The notes: generated by a model from the sequence alone, not told the origin. Shown: positions 1-64,000, counted from the stretch's first letter. The stretch is DNA of 64,000 bases from Dehalococcoidia bacterium (GCA_965220375.1 OZ244824.1:776406-840405), one strand, 5' to 3'. Program-made: numbers and translations.

Positions 1-564
1 TGCTGGCTGTCGCCTTGGGGGGATGCTTCTTAGTTCTACTTGTCTTGGGTTTGCCGCTGTACCCACTGACAGGCTCAGCGAGCTTTGATCCCGCTTTTGG
101 CTTCATTGGCGACATCTCCCCACAACTGCCCGGGCCCGCGGCATGGCTCGGCATTAGCCTGTTCTACCTCTTAGCATCCTCCGGCTTCGTACGGTGGTGC
201 CTTTCCGTTAGGCCGGTCCTTCCCAGCACCGCAAAGCTTCCCTTGCTGGTACGCCTCAACGGGCCTTTTGCCTTACCTGCATCGATTCTCGCAGTCCCCC
301 GTGTCCTCATTCCCGCCGGAATGGGCGGCGATCTCCTTCCTTCCCCTTCCCGCCGGATGGCTGCGCCAAGCGCCGCAGCACTTTCCGGCGCCTCTCCCCT
401 GCTGGAATAGCCCCTCCGCCCCAATGTAGCCCGTAACAGCTTGTGGCCCTGCGTGGCATCGCGTCAACCGCTGGCTGCGGCCGAATTCCCCAGTGCCCCT
501 TCACCGTTACGGGACACGTCCATCATTAAGGCCTCATCCCATTTCAACATCAAGGAGGAAAGAC

Positions 565-690
565 ATGCCTGGAAATCGGAGACCCGACGGGAAAGGACGG
601 TTCAGACCCAAGAATCCCTCCGAAAAAGCTCGGGAACTTATCGACAAGGCAAGGAGAACTTGGAAACGCTTTAAGGGGTCCATGAGGTGA
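565..690 (+). CDS. small basic hypothetical protein (41 aa), probably co-expressed with the downstream HNH gene
   Basis: AAGGAGG at 552-558 lies 6 nt upstream of ATG 565. The 41 codons are R/K-rich. The stop at 688-690 is 4 nt before the next ATG. No family recognised. Confidence 0.3.
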   Translation: MPGNRRPDGKGRFRPKNPSEKARELIDKARRTWKRFKGSMR

Positions 691-694
691 GAAG

Positions 695-2032
695 ATGTCC
701 CAAGCTATCGAAAGAACATGTAATATCTGTGGGGTCGCTAAACCCTTGGATAAGGGCTATTTCCATTTTCACTCACGCTTTAGCCGCTTTGTAAATCAAT
801 GCAAGGATTGCACTAATGCAAGGAGCAAAGCGAAGCGCGCTCGTGCTCACACGAAGAGACGATGCACCTGGTGTAAGAAGGAAAAACCGAAGGATGCGTT
901 CCCAGAACAGACGGGAACCCAAATATGCTTGGTCTGTCGAGAAAACCCTCCCAAAGAACGGGTGTGTAGCCGATGTGGAGCAGAGAAATCAACAGAGGGG
1001 TTCGAGAAAGGACGTGGGCGCAATCAGTGCAAAGAGTGCCGAAAGGAACTGCACCAGGAGCGGATAAACAAGATAGCCGATTCAGAGTGGGAGTGCACTC
1101 AATGCAATCATGTGAAATCCGCCGATAGTTTCCACTCAGGTCGTAGGGAATGCAAGGATTGTGTCGGTGAGGGCCGTCGAGCCCGCCGACGTAACGACTC
1201 CGATTGGGCCGAACTGGATAGAAAACGCAGCAAGATATATTACATACTCAACCACGAGGGCGTACGAGAATACGGCAAAAGGCGATGGGCAGGAACTCTT
1301 CGCCCCTGCAAGCTATGTGGCAAAGAAAAAACGCCAAGCGAGTTCATACGAAACCGGCAGATATGCTTGGATTGCAGCAATTCTCCTGTTCGAAAGTGTA
1401 CTTCATGTGGAGAAGACAAGCCGGCACGGGATTTTCGGGCCAATAGGCACAGCTTTTCATGCAGAGATTGCAGAAATGCTGAAGCGCAACGAGGGCGGAT
1501 CAAGAATCCAGAGCGGGTGAAGAAGGCCAGGCAGAAGCACCGCTCCAAACCCGGATACCGACAAAAGGAAAACGAGAGGAAGAAGTTTCTCTACCGAAAT
1601 AACTGCAGCTACGCAGCACAAGAACGCGAGCGTGCTAGCCGACGCCGGGCTCAAAAGGCGGAAAGTCTTATAGAAGAGATACCGCTAGACCACAAAGAGA
1701 CGTTGATAAAGAGCCAACAAGATAGATGCGCGTACTGCGGTAAGAAATTCGGCAATACCACTCTTAATCGCCCACATCTGGACCACTACAACCTACTCGC
1801 CAAAGGCGGCCAACACTCTACAGACAACCTGAAATTGGTTCTATGTGCACAGTGCAATGTACGCAAGGGAGATAAAGACCCGCCGGAGTTTGTACAGCAA
1901 GAATTGGGCCAACTGTTCGATCTGGCTACCATCCCGAAAACTTCCCCCGTTCATGCCAGAAAAAGGGGGAAGCGAGTGGGTCGCAGATCTGCACCGTCAC
2001 CCCAAAGAACCGGTCGCAGCAATTGCTCCTAA
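695..2032 (+). CDS. HNH endonuclease with six tandem N-terminal zinc-ribbon (CxxC-N16-23-CxxC) modules
   Basis: Cys pairs at residues 9/12+36/39, 57/60+78/81, 91/94+112/115, 134/137+153/156, 205/208+224/227 and 235/238+256/259, each with a CxxCgxxKpxxxF pattern. C-terminal HNH motif: CAYCG..HLDHYNLLAKGGQHSTDNLKLVLCAQCNVRKGDKDP. More AT-rich than flanking DNA by eye. Confidence 0.8.
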   Translation: MSQAIERTCNICGVAKPLDKGYFHFHSRFSRFVNQCKDCTNARSKAKRARAHTKRRCTWCKKEKPKDAFPEQTGTQICLVCRENPPKERVCSRCGAEKSTEGFEKGRGRNQCKECRKELHQERINKIADSEWECTQCNHVKSADSFHSGRRECKDCVGEGRRARRRNDSDWAELDRKRSKIYYILNHEGVREYGKRRWAGTLRPCKLCGKEKTPSEFIRNRQICLDCSNSPVRKCTSCGEDKPARDFRANRHSFSCRDCRNAEAQRGRIKNPERVKKARQKHRSKPGYRQKENERKKFLYRNNCSYAAQERERASRRRAQKAESLIEEIPLDHKETLIKSQQDRCAYCGKKFGNTTLNRPHLDHYNLLAKGGQHSTDNLKLVLCAQCNVRKGDKDPPEFVQQELGQLFDLATIPKTSPVHARKRGKRVGRRSAPSPQRTGRSNCS

Positions 2033-2113
2033 AGGCAGTTAGCAGCGAAACGGGCAGCGACTGAGCAGCCCCTCTCCCCGTGAAGATCCGTGCACGAATT
2101 GGTCCCAGGCTCG

Positions 2114-2377
2114 CCGTTCCCCTTCGAGTGCCTCAGGGCGAACGGCGAGCCTCTTCCTCAATACCGAACCGATAGGCTCCCGTTAGGACGGGCCCACACA
2201 CACCTCAGGGCGAACAGCGAGGCTCTTCCTCAATGCTAACCGATAAGCTCCCCCCATGACAAGCGCTCAGGCCACCCGTCCTTTCGCCCACAGGACTGCT
2301 ATCTGTCCGTTCGCCCTGAGGCACTCGAAGGGGAACGGACACAGCTCAGGCCCTCAGGGAAATCGAAGGGCGACCGG
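2114..2377. repeat. cluster of REP-like palindromic elements (family A: ccgttccccttcga..cctcagggcgaacgg)
   Basis: The copy at 2114-2145 has an exact inverted copy at 2307-2338. A variant inverted copy lies at 2351-2377. A ~47-bp unit starting cagggcgaac(g/a)gcgag(c/g)ctcttcctcaat occurs at about 2134-2181 and 2205-2252. Confidence 0.8.
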
Positions 2378-2536
2378 CTGCATCCAGGTCGTCACGCGCA
2401 AGATTCCCGCCCTCCTTTTTTCGCAAGAACAGCCTTAGCGGGAACGACGGTGGCCTAGGCAAGATGGACGTTTCACCCTCCCCCCAGTACCCTCTTCTCG
2501 AAGGAGAGGGATTTACAAAGGCCGGATAATAGGAAG

Positions 2537-3514
2537 ATGCAGCAAGTCATCAATCTACCCGAAGTGGACAAGGTCAGGATAACCGTCGTGGTGGACAACA
2601 CCATCGACCTTCTTCTGCCCAGCGGCGATGGGATAGAGCGGTACCCCCTGGGGCCTGCGTGGCTGGATAGTCTCGGGACCGTACCCAATCCCTGGGACAC
2701 GGCCATCGCCGAGCATGGTTACTCCACCCTTATAGAAGTGACCCAGGGCGACCGGCGCGGCACCCTCATGTACGACACGGGAGTGAGCGCCTACGGCCTC
2801 CTTCGCAACCTGGATGCTCTGGGCGCCGACGCACACGACATCCGCGCCATCACCATCAGCCACGGCCATCCGGACCACTCCATGGGGCTGCTGGGACTGG
2901 TGGACAGGCTTGGCTCCCGCTCCCTGCCCCTTGTGCTTCATCCCGACGCCTTCTTGGAGCGCAGGGTGATCCTTCCCGACGGCTACCATCTGAACTACCC
3001 GGCCCCCAGGAGGTCGGACTTCCGGGCGGAAGACATCGAGGTCATAGAAGAGGTCGGCCCTTCCATGCTGGTGGATGGCATGGCCCTGGTGTCGGGGGAG
3101 ATAGGGCGCACCAGCAGCTTCGAGACGGGCAACCCTTATCACCACGCCAACAGGGAGCATGGCTGGCAGCCGGACCCGCTGATTTCCGACGACCAGTGCG
3201 TCATCATGAACCTGCGGGGCAAGGGACTGGTGATAGTGACGGGGTGCGGGCATTCGGGCATCATAAACACCCTGCACAACGCCCAAGCCCTGACCGGCAT
3301 CGGGAACGTCCATGCCCTCGTGGGCGGCTTCCACCTGACGGGCAGCCTCATGGCCCCCCTGATTCCCCGCACCGTGTCCATGATCAGGGAGATTGGGCCT
3401 CGCTACATAATGCCAGGCCACTGCACCGGCTGGTCGGCATGCCACCAGCTGGCGACAGCTATGCCCGAAGCATTCGTGGCCAGCAGCGTGGGGACCACCC
3501 TGGAGCTAAGCTGA
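2537..3514 (+). CDS. MBL-fold metallo-hydrolase (COG1237-like)
   Basis: HxHxDH motif ISHGHPDHSMG. N-terminal ITVVVDN pattern typical of this beta-lactamase-fold subfamily. Confidence 0.85.
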   Translation: MQQVINLPEVDKVRITVVVDNTIDLLLPSGDGIERYPLGPAWLDSLGTVPNPWDTAIAEHGYSTLIEVTQGDRRGTLMYDTGVSAYGLLRNLDALGADAHDIRAITISHGHPDHSMGLLGLVDRLGSRSLPLVLHPDAFLERRVILPDGYHLNYPAPRRSDFRAEDIEVIEEVGPSMLVDGMALVSGEIGRTSSFETGNPYHHANREHGWQPDPLISDDQCVIMNLRGKGLVIVTGCGHSGIINTLHNAQALTGIGNVHALVGGFHLTGSLMAPLIPRTVSMIREIGPRYIMPGHCTGWSACHQLATAMPEAFVASSVGTTLELS

Positions 3515-3518
3515 AGAG

Positions 3519-4517
3519 CTAGCTGACTGCCACCGCCCGCAGCTCGGTGACCCCCTCGGGCAGCTGGTGTTCCTGCCATGTGTCCCCACCGTCCAGGCTG
3601 CCGAAGACCTGACCGTACCTGGTGCAGCAGTAGATTGTGGACGGGCGGCTGGAGCTCAGGGAAACGCAACGCACGGTGCTGTTGGGTTTGACTCCCTTGT
3701 CCGCCCTCTCCCACGTGGCGCCCATGTCCGATGAGCGCAGCAATGCCCCATCCTCGCCGTACACGCTGGCGCCCACGCCTGCGTAGAGGGTGCCGGGCAC
3801 ATGAGGGTCCAGCTTGAAGTCCCTGGTGTGGGTTATGGGGCTGAAGGGCTTCAGGTCTATGAACTCCCAGCGGCTGCCCCGGTCATGACCCCGCCAAGGC
3901 CCCAGGCGGGTGATCATGTAGGGCGTCTGGGGCTGCAAGGGGCTCATGGCTACGCCATGAATATCCACCCTGTCTTCATCCCCGATCATGCCGTTGTTTA
4001 TGGATTCCCAACTCTCTCCGCTGTCCAGGCTGCGGATCATCCCGCCCACCTCCATGCCGGCGTACATTTCAGCCGGGTTGGCCGGGTTGACCACCATGGC
4101 GATGATGCGGGTCGGAAACCCCAGGTCGCACACAGCCGCCGGGTCCACCACGATGGGCAGGGTATCCCAGGTGGCTCCGGCGTCCTTGCTGCGGTAGATG
4201 TGGGCCGGTGCAGTGCCGACGTAGATGGTGTCAGGCTGGCCGGGCTGGAAGGCGAAGGACCAGATTTCCAGCTCCGATTCGGGCAGGGCCACGGGGCTCC
4301 AGCTGTCTCCATGGTCGTAGCTGATGTAAGCGCCCTTCCGGGTTCCCAGCAGCACCATATCCGGCCGGGCCGGATTGACCGCCACCTGCACCACCACCAG
4401 GTCGGCAGGCAGGCCGTTGGTCAGCGCCTCCCAGGAGGCATCGCCCTCCCCTTTCCTCACCAAGCCTCCCTTTTCCCCGCCTACGTAGATATAGGGTCTA
4501 CTTGTCGTCTGTACCAT
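3519..4517 (-). CDS. BNR/Asp-box repeat beta-propeller protein (sialidase-like / Ycf48-like fold)
   Basis: Five SxDxGxTW-type Asp-boxes: SYDHGDSW, SKDAGATW, SLDSGESW, SSDMGATW, SLDGGDTW. Confidence 0.8.
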   Translation of the reverse strand: MVQTTSRPYIYVGGEKGGLVRKGEGDASWEALTNGLPADLVVVQVAVNPARPDMVLLGTRKGAYISYDHGDSWSPVALPESELEIWSFAFQPGQPDTIYVGTAPAHIYRSKDAGATWDTLPIVVDPAAVCDLGFPTRIIAMVVNPANPAEMYAGMEVGGMIRSLDSGESWESINNGMIGDEDRVDIHGVAMSPLQPQTPYMITRLGPWRGHDRGSRWEFIDLKPFSPITHTRDFKLDPHVPGTLYAGVGASVYGEDGALLRSSDMGATWERADKGVKPNSTVRCVSLSSSRPSTIYCCTRYGQVFGSLDGGDTWQEHQLPEGVTELRAVAVS

Positions 4518-4727
4518 GCGGCACCCCTTAATGAAATGATGGGCAGCCCCAGCAGCCTCTCGTGAAATCGCCTGGGTTGGGAATGGCTCAATAATACCAC
4601 CGGCCCGTGCGAGTTGTCAGATGGCCACAGTGGAGAACTCCTAGTCCTTAAGAGAGCTGGTATCCAGACCAGCGCACCTCGGCATACTGGTCTTCACCAA
4701 GATGACGCTGCCCTGCAACAGCCTCCC

Positions 4728-4756
4728 CTGGATTGCGGCTTCCGCCGCAATGACGG
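4728..4756. repeat. REP-like hairpin, family B (ctggattGcggcttccgccgCaatgacgg)
   Basis: Perfect 8-bp stem attgcggc/gccgcaat with ttcc loop. A second copy lies at 5903-5931. Confidence 0.8.
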
Positions 4757-4905
4757 CATGGCCCTAAGCTCCCCTTAGCCTTGGGTAGATGTGACAGGGC
4801 TCAGGGTGGGGCCAGCGTTGACATGGCAAGCTGGCTGGCCATACACTCCTGCCTACACACAGGAGCGCAAGTCGTACATCTCGCGTTGCGGACTGGAGGA
4901 AAAGA

Positions 4906-5775
4906 ATGAACGTCGACCTGGTAAAGGTGCAAACGAAGGATGGCCTACGGCTGGACGGCTTCCTGAGGTCTCCGGCCGGCTCCTCGGCATCCCAGCTTAG
5001 CGTGGACATACTGATCATGCTTCACGGGGTGGGAGGAAACTTCTATGGCCCCGGGCTGTTCGAGGAGATGGCCGATTATGCAGTCGATGCTGGCTGTGCC
5101 GTCCTGAGGGTGAACAACCGCGGCCATGACCCCGTGAGCCGGGGGCCGCTGGACGGGCAGAGGTTCGGCGCCGCCTATGAGATGGTGGATGAATCTTGCC
5201 ACGACTGGGACGCCTGGATCTCCTTTGCCCAAGACGCGGGTTACCGAAATATCGGGCTCTGGGGCCACAGCTTGGGCGCGGTCAAGTCCATATACTACAT
5301 GGCTTCCGAAAAGGACTCCCGCATCAAGAGCATGGTTGCCAGCTCGCCTCCCCGCTTCTCCCACAACGCATACCAGGGCATGGCCGACTGGAGCAAGTAC
5401 GTAGAGCAGCTGGAGGAGGCCCAGCAGCACATCTCCGACGGCCACCCGGAAGCGCTAATGGAGGTGCGTTACCCCAGCGCCAACCTGCTCACCGCTAAGG
5501 TGTTCCTGGACAAGTACGGGCCCGGCGAAAAATATGATGTGGTAAGGCTGCTGCCCGACGTCAAGGTGCCTACGCTGGTGACCCTTGGCAGCCTCGAAGG
5601 GGTCGAGCGGGGCCAGTCCAACTCCCTCATGGGCTTTGCAGGCCTGGCCGGTGAGCTGGAAAAGGTGTCCGGCGAGTTCGACCACCTGACCTACGCATCC
5701 ATCCCCAACGGGGACCACTTCTACACCGGGGAGCGAGAGCCTGCCTGGAAGATCGTTCAGGGCTTCCTGGCTTAG
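4906..5775 (+). CDS. alpha/beta-fold hydrolase
   Basis: Nucleophile elbow GHSLGA. Length and overall pattern fit alpha/beta hydrolases. Substrate unknown. Confidence 0.8.
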   Translation: MNVDLVKVQTKDGLRLDGFLRSPAGSSASQLSVDILIMLHGVGGNFYGPGLFEEMADYAVDAGCAVLRVNNRGHDPVSRGPLDGQRFGAAYEMVDESCHDWDAWISFAQDAGYRNIGLWGHSLGAVKSIYYMASEKDSRIKSMVASSPPRFSHNAYQGMADWSKYVEQLEEAQQHISDGHPEALMEVRYPSANLLTAKVFLDKYGPGEKYDVVRLLPDVKVPTLVTLGSLEGVERGQSNSLMGFAGLAGELEKVSGEFDHLTYASIPNGDHFYTGEREPAWKIVQGFLA

Positions 5776-5823
5776 CAGCCGCTAAGCCCATCTTGTCTCC
5801 CAGGGGAGAAGGGACAAGGTTAC

Positions 5824-5863
5824 TCCCTCGCCCTTGAGAGAAGAGGGGTTGGGGGTGAGGGGG
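5824..5863. repeat. intergenic repeat family C (ctccctcgcccttgagag..ggggttgggggtgaggg)
   Basis: Related copies at 11435-11475 (inverted) and 36073-36104. Flanked by family D hairpins tctccc-N-gggaga at about 5796-5814 and 5978-6000. Confidence 0.7.
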
Positions 5864-5902
5864 GAATCCCTGAATGCCAAGGCTTTGAAGGGGCAGGTCT
5901 CC

Positions 5903-5931
5903 CTGGATTCCGGCTTCCGCCGGAATGACGG
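5903..5931. repeat. REP-like hairpin, family B, second copy (ctggattCcggcttccgccgGaatgacgg)
   Basis: Stem attccggc/gccggaat. It differs from the 4728 copy by a paired G>C and C>G change that keeps the stem intact. Confidence 0.8.
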
Positions 5932-6054
5932 AGCACCGTTTTGAAGGGCGGATGGTCTGTTCCCCCTCATCCTAGCCTTCTCCCCCAGGGGAGAAGGGAC
6001 TGAGTGCCAGGGCGTAGGGACAATTTTTCACCCCTCGCCCAGGGGGAAAAGGCT

Positions 6055-7743
6055 CTAGAAGAAGGCCTCTTCCTGGTGGACGACTCTGCCTCCCACCATG
6101 GTCAGCAGCGACCTCAGCTCGGGTATGCCATCTTCGGGCATGGTCAGCAGGTCATCGGACAGGACCGCTAGGTCCGCCAGCTTGCCTGGTTCCAGGGAGC
6201 CAAGGCGGTGTTCGTCGAAGGTGAAGTAGGTCCCGAACTGGGTGAATGCTCGCAGGGCCTCCATGCGGCTAAGCACCTGGCCAGGCCCCAGCACCGTTCC
6301 TGTGTGCCTCTCCTTGCGGACGACGGCCGCCCATAGGGTGGCAAAGGGGTTGTAGGGCTTGTTGTCGGTCCCCAGGGCATACCGGGCGCCTTCCTCCAGG
6401 TACATCCTGTGGCTGACAGCTATGTCGGCCAGGTGGGGCGTTTCGAAGTACCGGTTCCCCCGGAGCCACAGCTCCGTGAGGGGCAGGGTTTCCATCAGCA
6501 TTCCCAGGTCCCTGATGCGCCCTACCTGCTGGCGAGTAAGCTGGCGGGCGTGTATCCACACCCAACGGCGCCCGTCGATGGGCGTAGTCCTGTGGATGTC
6601 CTCAAACAGGTCAAGTGCTCCGTCGGCGTCCTGCCCGGCCAGCGCGTTGACCCTGAGGTTATGGCGAGCCGCCATGCGCACCAGCTCCCTGAACTCCTCG
6701 GGCGAGTAGTGGCTCTCGGCAAAGCCTGCCCAGCCGGTGTAGGGCAGCTCTGCCGAGCGGGTCTCGGCGACGTAGGGCACGCTGCTGGCCTGGATGAAGT
6801 ATCCCCCGGTCCTCAGCATATCGTCGCCAAAGCCTTTGTCCGATGCGAAGTAGCTCCAGCGGGCCATATCATCTTCGGCGCCCTCCAGCGACTTCCAGGT
6901 GGGGCTGACCACAAGGTATGAACGGACGGTCATTTCCCCCGAGTCCCACAGCTCCTTGTAAACGCTCATCACCTCGGGCGCGATGCCATGTCCCTCGTAG
7001 ATGGACGTTGTGCCCACGGAGTTGTACAGGCGCATGGACTCCTTCAAAGCAGCCACCCGCTGCTCGTGGGTGAAGCGGGGCACCACCCTCATCAGGTTGA
7101 ACTCCACGGTGGGAAAGCGATTGGCATCGACGAACACCCCTGTAGGCTCCCCCGCTTCGTCTCGCTCTATGGTCACGTTGGAATCGGGGCTGGGTGTGTC
7201 CCTGTCTATTGCCGCCAGCTTCAGCGCCGCACTGTTGGCAACGGAGACCGACGGGGGAACGTTCCATGCTGTCCAGATGCCCCGGATGTACACAGGATTG
7301 TCCGGCGAGACCTGGTCCAGCTCCCACCGGGTGGGATAGCGTCCCTCGGCCAGCTGCTCGGGCACCCCGGAAAAGTTGGGCGGGTCCCCTATGGGCATCG
7401 TTACGACCCATTCCCCGGGAGGCGTGCGGTCAACCTCCCGCTTGACAACAGCCAGGACATCACCTATGGAAGACACCCCCGCCAGGGATGGAAACAGGCC
7501 CTTCAACCCTTCCCGGTCCATGTGGGCGTGGGTGTCTATGATGCCGGGAATCACGGTGCGGCCCCTTAGGTCGATGACCCGGGTGCCGGGCCCAGCCAGG
7601 GACAGGATGTCATCGTTGGCGCCCACTGCCTGAATGGCGCTCCCGGAGACACCCACCGCCTGCCCGATGGAGTCCGATTCATCTACGCTTATCACCTTGC
7701 CGTTGTGGAATATGTAGTCGGCCCGACTTGTTTCCTGCGCCAC
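6055..7743 (-). CDS. amidohydrolase-family metal-dependent hydrolase (amidohydrolase_3 / YtcJ-like)
   Basis: N-terminal beta-sandwich followed by the metal motif IIDTHAHMD. Size of 562 aa is typical of YtcJ-like enzymes. Confidence 0.85.
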   Translation of the reverse strand: MAQETSRADYIFHNGKVISVDESDSIGQAVGVSGSAIQAVGANDDILSLAGPGTRVIDLRGRTVIPGIIDTHAHMDREGLKGLFPSLAGVSSIGDVLAVVKREVDRTPPGEWVVTMPIGDPPNFSGVPEQLAEGRYPTRWELDQVSPDNPVYIRGIWTAWNVPPSVSVANSAALKLAAIDRDTPSPDSNVTIERDEAGEPTGVFVDANRFPTVEFNLMRVVPRFTHEQRVAALKESMRLYNSVGTTSIYEGHGIAPEVMSVYKELWDSGEMTVRSYLVVSPTWKSLEGAEDDMARWSYFASDKGFGDDMLRTGGYFIQASSVPYVAETRSAELPYTGWAGFAESHYSPEEFRELVRMAARHNLRVNALAGQDADGALDLFEDIHRTTPIDGRRWVWIHARQLTRQQVGRIRDLGMLMETLPLTELWLRGNRYFETPHLADIAVSHRMYLEEGARYALGTDNKPYNPFATLWAAVVRKERHTGTVLGPGQVLSRMEALRAFTQFGTYFTFDEHRLGSLEPGKLADLAVLSDDLLTMPEDGIPELRSLLTMVGGRVVHQEEAFF

Positions 7744-7941
7744 GCCGTCGCCTCCTCAATGGTGTCCAGATGTTTGCAGTATAGGGGGATTCCAGCCTAT
7801 CGCCAAGGCGGGCACCCACACCCGGCCAGCTGGTGGCTGCGCCCTTTCCGATGTCTGTCCCAGATGATAGGATAGCCCTGCTAGAGGTACATCCAGGGAA
7901 TGTCCCCATTCCCAAGCTCGGACCACTCAGAGGAGGGAAAG

Positions 7942-9090
7942 ATGGCATCAGAAGATTGGGGCAGCATATACAAAGAACTGGGAGCAACTCCCATAATCAA
8001 CGCCATCGGCAGCCTGACCCTGCTGGGAGGCTCGGTTCCCGCGCCGGAGGTGAAGGAGGCCATGGAGCGGGCCAACAGCGCCTACATACCCTTGATGGAG
8101 CTCCAGGAAAAGGCGGGTGCGGCCGTGGCGGAGATGGCGGATGTGCCCGCCGCATACGTCACTTCAGGTGCAGGCTCAGCCCTAACCCTGGCTACGGCAG
8201 CGGTAATGGCCGGGGACGACGACGCCAAGATACAGCAGCTACCCGACACCACAGGAATGAAGAACGAAATCCTCATCCAGACGAGGCAGAGGTACTGGTA
8301 CGACAGGTGCCTGGAGCTGGCCGGCGCAAAGCTGGTGAACTTCGGGAGCGCCGATGGCACCACCCCGGATGACCTGGAGGCTGCCATAGGCCCCAACACT
8401 GCCGCGGTGGTCTACTACGCCACCGAGCAGTACCCTGATCCCAAAGCCCTCTCCTTTGAAGACACCCTGAGGGTAGCCAAGGAGCACGACCTGCCCGTCC
8501 TGGTGGACTCGGCGGGTCAGATTTATCCCTTGGAGCTGTTCGGCAAGTACGTCCGGGCAGGGGCGGACTTCCAGTGCATAGCCGCCAAGTACATGGGCTC
8601 CACCCAGTCCACGGGCTTGGCCCTGGGGACAAAAGAGATGGTGCGAAAGATATCGCTGCACTCCTTCGTGGGCTACGAGGGACGGCGGATACGGGGCGTC
8701 GGCAGGCCCCAGAAGGTGGACAGGCAGGAGATGATGGGCGTCCTCGCCGCGGTGCGTCGCTGGATGACGATGAACCACGAAGAGCGGCTGGCCGACTCCG
8801 AGAGCAAGTCCAGGACCATCCTGTCATCCCTTCAAGGCATCCCCGGCCTGAAAGTCGAGCTCATCGACAACGTCATCGGACACCAAGCCTTCGGCGTCAC
8901 CTTGAGCATCGATCCTCAAGAGGCGGGAATGACGGGGCAAGATCTGGTGGCCAGGTTGAAGGAGGGCGACCCTCCCATCTGGACCCGGGTGCGGGATGGT
9001 GAAGAGCAGATCATCATCCATGTATTCGGCCTCAGAGACGGCGAAGATGCCATCGTCGGCCAGCGCATCGCCGCCCTCTTCGCCCGCTAA
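7942..9090 (+). CDS. SelA-like PLP-dependent enzyme (DgaE / COG1921-type)
   Basis: The pattern IINAIGSLTLLGGSVPAPEVKEAM and the candidate PLP lysine in AAKYMG resemble the SelA-like family. Start moved to ATG 7942, behind GGAGGG at 7932-7937. Confidence 0.6.
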   Translation: MASEDWGSIYKELGATPIINAIGSLTLLGGSVPAPEVKEAMERANSAYIPLMELQEKAGAAVAEMADVPAAYVTSGAGSALTLATAAVMAGDDDAKIQQLPDTTGMKNEILIQTRQRYWYDRCLELAGAKLVNFGSADGTTPDDLEAAIGPNTAAVVYYATEQYPDPKALSFEDTLRVAKEHDLPVLVDSAGQIYPLELFGKYVRAGADFQCIAAKYMGSTQSTGLALGTKEMVRKISLHSFVGYEGRRIRGVGRPQKVDRQEMMGVLAAVRRWMTMNHEERLADSESKSRTILSSLQGIPGLKVELIDNVIGHQAFGVTLSIDPQEAGMTGQDLVARLKEGDPPIWTRVRDGEEQIIIHVFGLRDGEDAIVGQRIAALFAR

Positions 9091-9100
9091 GCCCTGCAGC

Positions 9101-9192
9101 CCTCCTCCCTTGACGGGAGGGGGAGTAATGAATGTCCCTTCTCCCATGGTGGGAGAAGGTTAGAGCCTGCCCCGGACTTGATCCGGGGATGG
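9101..9192. repeat. three consecutive hairpins between convergent genes (family D type; possible bidirectional terminators)
   Basis: ctccc-ttgac-gggag; a perfect 10-bp stem ccttctccca/tgggagaagg at 9137-9159; cccgga-cttga-tccggg. No clear U-tracts. Confidence 0.6.
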
Positions 9193-9198
9193 GGGAGA

Positions 9199-9939
9199 TC
9201 AAGCGCCCTCTCCCCTGGCTCCCCTCAGCTGCGCCACCTCGTCCCGCATCAATCGCATCTCCTCCGCCAGGGAAGCTACGCTGGCGGAGCTGGCGTTGTC
9301 CCTCCGCATCAGGATGGAAGCCAGGTTGGCTGTAAGGGCGCCGAAGAGGGCAACTCCCCCTATCATCAATACCAAGGCAAGGGCACGCCCCGCCTGGGTG
9401 ACAGGAACAATGTCTCCATACCCCACCGTGGTCACCGTTACTACGGCCCACCACAGGGCGTCGGGGAAGGAGTCCAGCCTGGATTCATGGCCCCTCTCAA
9501 CCGACGTGACTATAGCCGCAATGAGCACCACCAGGCCGACGGCATATGCCACAAGGAAATCGACTCTGACCAGGCGTACAGCCCCCCGGTAGGCCCGGGA
9601 ACCGTACACAATGATGCGCAATATCCTCAGTGGGCGGGCGAAGGGCAGCAATACCACCAGCACATCCAGCCAGTGCTCCCGCAGGTAGGCCAAGCGCCGC
9701 GGCGCAATGGCTGTCTTGACCCCAAGGTCCACCGCGAAGAGACACCAGACCAGTATGTCCAGGGAGACCACCAGGGATTCCGAATCCGGGGTCAGGTCCC
9801 AGTAGATTGGGGCCAGGAGAAGGGGGACCATCAGGAAAGCCAGCAACATCAAGGGTATCTCCGTGATGCGTTCCAGCTTGTACAGGATGGCTTCTCGTTG
9901 CTCGGCGTCTGCTTTGAATAGCCCGCTTATGATGTTCAC
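9199..9939 (-). CDS. voltage-gated-type potassium channel (6TM, single pore)
   Basis: K+ selectivity filter TTVGYGD. S4-like segment with regularly spaced arginines: RPLRILRIIVYGSRAYR. Confidence 0.85.
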   Translation of the reverse strand: MNIISGLFKADAEQREAILYKLERITEIPLMLLAFLMVPLLLAPIYWDLTPDSESLVVSLDILVWCLFAVDLGVKTAIAPRRLAYLREHWLDVLVVLLPFARPLRILRIIVYGSRAYRGAVRLVRVDFLVAYAVGLVVLIAAIVTSVERGHESRLDSFPDALWWAVVTVTTVGYGDIVPVTQAGRALALVLMIGGVALFGALTANLASILMRRDNASSASVASLAEEMRLMRDEVAQLRGARGEGA

Positions 9940-10131
9940 CCTATCTTCCTCCTGGGGTGCGCCTTGTCTGCCGCGTTTCCCATTGAGTTACCTGGCAGCG
10001 CTCTTCGGAGAAGAACGCACTTGGTTAGTGGGACTAGTGTATCCGAAACCGTGGCACTGATCAGAGGGATGCAATGCATCTGGATTTTCTGATAGCCGCC
10101 CGCTATAGTAACCAAGCTAACTGGGGTTGCC

Positions 10132-11418
10132 ATGCGAAACAATATGCCTGCGTTACGAGTGCCCAAGATCGGTATACCGTCCCTCCTCAGCTTAGCTGTG
10201 CTGGGCTGCGCCGTACTATTGTCGATCTCCTGTGGAGGCCGGGGATTCGAAGCGGGAGCCCTGGGAGCCGTTGAGGTCCCCCAGGGCGAGGATATCCATA
10301 TTCGCTCCCTGTCATCCCTCTCAGGTGTATCGAGCTTGGGCATCCCAAACCTGCGTGGCGTCGCCCTTGCCATTGCCGACTACGGCCCCATCAAGGGGCG
10401 CAATGTGACCATGGGCGCCGGAATCGACTCTCTTTGCACCGAAGAGGGGGGCCGGGCGGCCGCCGATATGGTCATTGGCGACACCAGGGTCGTGGGTATA
10501 GTGGGCACATCTTGTTCCATAGCTGCCACGGGGGCTCTGCCAATTATCAGCGATGCGGGCCTTGCGATGGTCGCCCCTTCCAATACAACTCCGTCGTTGA
10601 CCTCTGACCTGCAAGGCAACCCAGGCGACGACTACCTTCCCGGCTACTACCGCGTCTCGTCCAACGACCTTCACCAAGCCGGCGCAGCAGCCCGCTTCGC
10701 CTACGAGGAGCTTGGTTTGCGCACCATAGCCGCCATACACGACGGAGGTCCTTATACTTCCGGCCTTACGGACGCTTTCACCACCGCCTTCCAGGATATC
10801 GGAGGCTCCGTCACCATCGACACCATCAGCAGGGGCGACACAGAAATGGCCCCCCTCCTAACCCGTATTGCCGAGAACGCGCCCGACGGCCTCTTCCTCC
10901 CTCTCTTTCCTGGGGAGGGAACGCAGATCATGGAACAGGTAGGGCAGGTCGATGGGCTGGGAGACGCCGTCCTTATCGCGGGGGCCGCCCTGCTGGTCAG
11001 CGAGGTACTGGCCCTCCCCCAAGCGGAGAACATCTACTTCCTGAGCCCCGAGACGAGCTTCGGCAGCAACGTCAACAAAGCGACGGGCAAGAGCAACGAT
11101 GAGCTGGTTGCAGCCTACGTGGAGCAGTTCAACGAGCAGCCAACGTCGGCGTATCTTGCCCATGCCTACGATGCGACCACCATCCTGCTCAGGGCCATCG
11201 AGGATGCCGCAGTTGCCGAGGAAGACAGCCTCTACATCGACCGGGAAAAGCTCCGGGAAGCCCTGACCGGCACCAGCAGCTTTGGGGGCATCATCGGAAG
11301 CATCACGTGCGACGATTTCGGAGATTGCGGGACGGGAAGGGTGAACATTCTGCACCACACGGACTCGAGCGTTACCGACGTCGCCCAGCTGCCCGTCGTC
11401 TACAGTTTCGCGCCCTAG
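10132..11418 (+). CDS. ABC transporter substrate-binding lipoprotein (LivJ / branched-chain amino acid or amide type)
   Basis: Lipobox LLSISCGG. Periplasmic-binding type I pattern (VGIVGTSCS, PSNTTP). No permease or ATPase genes adjacent. Confidence 0.75.
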   Translation: MRNNMPALRVPKIGIPSLLSLAVLGCAVLLSISCGGRGFEAGALGAVEVPQGEDIHIRSLSSLSGVSSLGIPNLRGVALAIADYGPIKGRNVTMGAGIDSLCTEEGGRAAADMVIGDTRVVGIVGTSCSIAATGALPIISDAGLAMVAPSNTTPSLTSDLQGNPGDDYLPGYYRVSSNDLHQAGAAARFAYEELGLRTIAAIHDGGPYTSGLTDAFTTAFQDIGGSVTIDTISRGDTEMAPLLTRIAENAPDGLFLPLFPGEGTQIMEQVGQVDGLGDAVLIAGAALLVSEVLALPQAENIYFLSPETSFGSNVNKATGKSNDELVAAYVEQFNEQPTSAYLAHAYDATTILLRAIEDAAVAEEDSLYIDREKLREALTGTSSFGGIIGSITCDDFGDCGTGRVNILHHTDSSVTDVAQLPVVYSFAP

Positions 11419-11434
11419 CTACTCTGTCTCTGCG

Positions 11435-11475
11435 CACCCTCACCCCCAACCCATCTCCCTCACGGGCGAGGAGAG
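11435..11475. repeat. intergenic repeat family C (inverted orientation)
   Basis: The reverse complement, ctctcctcgcccgtgagggagatgggttgggggtgagggtg, matches the 5824 copy. Confidence 0.7.
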
Positions 11476-11532
11476 AATATGCTTCTTGACCCCAGGTGAG
11501 AAGGGCATTATCCAATACACAACTGAGGCTGC

Positions 11533-11605
11533 CCGTTCCCCTTCGATTTCCCTCAGGGCGAACGGACGGTCCTGGCCCTAGGGTTACGCAAGGGTCTCCC
11601 CGGGG
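11533..11605. repeat. intact family A REP element with tail ..ggttacgcaagggtctcc
   Basis: ccgttccccttcgatttccctcagggcgaacgg at 11533-11565. Arms ccgttc.ccct and aggg.c.gaacgg can pair. The same tail recurs at about 32278-32297. Confidence 0.8.
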
Positions 11606-11639
11606 GAGGCTAGGATGAGGGGGATGGCGCCCCTAGGAA

Positions 11640-12521
11640 CTACGCCAGCTCTTCTTCGAGGATGGCTTTGATGCCCTTCCACTGCACTTGGCCAACGGTG
11701 CGGGGAGCGCGTCCCCCGAGGCCCCGTCCCCAGATGGCCTTCAGCCCCAGCTCCCTGGCTGCATCGAAGTCGATGCCTCCGGGAGGCGCCGCCAGGTCGA
11801 TGAGCAGGGTTTGCGTATCCAGGTTTTCCAGCACGGCTCGTTCCAACAGACGGGCGGGGACAATGTTGAAGATGACCCTCGCCCTTTGCGCCACCTCGGG
11901 CATCTGTTCAAGGGGGACGGCGGTGCATCCCATCTCCCAAGCCCTCGCCCGCTGCAGGCCATTGCGGGCCGCGATAGTCACCCTTGCGCCGATCCCCGTC
12001 AGGCTCCGGGCTAGGGCAGGCCCTATTTTCCCGAAACCGACTATCAGGCAGGGATTGTCATGGAGGGTAACCTCGGTGTGCTCTATGGCGATCCTGATGG
12101 CCCCCTCGGCGATGGCGGGCGCCCGCAGCACCATCAGTTCCTCATCCTGCTCGTACTCTCTTAGCTTCAAGCCGTACTTTTCCGAGGCTTCCCTCATCTG
12201 GGCGCTGGACTTGCCCGTGATCAGGACTCCCCCGGGCACCGCCCCGGCGAGGATGTCGCTGTCCACATATAGCCGGTCCGGGCTGTGGGGTGAGAATATG
12301 GCCCCGTCCGGCTGGGGAAGGGGCACGGGTAGTATGATGATCTGGGCGCCCTGCACCGCTTCGGCCACGGCGCTATGGCTCGATGCGGCCTCGATGCCGT
12401 CGCCCTCCGGCAGGCCGCAGGTGCGAACGCTGGCGCCTTCAGCCAACAGCTGCCTGACGCACTCCACCTCCCGGCCGTCGCCTCCCAGCACCGCTACGGT
12501 GTACTTGCTCAATTCCATCAT
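11640..12521 (-). CDS. dipicolinate synthase subunit A (DpaA)-like NAD(P)-binding dehydrogenase
   Basis: Matches my recollection of B. subtilis SpoVFA along the whole length: VAVLGGDGREVECVRQL, IIILPVP, AEGAIRIAIEHTEVTLH, IVGFGKIGPALARSL, LIDLAAPPGGIDF. No DpaB partner present. Confidence 0.7.
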   Translation of the reverse strand: MMELSKYTVAVLGGDGREVECVRQLLAEGASVRTCGLPEGDGIEAASSHSAVAEAVQGAQIIILPVPLPQPDGAIFSPHSPDRLYVDSDILAGAVPGGVLITGKSSAQMREASEKYGLKLREYEQDEELMVLRAPAIAEGAIRIAIEHTEVTLHDNPCLIVGFGKIGPALARSLTGIGARVTIAARNGLQRARAWEMGCTAVPLEQMPEVAQRARVIFNIVPARLLERAVLENLDTQTLLIDLAAPPGGIDFDAARELGLKAIWGRGLGGRAPRTVGQVQWKGIKAILEEELA

Positions 12522-13618
12522 TCGCCCTCCTCCAAAAGCTCCAATACCCGCTCTTTGGACCAGCCATCAAGTCCCAGGGAAGCCAGGGTGCGGGACTCGG
12601 CCCAGTAGTCCCGCTTTGTCGAAACGCACGCTATCTGCGCTACGGCGGCCATGGTAGGCGTTCCCACACCCACAGCGCGCCCAAGGTCGATCATGGGGAC
12701 GAGACCGAAGGGTATGTCCTCGTGCATGTACCGGTGGTCAAGGGAGGGTGGAGCCTTGATATGGTGATTGGGTACGCTGTCCAACAAGGTAAGCAGATAG
12801 TCCTCCTTTTCGCCTGCCTCGCTGGACGTGGAGCCGATGCTGGCGAACAGCTGGGGGAAGGAAGGTACATCCACGCCCCAGCCAACAGCCACCGCCCTCC
12901 TTTCCCCGTCCAGGGCCTCCATCAGGTGGGCTACAGCGGGAGTGGCGGCATCCAGGTAGTAGCGGAAATCGCCCTGGGTGTGCTCGATCCACGCGGCGCC
13001 CAGGACCATGGCGGGAGGGTGCAGGACAGCGTTTACGTTGGCAAATCCCGCAGCCAGGATGTGGGAAACGGGCTTTAGGTTGGGCACGATATCCGCCACA
13101 TCTTCTGAAAAGGCCATGGTGGATGAGGCAGGGAAGGCGGCAAAGGGAACGCTCTTGAGAACGTTAGTGATCAAGACGCTGCCCGGGTCGGGCTTGCGGC
13201 AGATGTAGGTCAGGGTGCCGGTTTCGGCTATGCGGACATGGCCGGAATGGCCGGCGGCCCGAAGCTCTCGCAGGAAGGCCAGGCTGCCCAGCATTCCGCC
13301 GGGGTTCAGGAGGACCGTCTGTCCCTCCTCAAGATGGGGGGCGAGGGAACAGGCAATAGAGCGGTGGGCTGTCGCAGGAACGCAGACTACGATGAGGTCC
13401 GACCTAGCCGCAACACCTTCGAGGTCTGTGGTGATGTTGCCCACGGGTGCGAAGCCATCTCCCAGCACCCCGGTGTAGCGAATCCCGCCCTGTTCTATCG
13501 CCGCCGACAAGGTAGCCTGGGTACGGTTGTACAGGGTAACCCGATGGCCCCGGAGGACAAGGTCGGCTGCCATTGCGTACCCGCCGTTTCCGGCGCCCAG
13601 TACCAGCACCTCAGCCAT
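12518..13618 (-). CDS. NAD/NADP octopine/nopaline dehydrogenase-family (opine dehydrogenase-like) protein
   Basis: N-terminal Rossmann motif VLVLGAGNGGYAMAADL. Size and layout fit opine dehydrogenase-like proteins. 4-nt overlap with the downstream gene. Confidence 0.7.
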   Translation of the reverse strand: MAEVLVLGAGNGGYAMAADLVLRGHRVTLYNRTQATLSAAIEQGGIRYTGVLGDGFAPVGNITTDLEGVAARSDLIVVCVPATAHRSIACSLAPHLEEGQTVLLNPGGMLGSLAFLRELRAAGHSGHVRIAETGTLTYICRKPDPGSVLITNVLKSVPFAAFPASSTMAFSEDVADIVPNLKPVSHILAAGFANVNAVLHPPAMVLGAAWIEHTQGDFRYYLDAATPAVAHLMEALDGERRAVAVGWGVDVPSFPQLFASIGSTSSEAGEKEDYLLTLLDSVPNHHIKAPPSLDHRYMHEDIPFGLVPMIDLGRAVGVGTPTMAAVAQIACVSTKRDYWAESRTLASLGLDGWSKERVLELLEEGE

Positions 13619-13629
13619 GGAGCTACGCC

Positions 13630-14784
13630 TCAGACCGAGTAGCGGGCCAGCTTGCCTTCATCCACCTCGATGCCAAGGCCCGGCCCGGTGGGAACATGCA
13701 GCTGCCCCTCTGAATAGCTAATCTGGGTACTTATAATGTCATCCAGGTAGTAGATTCCCGCGATGGAGACGGGCGCTTCTCCGTTCACGTTGGGCACCGG
13801 ACAGACGCTGGCCCACCTGAGATTGCCGACCGCCACGCCCAGGTGGAGGTTGGCAGCAACCCCGATGCCCATCTCTATGGAGCCTCCAATGTCGCAGGTG
13901 ATGTTACAGGCTGATGCCACAGCGGCCACCTGCAAGGCACGGTGCAGGCCGCCGGGCTTGCTGTAATAGAGGGAGATTATCTGGGCAGCCCTCAGCTCAT
14001 GAAGGCGCAGCACATCCTCGGGGAACCAGGCGCTCTCGTCGGCCATGACCGGGGCCTTTATGCGACGGGCCACCTCAGCCAGCGCTTCGAATCCTGCCAC
14101 CGGCTGTTCCTGGAATGCTACGTTGTAGAGTTCCATCTCCTCGGCGGCGCGGATGGCTTCCTGGGGGGTGCGGTACCCTTCGTTGGCGTCCACCCGGATT
14201 ACTAGGTCGGGGCCGAATTCTTGTCGGATGCGGCGCACCAGGTCAACATCCCGCTTGGCGTCCAGGCCGGTCTTGCACTTTATGGTGCCGATACCCTCGG
14301 CAACCGCCTGCTCCGCTTCGCTGACGGCAGCATCGTTTTCCATGATCCCCAAGCTGTGGCAGACGGGGATGCTCTCCCTCAGCTTACCGCCAAGAAGTTC
14401 ATAGACCGGGACTCCCGTGGCTTTGCCTGCGATGTCGTGGAGGGCCAGGTCCATGGCTGCCTTGGCGTAGGGGTGGCCCTTGATGGCGCCGTCCATGAGG
14501 CTATGCATCTGGCCGATCTGCTGGGGTTCCTGGCCTTCTATGGCCGGGAACAAATAGCTGCCGATGACGTGGGAAACGGTGTAGGCATCTTCACCATAGT
14601 ACATGCCGTTGGGGCCGCCCCAGGTGGCGATGGCAGGAGTTTCGCCCCACCCCACCACACCCTCGTCGGTCTCCAGGGCAAGGATATAGTGATGACCAAT
14701 GGGGGTGCGCATCTTACTGGCCCAGTTGTGTACCCGGCGGGGCGGCAGCTGGATGAAGTACTCTCTGTAGCCGGCAATCTTCAC
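13630..14784 (-). CDS. enolase-superfamily enzyme (mandelate racemase/muconate lactonizing family; dipeptide epimerase-like)
   Basis: KxK motif IKCKTG. Metal ligands in RVDANEGY, FQEQP and MADES. Confidence 0.85.
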   Translation of the reverse strand: MKIAGYREYFIQLPPRRVHNWASKMRTPIGHHYILALETDEGVVGWGETPAIATWGGPNGMYYGEDAYTVSHVIGSYLFPAIEGQEPQQIGQMHSLMDGAIKGHPYAKAAMDLALHDIAGKATGVPVYELLGGKLRESIPVCHSLGIMENDAAVSEAEQAVAEGIGTIKCKTGLDAKRDVDLVRRIRQEFGPDLVIRVDANEGYRTPQEAIRAAEEMELYNVAFQEQPVAGFEALAEVARRIKAPVMADESAWFPEDVLRLHELRAAQIISLYYSKPGGLHRALQVAAVASACNITCDIGGSIEMGIGVAANLHLGVAVGNLRWASVCPVPNVNGEAPVSIAGIYYLDDIISTQISYSEGQLHVPTGPGLGIEVDEGKLARYSV

Positions 14785-14790
14785 CCCGGA

Positions 14791-15906
14791 TCAGGCCTCA
14801 CGCATCTGCCAAAGCTGGCTGGTGTCGAACTGATTGGTGATCAGTTCGTAGCCCGAATCGGTGACCAGCACCGCTTCCTCAAGCTGCATGCCCAGCTCAG
14901 GTAGGGTGACCAGGGGCTCTATGGCCAGCACCATGTCTTTCTCCAGGGCCGTATCCGCATAAGGGTTCAGATAGGGTTCCTCGTGGAGGGTCAAGCCCAG
15001 GCCGTGGCCCAGGAAGTTAAGGGTCGGCAGCTCCCATGCATTCATCTGGTCAATGTACTCTTTAAAGATGCTGTGGCTGCTCACCCCCGGTTTGATTCGG
15101 CCCAAGGCGGTGTTCCGGCATTCCACCAGCTTCTGCCATATCTCCTTCTGCTCAGGGCTTGGCTCCCCCACAATGGCCGTCCTGGCGACATCGCAGGTGT
15201 AGTCGTTCACCAGCCCGATGGTGTCAATGCGCACCACATCGCCCATCTTTATCTCCCGTTCCGTCGGCCCGCCGTTGAGCATGGGCGTCCGCTCTCCGGA
15301 CGTTACGGAAGGCATGGTGAGCTTGTCGCCCCCGCCTGAGATAAAGTTGTCCACGATGGTGCGGTAGAGGTCGGCCTCGGTCATTCCGGGCCACCATCTG
15401 CTGAGGGAGGCACGGTCCACCCGCTCTGCAAGCTGGGCAGCGAAGGTGAGCTTCTCTATCTCTTCACGGGTCTTGATGATGCGCAGCTTCTTTAGCAGCT
15501 TGTCTATAGGTTCGATGGTGACGTCCGGCAAGGCCTCCGTCAGCTTTCGGAAGTCCTCCTGGTTCAGGTAGGAGACCTCCAAGCCGATGTTCCCCTTGGC
15601 GTATCCCAGTTCGCGCAGCCTCTCAGCCGCCATCAGAATGGGCACCTGGGTGAACTCGTTGTAGGCGGTCACGTTCTTTATGGATGCCTTTTCCCTGGCC
15701 AGCTGCTCCTCAACGGTGACCACGATCATCTCGGGTTCCTGGTCCTTGGGGACGATGACTATTGCGTGGCGGTGCTGGACGATCTTCTGGGAGGGCACAA
15801 GAATTCCACTCGTCCATGCCACGTTCTCGGGAGAGATGACCAGCATGGCATCCATCCCGTGGGCTTCCATTGCTTCGCGCTGCTTATCCAGTACCGTGGT
15901 GGGCAC
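14791..15906 (-). CDS. M24-family metallopeptidase (Xaa-Pro peptidase / creatinase-like)
   Basis: Pita-bread motifs DVARTA, HGLGLTLHEEP and LAIEP. Start moved to GTG 15906, behind GGAGG. The longer track ORF would overlap the upstream gene by about 100 nt. Confidence 0.8.
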   Translation of the reverse strand: MPTTVLDKQREAMEAHGMDAMLVISPENVAWTSGILVPSQKIVQHRHAIVIVPKDQEPEMIVVTVEEQLAREKASIKNVTAYNEFTQVPILMAAERLRELGYAKGNIGLEVSYLNQEDFRKLTEALPDVTIEPIDKLLKKLRIIKTREEIEKLTFAAQLAERVDRASLSRWWPGMTEADLYRTIVDNFISGGGDKLTMPSVTSGERTPMLNGGPTEREIKMGDVVRIDTIGLVNDYTCDVARTAIVGEPSPEQKEIWQKLVECRNTALGRIKPGVSSHSIFKEYIDQMNAWELPTLNFLGHGLGLTLHEEPYLNPYADTALEKDMVLAIEPLVTLPELGMQLEEAVLVTDSGYELITNQFDTSQLWQMREA

Positions 15907-15934
15907 GTTGCCACCTCCACTCTGCAAATTGATG

Positions 15935-17365
15935 CTAATCGTAGGCCTTGGTAAACACCGGGATATCGGCCAATAGACCACTGCGCTCGTTGACTCTCTT
16001 GGACTGCTCCCTGGCCTCCCGGTATATATCCTCTTCATTGAGTTGGGTCATCCTGCGCCCTTCCATTACGACGTTCCCGTCTATCAGCACAGTGTCGATG
16101 GAGCCCGGGGTGGCTGAATAGACCAGGGTCTGCACAGGGTTGTTGTAGGGCACCCAGTCGGGGGTGTTCAGGTCAAAGAGCACGATGTCTGCCTTCTTGC
16201 CCACCTCCAGGGAACCGATATCTTCATCCCAGAGAAGGGCCTTCGCTCCTTCGATGGTCGCCATGCGCAGGGCCACCTCCGCCGGGACCATGAACGGGTC
16301 CATGCGGCAGTCCTTGAACAGCCCGGCGACAAGGTACATCTGCTGCATATGGTTCAGGGAACCGGAAGCGGCGGTGCCGTCGCAGCCCAGGGCAACGGTG
16401 ACGCCCGCATCCATCATCTCCGGGTACTTGCCGATCTTGGTTGCGCCCTTGGCTATCTTCAGGGCTGTGCCGGGACAGAAGGCGACCTTGGCGCCGGCTT
16501 CCGCAAGGTAGCCTATCTCCTCGTCGGTGATGGCCACGACGTGGGCCAGCACAAGATTGGGCCCCAGGGCGCCCAGACTCTGCAGCCGGGTCACCGGCCA
16601 CATGCCGTACTTGGTCTCGCTGACCTGGGCTTCCTCTATGGATGAAGCGATATGGTAGGTCGTGCCCACTCCAAGCTCTTCGGCCAGGGCCCGGGAGCCG
16701 TAATGCAGCTCCGGCGAGCACGGTTCCTTCCCTTCGATGTTCACCCACACGCGGACAAGCCCGCCGGCCGAGTTGTTATGGGCAGTTACGCACCGCCCCA
16801 ACTCATCCAGGGCCACATTGTGGTTGGGGAAGAAGTGGTGGTCGATCATCTCCTGGGTCCAGTGCTCGGGAAGCTGGTCGGGCTTTACGTCGGCGGCGTG
16901 ACGCCCCGTCACACAGCGAAATCCCGCCTGTTCGACAGCCTTCACCGTGTTGCCGACGTCGTTCTGGGTTCCCATATCCAGGCAGCAGGTGGTGCCCGTC
17001 TTTATCATCTCGATGCCGGCCAGCAGGGTGCCGACGTACTCCGCCTCTTCATCCATGGCGGCGTACAGGGGCTTGGCCCAGTTGAACACCCAGGGGCGGG
17101 TAGAGAGCTGATCAGGGAACAGGCCCCTGCCAAGGTGCTCCGACAGGTGAAGATGGGCGTCAACCATGCCGGGCATTGCCAACTTGTCTTTCCCGGAGAT
17201 TACCCTGTCGAATGTGGTCCCGGCGTACCGGGCCTCCACCTGGTCAGTGGGGCCGATGGCGGCGATCCGGGTCCCGTCGACGACTATGGACTGCTGGGTA
17301 AGCTGTTCGTTGTCGGCGTTTACCGTAAGGACGAGGTCGATGTTGCGGATCAGGGTAAGCGCCAT
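15935..17365 (-). CDS. amidohydrolase (chlorohydrolase / aminohydrolase, SsnA-TrzA-MtaD-like)
   Basis: Metal motif MPGMVDAHLHLSEH. Length of 476 aa and C-terminal composite-domain pattern. Confidence 0.85.
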   Translation of the reverse strand: MALTLIRNIDLVLTVNADNEQLTQQSIVVDGTRIAAIGPTDQVEARYAGTTFDRVISGKDKLAMPGMVDAHLHLSEHLGRGLFPDQLSTRPWVFNWAKPLYAAMDEEAEYVGTLLAGIEMIKTGTTCCLDMGTQNDVGNTVKAVEQAGFRCVTGRHAADVKPDQLPEHWTQEMIDHHFFPNHNVALDELGRCVTAHNNSAGGLVRVWVNIEGKEPCSPELHYGSRALAEELGVGTTYHIASSIEEAQVSETKYGMWPVTRLQSLGALGPNLVLAHVVAITDEEIGYLAEAGAKVAFCPGTALKIAKGATKIGKYPEMMDAGVTVALGCDGTAASGSLNHMQQMYLVAGLFKDCRMDPFMVPAEVALRMATIEGAKALLWDEDIGSLEVGKKADIVLFDLNTPDWVPYNNPVQTLVYSATPGSIDTVLIDGNVVMEGRRMTQLNEEDIYREAREQSKRVNERSGLLADIPVFTKAYD

Positions 17366-17418
17366 TTCAGGCTACTCCTTGGCTACAGCTGGATGGGAAG
17401 CAAGGTCCCACGTCGGAG

Positions 17419-17613
17419 CTATCCCTTGGCTTCATCGCTGCCCAGTACGCCGGCCCTTCCCCAGTTGTCCAGGGAGCTTTCGTGGATCACCACATGGAGA
17501 TGGTCCGGCTTGGCCCCGGCGTGCTCGATCATGGCATCGGTAATCGCCTTGACCAGGGCGCGTTTCTGCTCCACCGTGCGCCCCTCCCACATCTCTACGA
17601 CTACAAAGGGCAA
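17419..17613 (-). CDS. 4-oxalocrotonate tautomerase-family protein
   Basis: 64 aa beginning (M)PFVVVEMWEGRT with catalytic Pro1. TTG start behind GGGAGG. Confidence 0.8.
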   Translation of the reverse strand: MPFVVVEMWEGRTVEQKRALVKAITDAMIEHAGAKPDHLHVVIHESSLDNWGRAGVLGSDEAKG

Positions 17614-17723
17614 CTGCTTATCCTCCCTACGGAGCTGGGTGGGATATCGCCTTCCGATTTTTGTGGCGGTTTACTGTTGTTGAGGCAGCCAGGATGCGTA
17701 TTCCCATATTGGGGGTCTCATTA

Positions 17724-17800
17724 TGGCGGACCCGACCGGATTCGAACCGGCGATCTCAGCCTTGACAGGGCTGCATGTTAGGCCACTACACCACGGGTCC
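17724..17800 (-). tRNA. tRNA-Asp (anticodon GTC), CCA encoded
   Basis: Folded by hand. Acceptor GGACCCG/CGGGTCC, anticodon stem CAGCC/GGCTG with loop CTGTCAA, T-arm GCCGG-TTCGAAT-CCGGT, discriminator G followed by CCA. Confidence 0.9.
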
Positions 17801-17898
17801 GTAGTAGGGTTTCGGCAGTACGATTGTATTTCCTAGCTAGCTATCGTGTCAACGCAGACAGAGAGGATTGGGGGCCGACGGCTCCCACCCTAGAACGC

Positions 17899-18129
17899 TC
17901 AGCCAACTCCGTGATAGCCGACGGTCACCTTGTCGCCCTCCACCACCACAGGGGTGATGCGCTCACCACTCGTCAGCTTCACCAGATCATCGATGGCTTC
18001 GGGATGAAGGGTTACGTCTATCTCGGTGAACTCCACCCCATCCCGGACGAACTCATCCCTCTGGGTGTCCGAGTAGTTGCAGTCGGGGTGGGTGTACATG
18101 ACGATTGTTGTTGTCTTTTCCTGGGTCAA
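17899..18129 (-). CDS. glutaredoxin-like protein with monothiol CxxS motif
   Basis: 76 aa. IVMYTHPDCNYS occupies the position of the glutaredoxin/NrdH CPYC motif, and TPVVV..GYHG follows near the C-terminus. TTG start behind GGAGGTGA. Confidence 0.65.
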   Translation of the reverse strand: MTQEKTTTIVMYTHPDCNYSDTQRDEFVRDGVEFTEIDVTLHPEAIDDLVKLTSGERITPVVVEGDKVTVGYHGVG

Positions 18130-18281
18130 CGAGACTCACCTCCTGGGATGTACCCGGATAGGGACATTCTACGCCAGCTCCGAAGAGCCTTTCAATCCGA
18201 ATAGTGCTGAACGGTTGAGGTCGTTGAGAGAGCAGTGGGCATTGGCTGGCCCGACCAAGGTCGTTTAGCATACAATAGGAT

Positions 18282-18734
18282 TTGAGTTGGTTGATGGTAA
18301 CTGAAGCTGAAGCAAACAGACTTCTCGAAGAGAACAAGACTATATGGGCCAATCTATTCTGGAGAGTGGATCGTGACAGGTTCCGGTTAGATGCCAAGGT
18401 CTTGTGTTTGGAGTCTGGAGAGATTTTGAGCCTGCTAGGCACTATCGGCAAGAAGAACCGAAGCTTCGTATTGCTGTATCAGAACACGCCCATAAGAAAA
18501 TACACGGTCCACTCTTACCACCGGGACCCCGTTACGAGGGAACAGATAAGAGGTCCCCACAAACATACTTGGGACGACCAATGGGAAGATAAGAGGGCTT
18601 ATATACCCAACGACATTCGGATGGGCAACCCGAATGAGGAACTCATGGACTTCTTGGGAGAATGTAACATCACCTTGAAGGGGACCTATACCCCACGAAT
18701 GTTTCCCGCCTCCGGGCAGGAAGGGGGAGGTTAG
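18282..18734 (+). CDS. hypothetical protein (motif GPHKHTW..AYIP)
   Basis: AT-richer ORF. The start could be TTG 18282 or ATG 18294. No family recognised with confidence. Its stop is 5 nt before the next gene. Confidence 0.5.
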   Translation: MSWLMVTEAEANRLLEENKTIWANLFWRVDRDRFRLDAKVLCLESGEILSLLGTIGKKNRSFVLLYQNTPIRKYTVHSYHRDPVTREQIRGPHKHTWDDQWEDKRAYIPNDIRMGNPNEELMDFLGECNITLKGTYTPRMFPASGQEGGG

Positions 18735-18739
18735 TAGGT

Positions 18740-19525
18740 ATGACTATTCTATCTTGTGAAGAACTGATTGGAAGCTATCTTGCTGAACTAAGGGGCAGTT
18801 TTGAATGTGCCCCTTCCACAGCTGGGTGTTTCCTTTCCACCCCCTTCGTCAGGCCAGACGGGGAGGGCATTGAAATCGAGTTACAGGAATTACCCGATGG
18901 CCTCATCAACTTGACCGACATGGGCGATACTCTCAGCTATCTGTATGTCAACGGTCTTACGCTAAGCCAGGCATTGGTGGCGAACGCCCGGCAGATAGGG
19001 AAACAACATGGAGTGACCCTTGACCGCCAGAACCAGTTCTTTATGCAGGTGTCTCCCGCTTTCGTCGGTGAAGGCGTCCACAGGATAATTCAAACCATAT
19101 TGGCGGTGACCGACCTCATACAGAAGCGCCGCCCTATGTCAGGCATACGCTTCGATGATGATGTCGAGTCCTTGATCATCTACAAAGGGGTCAGCTACGA
19201 CGTCGGTTTTGCCGTAAGTGGAGCACGAGAAAGTCATACGGTGAAATTCCACGTAAACTCAGGGAGGAACCTCCTCATCCAGCCCGGTTCCTCGGCACGA
19301 GAAACCTCCGCTCGAATTTGGGCAGAGCAATGGGCCTACCGCTTTAAGGACATCCTAAGTGTTCATTCAGATTGGCGTCCCGTAGCGGTCTTAGATGATC
19401 GCAATCAGCGAGCAGGCATATGGACCTCTCATGCCATGACTCCTATCAAAGAATACGCCGTGATGTGGTCTCGAAAAAGCGAACTCGAATCTCTGCTGGA
19501 ACAAGGCTCCGGCACATCGAGCTAG
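18740..19525 (+). CDS. DUF1828/DUF1829-like hypothetical protein
   Basis: The N-terminal pattern STPFVRPDGEGIEIELQELPDGLINLTDMGDTLSYL matches my recollection of DUF1828 (TPF..D.I.iyv..dg...lsDdG.T). RBS GGGGGAGG. Function unknown. Confidence 0.5.
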   Translation: MTILSCEELIGSYLAELRGSFECAPSTAGCFLSTPFVRPDGEGIEIELQELPDGLINLTDMGDTLSYLYVNGLTLSQALVANARQIGKQHGVTLDRQNQFFMQVSPAFVGEGVHRIIQTILAVTDLIQKRRPMSGIRFDDDVESLIIYKGVSYDVGFAVSGARESHTVKFHVNSGRNLLIQPGSSARETSARIWAEQWAYRFKDILSVHSDWRPVAVLDDRNQRAGIWTSHAMTPIKEYAVMWSRKSELESLLEQGSGTSS

Positions 19526-19761
19526 CATGGGTTTCTGGAAGACCTACCAAAGAGCCTCGAGAAGAAAGAGCGCCTGGGTGGGCTGGGATCGTCCATCGCC
19601 ATGCCGGGGTAGTCCTCTGACAGGTATTTCTCCGGGTCTGCTTCGAAGGCTCGCAGACAGCCCGGGGCACAAAAGTAGTAGGTCGTCCCCTGGTAATCGG
19701 TCTTGCCCCCAGGCGGGTTGGACTCATCCACATCCATCTTGCAAATCGGGTCAATCGCCAT
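19522..19761 (-). CDS. YHS/TRASH-domain metal-binding protein
   Basis: DPICKMDVDE..TYYFCAPGCLRAFEADPEKY is the YHS-domain signature. The gene is immediately downstream of copA. Confidence 0.75.
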   Translation of the reverse strand: MAIDPICKMDVDESNPPGGKTDYQGTTYYFCAPGCLRAFEADPEKYLSEDYPGMAMDDPSPPRRSFFSRLFGRSSRNPC

Positions 19762-19787
19762 GACTACCTCCCCCTCCAGCGTACTCT

Positions 19788-22112
19788 TCAGGCTGCCAGC
19801 TTATGCCGTCGCAGGCGGAGAGAGTTCCCCACCACCGTCACCGAGCTCAGCGCCATAGCAGCAGCGGCCATGACCGGGTTGAGGAATCCAAGGTCGCCAA
19901 AGAAGAAGCCCAGCCCTCCTGGCACCCCACCCAGCGCCTGGAAAAGGGTGTATAACACCCCGGCCGCCACGGGAATCAGGGCAGCGTTGTAGAAGAAGGC
20001 CCAGAACAGGTTCTGCTTGATGGCGCCCATGGTGATGCGGCTAACCTGCACCGCTGTTAGGACACCCCTGAGGTCGCCGCTCATCAGGGTAACGCCCGCC
20101 GATTCCATGGCTACGTCTGTCCCGGTGCCCAGCGCTATGCCCACGTCCGCCTGGACAAGGGCGGGCGCATCATTTATTCCATCCCCTACCATGGCAACGG
20201 CCATACCCCGGCCCTGAAAGTCCTTCACAACCTGGGTCTTCTGCTGGGGCAGTACCTCGGAGACCACTCGCTCTATACCCGCCTGGGCGGCCACAGCTTC
20301 CGCCGTGGGGCGGTTGTCGCCGGTGACCATCACCACTTGCAGGCCCATGTCCTGGAGCTGGGACACAACCTGGGCCGACTCCGGCTTCAGGGTATCTGCA
20401 ACCCCGATTATGCCCACCATGCGATCATCGATAGCAACGTACATGGGCGTCTTCCCGGACTCAGCCAAAGTCTCCCCCTGGGCTTGGATCTCCGGGGTGT
20501 GTACGCCCAGCCGCTCCATCAAGGCGATGTTACCGACTCCTACCCGTTGTCCATCGAGCCGGGCTTGGACACCCAAGCCGGGCACCGCCTCAAAGTCCTT
20601 GATTTCCACCAACGGGGTATTGCGCCCTTCGGCTTCTCTGACAATTGCCTTGCCCAAGGGATGCTCGGATCCTGCTTCCACCGAAGCTGCTACCTGCAGC
20701 AGCTTGTCCTCACCATCTCCCACGAGAGTAACAAGATCAGTGACCGACGGTTGGCCGGCAGTCAGCGTGCCGGTCTTGTCCAAAATCACCACATCCAGCT
20801 TGTGCGCCCGTTCCAGCGATTCGGCGTCTCGAAAGAACACCCCCCGTTCCGCTCCCTTCCCCGTCCCCACCATGATGGCTGTCGGCGTAGCCAGTCCAAG
20901 GGCGCAGGGGCACGCGATGATGAGCACCGCCACCATCACCAATAGCGCATAGGTCAAGGAGGGCGTTGGGCCAAGCAGCAGCCAGAAGACGAAGGCCCCA
21001 GCGGCAACGGCCAGCACCGCGGGAACGAAGTAGGAAGCAACCACATCCGCCATGCGCTGAATGGGGGCCTTGGAGCCCTGGGCATCCTCCACCAGCTTGA
21101 TGATCTGCGCTATGGCGGTCTCGGCGCCCACCTTGGCCGCTTCGGAGCTGAAAAAGCCCGTTGTGTTTATGGTGGCGGCGTACACATAGGAGCCGACGGT
21201 CTTCTCTACAGGTATGCTCTCGCCGGTCAGCATGGACTCATCGACAGCGGAGTAGCCTTGGACCACCGTGCCATCCACCGGGATCTTCTCTCCCGGCCGC
21301 ACAACAAGCACATCGCCGGGGGAAACCCTATCCACCGGTACCTCTTCTTCACCGCCGTCCCGCATCACCCTGGCTGTGGACGGCCGCAGGCCAATCAGCT
21401 TGCGAATGGCTTCCGAGGTGCGTCCCCGGGCTTGGGCTTCCAGGAACCGCCCAAGAAGAATGAAGGCGATGATGAGGGCAGCCGTATCGAAATAGACCTC
21501 GGCGCCAAGTCCATCCACATCCAACAGGCTTGGGCGGAAAGCCCCGACAAAGGTCAGGGCGACGCTGTAGCCGTAGGCCACGCTGGTCCCCATGGCCACG
21601 AGGGTGTGCATGTTGGCGGTGCCGTGGCGGAGCGCACCCAGGCCCGATGAGTAGAACATTGAGCCTGCCCAGAACTGGACGGGAGTGGCCAGCGCCCAGA
21701 GCAGGAAGGGGTAAAAGGCCCGGTCCATGAGTCCGTCCACCCAGGGGAACCCGCCGAAGCTTCCAAGGAACAACAGTATGGCGATGCTGGCGGCGAAGGC
21801 CGTCTTCCTGCCCAGCATCCGTATCTCACCGGTCCTGGCCAGCCGCTCCTGATCAGCCTCGGCTGACAGACCTCCGTCGGTCGGCCCAATCACGGCATAG
21901 CCCGCATTGGCAACCGCTGCCCGAAAGTCATCCCAGGTGGCCAGGTCCGGGACGTACTGAACCGATGCCCGCTCTGTGGCAAGATTGACCTGCACCGACG
22001 ATACGCCGGGCACCTTCTCCAGTGCCCCGCCTACATGACTCACGCAAGCGGCGCAGGTCATCCCCCTGATGGGGAGACTTACTCGCCGGAGGCTGTCTGC
22101 GGCCTGCGCCAT
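19788..22112 (-). CDS. copA: copper-translocating P1B-type ATPase
   Basis: HMA motif [11 protein letters not shown] motif [18 protein letters not shown] and GDGINDAP. The 34-nt overlap with the upstream gene appears real, because the next Met lies inside the HMA motif. Confidence 0.95.
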
Positions 22113-22771
22113 ATAGCTTTCTCCAGCTCCATTTCGTAGTCGAAGAGCACCGCCGACGCAACTGTGGCGACAATCTCAGGCAACTCCAGCTCTTCGCCGA
22201 CCTTTTCCTTGAGCATCAGCCACCTGTACTCCAACTCTACCTGCGGCTCCACAAGGCCCTCGGCAGATATGGCCTCGCCGGCCTTGAAGTTCAGCTCGCA
22301 GGCCTGCAGCACATCGGGCTTGCGGGGGTTCCAGACTGGTATTCCCCACTTGCGGGCAATTATGGGTCGATGGTTGTATATGATGCAAGCATCATCTACA
22401 AGGGCAGGGCATGGGATGTGCTTTGCGCCCGCCAGGGACTCCAGGGCAGTGGAGACCAGGGCACTGTGCTTCTCTATGCCCTGGGTCTCGTCCACGGAAA
22501 GGCCGAGCATCTCTTCCAGATAGCCCCTAGCCCGCTCTTTTGCCATTGCCTGATCATCCGCGGGCAGCTCTTTGACACCGTGGGAGATGTATGCCGCCTC
22601 TATGAAGTTGATGCCGAATAGCTGGCTGCAGCACATGCTGCAACCCTTGCGGCACTGCATCCGCTCCCTGAACATGCGGCTGACCCGGTCAAACTCAGTC
22701 CCCACATCTCCCAGCAGCAGCCGGTATTCGCGGTAAATCTCTTCAAGGCGGGCGTTCATCTGCCTCCACAT
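22079..22771 (-). CDS. YkgJ-family cysteine-cluster (CxxCxxCC) protein
   Basis: Contains [13 protein letters not shown], the Fe/Zn-chelating domain signature (UPF0153). Confidence 0.7.
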
Positions 22772-22894
22772 TCTGGGACGTCATAAGGCCCTCTGTCATT
22801 ATCTCGAGGGTCCTACCCCTAGCCAGTACCCCCCGCAGTGGCTCCCGTCCGGCTATGTACCGGAGCCGTCCTCTTCTTACAGATCGTGGCCGGG

Positions 22895-23542
22895 TTACAC
22901 ACCCACGATCTTTATCATGGACTGGGTCTTATAGATACGATTGATGTTCACCAGCAGCGCGGTGAGCTGCTCCACATACCTGGCATTGGACAGGGCGCCG
23001 CCATCCACGCCTCGAAGGTTGGGGATCCTGGAGACAAGCTGCACAACCTCGTCCCTTGCTCCGCCGTGGTCCGAGCAGACCACCACATCACCTTCCATTT
23101 CAACGGCGGGATCCATCAGCTTGACGGCGCTGATGTTCTGGAAGGCTGCGACCACCTGGGAGTCTCCCAGGATGTTCTGCGCCTCCTGGGCAGCCGAGCC
23201 GTCGGCAACATCCAGCGCGGTAGCCCCCCTACCTCTGGCGAACGACATTGGAGCCACCGCCGTAACCACCAGCTTGCCTGCCAGCGGGGACACTAGCTGC
23301 TCTAGGAGTGCCCGTTGACCCTCGTAGGGCACCGTGACGAAGATGGTGCTTGCAGCCCCCGCCGCAGCTTCGTTCACATCCCCGGAAATGGCAGCGCCGG
23401 GGGCCAGCTCCAGCAGCGATTGAGCGGCCTCCGTCGCCCTTCCGGCATCCCGGGAGCCGATGACGACCTCCTCCCCCGCCAGAGCAAAACGCAGGGCCAA
23501 CCCCTTGCCCTCAGGTCCTGTCCCACCCAGAAAAGCCAGCAT
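22895..23542 (-). CDS. NADPH-dependent F420 reductase (NpdG-like)
   Basis: The N-terminus FLGGTGPEGKGLALRFALAGEEVVIGSR and a size of ~215 aa are typical of the family. Confidence 0.75.
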   Translation of the reverse strand: MLAFLGGTGPEGKGLALRFALAGEEVVIGSRDAGRATEAAQSLLELAPGAAISGDVNEAAAGAASTIFVTVPYEGQRALLEQLVSPLAGKLVVTAVAPMSFARGRGATALDVADGSAAQEAQNILGDSQVVAAFQNISAVKLMDPAVEMEGDVVVCSDHGGARDEVVQLVSRIPNLRGVDGGALSNARYVEQLTALLVNINRIYKTQSMIKIVGV

Positions 23543-23714
23543 TGTCCATTCCTTGCAACGTTACTTGCCCTCCAATATACCTGCATCACCCCCTTCCCGA
23601 AAGGCCCCTTGCCTAAGCCCGAAGGGGATATATAATGAAACCCACCAACTACTCCTGCACCGGGGCCCGAATCCCCTGGGCGGCAGAAAACCATGCGTAA
23701 GGAGGACTGCAAAG

Positions 23715-25073
23715 ATGGGCGCAACGGAAAAGATCGCTAAGTGGATCGTGGAGACATCCTACGAAGACATCCCCCCCGAGGTGATCGAGGTGGCCAAGCA
23801 GTCCTGCTTCGACTGCCTGGGGGTGATCCTGGCCGGGTCTGTTCAACCCGTAGGCCAGATAGTCCAGCAGTACATCACCGAGCAGGGAGGCTCTCCCGAT
23901 GCAACCCTCCTCGGCTCGGGTATGCGCTCTTCGCTGTCCAACGCTGCACTGGCCAACGGCACCATGGGCCATGCTCTGGACTACGACGATTTCGGCGGCT
24001 TCGGCCATCCTACGGTAGTAACCTTCCCGCCCCTGCTGGCCCTCGGCGAGAAGCTGGGGTCCACGGGCAGGGATGTGCTAGAGGCTTATGTGACGGGGGT
24101 GGAGCTGGGCGTAACCCTCCAGCAGACCACCAAGTACAACCAGATGGCCCGCGGTTTCCACAGCACCGCCGTTATAGGGCGCATGTCCTCTGCGGCTGCC
24201 TGCTCCAAGCTGATGGGCCTAGACCAGGCGAGCACTACCACCGCCCTGGGCATAGCCGGCTCCATGGCCGGAGGGCTTATCCATAACTTCGGCACCATGA
24301 CCAAGCCCCTGCACGCCGGCCTGGCTTCCAGGGATGGTCTGATGGCAGCCCAGCTGGCCAGCATGGGAATGACCGCCGGCGACCAGATATTCGAACACCC
24401 CCTGGGCTTCGCCAACACGGTCATCGGCGAGGGCATATATGACCTCAACCAGATGGCCGACAACCTGGGCAACCCCTACCGCACAGCCGAGGCCTTGATC
24501 ATCAAGAAGTATCCCTGCTGCGGAGGCAATCACGGGATGCTGGACAGCATCTTCAACATGATGCGGGAGCACCAGTTCAACTACGAGGATGTGGAATCCG
24601 TTGAGGTGGGCCAGTCCTATCTTTCGGTAGTGATGCTCTACACCGAGCCCGACGATGAGCTGAAGGGCAAGTTCAGCGCCCTCTACAACACAGCATCGGC
24701 GCTGGTCGATGGCGAGGTGGCTATCGACACCTTCACCCCCGACAGGATCGCCAACACCACAGTCAAGGACACGATGGACAAGGTGCGCCTGAACGTGCAG
24801 GCCAAGTGGGAGCAGGGCTCGGCCGACTTCCTTGGGGGCACGCCGGTAACGATACGCCTGAAAGATGGACGGGTGCTCGAGCACACCACGCCGCGTGACA
24901 TGATCCTGGGCGGGTACAAGAACCCTTGGGGATTCGAGAACGTATTGGGCAAGTTCCGGTTCAATGCCGGGCTGGCCCTGTCTCCCGACCAGGTAGGCAC
25001 TGCGGTGGATACGTGGGCCCCGATGGAGGAGATAGCCGACGTCAGCCAGGCGATTAAGACGCTGGTGTCTTAG
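23715..25073 (+). CDS. MmgE/PrpD-family protein (2-methylcitrate dehydratase-like)
   Basis: IAKWIVETSYEDIP..AKQSCFDCLGV is the typical family N-terminus. Start moved to ATG 23715, behind AAGGAGGA. Confidence 0.85.
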   Translation: MGATEKIAKWIVETSYEDIPPEVIEVAKQSCFDCLGVILAGSVQPVGQIVQQYITEQGGSPDATLLGSGMRSSLSNAALANGTMGHALDYDDFGGFGHPTVVTFPPLLALGEKLGSTGRDVLEAYVTGVELGVTLQQTTKYNQMARGFHSTAVIGRMSSAAACSKLMGLDQASTTTALGIAGSMAGGLIHNFGTMTKPLHAGLASRDGLMAAQLASMGMTAGDQIFEHPLGFANTVIGEGIYDLNQMADNLGNPYRTAEALIIKKYPCCGGNHGMLDSIFNMMREHQFNYEDVESVEVGQSYLSVVMLYTEPDDELKGKFSALYNTASALVDGEVAIDTFTPDRIANTTVKDTMDKVRLNVQAKWEQGSADFLGGTPVTIRLKDGRVLEHTTPRDMILGGYKNPWGFENVLGKFRFNAGLALSPDQVGTAVDTWAPMEEIADVSQAIKTLVS

Positions 25074-25083
25074 GTAACGGGGC

Positions 25084-26112
25084 CTAACGGAAGGCGGGCA
25101 TTACCTTGTCGGCGATTAGCTGCAGGGACTTGTTCAGCTTGTCGGCAGGTATCTGCCCGCCGTAGTTCGTCTCCAGCACCACGCCGGAGATGCCCAACAG
25201 GTCCCGGTACATGTTGAGGCGGTCAATGACCCCTTCGGGCGTACCGTACATCAACCGGTCCTTCAGCACTTCGTCATAGGGGGTGCGCCCCACTTGGCGG
25301 AACCGCTCCGCCAGCTCGGGGCTGGTTGCCGAATCCGCCAGCTCCGTGGCAGCGTACTCTATTCCTCGCCGGGTGCTTGCTTCAGGCTCGTTACGGGCTT
25401 GGGCTGCAGTCTCCGCTACGTACGTGGGAATCCTGAGGCTCACCGGCCCAACTCCGAGATGGCCCGCCTCGGTCCATGCCTTCTGGTACTCCTTGATCCG
25501 GTCCACCACCCGCTCCATGCCGGCAATGATACTAACGAAGATCGGGTGTCCCAGCGCCCCCATCACCGGGTAGGTATCCGGGCTGGCGGCCGCGACCCAC
25601 ACCGGCGGGTGGGGCACCTGGTAAGGCTTGGGTACCACGTTGATGCCATGGAAGTGAAAGTGCTCACCATCGTGCTCCAGGATGTCGCTATCCCAAGCCT
25701 TCATGATTACGTCCAGCGCCTCTCGGAAGGTGGCTCGCGCGCCCTGGAAGTCCAGGTTGTAGCCATCGTAGGAACGCCTGATCCCTGACCGGCCCACTCC
25801 CAGGTCGAAGCGCCCCTGGCTGATGTGGTCCACGGTGGCGGCTTCCTCGGCCACCCTGATGGGATTGGTGAGGGGGAGCACCTGCACAGCCAACCCGATC
25901 CTTATACGCTTGGTCCGGGCTGCTATGGCGCTGGCCATGGGTATTGGCGATGCCAACACAGAGCGGGCGGGGTCGAAGTGATGCTCGGCCAGCCACACCG
26001 AGTCCAAGCCCGACTCCTCCGCCATGTCGATCTGGGCCATGGACTCCTGGAAGGCCTCGTGTTGGTTCATGCCCTGCCGCAGGAAGAATTCAGCAAACAG
26101 CCCGAAATTCAT
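25084..26112 (-). CDS. LLM-class (luciferase-like) flavin/F420-dependent oxidoreductase
   Basis: MNFGLFAEFF..SVWLAEHHF signature. Start at ATG 26112, behind AAGGAGG. Confidence 0.85.
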   Translation of the reverse strand: MNFGLFAEFFLRQGMNQHEAFQESMAQIDMAEESGLDSVWLAEHHFDPARSVLASPIPMASAIAARTKRIRIGLAVQVLPLTNPIRVAEEAATVDHISQGRFDLGVGRSGIRRSYDGYNLDFQGARATFREALDVIMKAWDSDILEHDGEHFHFHGINVVPKPYQVPHPPVWVAAASPDTYPVMGALGHPIFVSIIAGMERVVDRIKEYQKAWTEAGHLGVGPVSLRIPTYVAETAAQARNEPEASTRRGIEYAATELADSATSPELAERFRQVGRTPYDEVLKDRLMYGTPEGVIDRLNMYRDLLGISGVVLETNYGGQIPADKLNKSLQLIADKVMPAFR

Positions 26113-26180
26113 ATCTTCCTCCTTGGCTTGAGACACTTCTTAGCCTATGCGTCTCCCTTAGCATTGTCAAACAGCCCGCC

Positions 26181-27119
26181 TCAGGAATCCCCGTGCATCA
26201 CATTAGAGGCGAAGAGCTCCAGGGTCTCGGTGTTGATGGGGTCAGGGAATATCAGGAAGAACCTGGCAACGCCAGCCTCTACGTAAGCCTGGATCTGGGC
26301 AGCACACTGCTCCGGTGTGCCAACGATGGCGTTCTTCAACGACTGCCGGTACCTTTCGACGGGGACTCCGGCAGCCCGCGCTCCCTCCGCCAACATGCTC
26401 CGCACCCCGTCCTCGGTGGCTGCTATCTTCACGCGGGTGTTGTGGCTGACCTCGATCTCATTCACGTCTCGTCCCACCTGCCGGCAATGCTCCTCCAGCA
26501 CCTCCAGCATCCCTTTGTGTTCGGCAAGGCCCATCTCGAAGCCCATGTTGCAAATATCGCCATGCCTGGCAACGGCCCTCAGGAAGTGTGTCCTGCCGTG
26601 TCCCCCGACAAGTACAGGTGGATGGGGGGACTGCAGGGGACTTGGCGCGCATATGGCGTCGTCGAACTGGTAGAAGCGTCCATCGAAGCTGAAGCGGGGT
26701 GTGCTCCAGAGACCCCTGATGCATGTGATGGCTTCTTCCAACATCTCCACCCGCCGAGGTGTGTTGGGGAAGGTCAAGCCGTAAGCCCGGTGGTCCTTTC
26801 CATCACCCCCGGCGCCTATGCCCAGTTCCAGCCTGCCTCCGCTTATGACGTCCAGGGTCGCGCCCATCTTGGCCAGCAGGCCTGGAGCGCGGTACAGGTT
26901 CGCCAGGACCAGGGGCATGAGGCGGATGCGACGGGTTGCCGCCGCCAGGGCGCTGAGGGTTGTCCAGCACTCCAGGGCAGGGGCGTTCATCAAGTCGTAC
27001 AGCGTTGCCCCGTAATACCCCAAGCTATCGGAGGCGGTCCAAATGCGGCGCAGCTCGTCGTAGGTGTAGCCGGCTTGGTGCACCCGGACGAGGTACTTTA
27101 CCGCAGGTCGGTCAGCCAT
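26181..27119 (-). CDS. LLM-class F420-dependent oxidoreductase
   Basis: Luciferase-like TIM-barrel pattern (LGIGAGG, family length). Adjacent to its paralogue. Confidence 0.8.
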   Translation of the reverse strand: MADRPAVKYLVRVHQAGYTYDELRRIWTASDSLGYYGATLYDLMNAPALECWTTLSALAAATRRIRLMPLVLANLYRAPGLLAKMGATLDVISGGRLELGIGAGGDGKDHRAYGLTFPNTPRRVEMLEEAITCIRGLWSTPRFSFDGRFYQFDDAICAPSPLQSPHPPVLVGGHGRTHFLRAVARHGDICNMGFEMGLAEHKGMLEVLEEHCRQVGRDVNEIEVSHNTRVKIAATEDGVRSMLAEGARAAGVPVERYRQSLKNAIVGTPEQCAAQIQAYVEAGVARFFLIFPDPINTETLELFASNVMHGDS

Positions 27120-27174
27120 GGTCTAGGGGCCATCTAGGTGATCGGGGCCAACGGACGCCGGACGAGCATCCTGA

Positions 27175-27978
27175 CTAATTGAAGGCTTCATCCAGCATCT
27201 GCACCTGTTCGCTGCTGAGCATCCAGCCAGAGGCGCCGCAATTCTCCTCGACGTGTTCAACCCGGTTGGCCTTGGGAATGGTGACCACGTTGTCCCTGGA
27301 CAGGCACCAGTTTAGGGCAACCTGGGCCTTGGTCTTTCCTACCTCACCGGCAATGGTTTCCAAGACTTTAGTGCCCTGCCTTGCCCGTAAAAGGGGTTTG
27401 TCAGCCAGGGCGCCGCTGTCCAGGGGGGTGTAGGCAACCACGGCGACACCCGTCTCCTTGCAATATGGGATCAGGTCTCTCTCAATACGCCGTTCCCGCA
27501 GGTTGTACAGCACCTGGTTGCTAACTATCCGGTGCTTGCGCATGACCTTCTGGGCATCGCGAAGCTCCCTGACGGAGAAGTTGCTGACACCTATGTAACG
27601 CACTTTCCCATGCTCCACCAGGTCTTCCATGGCGCCCATGGTCTCGGCTATAGGCACGCGGGAGTTGGGCCAGTGGACTATGTACATATCGATGTGGTCT
27701 ACTCCCAGGCGGGCCAAGCTGTTCTCGGCGGCGGACATCACCTGGTCGTAATGCAGATGGCTTCCGGAGACCTTGGTCGCCAGGAACACTTGGTGCCTTC
27801 GCCCCTCCAGGGCGCGCCCCACCACTTCCTCGGTGCCGTACATTTCCGCGGTATCGACGTGGGTTGCACCCAGAGAAATAGCCTTTTGGATGGGTTCAAC
27901 CCCGCCGCTGTACCTCCATGTGCCGATGCCCACCTCGGGTATCAGCACCCCGGTATCGCCCATCTCCCGAACTTCCAT
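27175..27978 (-). CDS. aldo/keto reductase
   Basis: GIGTW, DTAEMYG and the LDMYIVHWP-type motif (IDMYIVHWP). Confidence 0.9.
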   Translation of the reverse strand: MEVREMGDTGVLIPEVGIGTWRYSGGVEPIQKAISLGATHVDTAEMYGTEEVVGRALEGRRHQVFLATKVSGSHLHYDQVMSAAENSLARLGVDHIDMYIVHWPNSRVPIAETMGAMEDLVEHGKVRYIGVSNFSVRELRDAQKVMRKHRIVSNQVLYNLRERRIERDLIPYCKETGVAVVAYTPLDSGALADKPLLRARQGTKVLETIAGEVGKTKAQVALNWCLSRDNVVTIPKANRVEHVEENCGASGWMLSSEQVQMLDEAFN

Positions 27979-28012
27979 AGCGCCCTCCCTGGCGTTGATT
28001 CACGGTCCCGCG

Positions 28013-28951
28013 CTACAGCACCGCTTCCAAAGCCATGGCCAGCTCGTCCAAGGTGGCAAATCCCTCGAACCTGGCGGTCACGATGCCTGTCCTGTCTATG
28101 ATGAAGGACCATTCGGTGCTGGGCAGTCCCCACTCCAGCACAGTTGGCGACAAGACGGCGAGGTCAAGGTCGCCTTGTATTTCGTGAGGGTTGTCGTAGA
28201 GGTCCACGTGGATGAAGTTGGCCTGGTCCTTGAAGTCCTCCCTCAGCTCATGCAGCACATCGACCTGGGGCCCGCAGACCGCGTTGGTACAGAAGGCCGG
28301 GCTGGCCATCACCACAACCGTCGGCAGATCGTTGTCCACAGCTTCGGCGATGGTGAGCTGGTACAACTCTTCATCCTGCAGGGTACCCGTGGTCAGCTCG
28401 CCAATATCATCCACATCGTCCAGGGTCTTGCTTTCGCTCCTGACGGCCGGGCTGCCAGTATCAACCGCCGTAGGGGTCTCCGCTACGGGAAATCTCAGGG
28501 TGACGACCCCCCCGATCCCCTCCGGGCCGGGTACGTCAACCTCGATGCCCCAAGAACCTACAGCATCGAATTCGAGAGCCGTTGTGTGCAGCCCCCTGGT
28601 GCCGAAGGGCCATGGCCGGAACACGGCGCTGACCTTCTGCTTCTCTTCACCCGGCCCATCCTCAACGGGGAAGTAGAAGGATATTACCTCCACCTCGGGC
28701 AAGCGCACCACGCCCTGGGGAGAGGTGATCACAAAGCCGATGCGGTTCTCTCCCAGCCCCAGGTCGGCAGTGGCGAATATCACCTGCAAGCCCTCGGGGG
28801 ATTCGGGGCCCCTGACCAGAATGGGCTCCTCCAACATCCCCGGAGGAGCAGAGGAACCACCGTTTTCATCTTGTCCGGACCCCGAACAGGCCGAAACGCC
28901 GATCAGGGCGGCAAGCACCAGGAGGGCAATAGAAAGGGGGATGGCTTTCAT
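28013..28951 (-). CDS. exported lipoprotein with C-terminal thioredoxin-fold (TlpA-like) domain, CxxxxC motif
   Basis: Lipobox LIGVSACSG. FCTNAVCGPQVD resembles the Cys motif of actinobacterial TlpA-like lipoproteins. The N-terminal half is a beta-rich domain of unknown type. Confidence 0.55.
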   Translation of the reverse strand: MKAIPLSIALLVLAALIGVSACSGSGQDENGGSSAPPGMLEEPILVRGPESPEGLQVIFATADLGLGENRIGFVITSPQGVVRLPEVEVISFYFPVEDGPGEEKQKVSAVFRPWPFGTRGLHTTALEFDAVGSWGIEVDVPGPEGIGGVVTLRFPVAETPTAVDTGSPAVRSESKTLDDVDDIGELTTGTLQDEELYQLTIAEAVDNDLPTVVVMASPAFCTNAVCGPQVDVLHELREDFKDQANFIHVDLYDNPHEIQGDLDLAVLSPTVLEWGLPSTEWSFIIDRTGIVTARFEGFATLDELAMALEAVL

Positions 28952-28956
28952 AGGAG

Positions 28957-38461: not shown

Positions 38462-41400
38462 CTATCCCACTGCGGAGATGTCCGCCTCGTACTGATGGGC
38501 CTCGATCGAGCCTGCTCCCAACAACTCATCCAAACGTTCCACCAGCTTAGCACAGTGGCTGGTGGTCACGTTGGGAAGGTCAAGCCTTACTCGCTTGCCC
38601 TTGGTGATTATGTCCACCTGTAACTTGTCTTCCCCTGGGTACTCCAGCAGCACACCCATCGCTTCCCGAAGAAGATGGGCATCCTCTTCGGAATCATCGG
38701 ATTCCACCATCTTGAGAAGGACTATCCGGGGCTTGTCGGCCAGGGGCGCTTCCTCGGACCCGGCCTGGGGCGCATATTGGGATGCGCCGTTCTCCGAGAC
38801 CGTCGGATGCTCTCCTGCGCCGGCGTGCACCTTGCCGTTGGTCCCGCCATTGTCTCCGTCGTACAGCTTGGCCTGATCGCAATACACCGAAAGCTCATCG
38901 CCCCGGGTCTTGAGCTTGCCTGTAACCTCCACCAGATTGCCTTCCTGCCAGATGCTCCGGGTGCGCTCGAGAGCATCGGGCCAGGTGAGCACCTCGATGC
39001 TCCCGGACAGCATGTCCAGGGTGGTCACCATGTATGGTTTCTGGTCCTTGGTGTATCGCAGAGAGGCCGATGACACCTGGCCGATGACGGTCACCTTCTG
39101 GTTTTCCATATCGCTGTCCAACTGGTCCCTGGATGTCGTTGCCCTTCCCGGACTCACCAGGGCCACCGCCGAGAGGGAGTTTTCAGACAAAGGCACTCCA
39201 AGCAGCTCCTTCTCCCAAGCCACCTTCTCGGTGGGGGAAGCTTCTTCTCCATTAAGCCAAATGCCAGGTCCGGGGCCAGTGTCGCCAAGGTCCATATCAA
39301 ACATGCTGGACTGCCCCGACTGGCGACGGCTGGCTTCCCTTTGAGAGAAAGCCAGCACCTGCTCTACAACCTTCAGCAGGGCAGGCCGGTTCCCGAAGCG
39401 GTCCAACGCTCCCACCCTGACCAGGCTCTCCAAGGTACGCCGGTTGACGCCCCTCAGGTCCGCCCTGCTGCAAAAATCATCAAGGTCCCGGTAAGGGCCG
39501 TTGTTCAGCCTCTCTTCGATGATGGGCCTCACCGCGCCGTCTCCCACGTTCTTGACGGCGGATAGGCCGAAGCGAAGGGCCTTCGAGCCATCGGCGCTGC
39601 GCAGGATGGTAAATTGAACGTCGCTCTCGTTGATGTCAGGCAGGAGCACGGGAATGCCCATGCGGAAGCACTCGCTGACGGCGCCGGCGGTCTTCTCTGG
39701 ATTGTCCATGCGGGCGTTGAGCACAGATGCCATGTACTCGTGGGGATAGTTGGCCTTGAAATAGGCAGTCCAGTAGGAGATAAGGGCATAGCTGACGCTG
39801 TGGGCCTTGTTGAAGGCATAGCCGGCAAAGGGTTCTATGAGGCTGAACACCTCTTTGGCCAGCTCTCCAGAAAAGCCCATCCCGACAGCCCCGGAAGTGA
39901 AGCGTTCCGCTTCCTGGCCCATCAACTCCGGGATCTTCTTTCCCATGGCCTTTCGCACAATGTCGGCGCTGCCCAGGGAGTAGCCTGCGAAGGCTTGGAG
40001 TATCAGCAGCACCTGGTCCTGGTAAACGATAACGCCATGGGTCTCTTTCAGCAGGTCTTCCAAGCTGGGATGGGGGTACCTTATGGGGGAGCGGCCGTAC
40101 TTGGCTGCAATGAAAGTCTCGATATGCTCCATCGGGCCAGGTCGGTACAGGGCAATCATGGCCGCAATATCGCCAATTGACGAGGGTTTCAGCCCCTGTA
40201 TGTGCCGTTGCATTCCAGCGCTTTCCAGTTGGAAAACGTCGGTGGTCTTGCCGGAGGACAACAATTCGAAGGTCTTGGGGTCATCCAGGGACAACTGATG
40301 GATATCTATGTCAGTGCCCTGGGTTTCGGCAACCATTTTGACCGCCCGGTCCAGTATGGTAAGGCTGGTGAGGCCGAGGAAGTCCATCTTCAGGAGACCC
40401 AGCTTGGCCACCGGGTCCATGGCATACTGAGTCATGAGTATGCCGCTGGACTCATCCCCCCGAACGGGCTTTTGCAGCGGGACATACTCGGTCAAGGGAT
40501 CGCTGGAGATAACAACGCCGGCGGCGTGGGTACTCACATGATGGACAGTGCCCTCCAGCCGCTTGGCTGTATCTACCAGGTCCCTTACGCTCGTATCGCT
40601 AGCGTAGATGTCCCTCAGCTCCGGGCTTGCCTCCAGCGCATCTTCCAGGGTACGGCTCTTGAAGGGCACAAGCCGGGCAACCCGGTCCACGTCCGAGTAT
40701 CCCATGCCCAGGGCCCGCCCCACATCCCGCAGGGAGGCCTTGGCCCCCAGGGTGCCGAAGGTGATTATCTGGGCCACCTTGTCCCTGCCGTAACGTTGGG
40801 TGACATAGGCGAGGACTTCATCCCGTCGGTCATCCTGGAAGTCCATATCTATATCGGGCATCTCCTTGCGCTCCACGTTCAGGAAACGCTCGAAGACCAG
40901 CCGGTACGACAGGGGGTCCACCTCGGTCACACCCAGGCAATATAGCGCCAGGCTCGCCGCGGCGCTGCCCCGCACACCAAAGAGGATGTTATTTCGGTGG
41001 GCGAAGGAGGTGATGTCCCACACCACCAGGAAGTAGTCGGCAAACTGGGTCCGCCGGATCACGTCCAGCTCATAGGCAAGCCGGGCTTCCGCTTCCTGGG
41101 AAGGATCGGTATAGAGCCTGCGCAAGCCATCCCAGCAGAGCTGGGCCAGGTAGTCTTCCGAGGTCATTCCTTCGGGCACCGGGAAGTTGGGGAGGTGAAG
41201 TTCACTGGTATCCAGGGTCACGTTGCACATATCAGCTATTCGCTGGGTGTTCTGCAAGGCCTCGGGATACTCCTCGAAGAGGGCCTCCATCTCCTCGGCG
41301 CTCTTCAGGTAGTAGGAATCATCCTCCATTTTCAGGCGTTTATCGTCCAGGACCGTCGTGTTGGTATGGATGCATATCAGCACGTCCTGGATGCTCGAGT

Positions 41401-42043
41401 CCTCCTGGTCAACATAATGGCAGTCGTTGGTGGCCACAAGGGGGAGGTTAAGCTCTTCCGCCAGCTGTAGCAGGCCCTTGTTGATTGCAGGCAGCTCATC
41501 GATGTAGGCGTGCTCCTGCAGCTCCAGGTAGTAGCACCCTTCTTCTAACAGATTGCTGTACCATAGGGCAGCTTCCCGTGCATCATCCAGGCGTCCCTCG
41601 CTGATGGCTTTGGGCACCTCGGCGGTGGGGCAGCCGGAGAGGATGATCAAACCCTCGTGGTGCTGCTCCAGCAGCTCCCGGTCGATGCGGGGCCGGTAGT
41701 ACTGCCCCTCCAGGTGGGCTTGGGTGACAAGGCGCATGAGGTTATGGTAGCCCGTGTTGTCCTTCGCCAGCACCGTCAGGTGGTAGGGGCTCCGTTCCGA
41801 CGGGCCTTTTTCATGGCGGCTGGTGTGGGCAACATAGACCTCGCACCCGATGATGGGCTTGATGCCTGCCGCCTCGCACTGGGTGTAGAACTCCACCACG
41901 CCATACAGGGCCCCATGGTCGGTGATGGCGAGAGACTCCATGCCCAGCTCATTGGCGCGGGCTACCAGTTTGGGGATGCGGGAAACTCCATCCAGCAGGC
42001 TGTATTCAGTGTGAACATGAAGATGGGTAAACATGTCGGACAA
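38462..42043 (-). CDS. dnaE: DNA polymerase III alpha subunit
   Basis: PHP domain HLHVHTEYSLLDG. Length of 1193 aa. Finger and OB-fold regions are typical of DnaE. Confidence 0.97.
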   Translation of the reverse strand: MSDMFTHLHVHTEYSLLDGVSRIPKLVARANELGMESLAITDHGALYGVVEFYTQCEAAGIKPIIGCEVYVAHTSRHEKGPSERSPYHLTVLAKDNTGYHNLMRLVTQAHLEGQYYRPRIDRELLEQHHEGLIILSGCPTAEVPKAISEGRLDDAREAALWYSNLLEEGCYYLELQEHAYIDELPAINKGLLQLAEELNLPLVATNDCHYVDQEDSSIQDVLICIHTNTTVLDDKRLKMEDDSYYLKSAEEMEALFEEYPEALQNTQRIADMCNVTLDTSELHLPNFPVPEGMTSEDYLAQLCWDGLRRLYTDPSQEAEARLAYELDVIRRTQFADYFLVVWDITSFAHRNNILFGVRGSAAASLALYCLGVTEVDPLSYRLVFERFLNVERKEMPDIDMDFQDDRRDEVLAYVTQRYGRDKVAQIITFGTLGAKASLRDVGRALGMGYSDVDRVARLVPFKSRTLEDALEASPELRDIYASDTSVRDLVDTAKRLEGTVHHVSTHAAGVVISSDPLTEYVPLQKPVRGDESSGILMTQYAMDPVAKLGLLKMDFLGLTSLTILDRAVKMVAETQGTDIDIHQLSLDDPKTFELLSSGKTTDVFQLESAGMQRHIQGLKPSSIGDIAAMIALYRPGPMEHIETFIAAKYGRSPIRYPHPSLEDLLKETHGVIVYQDQVLLILQAFAGYSLGSADIVRKAMGKKIPELMGQEAERFTSGAVGMGFSGELAKEVFSLIEPFAGYAFNKAHSVSYALISYWTAYFKANYPHEYMASVLNARMDNPEKTAGAVSECFRMGIPVLLPDINESDVQFTILRSADGSKALRFGLSAVKNVGDGAVRPIIEERLNNGPYRDLDDFCSRADLRGVNRRTLESLVRVGALDRFGNRPALLKVVEQVLAFSQREASRRQSGQSSMFDMDLGDTGPGPGIWLNGEEASPTEKVAWEKELLGVPLSENSLSAVALVSPGRATTSRDQLDSDMENQKVTVIGQVSSASLRYTKDQKPYMVTTLDMLSGSIEVLTWPDALERTRSIWQEGNLVEVTGKLKTRGDELSVYCDQAKLYDGDNGGTNGKVHAGAGEHPTVSENGASQYAPQAGSEEAPLADKPRIVLLKMVESDDSEEDAHLLREAMGVLLEYPGEDKLQVDIITKGKRVRLDLPNVTTSHCAKLVERLDELLGAGSIEAHQYEADISAVG

Positions 42044-42195
42044 AGGATAAGTTATGTGAGGCCGGGGTTGGTGTCAAGGCAAGAAATCACCGATTCGTGG
42101 CCCAGTTTTCGGGGACATCCGGCGTTGTCAACCCGCCGCCAATATGTAAAATAGATCATCCCGCTATAGGCCCATAGCCCCGGGGAGGTACATCC

Positions 42196-43851
42196 ATGTT
42201 GCGCGAAAATTCGGCAGACCTTGTGCTCAGAGGCGGCGCCATCCTGACGGTAAACGCCGCCGATGATGTGGCGGAAGGTGTGGCTGTCAGGGGAAACACC
42301 ATAGTTGCAGTGGGCGCCTCGCAGGAGGTTGACCCTTGGGTAGGGCCGGCAACAAAGGTGATAGACCTTCAGGGACGTTCGGCGGTCCCTGGCTTTATAG
42401 AGAACCACATTCACATGACCAACTCCTACCGCCGGACCTGGCTGGACCTGGGCCCCGACTCGGTAAGCTCCGTAGCCGAGATGCAGGAAATGATAAGTGA
42501 GCGGGCCGGAAGCATGGCGCCGGTCCAGTGGATATGGGCCCACGGGTATCACCCGGAGCGCCTCCTCGAAGGCCGGCATCCCACAAGGCATGACCTGGAC
42601 CCGGCGTCCCCCAACAATCCCATCGGTATCGTTCACAGGGAAGGCATGGGATGGACCTTTAACACCATGGGCCTCAGGCGCATCGGCGTAAACGACGATA
42701 CTCCCGACCCACCCGGCGGTCCAATGCACCGGGATGCCCGGGGCGCTCCCCTGGGGCCGATGTTCGACAATACCCGCGCCGTATTCGTCAGGCCCAACCT
42801 GCCCAGACCCACCGATGAGAGCATCCTTGAAGACTATCTCTGGATGTGCGGCAGGATGGCGGCAAACGGCATCACCAGCGCCTGCGAGGCTGCGATCCGC
42901 TCAGGCCAGGAGACCCAGGCATGGCGGAGGCTGCAAGATGCCGGAAACCTGACCCTGCGCGTAAACCTGGGGCCTTACCCCCTGGAAGGCTCAGACTGGA
43001 ACCTGGAGGGTGCAGGCACTCGGATGCTTCAAGCCGGGCTCTGCACCGGTTTCGGCGATGAGTGGATACGCTTGGGGTCCCTCACCTACGGAGTGGACGG
43101 CGGGGTGTTCGGCCAGACGGCAGCCCTGTTCGAACCCTACTCCAACGACCCTGAGGGCAGGTTCCGGGGCAGCTTCCGTGTGACACCGGAAGTGTCGGAG
43201 GCCTTCTGCTCGACAGCCCACAGTGGCAACTGGCAGATCTCCGCCGTCTGCCATGGGGACGAGGGTGTGACCAGGGCGGTGGATGCCATCGAAAAGGCCC
43301 AGGGGCAGCTTCCCAGCCGCCATCTGAGGCACCGTCTGGAACATGCCTACCTGTGGAATGAAGCTCTTCCGGAACGCATCGCCAATCTGGGGATAATCTG
43401 GAACACCCAAGCTTCCGTCATAGCGGGGTTGGGCCGCTGGGGCACCCTGGAGCCTTGGGGTGAGAGGTGCCGCTACGCCTTCCCCATAAAGACAGCCCTA
43501 GAGCATGGCATAGTAGTCTCCGGAGGGTCCGACTGGCCGGTCAGCAACATGAACCCCATGATAAGCATCCACTTCCTGGTAACTCGCATGTTGGAACCCC
43601 TGGCCGACGGCATAGCGCTGGCCCCGGAGGAAGCTATAAGCGTAAGGGACGCGGTGCGGGTACATACCTACAACGGCGCTTACACAACCTTCGAGGAGGA
43701 GAGCAAGGGTTCCTTGGAAGCGGGGAAACTGGCGGACATCACGGTCTTGTCCGAAGACATCCTGGCTATCTCCCCTGAGCGGCTCAGAGACGTGCGAACG
43801 GACATCACCATCCTTGATGGCACGGTGGTGTACGAAAGGCCGGGCCTATGA
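42196..43851 (+). CDS. amidohydrolase-family hydrolase (amidohydrolase_3 / YtcJ-like), paralogue of 6055-7743
   Basis: PGFIENHIHM metal motif and C-terminal GKLADITVL, parallel to the 6055 gene. Confidence 0.85.
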   Translation: MLRENSADLVLRGGAILTVNAADDVAEGVAVRGNTIVAVGASQEVDPWVGPATKVIDLQGRSAVPGFIENHIHMTNSYRRTWLDLGPDSVSSVAEMQEMISERAGSMAPVQWIWAHGYHPERLLEGRHPTRHDLDPASPNNPIGIVHREGMGWTFNTMGLRRIGVNDDTPDPPGGPMHRDARGAPLGPMFDNTRAVFVRPNLPRPTDESILEDYLWMCGRMAANGITSACEAAIRSGQETQAWRRLQDAGNLTLRVNLGPYPLEGSDWNLEGAGTRMLQAGLCTGFGDEWIRLGSLTYGVDGGVFGQTAALFEPYSNDPEGRFRGSFRVTPEVSEAFCSTAHSGNWQISAVCHGDEGVTRAVDAIEKAQGQLPSRHLRHRLEHAYLWNEALPERIANLGIIWNTQASVIAGLGRWGTLEPWGERCRYAFPIKTALEHGIVVSGGSDWPVSNMNPMISIHFLVTRMLEPLADGIALAPEEAISVRDAVRVHTYNGAYTTFEEESKGSLEAGKLADITVLSEDILAISPERLRDVRTDITILDGTVVYERPGL

Positions 43852-44934
43852 GATGCGGAACAGGGATGCCGCGTTGTCCCAGAGAATCCGGGTCTTGGTC
43901 TCGTCGCTGAGGAGCGGGTCGGCCACAAAGGAGTCCAACTCGTTGGGGAAGTCCGTCAGCTCAGGATGGGGGTATTGGCTGCCCCACACCAAGCAGTGGT
44001 TTCCCACCTCGTCCACCACCTCAGGTGTGGTCCGCTCGCCAGGTTCCACGCAGGCGAATCCCTGCCTCTTGAACAGGATGCTTGGCGCTTCTGTACTGCT
44101 GGCCTCGGTCCCGAAAGGTCCGCCCCAGTGCTCATCCACCCGGTCCAGCCAGTACGGAATCCACCCTGACCCTGAACCCAGGTATCCCACCTTCAGGTCG
44201 GGGAACCGCTCCAGCACGTTGTGTCCCATGAAAGACATCAGGGCCAGCATCATTTCGAAGGGGTCCAGCACACCCTCCAAGCCGAAGATGGTGTCCTGCC
44301 GGTCTTCGCCCAGCTGGTGAAGCACGCTTCCCCAACCTTCGTGCAGGACTATGGGAATTCCCAAACTCTCAGCCTCTTCATACAGGGGGTCGTAGGCGCG
44401 GTCATGGAGCTTCCGCTTCAGCAGGGGGTTGGGACGCATGTAAACCGCCGCGAATCCCAGCTCCTGGACCGCGCGTCGCAGCTCCACCCTGGCTTCCTCG
44501 GCCCCCTGGAGAGGCACCAAGGCAACGCCCTTCAGGCGCCTGGGGTCGGCCGCACAGTAGCTGTGAAGCCAATTGTTGTACGCCCTGCACAGCGCAGCCG
44601 ACAGGTCCGTGTCAATATGGTCTGCCCAAATCACGTACATGCCCTGGGTTGGCAGCAACACCCCTACGTCCACACCCTCCTTGTCCATATCCCGCAGGTG
44701 GGACGAAGCATCGAAGCCGGCTGCCAGGGCATCTCCAAACACCCGCTTGTAGGACGGCACCTCAAGGTAGCTGGGCCGGGGGTCTGACACAGCCCGACCT
44801 TTGACGACGATAGAGGTGCCGTCTCCATTCACCGCCACCTGCCCCCTGTACCTTTGTTCGAGCCATGTATCCCACAAATCGGGAGGTTCCATTACGTGGC
44901 GATTAGCATCGATGACGTGAAACTGGCCTTTCAT
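43846..44934 (-). CDS. amidohydrolase_2-family protein (ACMSD-like decarboxylase/hydratase)
   Basis: VIDANRHVMEPPDLW N-terminus and the WGSQYPHP-type C-terminal motif. Start at ATG 44934, behind AGGAGG. Confidence 0.8.
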   Translation of the reverse strand: MKGQFHVIDANRHVMEPPDLWDTWLEQRYRGQVAVNGDGTSIVVKGRAVSDPRPSYLEVPSYKRVFGDALAAGFDASSHLRDMDKEGVDVGVLLPTQGMYVIWADHIDTDLSAALCRAYNNWLHSYCAADPRRLKGVALVPLQGAEEARVELRRAVQELGFAAVYMRPNPLLKRKLHDRAYDPLYEEAESLGIPIVLHEGWGSVLHQLGEDRQDTIFGLEGVLDPFEMMLALMSFMGHNVLERFPDLKVGYLGSGSGWIPYWLDRVDEHWGGPFGTEASSTEAPSILFKRQGFACVEPGERTTPEVVDEVGNHCLVWGSQYPHPELTDFPNELDSFVADPLLSDETKTRILWDNAASLFRIS

Positions 44935-45150
44935 TGTGCCTCCTAGCTGCTCGAACCCTTTCTTCGACCCGACCTTTTCAACCCACGTATGGTAGTATCG
45001 ACCCAAGCTGTAGTCAAGGCGAAGGGCGTGGAGGCGGAACCGCGCCAGCTTGACAGAAGGCTGTCCCGATAGCTACTATTCCGTTAAAGCCAGCAGGAGC
45101 ATCATGAGCCATCCTGCGCGAAACTGAACCCACAACCAGGGAGGTCTTCC

Positions 45151-46281
45151 ATGAGAGGAAACATCAAGGTTATGGACTGCGACCGGCATGTGATGGAGCC
45201 AGCTACCCTGTGGGATGATTACCTGGAAGCTCCCTACAAGCACTACGGCATCAAATCCGAGGGTTGGTTCTCTTTCGGCACCCTCATGGGCGGCCAGCGC
45301 CTCGGCTCGGGCAAGGTGGGGGGAGGCCCGATGGAGGTCAATCCCCTTGGCATGCTGAACAACCCCTTCTGGCGCGGCAAGTTCAAGTACGCCATCTCCC
45401 GCAAGTTCGACAACGTGTCCTACCTCCACGACATGGATGTGGAGGGGGTTGACGTAGCTTTCCTGTTCACCAGCATCGGGCTTTATGCCACCTTCGATGA
45501 CACCCTGGACCCGGAGCTGGCGGCCGGAATGTGCCGTGCCTACAACAACTGGCTCTACGACTACTGCTCCATCGACCCGGACCGGTTGAAGGGGGTGTGC
45601 CTGCTCCCCTTGCAGGACATAGAGTTGGCCGAGCAGGAGCTTCGCCGGGCCGCCACCGAGCTGGGCATGAGGGGTATCTTCTGGCGCCCCAATCCCTTGC
45701 GAGGACGCCGGGTGTCGGACCCCTACTACGACCCCTTGTTCGCCATCTGCGAGGAGACGGGCGTGGCTGTGTGCTTCCATGAGGGCCAGCAGGAGAAGCT
45801 GCCCTACTATGCAAGGGGACGAGTGGACAACTCCTTTACTCGTCATGCCACGTGCCACCCCATGGAACAGATGGGCGCCATGGCGTCAATGACCTCGGAC
45901 GGTGTGTTTGACCGCTTCCCCAAGCTCCATGCCGCATTCCTGGAATCGGGCTGCGGCTGGCTTCCCTACTGGCTGGACCGGCTGGACAAGCAGGTGAACC
46001 ATGATTACTTCGGGCAGGGTTATCAGGGGAAGGAGAAGCCGTCGGAGTACCTCAGAAGGGGCCAGTGCTACATCTCCTGCGAAGCCGGGGAAGAGACCAT
46101 CCCAATGCTGCAACGCCTGGTTGGGGAAGAGAACCTGATGTGGGCCTCCGACTACCCGCACCCCGACGTCATCGAATACTTCCCGGACACGTTGAAGGGC
46201 CTGATAGAGTCGGACGACGTAACCGAGGAGTTCAAGTCCAAGATCCTGTGGGATAACCCGGTCAGGTTCTACAACCTCTAG
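45151..46281 (+). CDS. amidohydrolase_2-family protein, paralogue of 43846-44934
   Basis: VMDCDRHVMEPATLW and WASDYPHPD. Divergently arranged with its paralogue. Confidence 0.8.
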   Translation: MRGNIKVMDCDRHVMEPATLWDDYLEAPYKHYGIKSEGWFSFGTLMGGQRLGSGKVGGGPMEVNPLGMLNNPFWRGKFKYAISRKFDNVSYLHDMDVEGVDVAFLFTSIGLYATFDDTLDPELAAGMCRAYNNWLYDYCSIDPDRLKGVCLLPLQDIELAEQELRRAATELGMRGIFWRPNPLRGRRVSDPYYDPLFAICEETGVAVCFHEGQQEKLPYYARGRVDNSFTRHATCHPMEQMGAMASMTSDGVFDRFPKLHAAFLESGCGWLPYWLDRLDKQVNHDYFGQGYQGKEKPSEYLRRGQCYISCEAGEETIPMLQRLVGEENLMWASDYPHPDVIEYFPDTLKGLIESDDVTEEFKSKILWDNPVRFYNL

Positions 46282-46296
46282 ACGCCGGACACCCCG

Positions 46297-47070
46297 CTAG
46301 AACAAGGACTTGCTCTGGCCTCCATCGATGTTGATGCAGGCCCCGCTGATGAGGCTGGCCCTCTCCGAGGCCAGGAAGGCCACAAGGTCGCCGACAGGTT
46401 CGGGCCAGCCGAACCTTCCCGCCGGCAGGTTCCACTTAATGAACTCGTTGACCACCTCGGGCGGGTTCTGCTGGGTGTAGCGGTCCCAGCTTCCCCCAGG
46501 GAAGATGATTGACCCCGGCGCAACGCAGTTCACCAGCACGTTGTCCTTCACGAATTCCAGGCCCGCATACTTGCTCATGGCGATCAGGGCCGCCTTACTC
46601 GCCATGTAGTCCACCGAGCCTCCATGCTCCCGACCCCATATGGATGCGATGTTTATGATGCGCCCCCACCGGCGCTCCCGCATCCCCGGGATTGCCAGGT
46701 GCATCAGCCGCAGCCCTCCGAACAGGTTCAGGTCCATTCCCATGCGGAACTGTTCCTCGGAGGTGTCCGACAGGGTCGTGCCCCGGCGGCCTCCCACGTT
46801 GTTGACCAGGATATCCACCGGTCCCAGCGCTTCCTCGGTTTGGCGGAAGACAAGCTCGGCGGCTTCCGGCTCCACGATATCCGCCACGATAGCAGTGGCC
46901 TCCACACCCTCCGCCTTAAGCTCATCCAAAGCTGCATCCAGGGTGCTCTCCGTGCGCCCGCAGATAGCCACCTTGACACCCTCGCGGGCTAGGGCCAGCG
47001 CCGATATTCGCCCCAGCCCACGACTGCCTCCGGTCACTATTGCAACTCTGTTCTTTATTCCCAAGTCCAT
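46297..47070 (-). CDS. SDR-family oxidoreductase (FabG-like)
   Basis: TGGSRGLG cofactor motif and the YxxxK motif in YMASKAA. Confidence 0.9.
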   Translation of the reverse strand: MDLGIKNRVAIVTGGSRGLGRISALALAREGVKVAICGRTESTLDAALDELKAEGVEATAIVADIVEPEAAELVFRQTEEALGPVDILVNNVGGRRGTTLSDTSEEQFRMGMDLNLFGGLRLMHLAIPGMRERRWGRIINIASIWGREHGGSVDYMASKAALIAMSKYAGLEFVKDNVLVNCVAPGSIIFPGGSWDRYTQQNPPEVVNEFIKWNLPAGRFGWPEPVGDLVAFLASERASLISGACINIDGGQSKSLF

Positions 47071-47073
47071 CTT

Positions 47074-49860
47074 CTACTCCAGGTCTCCCCAGTTGTAGCC
47101 CATCTTCATATCCACCTTCAGGGGGACCGACATCTCCATGGCCAAGGGCATCTCCTCCCGCACCACCTCTTTCAGCGCCTCCAGCTCCTCTTTCGGCGTT
47201 TCGAACAGCAGCTCGTCGTGCACCTGCAGCAGCATCAAGGAGCGCATCCCTTCGCTGTGCATGCGGAGACACACCCGTATCATCGCCAGCTTCATGATGT
47301 CCGCCGCCGTCCCCTGGATGGGCATGTTCACCGCCACCCGCTCGGCTGCCTGCCGGACGTGCATGTTAGAAGCGCCGATGTCGGGAATGTACCGCCGGCG
47401 TCCCAGCACGGTGGATACGTACCCATCGTGCCGCGCCTGCGCCTTGGTCTCCTCGATGTAATTGCGTATGCCCGGGTAGCTGGCAAAGTAGTTCTCGATG
47501 AACTTACGCCCCTCTTCTGGGCCAAACTCCGTCTGCTGGGATATGCCGTAGGGGGACAGGCCGTAGATCACGCCGAAGTTCAGCACCTTGGCGATCCGCC
47601 TCATGTCGGCCGTCACATCGTCCACGCCCACGTCATACATCAGCGACGCTGTGGCCGAGTGGATATCCTCACTCCGGTGGAAGGCGTCCAGCAGGGACGG
47701 GTCTTGAGACAGGTGGGCCAGCACCCGCAGTTCAATCTGGGAGTAGTCCGCGGACAGCAGCGTCCAGTCGGGGGCCTTCTCCGCCACGAATGCCTTGCGC
47801 ACCTGGCGCCCCAGCTCGGTGCGAATGGGAATGTTCTGGAGGTTAGGATCGTTGCTGGAGATGCGCCCCGTGGCCGAGCCTGTCTGGTTGTAGCTGGTGT
47901 GCAGCCTGTTGGTGCGGGGGTTTATCAGCAGGGGCAGGGAGTCCACGTAGGTGGACTTCAGCTTGGAGACCTGGCGGTACTCCAGGATGCCGTCCACCAC
48001 CGGGTGCATCCCCTTCAGAAATTCCAGCGAATTGGCATCCGTCGAGTAGGCGCCCGTCTTGGTGCGCTTGCTCTTGGGCAGCCCCAGCTCCTGGAATAGA
48101 AGGTCGCTGAGCTGCTGGGGAGAGTTGAGATTGAAATTGTGCCCCACCGATTCGTATGCCTGGACCTCAAGCTCCCTAAGCTGCAGGTCCAGCCCCAGGG
48201 ACATGGCATCCAGGGACTCCCGTTCCGCCAGGATGCCGTTTCGCTGCATCTCCACGAGCACGGGCACCAGGGGCATCTCCACCTGGTGCATCAGGTTGCC
48301 GAATCCCGACCTCTCCACCTGCTCCTCGAACACCTCACGCAGCCTGCCTGTCATGTCGGCATCGGCGCAGGCGTAGGGCGCGGCCTTCTCGATGGGCACC
48401 GCATCCATGCTCATCTGCTTCTTGCCCGTTCCCAGCAGGTCCGATATCGGGGTCATCTCCACACCCAGGATATCCAGGGCGAGGTTCTTCAGGCCGATGG
48501 CCTTCCTGCCCAGCAGGTGGGCTGCAATCATCGTGTCAAAGTCCACCTTGCCCGGCGCAACCTCGTAGTTCTTCAGGACTGTCAGGTCGTAGTTGGCGTT
48601 GTGGGCTGTCTGACCTGTGCCGTCGCCCTGCATAAAGGGCCTCAGGCGGGCCATGACCTCCTCCAGGGGCATCTGCTCCCCTTCCTTATGTCCCACTGGC
48701 ACATACCAAGCCCTGCCGGGCCCGCTGGAGAAGCTGAGTCCCACCAAGCCTGCCTGCATCGGGTCCAGGCTGGTGGTCTCGGTGTCGAATGCGTAGTGAG
48801 GGGCGGACGCCAGCTCGCCAACCATCTGCTCCAGCTTCTCCGGCGTATCCACCACCCGGTAGTCCATGTCCGACGGCTGTCCCACTACCGGCCCGGAAGC
48901 TGGAGCAGAAGCATCTGGGGTGGGTTTAGACTGGGATGCCGAGGGGTCCGGGATCCGGTCCACCCCCCTGAACTCCAGCTCCCGGAACAGCTCAACCACG
49001 TTCCGCCGGTCATAGTTCCAGAAACGGCACTTTTCCATGTCCAGGGACACCGGCGCATCCCTTGCTATGGTGGTGAGGAACTTGCCCTCCATGGCCCGCT
49101 CATGGTTGGCCCGCAGGTTCTCCCGCAGCTTGACCGGTTCCACCGAATCGATGTTACTGTAGAGGTCTTCCAGCGTCCCAAACTGGGTCACCAGCTTGAC
49201 CGCCGTCTTGTCGCCCACACCGGGAACACCGGGGATGTTGTCGGAGGTATCCCCCTTCAGCGCCTTGATGTCGGGTTGGAATTCGGGACCGAGACCGCCG
49301 TAGCGGGCCCTCACCTCAGCGATGTCGTACACCTTCCGGTCCTGGACGCTGTGGTAGAGCGCCACCCTCACCCAGGGCGACACCAGCTGGAAGGTGTCCG
49401 TGTCCCCCGTCAGGATGACAGTCTCCACGCCCTGCTCCTCGGCATGGCGGCACAGGGTGCCGATCACATCGTCCGCCTCGTACCCCTCCACCTCATAGAC
49501 CGGCACGTTGAAGGCGCCCATTAGCTGCTTCACCCGGTCGAACTGGGGAATCAGCTCCGGCGCCAGGTCCGGGCGCTGGGCTTTGTACTCCTTGAACCTG
49601 TCGTGGCGGAAGGTGGGGCCGGACATATCGTAGGCCATGGCCACATGGGTCGGGTTCCAGTCCCCGACTGCCCGCAGGAAGGTGTTGTTGAAACCGAAAA
49701 CCGCCGTAATGTCCTCGCCGGTAGTGCTCACCGACAGCTGCTGGCGCATTCGTATGGCGTTCCATGCGCGATGCACCAGCGCGTGGCCGTCGATGATCAT
49801 CAGGCGGGGGATCTGTTCCAGGGGCAGCATGGCAGGGGTCTCGGGGGCTTCACTGGTCAT
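47074..49860 (-). CDS. polA: DNA polymerase I
   Basis: 5-prime nuclease N-terminus (IDGHALVHRAW), 3-5 exonuclease-like domain, and polymerase motifs DYSQIELRVLAH and QVHDELLFE. Confidence 0.97.
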   Translation of the reverse strand: MTSEAPETPAMLPLEQIPRLMIIDGHALVHRAWNAIRMRQQLSVSTTGEDITAVFGFNNTFLRAVGDWNPTHVAMAYDMSGPTFRHDRFKEYKAQRPDLAPELIPQFDRVKQLMGAFNVPVYEVEGYEADDVIGTLCRHAEEQGVETVILTGDTDTFQLVSPWVRVALYHSVQDRKVYDIAEVRARYGGLGPEFQPDIKALKGDTSDNIPGVPGVGDKTAVKLVTQFGTLEDLYSNIDSVEPVKLRENLRANHERAMEGKFLTTIARDAPVSLDMEKCRFWNYDRRNVVELFRELEFRGVDRIPDPSASQSKPTPDASAPASGPVVGQPSDMDYRVVDTPEKLEQMVGELASAPHYAFDTETTSLDPMQAGLVGLSFSSGPGRAWYVPVGHKEGEQMPLEEVMARLRPFMQGDGTGQTAHNANYDLTVLKNYEVAPGKVDFDTMIAAHLLGRKAIGLKNLALDILGVEMTPISDLLGTGKKQMSMDAVPIEKAAPYACADADMTGRLREVFEEQVERSGFGNLMHQVEMPLVPVLVEMQRNGILAERESLDAMSLGLDLQLRELEVQAYESVGHNFNLNSPQQLSDLLFQELGLPKSKRTKTGAYSTDANSLEFLKGMHPVVDGILEYRQVSKLKSTYVDSLPLLINPRTNRLHTSYNQTGSATGRISSNDPNLQNIPIRTELGRQVRKAFVAEKAPDWTLLSADYSQIELRVLAHLSQDPSLLDAFHRSEDIHSATASLMYDVGVDDVTADMRRIAKVLNFGVIYGLSPYGISQQTEFGPEEGRKFIENYFASYPGIRNYIEETKAQARHDGYVSTVLGRRRYIPDIGASNMHVRQAAERVAVNMPIQGTAADIMKLAMIRVCLRMHSEGMRSLMLLQVHDELLFETPKEELEALKEVVREEMPLAMEMSVPLKVDMKMGYNWGDLE

Positions 49861-50057
49861 TGCGCACCACCGGCATGGAGGAGATAGGGGCGGGACGCCC
49901 GGCAGACCATCTTCTTCAAGGGCCCCGCATCCCAGTCCGCATTATACAACACGCCGGACCCGGTCTCGCCTTTCCCCTCCTCGGCCGCCGGAACGGGCCA
50001 TAGTGGTGAGCGGGCTGTGTTGACGGGGGCGCAGGGCGCCCATATCATCTGCTGGTA

Positions 50058-51104
50058 ATGTCGACCAAGATACTGGGGATCGAGACCTCCTGCGACGAAA
50101 CAGCGGCCGCCGTGGTGGAAGACGGCGTCAAGGTGCTGTCCAACGTGATCTGCTCCCAGGTTGACCTCCATGCTCGTTACGGCGGCGTGGTGCCGGAGGT
50201 TGCCTCTAGACAGCACGTCCTGGGGATATGCCCCGGAATCGAGAAGGCCCTGGATGATGCGGGCGCCCGCTTTGATGAGCTGGATGCGATAGCCGTCACC
50301 AGCGGGCCGGGTCTGGCCGGGTCCCTGCTGGTGGGGCTGAACGCCGCCAAGGCTATAGCCTTCTCCCTGGACATCCCCCTGCTGGGCATCAACCACCTGG
50401 AGGGGCACATCTTTGCGGCGTGGCTTAACGGCCAAGGGGGCGAAGATGGGCCGGACCCCAGTATGGACCCCGGCTTCCCACTGGTCTGCCTCATTGCGTC
50501 CGGGGGGCACACCGACCTGGTGTTGATGCAGGGGTATGGAGAATATCAGCTCTTGGGGCGCACGCGGGATGATGCGGCGGGGGAGGCTTTCGACAAAGCA
50601 GCCCGCATCCTGGGTCTCGGCTTCCCCGGCGGGCCGGAGATACAGCGGAAGTCCGCAGGCGTCCACCCTGGGGAGAAGCTGCCTAGATCGTGGCTCAAGG
50701 GGAGCCAGGACTTCAGCTTCAGCGGCATAAAGACCGCCCTGCTCAGGCGGGCCCAGAAGGCGGGGGTATATCCTCCCGACGAGTCCGAGGTGGAAGACAG
50801 CGAGCGTCTCATCAGTGAAATGGCGTCCGCCTTCCAGGAGTCGGTAGTGGATGTTCTGGTGTACAAGACCCTGGAAGCGGCCGACATCATGGGAGCCAAG
50901 GGGGTGATCCTGGGAGGCGGCGTGGCGGCCAACGCTTTGCTGCGACAGGAGATGATGCGCCAGTCGAGCCTGCCCGCCCTGATCCCGCCGCCCGTCTTGT
51001 GCACCGACAACGGGGCCATGATCGCAGCTTCCGGGTACTACCACTACACCCGGGGGTCGGGCAATTCCCTGGACTTGGATGTGGACCCGGGCCTGTCCCT
51101 CTAG
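50058..51104 (+). CDS. tsaD: tRNA N6-adenosine threonylcarbamoyltransferase
   Basis: [15 protein letters not shown] and the GGVAAN motif, typical of Kae1/TsaD. Confidence 0.95.
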
Positions 51105-51115
51105 CGGCCCCCCTG

Positions 51116-51691
51116 TTACCAGATGCTCCTGCCGTACCTGCCGGGCTGCTTCAGCTCGAAGAACCTGTTGACCATCAGCCGGACGTCGCCCCCCGCCCTC
51201 CGGCCGCGAAACGTGCAGCTCACCTTCACGCCTGCCCCCTGGAACTGGATCTCCCCTTCCTCTTCCCACAGCACGTGCCTCAGGGTCAGCAGCGCGCCGA
51301 TGACGGCCAAGCCCCCGGCAAGCACATAGGCCAGGAGCTCTTGATGGAGAACATAGCTGGTCAAGAATACGAAGAGCGCCAGGATGATCAGGATGGGGCC
51401 CTGGTACATGTCGCGGTTGGAGCGGACGCCGTACTTTACCGAGGCGGAGGTAACATCATCCAGGGGAGCGACGGAGACCTCCTTGCGTTCGCCGGACTCT
51501 ATGAAGGAGATGATGCGCCTGTTGGTGAACACCAGGATATCGCCGTTGGGCGGAATGCTGTCCACTACCCCGTGCTCGGAGGAGAAGCGCTGGAGAACCA
51601 TTTCCCGTTCGGTGAGGGGGAGCCAACGGACATGCCTAACAGAGATTGGGGGTCCGACCGGTTGGTCTAGGTAGGTGCGCTCCTCTTCCAC
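51116..51691 (-). CDS. hypothetical membrane protein with bacterial PH-like N-terminal segment
   Basis: ILVFTNRRIISF resembles bPH/DUF304 motifs. Two hydrophobic helices follow. No function assignable. Confidence 0.45.
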   Translation of the reverse strand: MEEERTYLDQPVGPPISVRHVRWLPLTEREMVLQRFSSEHGVVDSIPPNGDILVFTNRRIISFIESGERKEVSVAPLDDVTSASVKYGVRSNRDMYQGPILIILALFVFLTSYVLHQELLAYVLAGGLAVIGALLTLRHVLWEEEGEIQFQGAGVKVSCTFRGRRAGGDVRLMVNRFFELKQPGRYGRSIW

Positions 51692-51788
51692 GTCAGCCCC
51701 ATCGTACCACAGCCAAGGGCCTTCCCGCCCTCGCTCATTGGACCCTCAAGGCCATGAAACTCCCCCATTTACCACAGGGGGGACACGC

Positions 51789-54700
51789 CTACTCCAGGTA
51801 CTCTTCTATGCGCTTGACGCTGTAGGAGGTGTGGTCCATTAGCAGGCTCTCCACGGCAGCCCGGGCGGTGTCCAGGGATGTGAAGCAGGGGATGCGCTTC
51901 TCCACGGCGGCCCTGCGGATGTAGAACCCGTCGCGCAGGGTGGCGGCAACGCCTGTGACGGTGTTGATCACTCCACCCACCAAGCCATCGTTGATCACAT
52001 CCACCACGTTGGGATGGCCTTCGCTCAGCTTCTTGGTGATCATGGTGACCGGGACGCCCATGGCCTGCAGCATAGCTGCTGTGCCCTCGGTGGCGTAAAC
52101 TATGAGTCCCGCCTGCAGGATCTCATGGACGAGGCTGGTTGCTTCGGCCTTGTCTTTGTCGGCGATGCTGAGCAGCACCCCGCTGCCCGGGCTGAGGGTC
52201 AGCCCCGCCGCCTTCAGGGCCTTGGCAAGGGCCGGCGGGAACTCCTCGTCAACCCCCATGACCTCGCCCGTGGACTTCATCTCAGGCCCCATGTACCAGT
52301 CCACCCCGATGAGCTTGGACATGGAAAAGACGGGGGCCTTGACGGCCGTTACCTTCTGGCGCTTCCACAGGCCTCCCTTGTACCCCATCTCCTTCAGGGT
52401 CCTCCCCAGCATGGCCCGGGTGGCCAGGTTGACCACCGGCACACCGGTAACCTTGGAGATGAAGGGGACCGTTCTGCTGGAACGGGGATTGACCTCCAGT
52501 ACATAGACCGAGGTCTCCCCATCCAGCTCCAAGGGCTGCCTGGGACTGCGGTAGGGCGGCCCCCCCAGGATGACGAACTGGATGTTCATGAGGCCCAACA
52601 CCCCAAGGCCCATCCCGATACGGGTTGTGTAATCGATTATGGTGTCCACCTCTTTGGTGGTCAGGTTCAGGCCAGGATATATGGCCATGGAGTCCCCGCT
52701 GTGGACACCCGCCCGCTCTATGTGCTCCATGATGCCGGGGACGAGCACCTCCTGGCCGTCGCATATGGCATCCACTTCGCACTCTTTGCCTTCCATGTAC
52801 TTGTCGATGAGGACAGGCTTGCCCTGCCCCACCTCCGTAGCCATGGACAGGTAGTGGATCAGCTCGGTGGCGTTCTGAACGATCTCCATGGCGCGCCCCC
52901 CCAGCACATAGCTGGGACGGACCACGATGGGATAGCCGATGTCCTGGGCGACCCTGAGGGCTTCTTCCACCGAGGACACCCCCGCGCCGGGGGGTTGGGG
53001 GATGCCCAGGCGGGAGAGAAACTCTTCGAACTTGTGGCGGTCCGAGGCGATGTCTATCACCTCCGCCCCGGACCCCAGGATGGGAAGTCCGGCCCGCCCC
53101 AAGCTCTGGGAGAGGTTTATGGCGGTCTGCCCGCCGAACTGCACCAGGGATGGAGGCGGCGCCCCTTCCCCCGCTTCGTTTTCTATGATGTCCCGCAGCC
53201 CCTCTTCGTCCAGGGGCTCGAAGTACAAGCGGCTGCTGGTGTCGAAGTCCGTCGAGACGGTCTCCGGGTTAGAGTTCACCAGGATGCTCTGAACGTTTTC
53301 CTTGCCCAATGCCCAGGCGGCGTGGACGCTGCAGTAGTCGAACTCTATGCCCTGGCCGATTCGGATCGGCCCGCTGCCGACCACGATTGCCTTTGGCCCC
53401 TCCAGGGGAGGCGCTTCGTTCTCCTCCTCGTAGGTGCTGTAGTAGTAGGGCGTCACCGCCTCGAACTCGGCAGCGCAGGTGTCCACCATCTTGTACACCG
53501 GGAGGATGTTCCAGCGGTGGCGCAGCTCCCGCACTTGCTCATCCAGCTTGTCTGCCATGGTCCCCACCTGGCTGTCGGAGAAGCCCAGGCGCTTGGCCCT
53601 CCAGAGGAGCTCAGGCGTAAGGGACTCGCCGAGGAGGCGTCCCTCCATGTTGACGATCCGGGCCAGGGCACTGGTGAACCAGGGGTCGATGAAGGTCATG
53701 GTGGAGGCTTCCACCGGGTTGGTGCCCCTGCGGAGAAGGTGAATGACCTCCCATAGGCGCATGTCCGTGGGGATCTGGGGTGTGGGCCGGGTCCCCCCCT
53801 CTGCGCCGTCGCGCCAGGCAGGGTCTTCCCACATGAGGGAGCGCCCCGACATCTCCAGCGAGCGCACCGCCTTCTGCAGGGCGGCTTCGAAGCTGCGGTC
53901 TATGGCCATGACCTCACCGGTGGCCTTCATCTGGGTCGTCGTAGTGCGGTCTCCGGCGGGGAATTTGTCGAAGGGCCACCGGGGTATCTTGACCACGCAG
54001 TAGTCCAGGGCAGGCTCGAAGGCCGCCTTGGTGCGCATGGTGACCGCATTGGGTATCTCATCCAGGTGCTTGCCCACGGCGATCTTGGCCGCCACCCGGG
54101 CGATGGGGTACCCCGTCGCCTTGCTGGCCAGGGCCGAGCTGCGGCTGACCCTGGGGTTGACCTCGATGACGTAGTAGGGGGCATCAGGCTTCCACTCGCC
54201 GGGTATGGCCTCCGCCACCACGGGATGGGGAGGCAGGGCGAACTGGATATTGCACCCGCCTTCAATGCCCAATGCCCGGATTATGCGCAAGCTGGCAGAC
54301 CTGAGCATCTGGTACTCTTTGTCCGACAGGGTCTGGCTCGGCGCAACCACGATGCTGTCCCCGGTGTGCACGCCCATGGGGTCCAGGTTCTCCATGTTGC
54401 AGATGGTTATGCAGTTGTCCGCCGAGTCCCGCATCACCTCGAACTCGATCTCTTTCCAACCCACGAGGGAGCGTTCCACGAGCACCTGGTTAATGGGGCT
54501 GGCCGCCAATCCCCCGCCGGCTATAGCCTCGAAATCTTCGGTATTGTTGGCGATTCCCCCGCCGGTCCCCCCCAGGGTGTAGGCGGGCCGTACCACCAGG
54601 GGCAGGCCCATGCGCCCAGCTACAAGGCGGGCCTCTTCCATGGACTGGACGGTGGTGCTGGGGGGTTGGGGTTCTCCCAGGTCAGCCAGGAGATTGCGGA

Positions 54701-55088
54701 ACAGCTCCCGGTCTTCAGCATTGCGGATGGTTTCCAGGGGGGTGCCCAGCAGGCGCACATCGTGCTTCTCCAGCAGGCCGGCTTGGGCAATATCGACTGC
54801 CAAGTTGAGGCCCGTTTGCCCTCCCAGCGTGGGGAGGATGCCGTCGGGCTTCTCCCGGGCCAGCACCCGGTCCATCACATCGACGCTCAGGGGTTCGATG
54901 TACACCATGTCGGCGATGTCCCTGTCCGTCATGATGGTCGCGGGGTTGGAGTTGACCAGGACGGTGACGACACCCTCCTCGCGGAGGGCCTTGCAGGCTT
55001 GGGTGCCTGCGTAGTCGAACTCCGCTGCTTGACCGATGACGATGGCCCCGGACCCTATCACCAGCACCTTGGACGGTTTGGCGGCCAT
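51789..55088 (-). CDS. carB: carbamoyl-phosphate synthase large subunit
   Basis: Duplicated ATP-grasp halves ([19 protein letters not shown] and [19 protein letters not shown]) plus an MGS-like C-terminus. Start moved to ATG 55088. Confidence 0.97.
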
Positions 55089-55216
55089 TCCCACCCCTCG
55101 ATATGCTGCTGGGTATCTTATCCTGTCCACCTGGGGGGCACAAGGCAAAACAATAGGCCCGGCGGCGCTGGGCGACCGGTTATGTAAAGACCCTCAGCGC
55201 GAGAATTTTTTCTACT

Positions 55217-55630
55217 TCAGGAAATAGGCAGTTGCGCTGGCAGATTAATCAGCCCCCGGGCTTGAAAGGCGTTCAGGAGCTGAAATATGAAGCTGGCAAA
55301 GAGGTCTCCCTCTTTTGCGAAGAGCTTGGAGTGAGATTCACACCATTCGTTCCACGGGGGAATCCTGAGCAGGGTTGCGCCTTCGGACATCTTGTTCACT
55401 TCGATAAATCCCACGGATGTCCACGGCTGTTCTCCCCGGCGATGCTCCACGGCTTTGACATCGAGCTTCCAATTGGAACCGACCACCCCTCCCTTTGGTC
55501 TCACATGGAATTCGTAGTCCTCGTAGGAGAAAACGGGCACGTCGGTGTCGAGGGCCACTATCACATCTCCTATCTCGGACTGCATTTCCATCTCCACTCC
55601 CTCCTCCAGTATGAAATGGGCAAAGGACAT
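55217..55630 (-). CDS. hypothetical protein (137 aa) inserted between carA and carB
   Basis: Uninterrupted ORF on the operon strand, more AT-rich by eye. No motif recognised. Confidence 0.5.
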   Translation of the reverse strand: MSFAHFILEEGVEMEMQSEIGDVIVALDTDVPVFSYEDYEFHVRPKGGVVGSNWKLDVKAVEHRRGEQPWTSVGFIEVNKMSEGATLLRIPPWNEWCESHSKLFAKEGDLFASFIFQLLNAFQARGLINLPAQLPIS

Positions 55631-55809
55631 TGACGGACCTCCATAGAGAGCGGTATCTGTGACTAGCCAACTCCTTTCGTTAGATTTCGGTACGAAACCG
55701 ACATTACACCTCCCGCCCTTCCGGACCGGAGGTGTAACGAAGATTTTCCCACTATGGCAGGCGGCATTTCTACCTGCGTCCCGAGCGGCTTTCCCCCAGT
55801 TTGGATGGG

Positions 55810-57021
55810 CTAGCGGTAGCTGGAGGGGTTGCCTACCATGTCGAGAAAGCGGTCGAAGAGGTACTCGTTGTCCCTAGGGCCGGGGGATGCTTCCGAGTGG
55901 TACTGGATAGTGATGACGGGAAGGGAGCGGTGGCGAAGCCCCTCAACCGTCCCGTCGTTCAGGTTCAAATGGGTAACTTCCAGCTCTGGAGGCAGGTTCT
56001 CCAGGTCCACGGCGTAGCCGTGGTTCTGGGCGGTGATGTAAACCCTGCCCGTCCGGACATCCTGCACCGAGTGATTGGCCCCGCGGTGCCCGAACTTCAG
56101 CTTGAAGGTGCCGGCCCCCAACGCCCTGGCGACGATCTGGTGGCCCAGGCAGATGCCCATCAGGGGCACCCGCCCGATCAGCTGGCGCACGTTCTCCACC
56201 ATGTAGCCGAGCTGGGCCGGGTTTCCCGGTCCGGGGGACAGCAGCACCCCCGACGGCTCCAACGCCAGCACCTCGCCCGCCGAAGCTGTGCAGGGCACGA
56301 TGACCACCTCGCAGCCCCTCTGGTGCAGCAGGCGAAGGATGTTGTATTTGACCCCGTAGTCCCCCACCACGATGCGGGGCTTACGGCTCCCCCCGCCATC
56401 ATCACTACCGTCAGGGGCGCCGGGCTCCCAGGTGTAAGGAGCGTCGGTGGTGACACGGCTCACATAGTCCACATCTCCGTAAGGCGCAATGGTTTCCAGC
56501 TGGGAGAGGGCGGTTTCGGCAATCCGGGCGCCCGTGTCTTCCGACGGCTGGCGCCATGACCCCTGGCCGACCCCTTCCACCTCCTCGGCGGAGATGATCA
56601 TTCCCATCATCACGCCATGATTGCGGAGCTTCTTGGTTATGGACCGGGTGTCCACGCCGGATATCCCCGGCGTACCCCGTTCTTTCAAAAATTCGTGCAG
56701 GGTGGCATCGCTCAGGGCATGGCTGGGGGTGTCGCAGTGCTCACGGACGACAATACCGGCGACCTGCACCTGCCGGGACTCCATGTCCCGGCTGTTGGTG
56801 CCGTAGTTCCCTACCAGGGGATAGGTGAGCACAACGATCTGTCCGGCGTAGGAGGGATCGGTCAACGCTTCCTGGTAGCCCGTCATGCTGGTGTTGAACA
56901 CAACCTCGCCGTGGGCGGAAATGCCCGCGCCGAAGGACTCCCCCCGGTACACCGACCCGTCTTCCAGTACCAGGTAGGAAGACCCGGGGGCCGGTACGTT
57001 TCCGTGGTTTTCGCGCAACAT
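55810..57021 (-). CDS. carA: carbamoyl-phosphate synthase small (glutaminase) subunit
   Basis: Class I amidotransferase motif GICLGHQ, the HRGANH-type motif and the N-terminal CarA domain. Confidence 0.95.
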   Translation of the reverse strand: MLRENHGNVPAPGSSYLVLEDGSVYRGESFGAGISAHGEVVFNTSMTGYQEALTDPSYAGQIVVLTYPLVGNYGTNSRDMESRQVQVAGIVVREHCDTPSHALSDATLHEFLKERGTPGISGVDTRSITKKLRNHGVMMGMIISAEEVEGVGQGSWRQPSEDTGARIAETALSQLETIAPYGDVDYVSRVTTDAPYTWEPGAPDGSDDGGGSRKPRIVVGDYGVKYNILRLLHQRGCEVVIVPCTASAGEVLALEPSGVLLSPGPGNPAQLGYMVENVRQLIGRVPLMGICLGHQIVARALGAGTFKLKFGHRGANHSVQDVRTGRVYITAQNHGYAVDLENLPPELEVTHLNLNDGTVEGLRHRSLPVITIQYHSEASPGPRDNEYLFDRFLDMVGNPSSYR

Positions 57022-57032
57022 TCCCTGGCGTC

Positions 57033-58415
57033 CTACCCTTCCTGGCTCACCCTCTTGGGGTCACGCAGGCCCTTGGCTTGGGCGGTGGATATGTCTCTAT
57101 AGAACCCGAAGCGTTCGGTATCGACCCGCTCCTTGGGGAAATCGACCATCGGATGATAGACCTCCCCGTAGGGGTAGGAGAAGAAGGACGGGACCGTTTC
57201 CCGCTCGCAGTAGCTACAGACCAAGCGGATGAAAGGTCTCTGGTAGATGGCAAAGTTGTGGGCCTCGTTCTGGCTATCCTGGGCGGCGGCGCAGTTCGCG
57301 TTGTCGCAGACGAACTCCTGAGTAGCTTCCGACAACTTCCCTTGTGGGATGTCGTCGGCACCTCCACCTGAGGCTTTGCTCCACGGGTACAGGCCCAGTA
57401 TGAGAGCGATAAGGGCCATGCGCACCGGCACTCCGTTGCGGGCCTGCTGGAAGTACCTGCTCCGGGGGTCGGCATCGATGCTGGGGGATAGCTCATCGAC
57501 CCGCGGGAGGGGATGCAGCACGAAGGCCTTGGAGAAATCGGACATCCGCAGAATGGAGCGGTCTATGCGGGGATAGGCGCCCGAGCTGTCGCCGGCATTG
57601 GGGGATTCCCTCTCACCCTGCCGCCTTGTGGCGTACAGGGCGAAGGACTCGCCCTTCTCCATCCGCAGGTCCATCGAATCGAACATCGTCAGGGTGTGGG
57701 GATGGCTGGGCGTCATGTAGATTGCATCCACTTCTTCTTCCCGCCCGCCCCGGTTCCGGGAGTAGAGGGCCTCCAGCCCCCGGTGCCGTATCTGCTGAAT
57801 GGGGGTCTGGTAGTCCGATTCTATCTTGTGAAGGACATGGTCGGGCAGTCCAAGGCCCTCTCCCGGGACGAAGATGATCACCGCGCCGAAACGGAGGAGA
57901 GCGTACAGCAGGGAGTGGACGGTGCGTCCGTTCTTCAGGTCTCCGCAAAGGACGATCTTCTTGCCCCGGAGGGTCCCGAACTCCTTCCTCAGCGTGTACA
58001 GGTCCAGGAGGGTCTGGGTTGGGTGTTCGTGGCTGCCGTCCCCGGCGTTGATGACAGGCACATCGCTGTACTCGGCTGCCAGCCTGGCCGCCCCCTCCCA
58101 CGGATGGCGGATGACCATAAGGTCGGCGTAGCTGCTCCAGATGCGGACGGTGTCTGCCAGGGACTCGCCCTTGGTCATGGAAGTGGAGCTGGCGTCGGCG
58201 GTGCCGACAACATCGCCTCCCAGCCGTTTCATGGCGGACTCGAAGGAACCCCTGGTGCGGGTGCTGGGCTCGAAGAACAGGTTGGCCATCAGCAGGTGGG
58301 AAGCAACGCCATGGAACTTGTCCCGCTCCTGCTCCATCTCCTGGGCCAGGTCGAGCACATCCTCGATCTGGCTGTTGGACAGGTCTTCAATGGTGGTCAA
58401 GCTGCCTCTGTACAT
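57033..58415 (-). CDS. pyrB: aspartate carbamoyltransferase catalytic chain fused to a PyrI-type zinc domain
   Basis: STRTR, HPTQ and HPLPR motifs. The C-terminal extra ~125 aa contain CDNANC..(N28)..CSYCE, which matches the four-Cys zinc domain of PyrI. Confidence 0.9.
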   Translation of the reverse strand: MYRGSLTTIEDLSNSQIEDVLDLAQEMEQERDKFHGVASHLLMANLFFEPSTRTRGSFESAMKRLGGDVVGTADASSTSMTKGESLADTVRIWSSYADLMVIRHPWEGAARLAAEYSDVPVINAGDGSHEHPTQTLLDLYTLRKEFGTLRGKKIVLCGDLKNGRTVHSLLYALLRFGAVIIFVPGEGLGLPDHVLHKIESDYQTPIQQIRHRGLEALYSRNRGGREEEVDAIYMTPSHPHTLTMFDSMDLRMEKGESFALYATRRQGERESPNAGDSSGAYPRIDRSILRMSDFSKAFVLHPLPRVDELSPSIDADPRSRYFQQARNGVPVRMALIALILGLYPWSKASGGGADDIPQGKLSEATQEFVCDNANCAAAQDSQNEAHNFAIYQRPFIRLVCSYCERETVPSFFSYPYGEVYHPMVDFPKERVDTERFGFYRDISTAQAKGLRDPKRVSQEG

Positions 58416-58534
58416 GGAAGGGCTGCCTCTTTAGCTCGGCGATAGGCAACTTCCGGTTACCCGAAGAGGGTTACAGGACATCGTAACACAGGACACCTGG
58501 GCCAACAACGGAGGGGGCGGGGCCTTGGGGACTG

Positions 58535-58852
58535 CTAGGCGTTAAGGAGGGTGGAAGCTGGTCGAATATCGGCAGTGAGGGCGGGCCTTTGACCGGCCAG
58601 TTTTCGGAAGTCGCACTCTACCTGTATGCCATGCCAAAACTGGTCAGATTGGCCGAAGAAGACGCCGAAGCGGATGGACATAGTGGGGGTTATGGAGCGC
58701 CTGCCCAGGACAATTTCGTTTATAGCGCGGGGTGCTACGCCAATGGCCCCCGCCATGGCATTTTGCGAAATGTCCATGGGTTTGAGGTACTCTTCCAAGA
58801 GAATCTCGCCGGGTGTGATGTGATCAGGCATGCGTATATCGTATAACGTCAT
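58535..58852 (-). CDS. higA: HigA-family antitoxin (XRE helix-turn-helix)
   Basis: [44 protein letters not shown] is the canonical HigA N-terminus. It lies downstream of the toxin gene. Confidence 0.8.
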
Positions 58853-58863
58853 AGGTTAATTTG

Positions 58864-59142
58864 TCAATGATAGTCCACGATAGCTACCATCTCTGGTCCC
58901 GAGTCGGTCCAACGAAATACGATACGCCACTGGTTGTTGACTCGTATGGAATGGAACCCCGACATTCTACCGGTGAGGGCTTCCAGACGGTTGCCAGGGG
59001 GCACGGCCAAGTCGCTGAGGGTAGCAGCTTGGTTCATCTGGATCAACTTTCTAAGCGCCACCCGCGCCACTGCAACAAAGCGGCGGCTGCTCTCCGAGTG
59101 AAACAGCTCCTGGGTATCTCTATCTCCAAAAGATTGGATCAC
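58864..59142 (-). CDS. higB: HigB-type (RelE-fold) toxin, plasmid maintenance system killer family
   Basis: 92 aa. [36 protein letters not shown] is the typical HigB pattern. Confidence 0.8.
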
Positions 59143-59308
59143 AGGATCGACCCGGTAGAGCTAGCTCTTAATTTGATGGATGTTTCTGTTTCATGAGGAA
59201 AGTTAAAAGATGCCTTCACCTACTGGATGGGGACGGGCCTCACACAGGGGAGTTGGCAAAGAAGACCGCGCAGTTGAGGCTCTTGGGCCACCTGCCTCGC
59301 TCTTGGCC

Positions 59309-60766
59309 TCAGGAATGGGTGAAGTCCTTCAGCTGGGCCATTAGGTACTCCATGGATTGAGAGCCTTTGATCTTGTTGCAGTGGCCGCACAAGAGCTGCA
59401 GGTTCGCTATATGGTGCGACCCGCCCTTGGACTGCGGGACGATATGGTCAACCTCGAACAGCTTGAAGGGGAAATCACCCTTGCAGCCCGCACATAGCCC
59501 TTCCTGCTGGCCAAAGAGTATGTGCTTGTTTTCCTTGTATGGCTTTGGCTTGTCGATGTCTGTGCGCTGGGGGATGTCCGTTCGGACAGTCACATAGCTA
59601 TGGTGGAACAGGCTCCCCATGGTTTCTTGAAGACGGAAATTGACCAGTTCAACAGCCTTGGGAGAGATGTCGATGCCCACCCACTTACGTCCCAGCTTGT
59701 CAGCAGCTACGCAGGCGGTGGCGCACCCGCAGAAAGGGTCGAGGACGATATCGCCTTCGTTGGAACTGGCCTTGATGATCCGTTCCAAGAGAGCCAACGG
59801 TTTCTGAGTGGGATATCCAAGGTGCTCCTTTGAGCGATTGTTGACATTTTGAACATCTCCGAGGAAGTCAGACACTGCTTCGCCTTTGGAGGCAGCGAGA
59901 TAACGTTTCAGACGGGGGTATCCTTTCAGCGTCCAGTCAATTAACCCCGCGCTGGAAAGCGCATCCAACCGGGCATGAACACTCTCTATGGATGTGTATC
60001 CAGGAATCAGGTTGTCATCAATCCACTGGGCATAGCCCCCCTTCTTGGGAACACTCCAACACCGGCCGCTTTGGCCAGGGTCGTAGCCCTGCCAAGGCTC
60101 ACCAGACGCCCCGCTAGACAACCCGGGTCCGGTCAAGTTGTCCACTCTGAATCGCCCCTTCTCGTCTGTGTGCCGGTAGTCCCGCGCGACATAGGATTCA
60201 CCAAGTTCCAGGAATTGGGTGTTCCATGTGTTTCCCTCTGGGGCATAGAAAAGCAGACGGTCTGACACCCTAGCGAACCGCTTTGCGTCGCTGTGGGCGC
60301 TGGTTCGTTTCCACACAACTTCATTGCGAAAACTACCCTCTCCAAGAATTGCATCCATTAGCAGCTTCAGATAGTGACTAGCTGTGGGATCGCAATGAAG
60401 ATAGATGCTGCCTGTGGACTTGAGGACCCGGTGCATCTCCATCAACCGCACAGCCATCATGGTCAGATAGGACTGCATTCCCTTGCCATGAGTCATGCCG
60501 GCGGTTTTCAAGACATGGACAGTAGCAGGCTGCTCGTCGGCGATAAGGCCCATCCATGCGACGTCAAGGTCGGAAAGGGTCCAGGTATCCTTAAAGGCTG
60601 CACCAGCGGCCTTGCTGCCTACCGGGGCCGCGTAGTCCTGGTTGGAGTTGAAGGGCGGGTCCAGGTATATAAGGTCAACACACTCCGAGTTCATGCCCCG
60701 CAGAATGTCCAGGTTGTCCCCGGTCCAAATGGTCTTGTCAGTGAAGTTAGGCGTTCCGGCAGCCAT
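59309..60766 (-). CDS. DNA methyltransferase (N6-A/N4-C, beta class) fused to a C-terminal HNH nuclease domain
   Basis: Motif IV LIYLDPPFNS comes before motif I VLDPFCGCATACVAA (beta-class order). C-terminus: CAGCKGDF..EVDHIVPQSKGGSHHIANLQLLCGHCNKIKG. Confidence 0.85.
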   Translation of the reverse strand: MAAGTPNFTDKTIWTGDNLDILRGMNSECVDLIYLDPPFNSNQDYAAPVGSKAAGAAFKDTWTLSDLDVAWMGLIADEQPATVHVLKTAGMTHGKGMQSYLTMMAVRLMEMHRVLKSTGSIYLHCDPTASHYLKLLMDAILGEGSFRNEVVWKRTSAHSDAKRFARVSDRLLFYAPEGNTWNTQFLELGESYVARDYRHTDEKGRFRVDNLTGPGLSSGASGEPWQGYDPGQSGRCWSVPKKGGYAQWIDDNLIPGYTSIESVHARLDALSSAGLIDWTLKGYPRLKRYLAASKGEAVSDFLGDVQNVNNRSKEHLGYPTQKPLALLERIIKASSNEGDIVLDPFCGCATACVAADKLGRKWVGIDISPKAVELVNFRLQETMGSLFHHSYVTVRTDIPQRTDIDKPKPYKENKHILFGQQEGLCAGCKGDFPFKLFEVDHIVPQSKGGSHHIANLQLLCGHCNKIKGSQSMEYLMAQLKDFTHS

Positions 60767-60890
60767 ACTGCCCTCCTATTTGCCCCAGACCAACATCCGC
60801 CCTATACCAGCTATGCGATATCAGAGTGTAATCACTTTCTCTGCGCTCGTGTCAATGCTCTAGAGGCACGTACATAAACCTCGCCTCCCC

Positions 60891-61466
60891 CTACTCCTTA
60901 AGCGTAGCTGTGCCCAGGGTGCGGTAGTGGGCGCCTTGGGGGAGGAGGGTGCTGTGCACCAGGGATAGCTGGGACACCTGCCAAGGGATCTTGTCGAGCG
61001 GTGGGATGGCTTCGATAGCATCCCAGATACTCCGGCGCTCCGCCTCCGAAACACCCCTACGCACCCTTCCCAGGGTCAGGTGGGGCCTAAAGGGGCGCGC
61101 CTCCAAGGGCAGCCCTGCTCCCCGGTGCACCTCCTCATCCAGCTTCCCCTGGAGCTGGCCCAGGGTCTCCATCTCCCCCTCCAAGCCCAGCCACACGACC
61201 TGGGGCGACTTCCGGCTTGGAAAGCAACCCAGCCCCCCGGTGGACAGCCGGAAGGTGGACTCCCCCTCGCAGGTCCGACCCATGGCCTCAAGCACCGGCC
61301 CCACGCTATCTTCCCCGATCTCTCCCAGGAACTTGAGGGTCAGGTGTATGCCCTGAGGCTGGACCCAACGCAGCTCTCTCATCTCCATGCCCTGCACCTG
61401 GGACAGGGCCAGCGCCAGGCTTTCCCTTGCTTCGTCCGGTATGTCGGCGGCGATGAAGGTGCGCAA
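60891..61466 (-). CDS. thpR: RNA 2',3'-cyclic phosphodiesterase (2H phosphoesterase, LigT/ThpR)
   Basis: Two HxT/S motifs: HLTLKFLGE and HLTLGRV. Confidence 0.85.
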   Translation of the reverse strand: MRTFIAADIPDEARESLALALSQVQGMEMRELRWVQPQGIHLTLKFLGEIGEDSVGPVLEAMGRTCEGESTFRLSTGGLGCFPSRKSPQVVWLGLEGEMETLGQLQGKLDEEVHRGAGLPLEARPFRPHLTLGRVRRGVSEAERRSIWDAIEAIPPLDKIPWQVSQLSLVHSTLLPQGAHYRTLGTATLKE

Positions 61467-61486
61467 TACGACCTCTTCGGGAGTTT

Positions 61487-62326
61487 CTAAAGCTTCAGTA
61501 GGCGCTGGGCGTTCCCGCCCAGGATGCGCGCTTGGTGTTCGGGAGCAAGATGGGCCTCCTCAAGGTGCTCCAGGGAGCGTTTGTAGGAGAGCAGGGGATA
61601 GTCGGTGCCGAACAGGATGTGCCCGGACCCGGCCACATCCACAACGGTGGAATAGATGGCGGGCTGGTAGAGGAAGGGCGACGCTGCTGTATCTAAATAG
61701 ACGTTCTCCAGCTCGGCCGGGAGCTCGGGCATGAGGGAGTAGAGGGGAAGGCCGCCACCCCAGTGGGCGCAAACGAAAACGTTGTCGGGGAAGTCCCGTG
61801 CCATCTTGTACAGCAGGTCGGGTGTGGTGTGCCCCTTACCTGGATAGCCATGGCCCACCGGCTCCGAGCCATGCACCAGCACGGGCAGGCCCCGCTCCCC
61901 CGCCAGCTTCATCAGGGGCGCCAGAACCTCCCGGTCTGATACGTCGAAAACTTGGGAGTCGGCGTGCAGCTCTCCGATGCCCCGCAGTCCCGCTTCGGCG
62001 CATCGCTCCGCCTCCTCAACGGCGGCAGCGCCCCAAGCGGGGTTGACGGAGCAGAAGCCAATCAGCTTGGAAGAGTGCCTGCGCACCGACTCTATGATGT
62101 AGTCGTTGGCTTCCTGCGCCACCTGGGGGTGGGTCCAGCCCACGCCCATGACCACTGCCCGGTCTATCCCCGCCTCGTCCATGGATGCCGCCAGCTCTTC
62201 GGCGGTGGCCAGCTTGGCCTTGGGGCTGGAATAGAGGGCGGAAAATGTCGCATCCAGCTCAAGGTAACGCTGTCGTTCTTCTCGAAAGGAAGGGGGAAAT
62301 ATGTGGGTGTGGAAATCGATTATCAT
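61487..62326 (-). CDS. amidohydrolase_2-family metal-dependent hydrolase
   Basis: MIIDFHTHIFPP N-terminus. Start moved to ATG 62326, because the 69-codon N-terminal extension in the track has no support. Confidence 0.8.
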   Translation of the reverse strand: MIIDFHTHIFPPSFREERQRYLELDATFSALYSSPKAKLATAEELAASMDEAGIDRAVVMGVGWTHPQVAQEANDYIIESVRRHSSKLIGFCSVNPAWGAAAVEEAERCAEAGLRGIGELHADSQVFDVSDREVLAPLMKLAGERGLPVLVHGSEPVGHGYPGKGHTTPDLLYKMARDFPDNVFVCAHWGGGLPLYSLMPELPAELENVYLDTAASPFLYQPAIYSTVVDVAGSGHILFGTDYPLLSYKRSLEHLEEAHLAPEHQARILGGNAQRLLKL

Positions 62327-62423
62327 TGCCAGTAGGATTATATAACCGGCGGAACACATGAAGAAGCGATTCCTGCGGCCGGGGACTATGCCACTATCCC
62401 CATCCGGCGCTAAGGATAAGAAG

Positions 62424-62972
62424 ATGCTTGGACAGCGCGCTCCCGACTTCAGCCTGGACTCTGCCAGGGGCGGCCAGGTTGCCCTCGGCGATCTGCTGGG
62501 GCGTCGTGTCGTCCTGGTGTTTGCCCGGCACAATTGTTGACTGGCCAGCCGGGACCACCTGCTGCAGTTGCAGCAGCGCTACGGAGAGATCAGGGAGCTG
62601 GGTTCCGAGGTGGTCGTGGTCTCGCTGGAACCCCTGCACCGGCTGAAGAAGCAGGTGGAGCAGATGGGCCTGCCCTTCCTTATGCTCTCGGACCCTGAAT
62701 TGACGATTTACGCGGCATACGGCGTCCGTCGAGGCTCCTTCCGGGATGTGTTCAACGTGGGGGCCTCGCTTCAGTTCCTTAGACTGCTGTTGAAGGGAAG
62801 GTGGGGGGGGGGAGGGCACGGCGACATCATGCAGCTGGGAGGGGACTTCACCATCGACGAAGAGGGGACCCTGACCTACTCCCAGCCTGCCGCCCGATCC
62901 CAGGACCGGGCCGACGTGGACCTTCTCATCGAAGAGCTGAAGAAGGGGCGGATGCCCAATCCCACAGCCTGA
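62424..62972 (+). CDS. peroxiredoxin-like (AhpC/TSA, PRX_like2-type) protein with in-frame TGA at 62538-62540; candidate selenoprotein, alternatively a nonsense pseudogene
   Basis: Track ORFs 62358-62540 and 62568-62972 are in the same frame and separated only by one TGA. The joined sequence reads VVLVFARHNC-U-LASRDHL.., which places the TGA at the first Cys of the usual FyRGhWCPyC motif. The downstream piece otherwise starts at a TTG with no RBS. Confidence 0.6.
62559..62576 (+). promoter_or_regulatory. hairpin 18 nt downstream of the in-frame TGA (candidate bacterial SECIS)
   Basis: CTGCTGCA-GT-TGCAGCAG is a perfect 7-8 bp stem with G and U in the apical loop. The loop G is 29 nt from the U of UGA. 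Confidence 0.4.
62803..62812 (+). repeat. homopolymeric G10 tract inside the Prx-like CDS
   Basis: Counted directly: ten consecutive G encoding WGGGG. Confidence 0.9.
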
Positions 62973-62983
62973 CGGACCGGGCC
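62825..62983 (+). repeat. left copy of a ~155-bp imperfect direct repeat (functional 3-prime end of the Prx-like gene)
   Basis: Aligns by eye at roughly 85 percent identity with 63833-63980, including about 11 nt past the stop codon. Confidence 0.8.
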
Positions 62984-63005
62984 TAGAGTCGCCCACCCCT
63001 ATGCA

Positions 63006-63734
63006 CTACAAAGAGCGTCGGGAAGATAGCTCAGCAACGACTCCGAAATGGTCTGACAGCTTCCTCCCGCCGTGGAGGTTGCTTATCACGTCCACTGACT
63101 CCACTGTCAGGTCGTCACTTGAAACGATGTGGTCAATGCTCTTGCGTCCTTGGAAAGCGAGGGATGCGGTTGCGACCGTCATGCTTGGCGGGAAGGCCCC
63201 CTGGAGCGCCAATTGAAGTTCAGAGGGAGCGCGACTGCCTTGCCCAATAATCTGGTTGAAGTCCCCCATTACGATGAGGTGCTTCGCAGAAGCTCGCGCG
63301 AGAACCTCGGTGAGACCGCCCAAGTACTCTCGATGGTCTTCCCACTGCCTTCTGCGTTCCAACTTGCGTCTGGCTTCGGTCCGTGAGCCGAACCAGGGGA
63401 TGCAGATTCCAACAACTGTGACCGCGCCCAAGGATGTCTGAGTTACTCCAGACACGAACCGTCCGGGTGGCACCGAATTTACTCCTACGTCATCGATCTG
63501 CTCCCAGGGTTCCTTTGACCAGAGTATGACCTTCCTACGACCTTCCTTGATTGCATACCCATAGTAGGGTTGAGAACAGATCGTGTGCCCATGTCGCGAC
63601 AGCAGCCCGACGTGTGTCTCGGTGAGACAGACGACCTCGGGGGCATGTCGATCGATGCGGTGCAGGACTTCGGCCGTTCGACTCGAAGCAGGTGTAGCCC
63701 ACTCGACATTCCATGTGATCACTTTCAGCGACAT
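63006..63734 (-). CDS. endonuclease/exonuclease/phosphatase (EEP)-family protein
   Basis: EEP catalytic motifs WNVE, CLTE, GDFN, SIDHI and LSDH. Confidence 0.85.
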   Translation of the reverse strand: MSLKVITWNVEWATPASSRTAEVLHRIDRHAPEVVCLTETHVGLLSRHGHTICSQPYYGYAIKEGRRKVILWSKEPWEQIDDVGVNSVPPGRFVSGVTQTSLGAVTVVGICIPWFGSRTEARRKLERRRQWEDHREYLGGLTEVLARASAKHLIVMGDFNQIIGQGSRAPSELQLALQGAFPPSMTVATASLAFQGRKSIDHIVSSDDLTVESVDVISNLHGGRKLSDHFGVVAELSSRRSL

Positions 63735-63832
63735 GGCCTACCCTCTTCGCCTATGCTTGGGAACGCTGAGCGAAGCTACTCTGCGCTTAACCGTAGGGAC
63801 AAATGCGGTTGAGGCGCAGAGCCATCATGCAG

Positions 63833-63980
63833 ATGGGGGAGATCTCATCATCGACGAAGAAGGGACCCTGACCTACTCCCAGCCTGCACCCGGTTCCCAG
63901 GACCGGGCCGACGTGGACGTTCTCATGGAAGAGCTGAAGAAAGGGGGAATGCCCGATTCTGCGGATTGACGGGCCAGGCC
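63833..63980 (+). pseudogene. orphan 3-prime fragment of the Prx-like gene (right copy of the direct repeat)
   Basis: Encodes ..IIDEEGTLTYSQPAPGSQDRADVDVLMEELKKGGMPDSAD, compared with ..TIDEEGTLTYSQPAARSQDRADVDLLIEELKKGRMPNPTA in the intact gene. No N-terminal part is present. It carries a 1-nt indel relative to the left copy. Confidence 0.65.
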
Positions 63981-64000
63981 CGGCGCCGCCCTACTGGCCA

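What the first reader, a model, noticed from the sequence alone, without database searches (positions are those of the whole stretch)
62424..62972. Single in-frame TGA at the catalytic Cys position of a peroxiredoxin-like gene: candidate selenocysteine (UxxS) protein
Two track ORFs (62358-62540 and 62568-62972) share a frame and are separated only by TGA 62538-62540. Read through, the protein is a full-length ~182-aa AhpC/TSA (PRX_like2-type) protein. The segment VVLVFARHNC-U-LASRDHLLQL aligns with the usual vvLvFyRGhWCPyCrrqL, so the TGA falls exactly on the first redox Cys and Ser replaces the second (UxxS). A perfect hairpin CTGCTGCA-GT-TGCAGCAG (62559-62576) starts 18 nt after the TGA and has G and U in the apical loop, a geometry compatible with bacterial SECIS elements. 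The downstream piece has no ATG and no RBS of its own. No other gene in the window is interrupted. The alternative is a TGY-to-TGA nonsense mutation producing a pseudogene.
Basis: partly seen in the sequence, partly recalled or inferred. Interest (0 to 1): 0.7.

Follow-up and report, generated by a model that had tools for sequence, protein, structure and literature searches.

The report
Unannotated selenocysteine peroxiredoxin-like redox gene
The in-frame TGA is very probably a real selenocysteine codon in a thioredoxin-fold redox protein of a Dehalococcoidia bacterium, but it belongs to a selenoprotein family that is already catalogued, so it is a sound yet fairly ordinary find that gene callers miss.

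Summary
Window 62424-62972 (+) is one 182-codon AhpC/TSA (PRX_like2, SelL-related) gene with a single in-frame TGA at 62538-62540. A 7-bp hairpin with an AGUU loop starts 18 nt downstream.

It is not a pseudogene:
- All 10 distinct syntenic Dehalococcoidia orthologues (70-99% identical) keep TGA at this codon. dN/dS is below 0.45 on both sides.
- All 55 more distant metagenomic relatives analysed also keep the TGA, as UxxU or UxxC forms.
- 79 of 87 full-length homologues have the first Cys of a CxxC motif at this position.
- The hairpin meets every published bacterial SECIS criterion. It covaries (4 of 7 pairs with double changes, 96% paired) and depresses synonymous change threefold. It is absent from the one Cys homologue checked.

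"UxxS" is not the conserved motif, because +3 is Gly in 9 of 10 orthologues. The conserved feature is a vicinal Cys-Sec dyad. The loop is 4 nt, not 2.

A 2026 review already lists a cd02970 peroxiredoxin-like UxxS selenoprotein family and Prx-like UxxC/UxxU forms. This is therefore a new, unannotated member of a known kind. selA, selB, selC and selD could not be checked in this genome.

The parts
62424..62972 (+). Complete coding sequence of the selenoprotein. It has 182 codons with Sec at codon 39, and it ends at its own TGA stop (62970-62972).
   Evidence: Translation. Pfam AhpC-TSA, Redoxin and AhpC-TSA_2. NCBIfam SelL_rel_redox aligned over its full length. Start conserved as MLGQ[RP]AP in all orthologues. 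AlphaFold2 mean pLDDT 90.1 with a thioredoxin/Prx fold.
62412..62416 (+). Shine-Dalgarno-like AAGGA, 7 nt upstream of the ATG at 62424.
   Evidence: Read directly. A purine-rich AAGG motif occupies the same position in distant orthologues L006 and L007. Inferred, not tested.
62535..62537 (+). Codon for Cys38. It is the only Cys conserved in the clade and lies immediately before Sec.
   Evidence: RHNC-U is invariant in 10 of 10 orthologues.
62538..62540 (+). In-frame UGA read as selenocysteine (Sec39).
   Evidence: TGA sits at the same codon in 10 of 10 orthologous loci and in 55 of 55 analysed metagenomic relatives. It aligns with the first Cys of CxxC in 79 of 87 full-length homologues.
62559..62576 (+). 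Bacterial SECIS core hairpin. The arms are 62559-62565 and 62570-62576. The apical loop AGUU is at 62566-62569.
   Evidence: -11.1 kcal/mol. It occupies the same position in 47 of 48 distinct sequences, with 96.1% of cells paired. Four of 7 pairs show changes on both sides, and 0 of 500 shuffles reach the observed score. Synonymous divergence drops to 0.09 over codons +2 to +16, against about 0.3 elsewhere.

Best explanation
The gene encodes a 182-residue thioredoxin-fold redox protein of the PRX_like2 / SelL-related branch of the AhpC/TSA superfamily. Codon 39 (UGA) is recoded to selenocysteine. During translation, the hairpin 18 nt downstream (7 bp, AGUU loop) acts as a bacterial SECIS. It recruits SelB-GTP-Sec-tRNA(Sec) to the ribosome, so Sec is inserted instead of termination; this step is inferred. 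Sec39 sits at the N-terminus of the first helix of the thioredoxin fold, the place of the nucleophilic first Cys of CxxC. This clade has lost the usual second redox residue at +3 (Gly or Ser) and instead has an invariant Cys at -1. The likeliest chemistry is therefore a selenol-based thiol/selenol oxidoreductase or reductase. Its oxidised form would be resolved either by the neighbouring Cys38 (a vicinal selenenylsulfide) or by an external thiol; this is also inferred. Automatic gene callers stop at the UGA, so every public call of this gene is a 113-137 aa 3' fragment.
For: Shown by comparison:
- TGA is at the identical codon in the window and in 9 further distinct loci from Dehalococcoidia genomes or contigs. 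These share the synteny LigT - Amidohydro_2 <-> prx-like.
- dN/dS is 0.23-0.44 upstream and 0.17-0.42 downstream of the TGA.
- All 14 close database homologues are truncated calls that start after the TGA.
- 55 of 55 more distant metagenomic relatives have TGA there, as A-U-VP-U or G-U-LPC. L011 and L012, found independently through the C-terminal part, give the same result.
- 79 of 87 full-length homologues have Cys aligned to the TGA, mostly as GCxxC.

SECIS:
- The loop is 4 nt with G at loop position 2 followed by U. The stem is 7 bp. There are 25 nt between the UGA and the loop, and the energy is -11.1 kcal/mol.
- This satisfies all four criteria of the published bSECIS model (PMC13188914, section 5).
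- Covariation is strong. It includes the third base of an Arg codon tracking the first base of the partner codon: UCG with CGA or CGG, GCG with CGC, ACG with CGU, CUG with CAG.
- Synonymous-site conservation dips exactly over the element.
- The Cys homologue L073 (TGC) has no hairpin.

Other points:
- TGA is otherwise a normal stop in this genome. It ends 12 of 42 window ORFs, including this gene.
- Fold: pLDDT 90.1, helix 41-51 begins right after U39, and the best PDB matches are Bcp, ResA and Prx.
- Class-level support for Sec use: BSepDB lists Dehalococcoidia MAGs with 46-49 selenoprotein genes (PMC13326102).
Against: - No selA, selB, selC or selD is in the 64-kb window. The rest of the genome could not be read.
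- One of the two peptide patterns used for the metagenome scan encodes the hairpin itself. That sample is therefore biased towards hairpin-bearing genes.
- Within the close Dehalococcoidia orthologues alone there is no true compensatory change, only wobble pairs or loss of the outer pair.
- The hairpin's absence in Cys forms rests on a single DNA sequence.
- There is no experimental evidence of selenium incorporation.
- The redox mechanism (partner of Sec, substrate) is inference only.
Confidence: 0.9

Rival explanations
1. The gene is a pseudogene. A TGY-to-TGA nonsense mutation inactivated a Cys-type peroxiredoxin-like gene, and the downstream part is decaying.
For: A single in-frame stop sits at a Cys position, one base away from TGT or TGC. 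All public gene calls are fragments.
Against: The same TGA is present in 10 distinct orthologues that differ at 8-30% of residues, and in 55 distant relatives. The downstream 126 codons evolve at dN/dS 0.17-0.42, with no frameshifts or further stops. A conserved, covarying hairpin follows the stop.
Confidence: 0.01
2. The UGA is a genuine terminator, or the site of non-Sec read-through (Trp, Cys or Gly by a near-cognate or suppressor tRNA). In the terminator case the locus makes a 38-residue peptide and/or an internally initiated C-terminal protein. In the read-through case the hairpin stimulates read-through without SelB.
For: The Sec machinery is not demonstrated in this genome. A TTG at 62568 could in principle start a 134-aa product.
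Against: No conserved start codon exists downstream. Callers chose different starts in different orthologues, giving products of 113, 117, 127, 129 and 134 aa. A C-terminal fragment would lack the first beta strands and the active site of the thioredoxin fold. The stop sits exactly on the redox Cys of homologues. The hairpin fits the SelB-type SECIS model. The family contains UxxU forms with two TGAs 9 nt apart, which is hard to explain except by Sec.
Confidence: 0.05
3. TGA is reassigned genome-wide as a sense codon, as in genetic codes 4 or 25. The gene would then be an ordinary uninterrupted gene.
For: None beyond the single in-frame TGA.
Against: TGA terminates 12 of 42 well-supported ORFs in the window, including this gene itself. 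No other long ORF needs TGA read-through.
Confidence: 0.005

Closest known systems
[quoted passage not shown] It is listed in Table 1 of the 2026 review PMC13188914 (representative MDX2448127.1), which attributes it to Zhang & Gladyshev 2007 (PMC1976440). I could not find this family in that paper's text or tables.
   Same: Same domain family (PRX_like2 / AhpC-TSA_2). There is a single Sec at the first position of the former CxxC and no Cys at +3. The window's own motif is literally U-L-A-S.
   Different: I could not retrieve the representative sequence, so identity with that subfamily is untested. In the clade studied here +3 is Gly in 9 of 10 members, and an invariant Cys precedes Sec.
Prx-like thiol:disulfide oxidoreductase selenoproteins (PF00578; UxxC and UxxU) and the NCBIfam family NF040769 'SelL-related redox protein'.
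   Same: These are the best HMM match, aligned over the full length. Sec is at the same position. The SECIS hairpin has the same place and the same loop. UxxU-type genes occupy the same syntenic slot, Amidohydro_2 / 104-aa ORF / Aldedh, in marine contigs.
   Different: The window protein and its orthologues score 112-116 bits, below the curated cut-off of 120. UxxU, UxxC and Cys forms score 123-166 bits. The +3 redox residue is lost and a Cys appears at -1.
Eukaryotic selenoprotein L (SelL), a Prx-like protein with a UxxU diselenide motif (Shchedrina et al. 2007, cited in PMC2398784).
   Same: Same Prx-like2 scaffold, with Sec at the first position of the redox motif (by way of the NF040769 family name).
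   Different: SelL uses a 3'-UTR eukaryotic SECIS and has two Sec residues. Here there is one Sec and an in-frame bacterial SECIS. No direct sequence comparison was made.
The C-terminal Gly-Cys-Sec-Gly of mammalian thioredoxin reductase (my own knowledge), and the bacterial 'CU' selenoproteins in the review table: SaoL, SaoC, SaoB (CUxxT), HgcA and CopZ form 2.
   Same: Adjacent Cys-Sec dyad.
   Different: These are unrelated folds and contexts. In thioredoxin reductase the dyad is on a flexible C-terminal tail, and in the Sao and Hgc proteins it is linked to (organo)metal chemistry. Here it sits at the N-cap of helix 1 of a thioredoxin fold. Whether it forms a selenenylsulfide is untested.
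E. coli fdhF-type bacterial SECIS and the bSECISearch consensus.
   Same: A stem-loop lies immediately downstream of the UGA inside the coding region. There is a G then U in a small apical loop, and the spacing is within 16-37 nt.
   Different: There is no sequence similarity to the fdhF element, and no bulged U is evident. No Rfam model matches.

Membership tests
Bacterial selenoprotein gene (Sec-UGA plus in-frame SECIS) | An in-frame UGA conserved at the same codon in orthologues, with the reading frame under selection on both sides. | tested here: met
   10 of 10 orthologous loci and 55 of 55 distant relatives have the TGA. dN/dS is 0.17-0.44 on both sides.
Bacterial selenoprotein gene (Sec-UGA plus in-frame SECIS) | Cys-containing homologues have Cys aligned with the UGA. 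| tested here: met
   79 of 87 full-length homologues have Cys there, mostly as GCxxC.
Bacterial selenoprotein gene (Sec-UGA plus in-frame SECIS) | A downstream stem-loop fitting the bSECIS model: loop of 3-9 nt, stem of 4-16 bp, G in the first two loop positions, 16-37 nt from the UGA to the loop, and MFE of -7.5 kcal/mol or lower. | tested here: met
   Loop AGUU, 7 bp, 25 nt, -11.1 kcal/mol. The criteria are taken from PMC13188914.
Bacterial selenoprotein gene (Sec-UGA plus in-frame SECIS) | The structure is maintained by compensatory change, and is linked to TGA rather than Cys forms. | tested here: met
   96.1% of cells paired, 4 of 7 pairs with double changes, 0 of 500 shuffles, and slid controls far lower. 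The Cys form L073 lacks the hairpin (n=1). Caveat: sampling bias from one search pattern.
Bacterial selenoprotein gene (Sec-UGA plus in-frame SECIS) | selA, selB, selC (tRNA-Sec) and selD are present in the same genome. | not testable with these tools
   None is in the 64-kb window. The SelA-like ORF at 7900-9090 is a DgaE-type lyase. Only flanks of 10 kb or less of related genomes can be fetched. There is class-level literature support only.
Bacterial selenoprotein gene (Sec-UGA plus in-frame SECIS) | Selenium is physically incorporated (75Se labelling or mass spectrometry). | not testable with these tools
   This needs an experiment.
PRX_like2 / AhpC-TSA_2 / SelL-related redox protein (NF040769) | Domain models are matched above their curated thresholds. 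| tested here: inconclusive
   Pfam AhpC-TSA (77.4 bits against 26) and AhpC-TSA_2 (41.4 against 27) are met. NF040769 is the best hit and aligns over the full length, but scores 112.5 bits against a cut-off of 120. Orthologues score 113-116.
PRX_like2 / AhpC-TSA_2 / SelL-related redox protein (NF040769) | A two-residue redox motif C/U-x-x-C/U at the N-terminus of helix 1. | tested here: not met
   The first position is Sec. The +3 position is Ser (window) or Gly (9 orthologues).
PRX_like2 / AhpC-TSA_2 / SelL-related redox protein (NF040769) | A thioredoxin/peroxiredoxin fold. | tested here: met
   AlphaFold2 pLDDT 90.1 and pTM 0.86. Foldseek against the PDB gives Bcp4, ResA and Prx1 with target-normalised TM-scores (TMt) up to 0.86.
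Canonical peroxiredoxin (Prx/BCP; PxxxTxxC or TxxU) | A peroxidatic Cys or Sec at the second position of the T-x-x-C motif. | tested here: not met
   That position is Ser or Gly, and Sec occupies the Thr position. The alignment to the BCP-type protein P0015 (TPLC) supports this. It should therefore not be filed as a peroxiredoxin proper.
Catalogued 'Peroxiredoxin-like family protein, cd02970, UxxS' selenoprotein | Sequence relatedness to the representative MDX2448127.1 and a shared U-x-x-S motif. | not testable with these tools
   The motif is matched in the window (U-L-A-S), but the representative sequence could not be retrieved. The family is known to me only from the review table.

The most novel reading that the evidence does not exclude
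Within an otherwise known selenoprotein family, this Dehalococcoidia clade has moved its second redox residue from +3 (Cys or Sec in the UxxC and UxxU relatives at the same syntenic locus) to -1. This creates a vicinal Cys-Sec dyad at the N-cap of helix 1 of a thioredoxin fold. If the dyad is the working centre, there are two possibilities. It could form an eight-membered selenenylsulfide ring, as in thioredoxin reductase. It could instead be a soft-metal or organometal ligand, as in the 'CU' proteins of the Sao and Hgc systems. Either would be a mechanistically distinct subfamily and a natural example of redox-motif migration.
Probability: 0.3. Interest if true: 0.45.

Novelty: new member of a known kind. 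Interest (0 to 1): 0.27.

Why it matters
- **Annotation.** Every public gene call for this clade (14 clusters, some from complete 1.7-2.6 Mb genomes) is a truncated 113-137 aa fragment without a name. The active-site half of the protein is invisible in databases. The same is probably true for about a third of the top 150 family representatives.
- **SECIS evidence.** The family offers a clean natural experiment. A fixed-position hairpin forces coordinated amino-acid and codon choices: Leu pairs with Gln, and Ser, Ala or Thr pair with Arg.
- **Motif evolution.** One syntenic locus carries UxxU, UxxC, SxxC or C-U-xx-G in different lineages, which is useful for studying how Sec-based redox motifs evolve.
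- **Limits.** It does not open a new kind of biology.

Tried and rejected
- my first RNAalifold run used wrong coordinates for L001-L003 and is meaningless. I redid it.
- **Rfam:** there was no hit at gathering score or at E<=10 over 62400-62700. This says little here, because the only weak hits were chance matches to unrelated families and nothing SECIS-like was reported.
- **SelA candidate:** window 7900-9090 hits Pfam SelA weakly, but it is a DgaE/selA_rel PLP lyase (TIGR01437, 191 bits; true selA only 33 bits). I rejected it as Sec machinery.
- **Structure prediction:** I ran it with X instead.
- **SelL paper:** PMC1955791 is not held.
- **PDB by sequence:** only distant BCP and ResA hits.
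- **Machinery search not run:** I considered fetching E. coli SelA, SelB or SelD and searching the 5.8-billion-protein set, then recognising the MAG contigs by their lengths. The hit list would be swamped by closer relatives, so success was very unlikely for the cost.
- **Cluster look-up:** it gave no names or accessions for the truncated calls.
- **Other candidates:** a scan for further TGA-interrupted genes in the window found only antisense shadows and adjacent genes.

Full report
**1. What is in the sequence**

Window 62424-62972 (+) is a single reading frame interrupted once, by TGA at 62538-62540.
- Read through, it gives a 182-residue protein: MLGQRAPDF...VVLVFARHNC-U-LASRDHLLQLQQRY...
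- It matches Pfam AhpC-TSA (1.2e-21), Redoxin and AhpC-TSA_2.
- In NCBIfam the best match, over the full length, is NF040769 'SelL-related redox protein'. The score is 112.5 bits, just under the curated cut-off of 120.
- The conserved start is ATG 62424, with AAGGA 7 nt upstream. The longer ORF from 62358 is kept only in the two closest relatives.
Physically it is a 7-bp stem with a 4-nt AGUU loop at -11.1 kcal/mol, not 8 bp with a 2-nt loop.
- Only 11 such perfect hairpins occur on the + strand of the whole window.

**2. Orthologues**

A search of 5.8 billion proteins returned 14 close homologues (69-99% identity). All are 113-137 aa and all begin after the TGA position, so gene callers had truncated every one.

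I fetched the DNA for nine further distinct loci.
- Three are species-representative Dehalococcoidia MAGs (L001-L003).
- Six come from ENA or Logan assemblies, two of them 2.3-2.6 Mb contigs (L004-L007, L009, L010; L008 duplicates L007).
- All share the synteny LigT - Amidohydro_2 <-> prx-like gene ... proA proB.
- All have TGA at exactly the same codon inside the invariant string VLVF[AS]RHNC-TGA-LA[SG]RDHLLQLQ.

Nei-Gojobori estimates between the window and eight of them give dN/dS of 0.23-0.44 for the 38 codons upstream. For the 126 codons downstream the range is 0.17-0.42. A pseudogene is therefore excluded.

TGA is an ordinary stop in this genome. It ends 12 of 42 window ORFs, including this gene, so a reassigned code is excluded too.

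**3. The wider family**

An exhaustive HMMER search of 1.84 billion representatives found 1941 relatives.
- Of the 87 full-length relatives among the top 150, 79 have Cys aligned to the TGA, mostly as G-C-x-x-C.
- About a third of the top 150 are short proteins that start just after the motif.
- The two short ones whose DNA I read are Sec forms. L012 is G-U-V-P-C, and L011 is A-U-V-P-U with two TGAs.

A metagenome scan gave 60 more loci, and all 55 analysable ones carry TGA at the site. They fall into a UxxU clade and a UxxC clade. One of the two search patterns encodes the peptide over the hairpin, so this sample is biased towards hairpin-bearing genes.

The UxxU genes sit in the same syntenic slot in a 145-kb marine contig (L036). 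UxxU, UxxC and Cys forms pass the NF040769 cut-off (123-166 bits). The clade studied here scores 112-116 bits, which makes it a divergent offshoot.

**4. The RNA element**

In 47 of 48 distinct sequences a 7-bp stem with loop AGUU starts exactly 18 nt after the UGA. On this ungapped alignment:
- 96.1% of cells pair.
- 4 of 7 pairs show changes on both sides.
- One pair takes five standard forms.
- No shuffle out of 500 reaches the observed score.
- Sliding the partner by 1-3 nt collapses the signal.

The covariation cuts across the protein code.
- The second codon of the 5' arm is Leu CUG, Ser UCG, Ala GCG or Thr ACG.
- It pairs respectively with Gln CAG, Arg CGA or CGG, Arg CGC, and Arg CGU in the 3' arm.
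- The synonymous third base of Arg therefore tracks the first base of its partner codon. Protein-level selection cannot explain this.

Among the ten close orthologues there is no compensatory change. There, synonymous divergence falls to 0.09 over codons +2 to +16, against about 0.3 elsewhere.

The element meets all four criteria of the published bacterial SECIS model: loop of 3-9 nt, stem of 4-16 bp, G in the first two loop positions followed by G or U, 16-37 nt from the UGA to the loop, and -7.5 kcal/mol or lower (PMC13188914).

Three further observations bear on the link between the hairpin and the TGA.
- A Cys homologue (L073, TGC) has no hairpin at that place (a single case).
- The exceptional Sec form L048 has a different hairpin with a GGG loop.
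- L074, a syntenic orthologue, has TCA (Ser) instead of TGA and still carries a perfect hairpin. This looks like a recent Sec-to-Ser change or a base-call error.

**5. Protein and mechanism**

AlphaFold2 with a 59-sequence alignment gives pLDDT 90.1 and pTM 0.86. The best structural matches are Bcp, ResA and typical Prx. By sequence alone the PDB holds only distant relatives.

Sec39 lies in the loop that leads into helix 41-51. This is the position of the nucleophilic first Cys of a thioredoxin-type CxxC, and of the Thr in the Prx TxxC motif.

The position that would hold the peroxidatic Cys of a true peroxiredoxin is Ser here and Gly in the other nine orthologues. The protein should therefore not be called a peroxiredoxin, and 'UxxS' is not the conserved motif.

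The only Cys conserved in the clade is Cys38, directly before Sec. I infer a selenol-based oxidoreductase. Its oxidised Sec would be resolved by Cys38 (a vicinal selenenylsulfide) or by an external thiol. This step is inference only.

SelB-dependent insertion is also inferred.
- The window has no tRNA-Sec, selA, selB or selD.
- Its SelA-like ORF at 7900-9090 is a DgaE-type lyase.
- I could not read the rest of the genome.
- BSepDB reports Dehalococcoidia MAGs with 46-49 selenoprotein genes, so the trait is common in the class (PMC13326102).

**6. Comparison with what is known**

Prx-like selenoproteins with UxxC have been catalogued since the Sargasso Sea and GOS surveys (PMC2398784).

The 2026 review table lists two relevant families (PMC13188914):
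- 'Prx-like thiol:disulfide oxidoreductase (UxxC, UxxU)'.

'CU' dyads are also known in other bacterial selenoprotein families, such as SaoL, SaoC, SaoB and HgcA.

The finding is therefore a correct identification of an unannotated member of a known selenoprotein kind. Its clade-specific twist is the Cys-Sec dyad and the loss of the +3 residue. Whether that twist matters mechanistically is open.

**7. Verdict**

- Novelty is low: a new member of a known kind.
- Interest is about 0.27.
- The main gap is the untested presence of the Sec machinery in the same genome.

Noticed in passing
window 62825-62983 and 63823-63980, flanking 63006-63734 (-): A 159-bp imperfect direct repeat (84% identity) of the 3' end of the selenoprotein gene brackets a minus-strand Exo_endo_phos (EEP nuclease/phosphatase) gene. 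The second copy is a decayed, out-of-context remnant (...IIDEEGTLTYSQPAPGSQDRADVDVLMEELKKGGMPDSAD*). The same arrangement is in L004 and L005. More distant orthologues (L006-L010) have neither the EEP gene nor the repeat. It looks like an old roughly 1-kb insertion into the gene's 3' end that brought or created a replacement end.
   Followed up: partly
L074 1001-1540 (JGI 3300060026, contig Ga0586925_0006308): A syntenic orthologue (Amidohydro_2 / 101-aa ORF / Aldedh) has TCA (Ser) exactly where the others have TGA, keeps Cys at +3 (F-S-S-R-P-C), and retains a perfect CUGUCGC-AGUU-GCGACAG hairpin. It is either a recent Sec-to-Ser substitution with a fossil SECIS, or a base-call error.
   Followed up: partly
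window 7900-9090 (+): This ORF hits Pfam SelA weakly, but it is a DgaE/selA_rel PLP-dependent ammonia-lyase (TIGR01437, 191 bits; true selA model only 33 bits). It sits among amidohydrolase genes. It is a false friend for anyone looking for Sec machinery.
   Followed up: yes
window 62803-62812 (+): A run of ten G lies inside the selenoprotein coding sequence (RWGGGGHGD). Relatives have GGGTGTGGGG or GGGTGGGGGG (RWVWGGHGD, RWVGGGHGD). The frame is intact here, but such a tract is prone to slippage or to homopolymer sequencing error. It lies in the low-confidence loop of the model.
   Followed up: partly
window 58535-60766 (-); L004 3848-7561; L005 5119-8185: There is a variable island between the pyrB-like gene and LigT. 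The window has a HigA antitoxin plus a 485-aa N6/N4 DNA methyltransferase fused to an HNH nuclease. L004 has a similar Mtase-HNH plus a weak CoiA_N match (PF25164). L005 has two DndB-family genes, one with a weak HEPN match, at the same place. It is probably a defence or restriction hot spot.
   Followed up: no
L011, L013-L047, L057, L058, L066, L067: A large, mostly marine or deep-water clade of the same family carries two Sec codons 9 nt apart (A-U-V-P-U, a UxxU motif like eukaryotic SelL). A single hairpin follows the second UGA at a shorter distance. The same hairpin would have to serve both UGAs.
   Followed up: partly
window 17724-19525 and 30997-31944: Low-GC3 ORFs (DUF6978, DUF1828) lie next to the only tRNA gene, tRNA-Asp at 17724-17800 (-). 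This suggests an integrated element. An IS110-family transposase is at 30997-31944 (-). Another low-GC3 HNH endonuclease gene is at 695-2032.
   Followed up: no
L006 193-774, L007 1-526, L010 1-415: In the orthologous loci that lack the EEP insertion, a Cu/Zn superoxide dismutase gene (Sod_Cu) lies about 2 kb upstream of the selenoprotein gene. This is a weak hint of an oxidative-stress neighbourhood.
   Followed up: no
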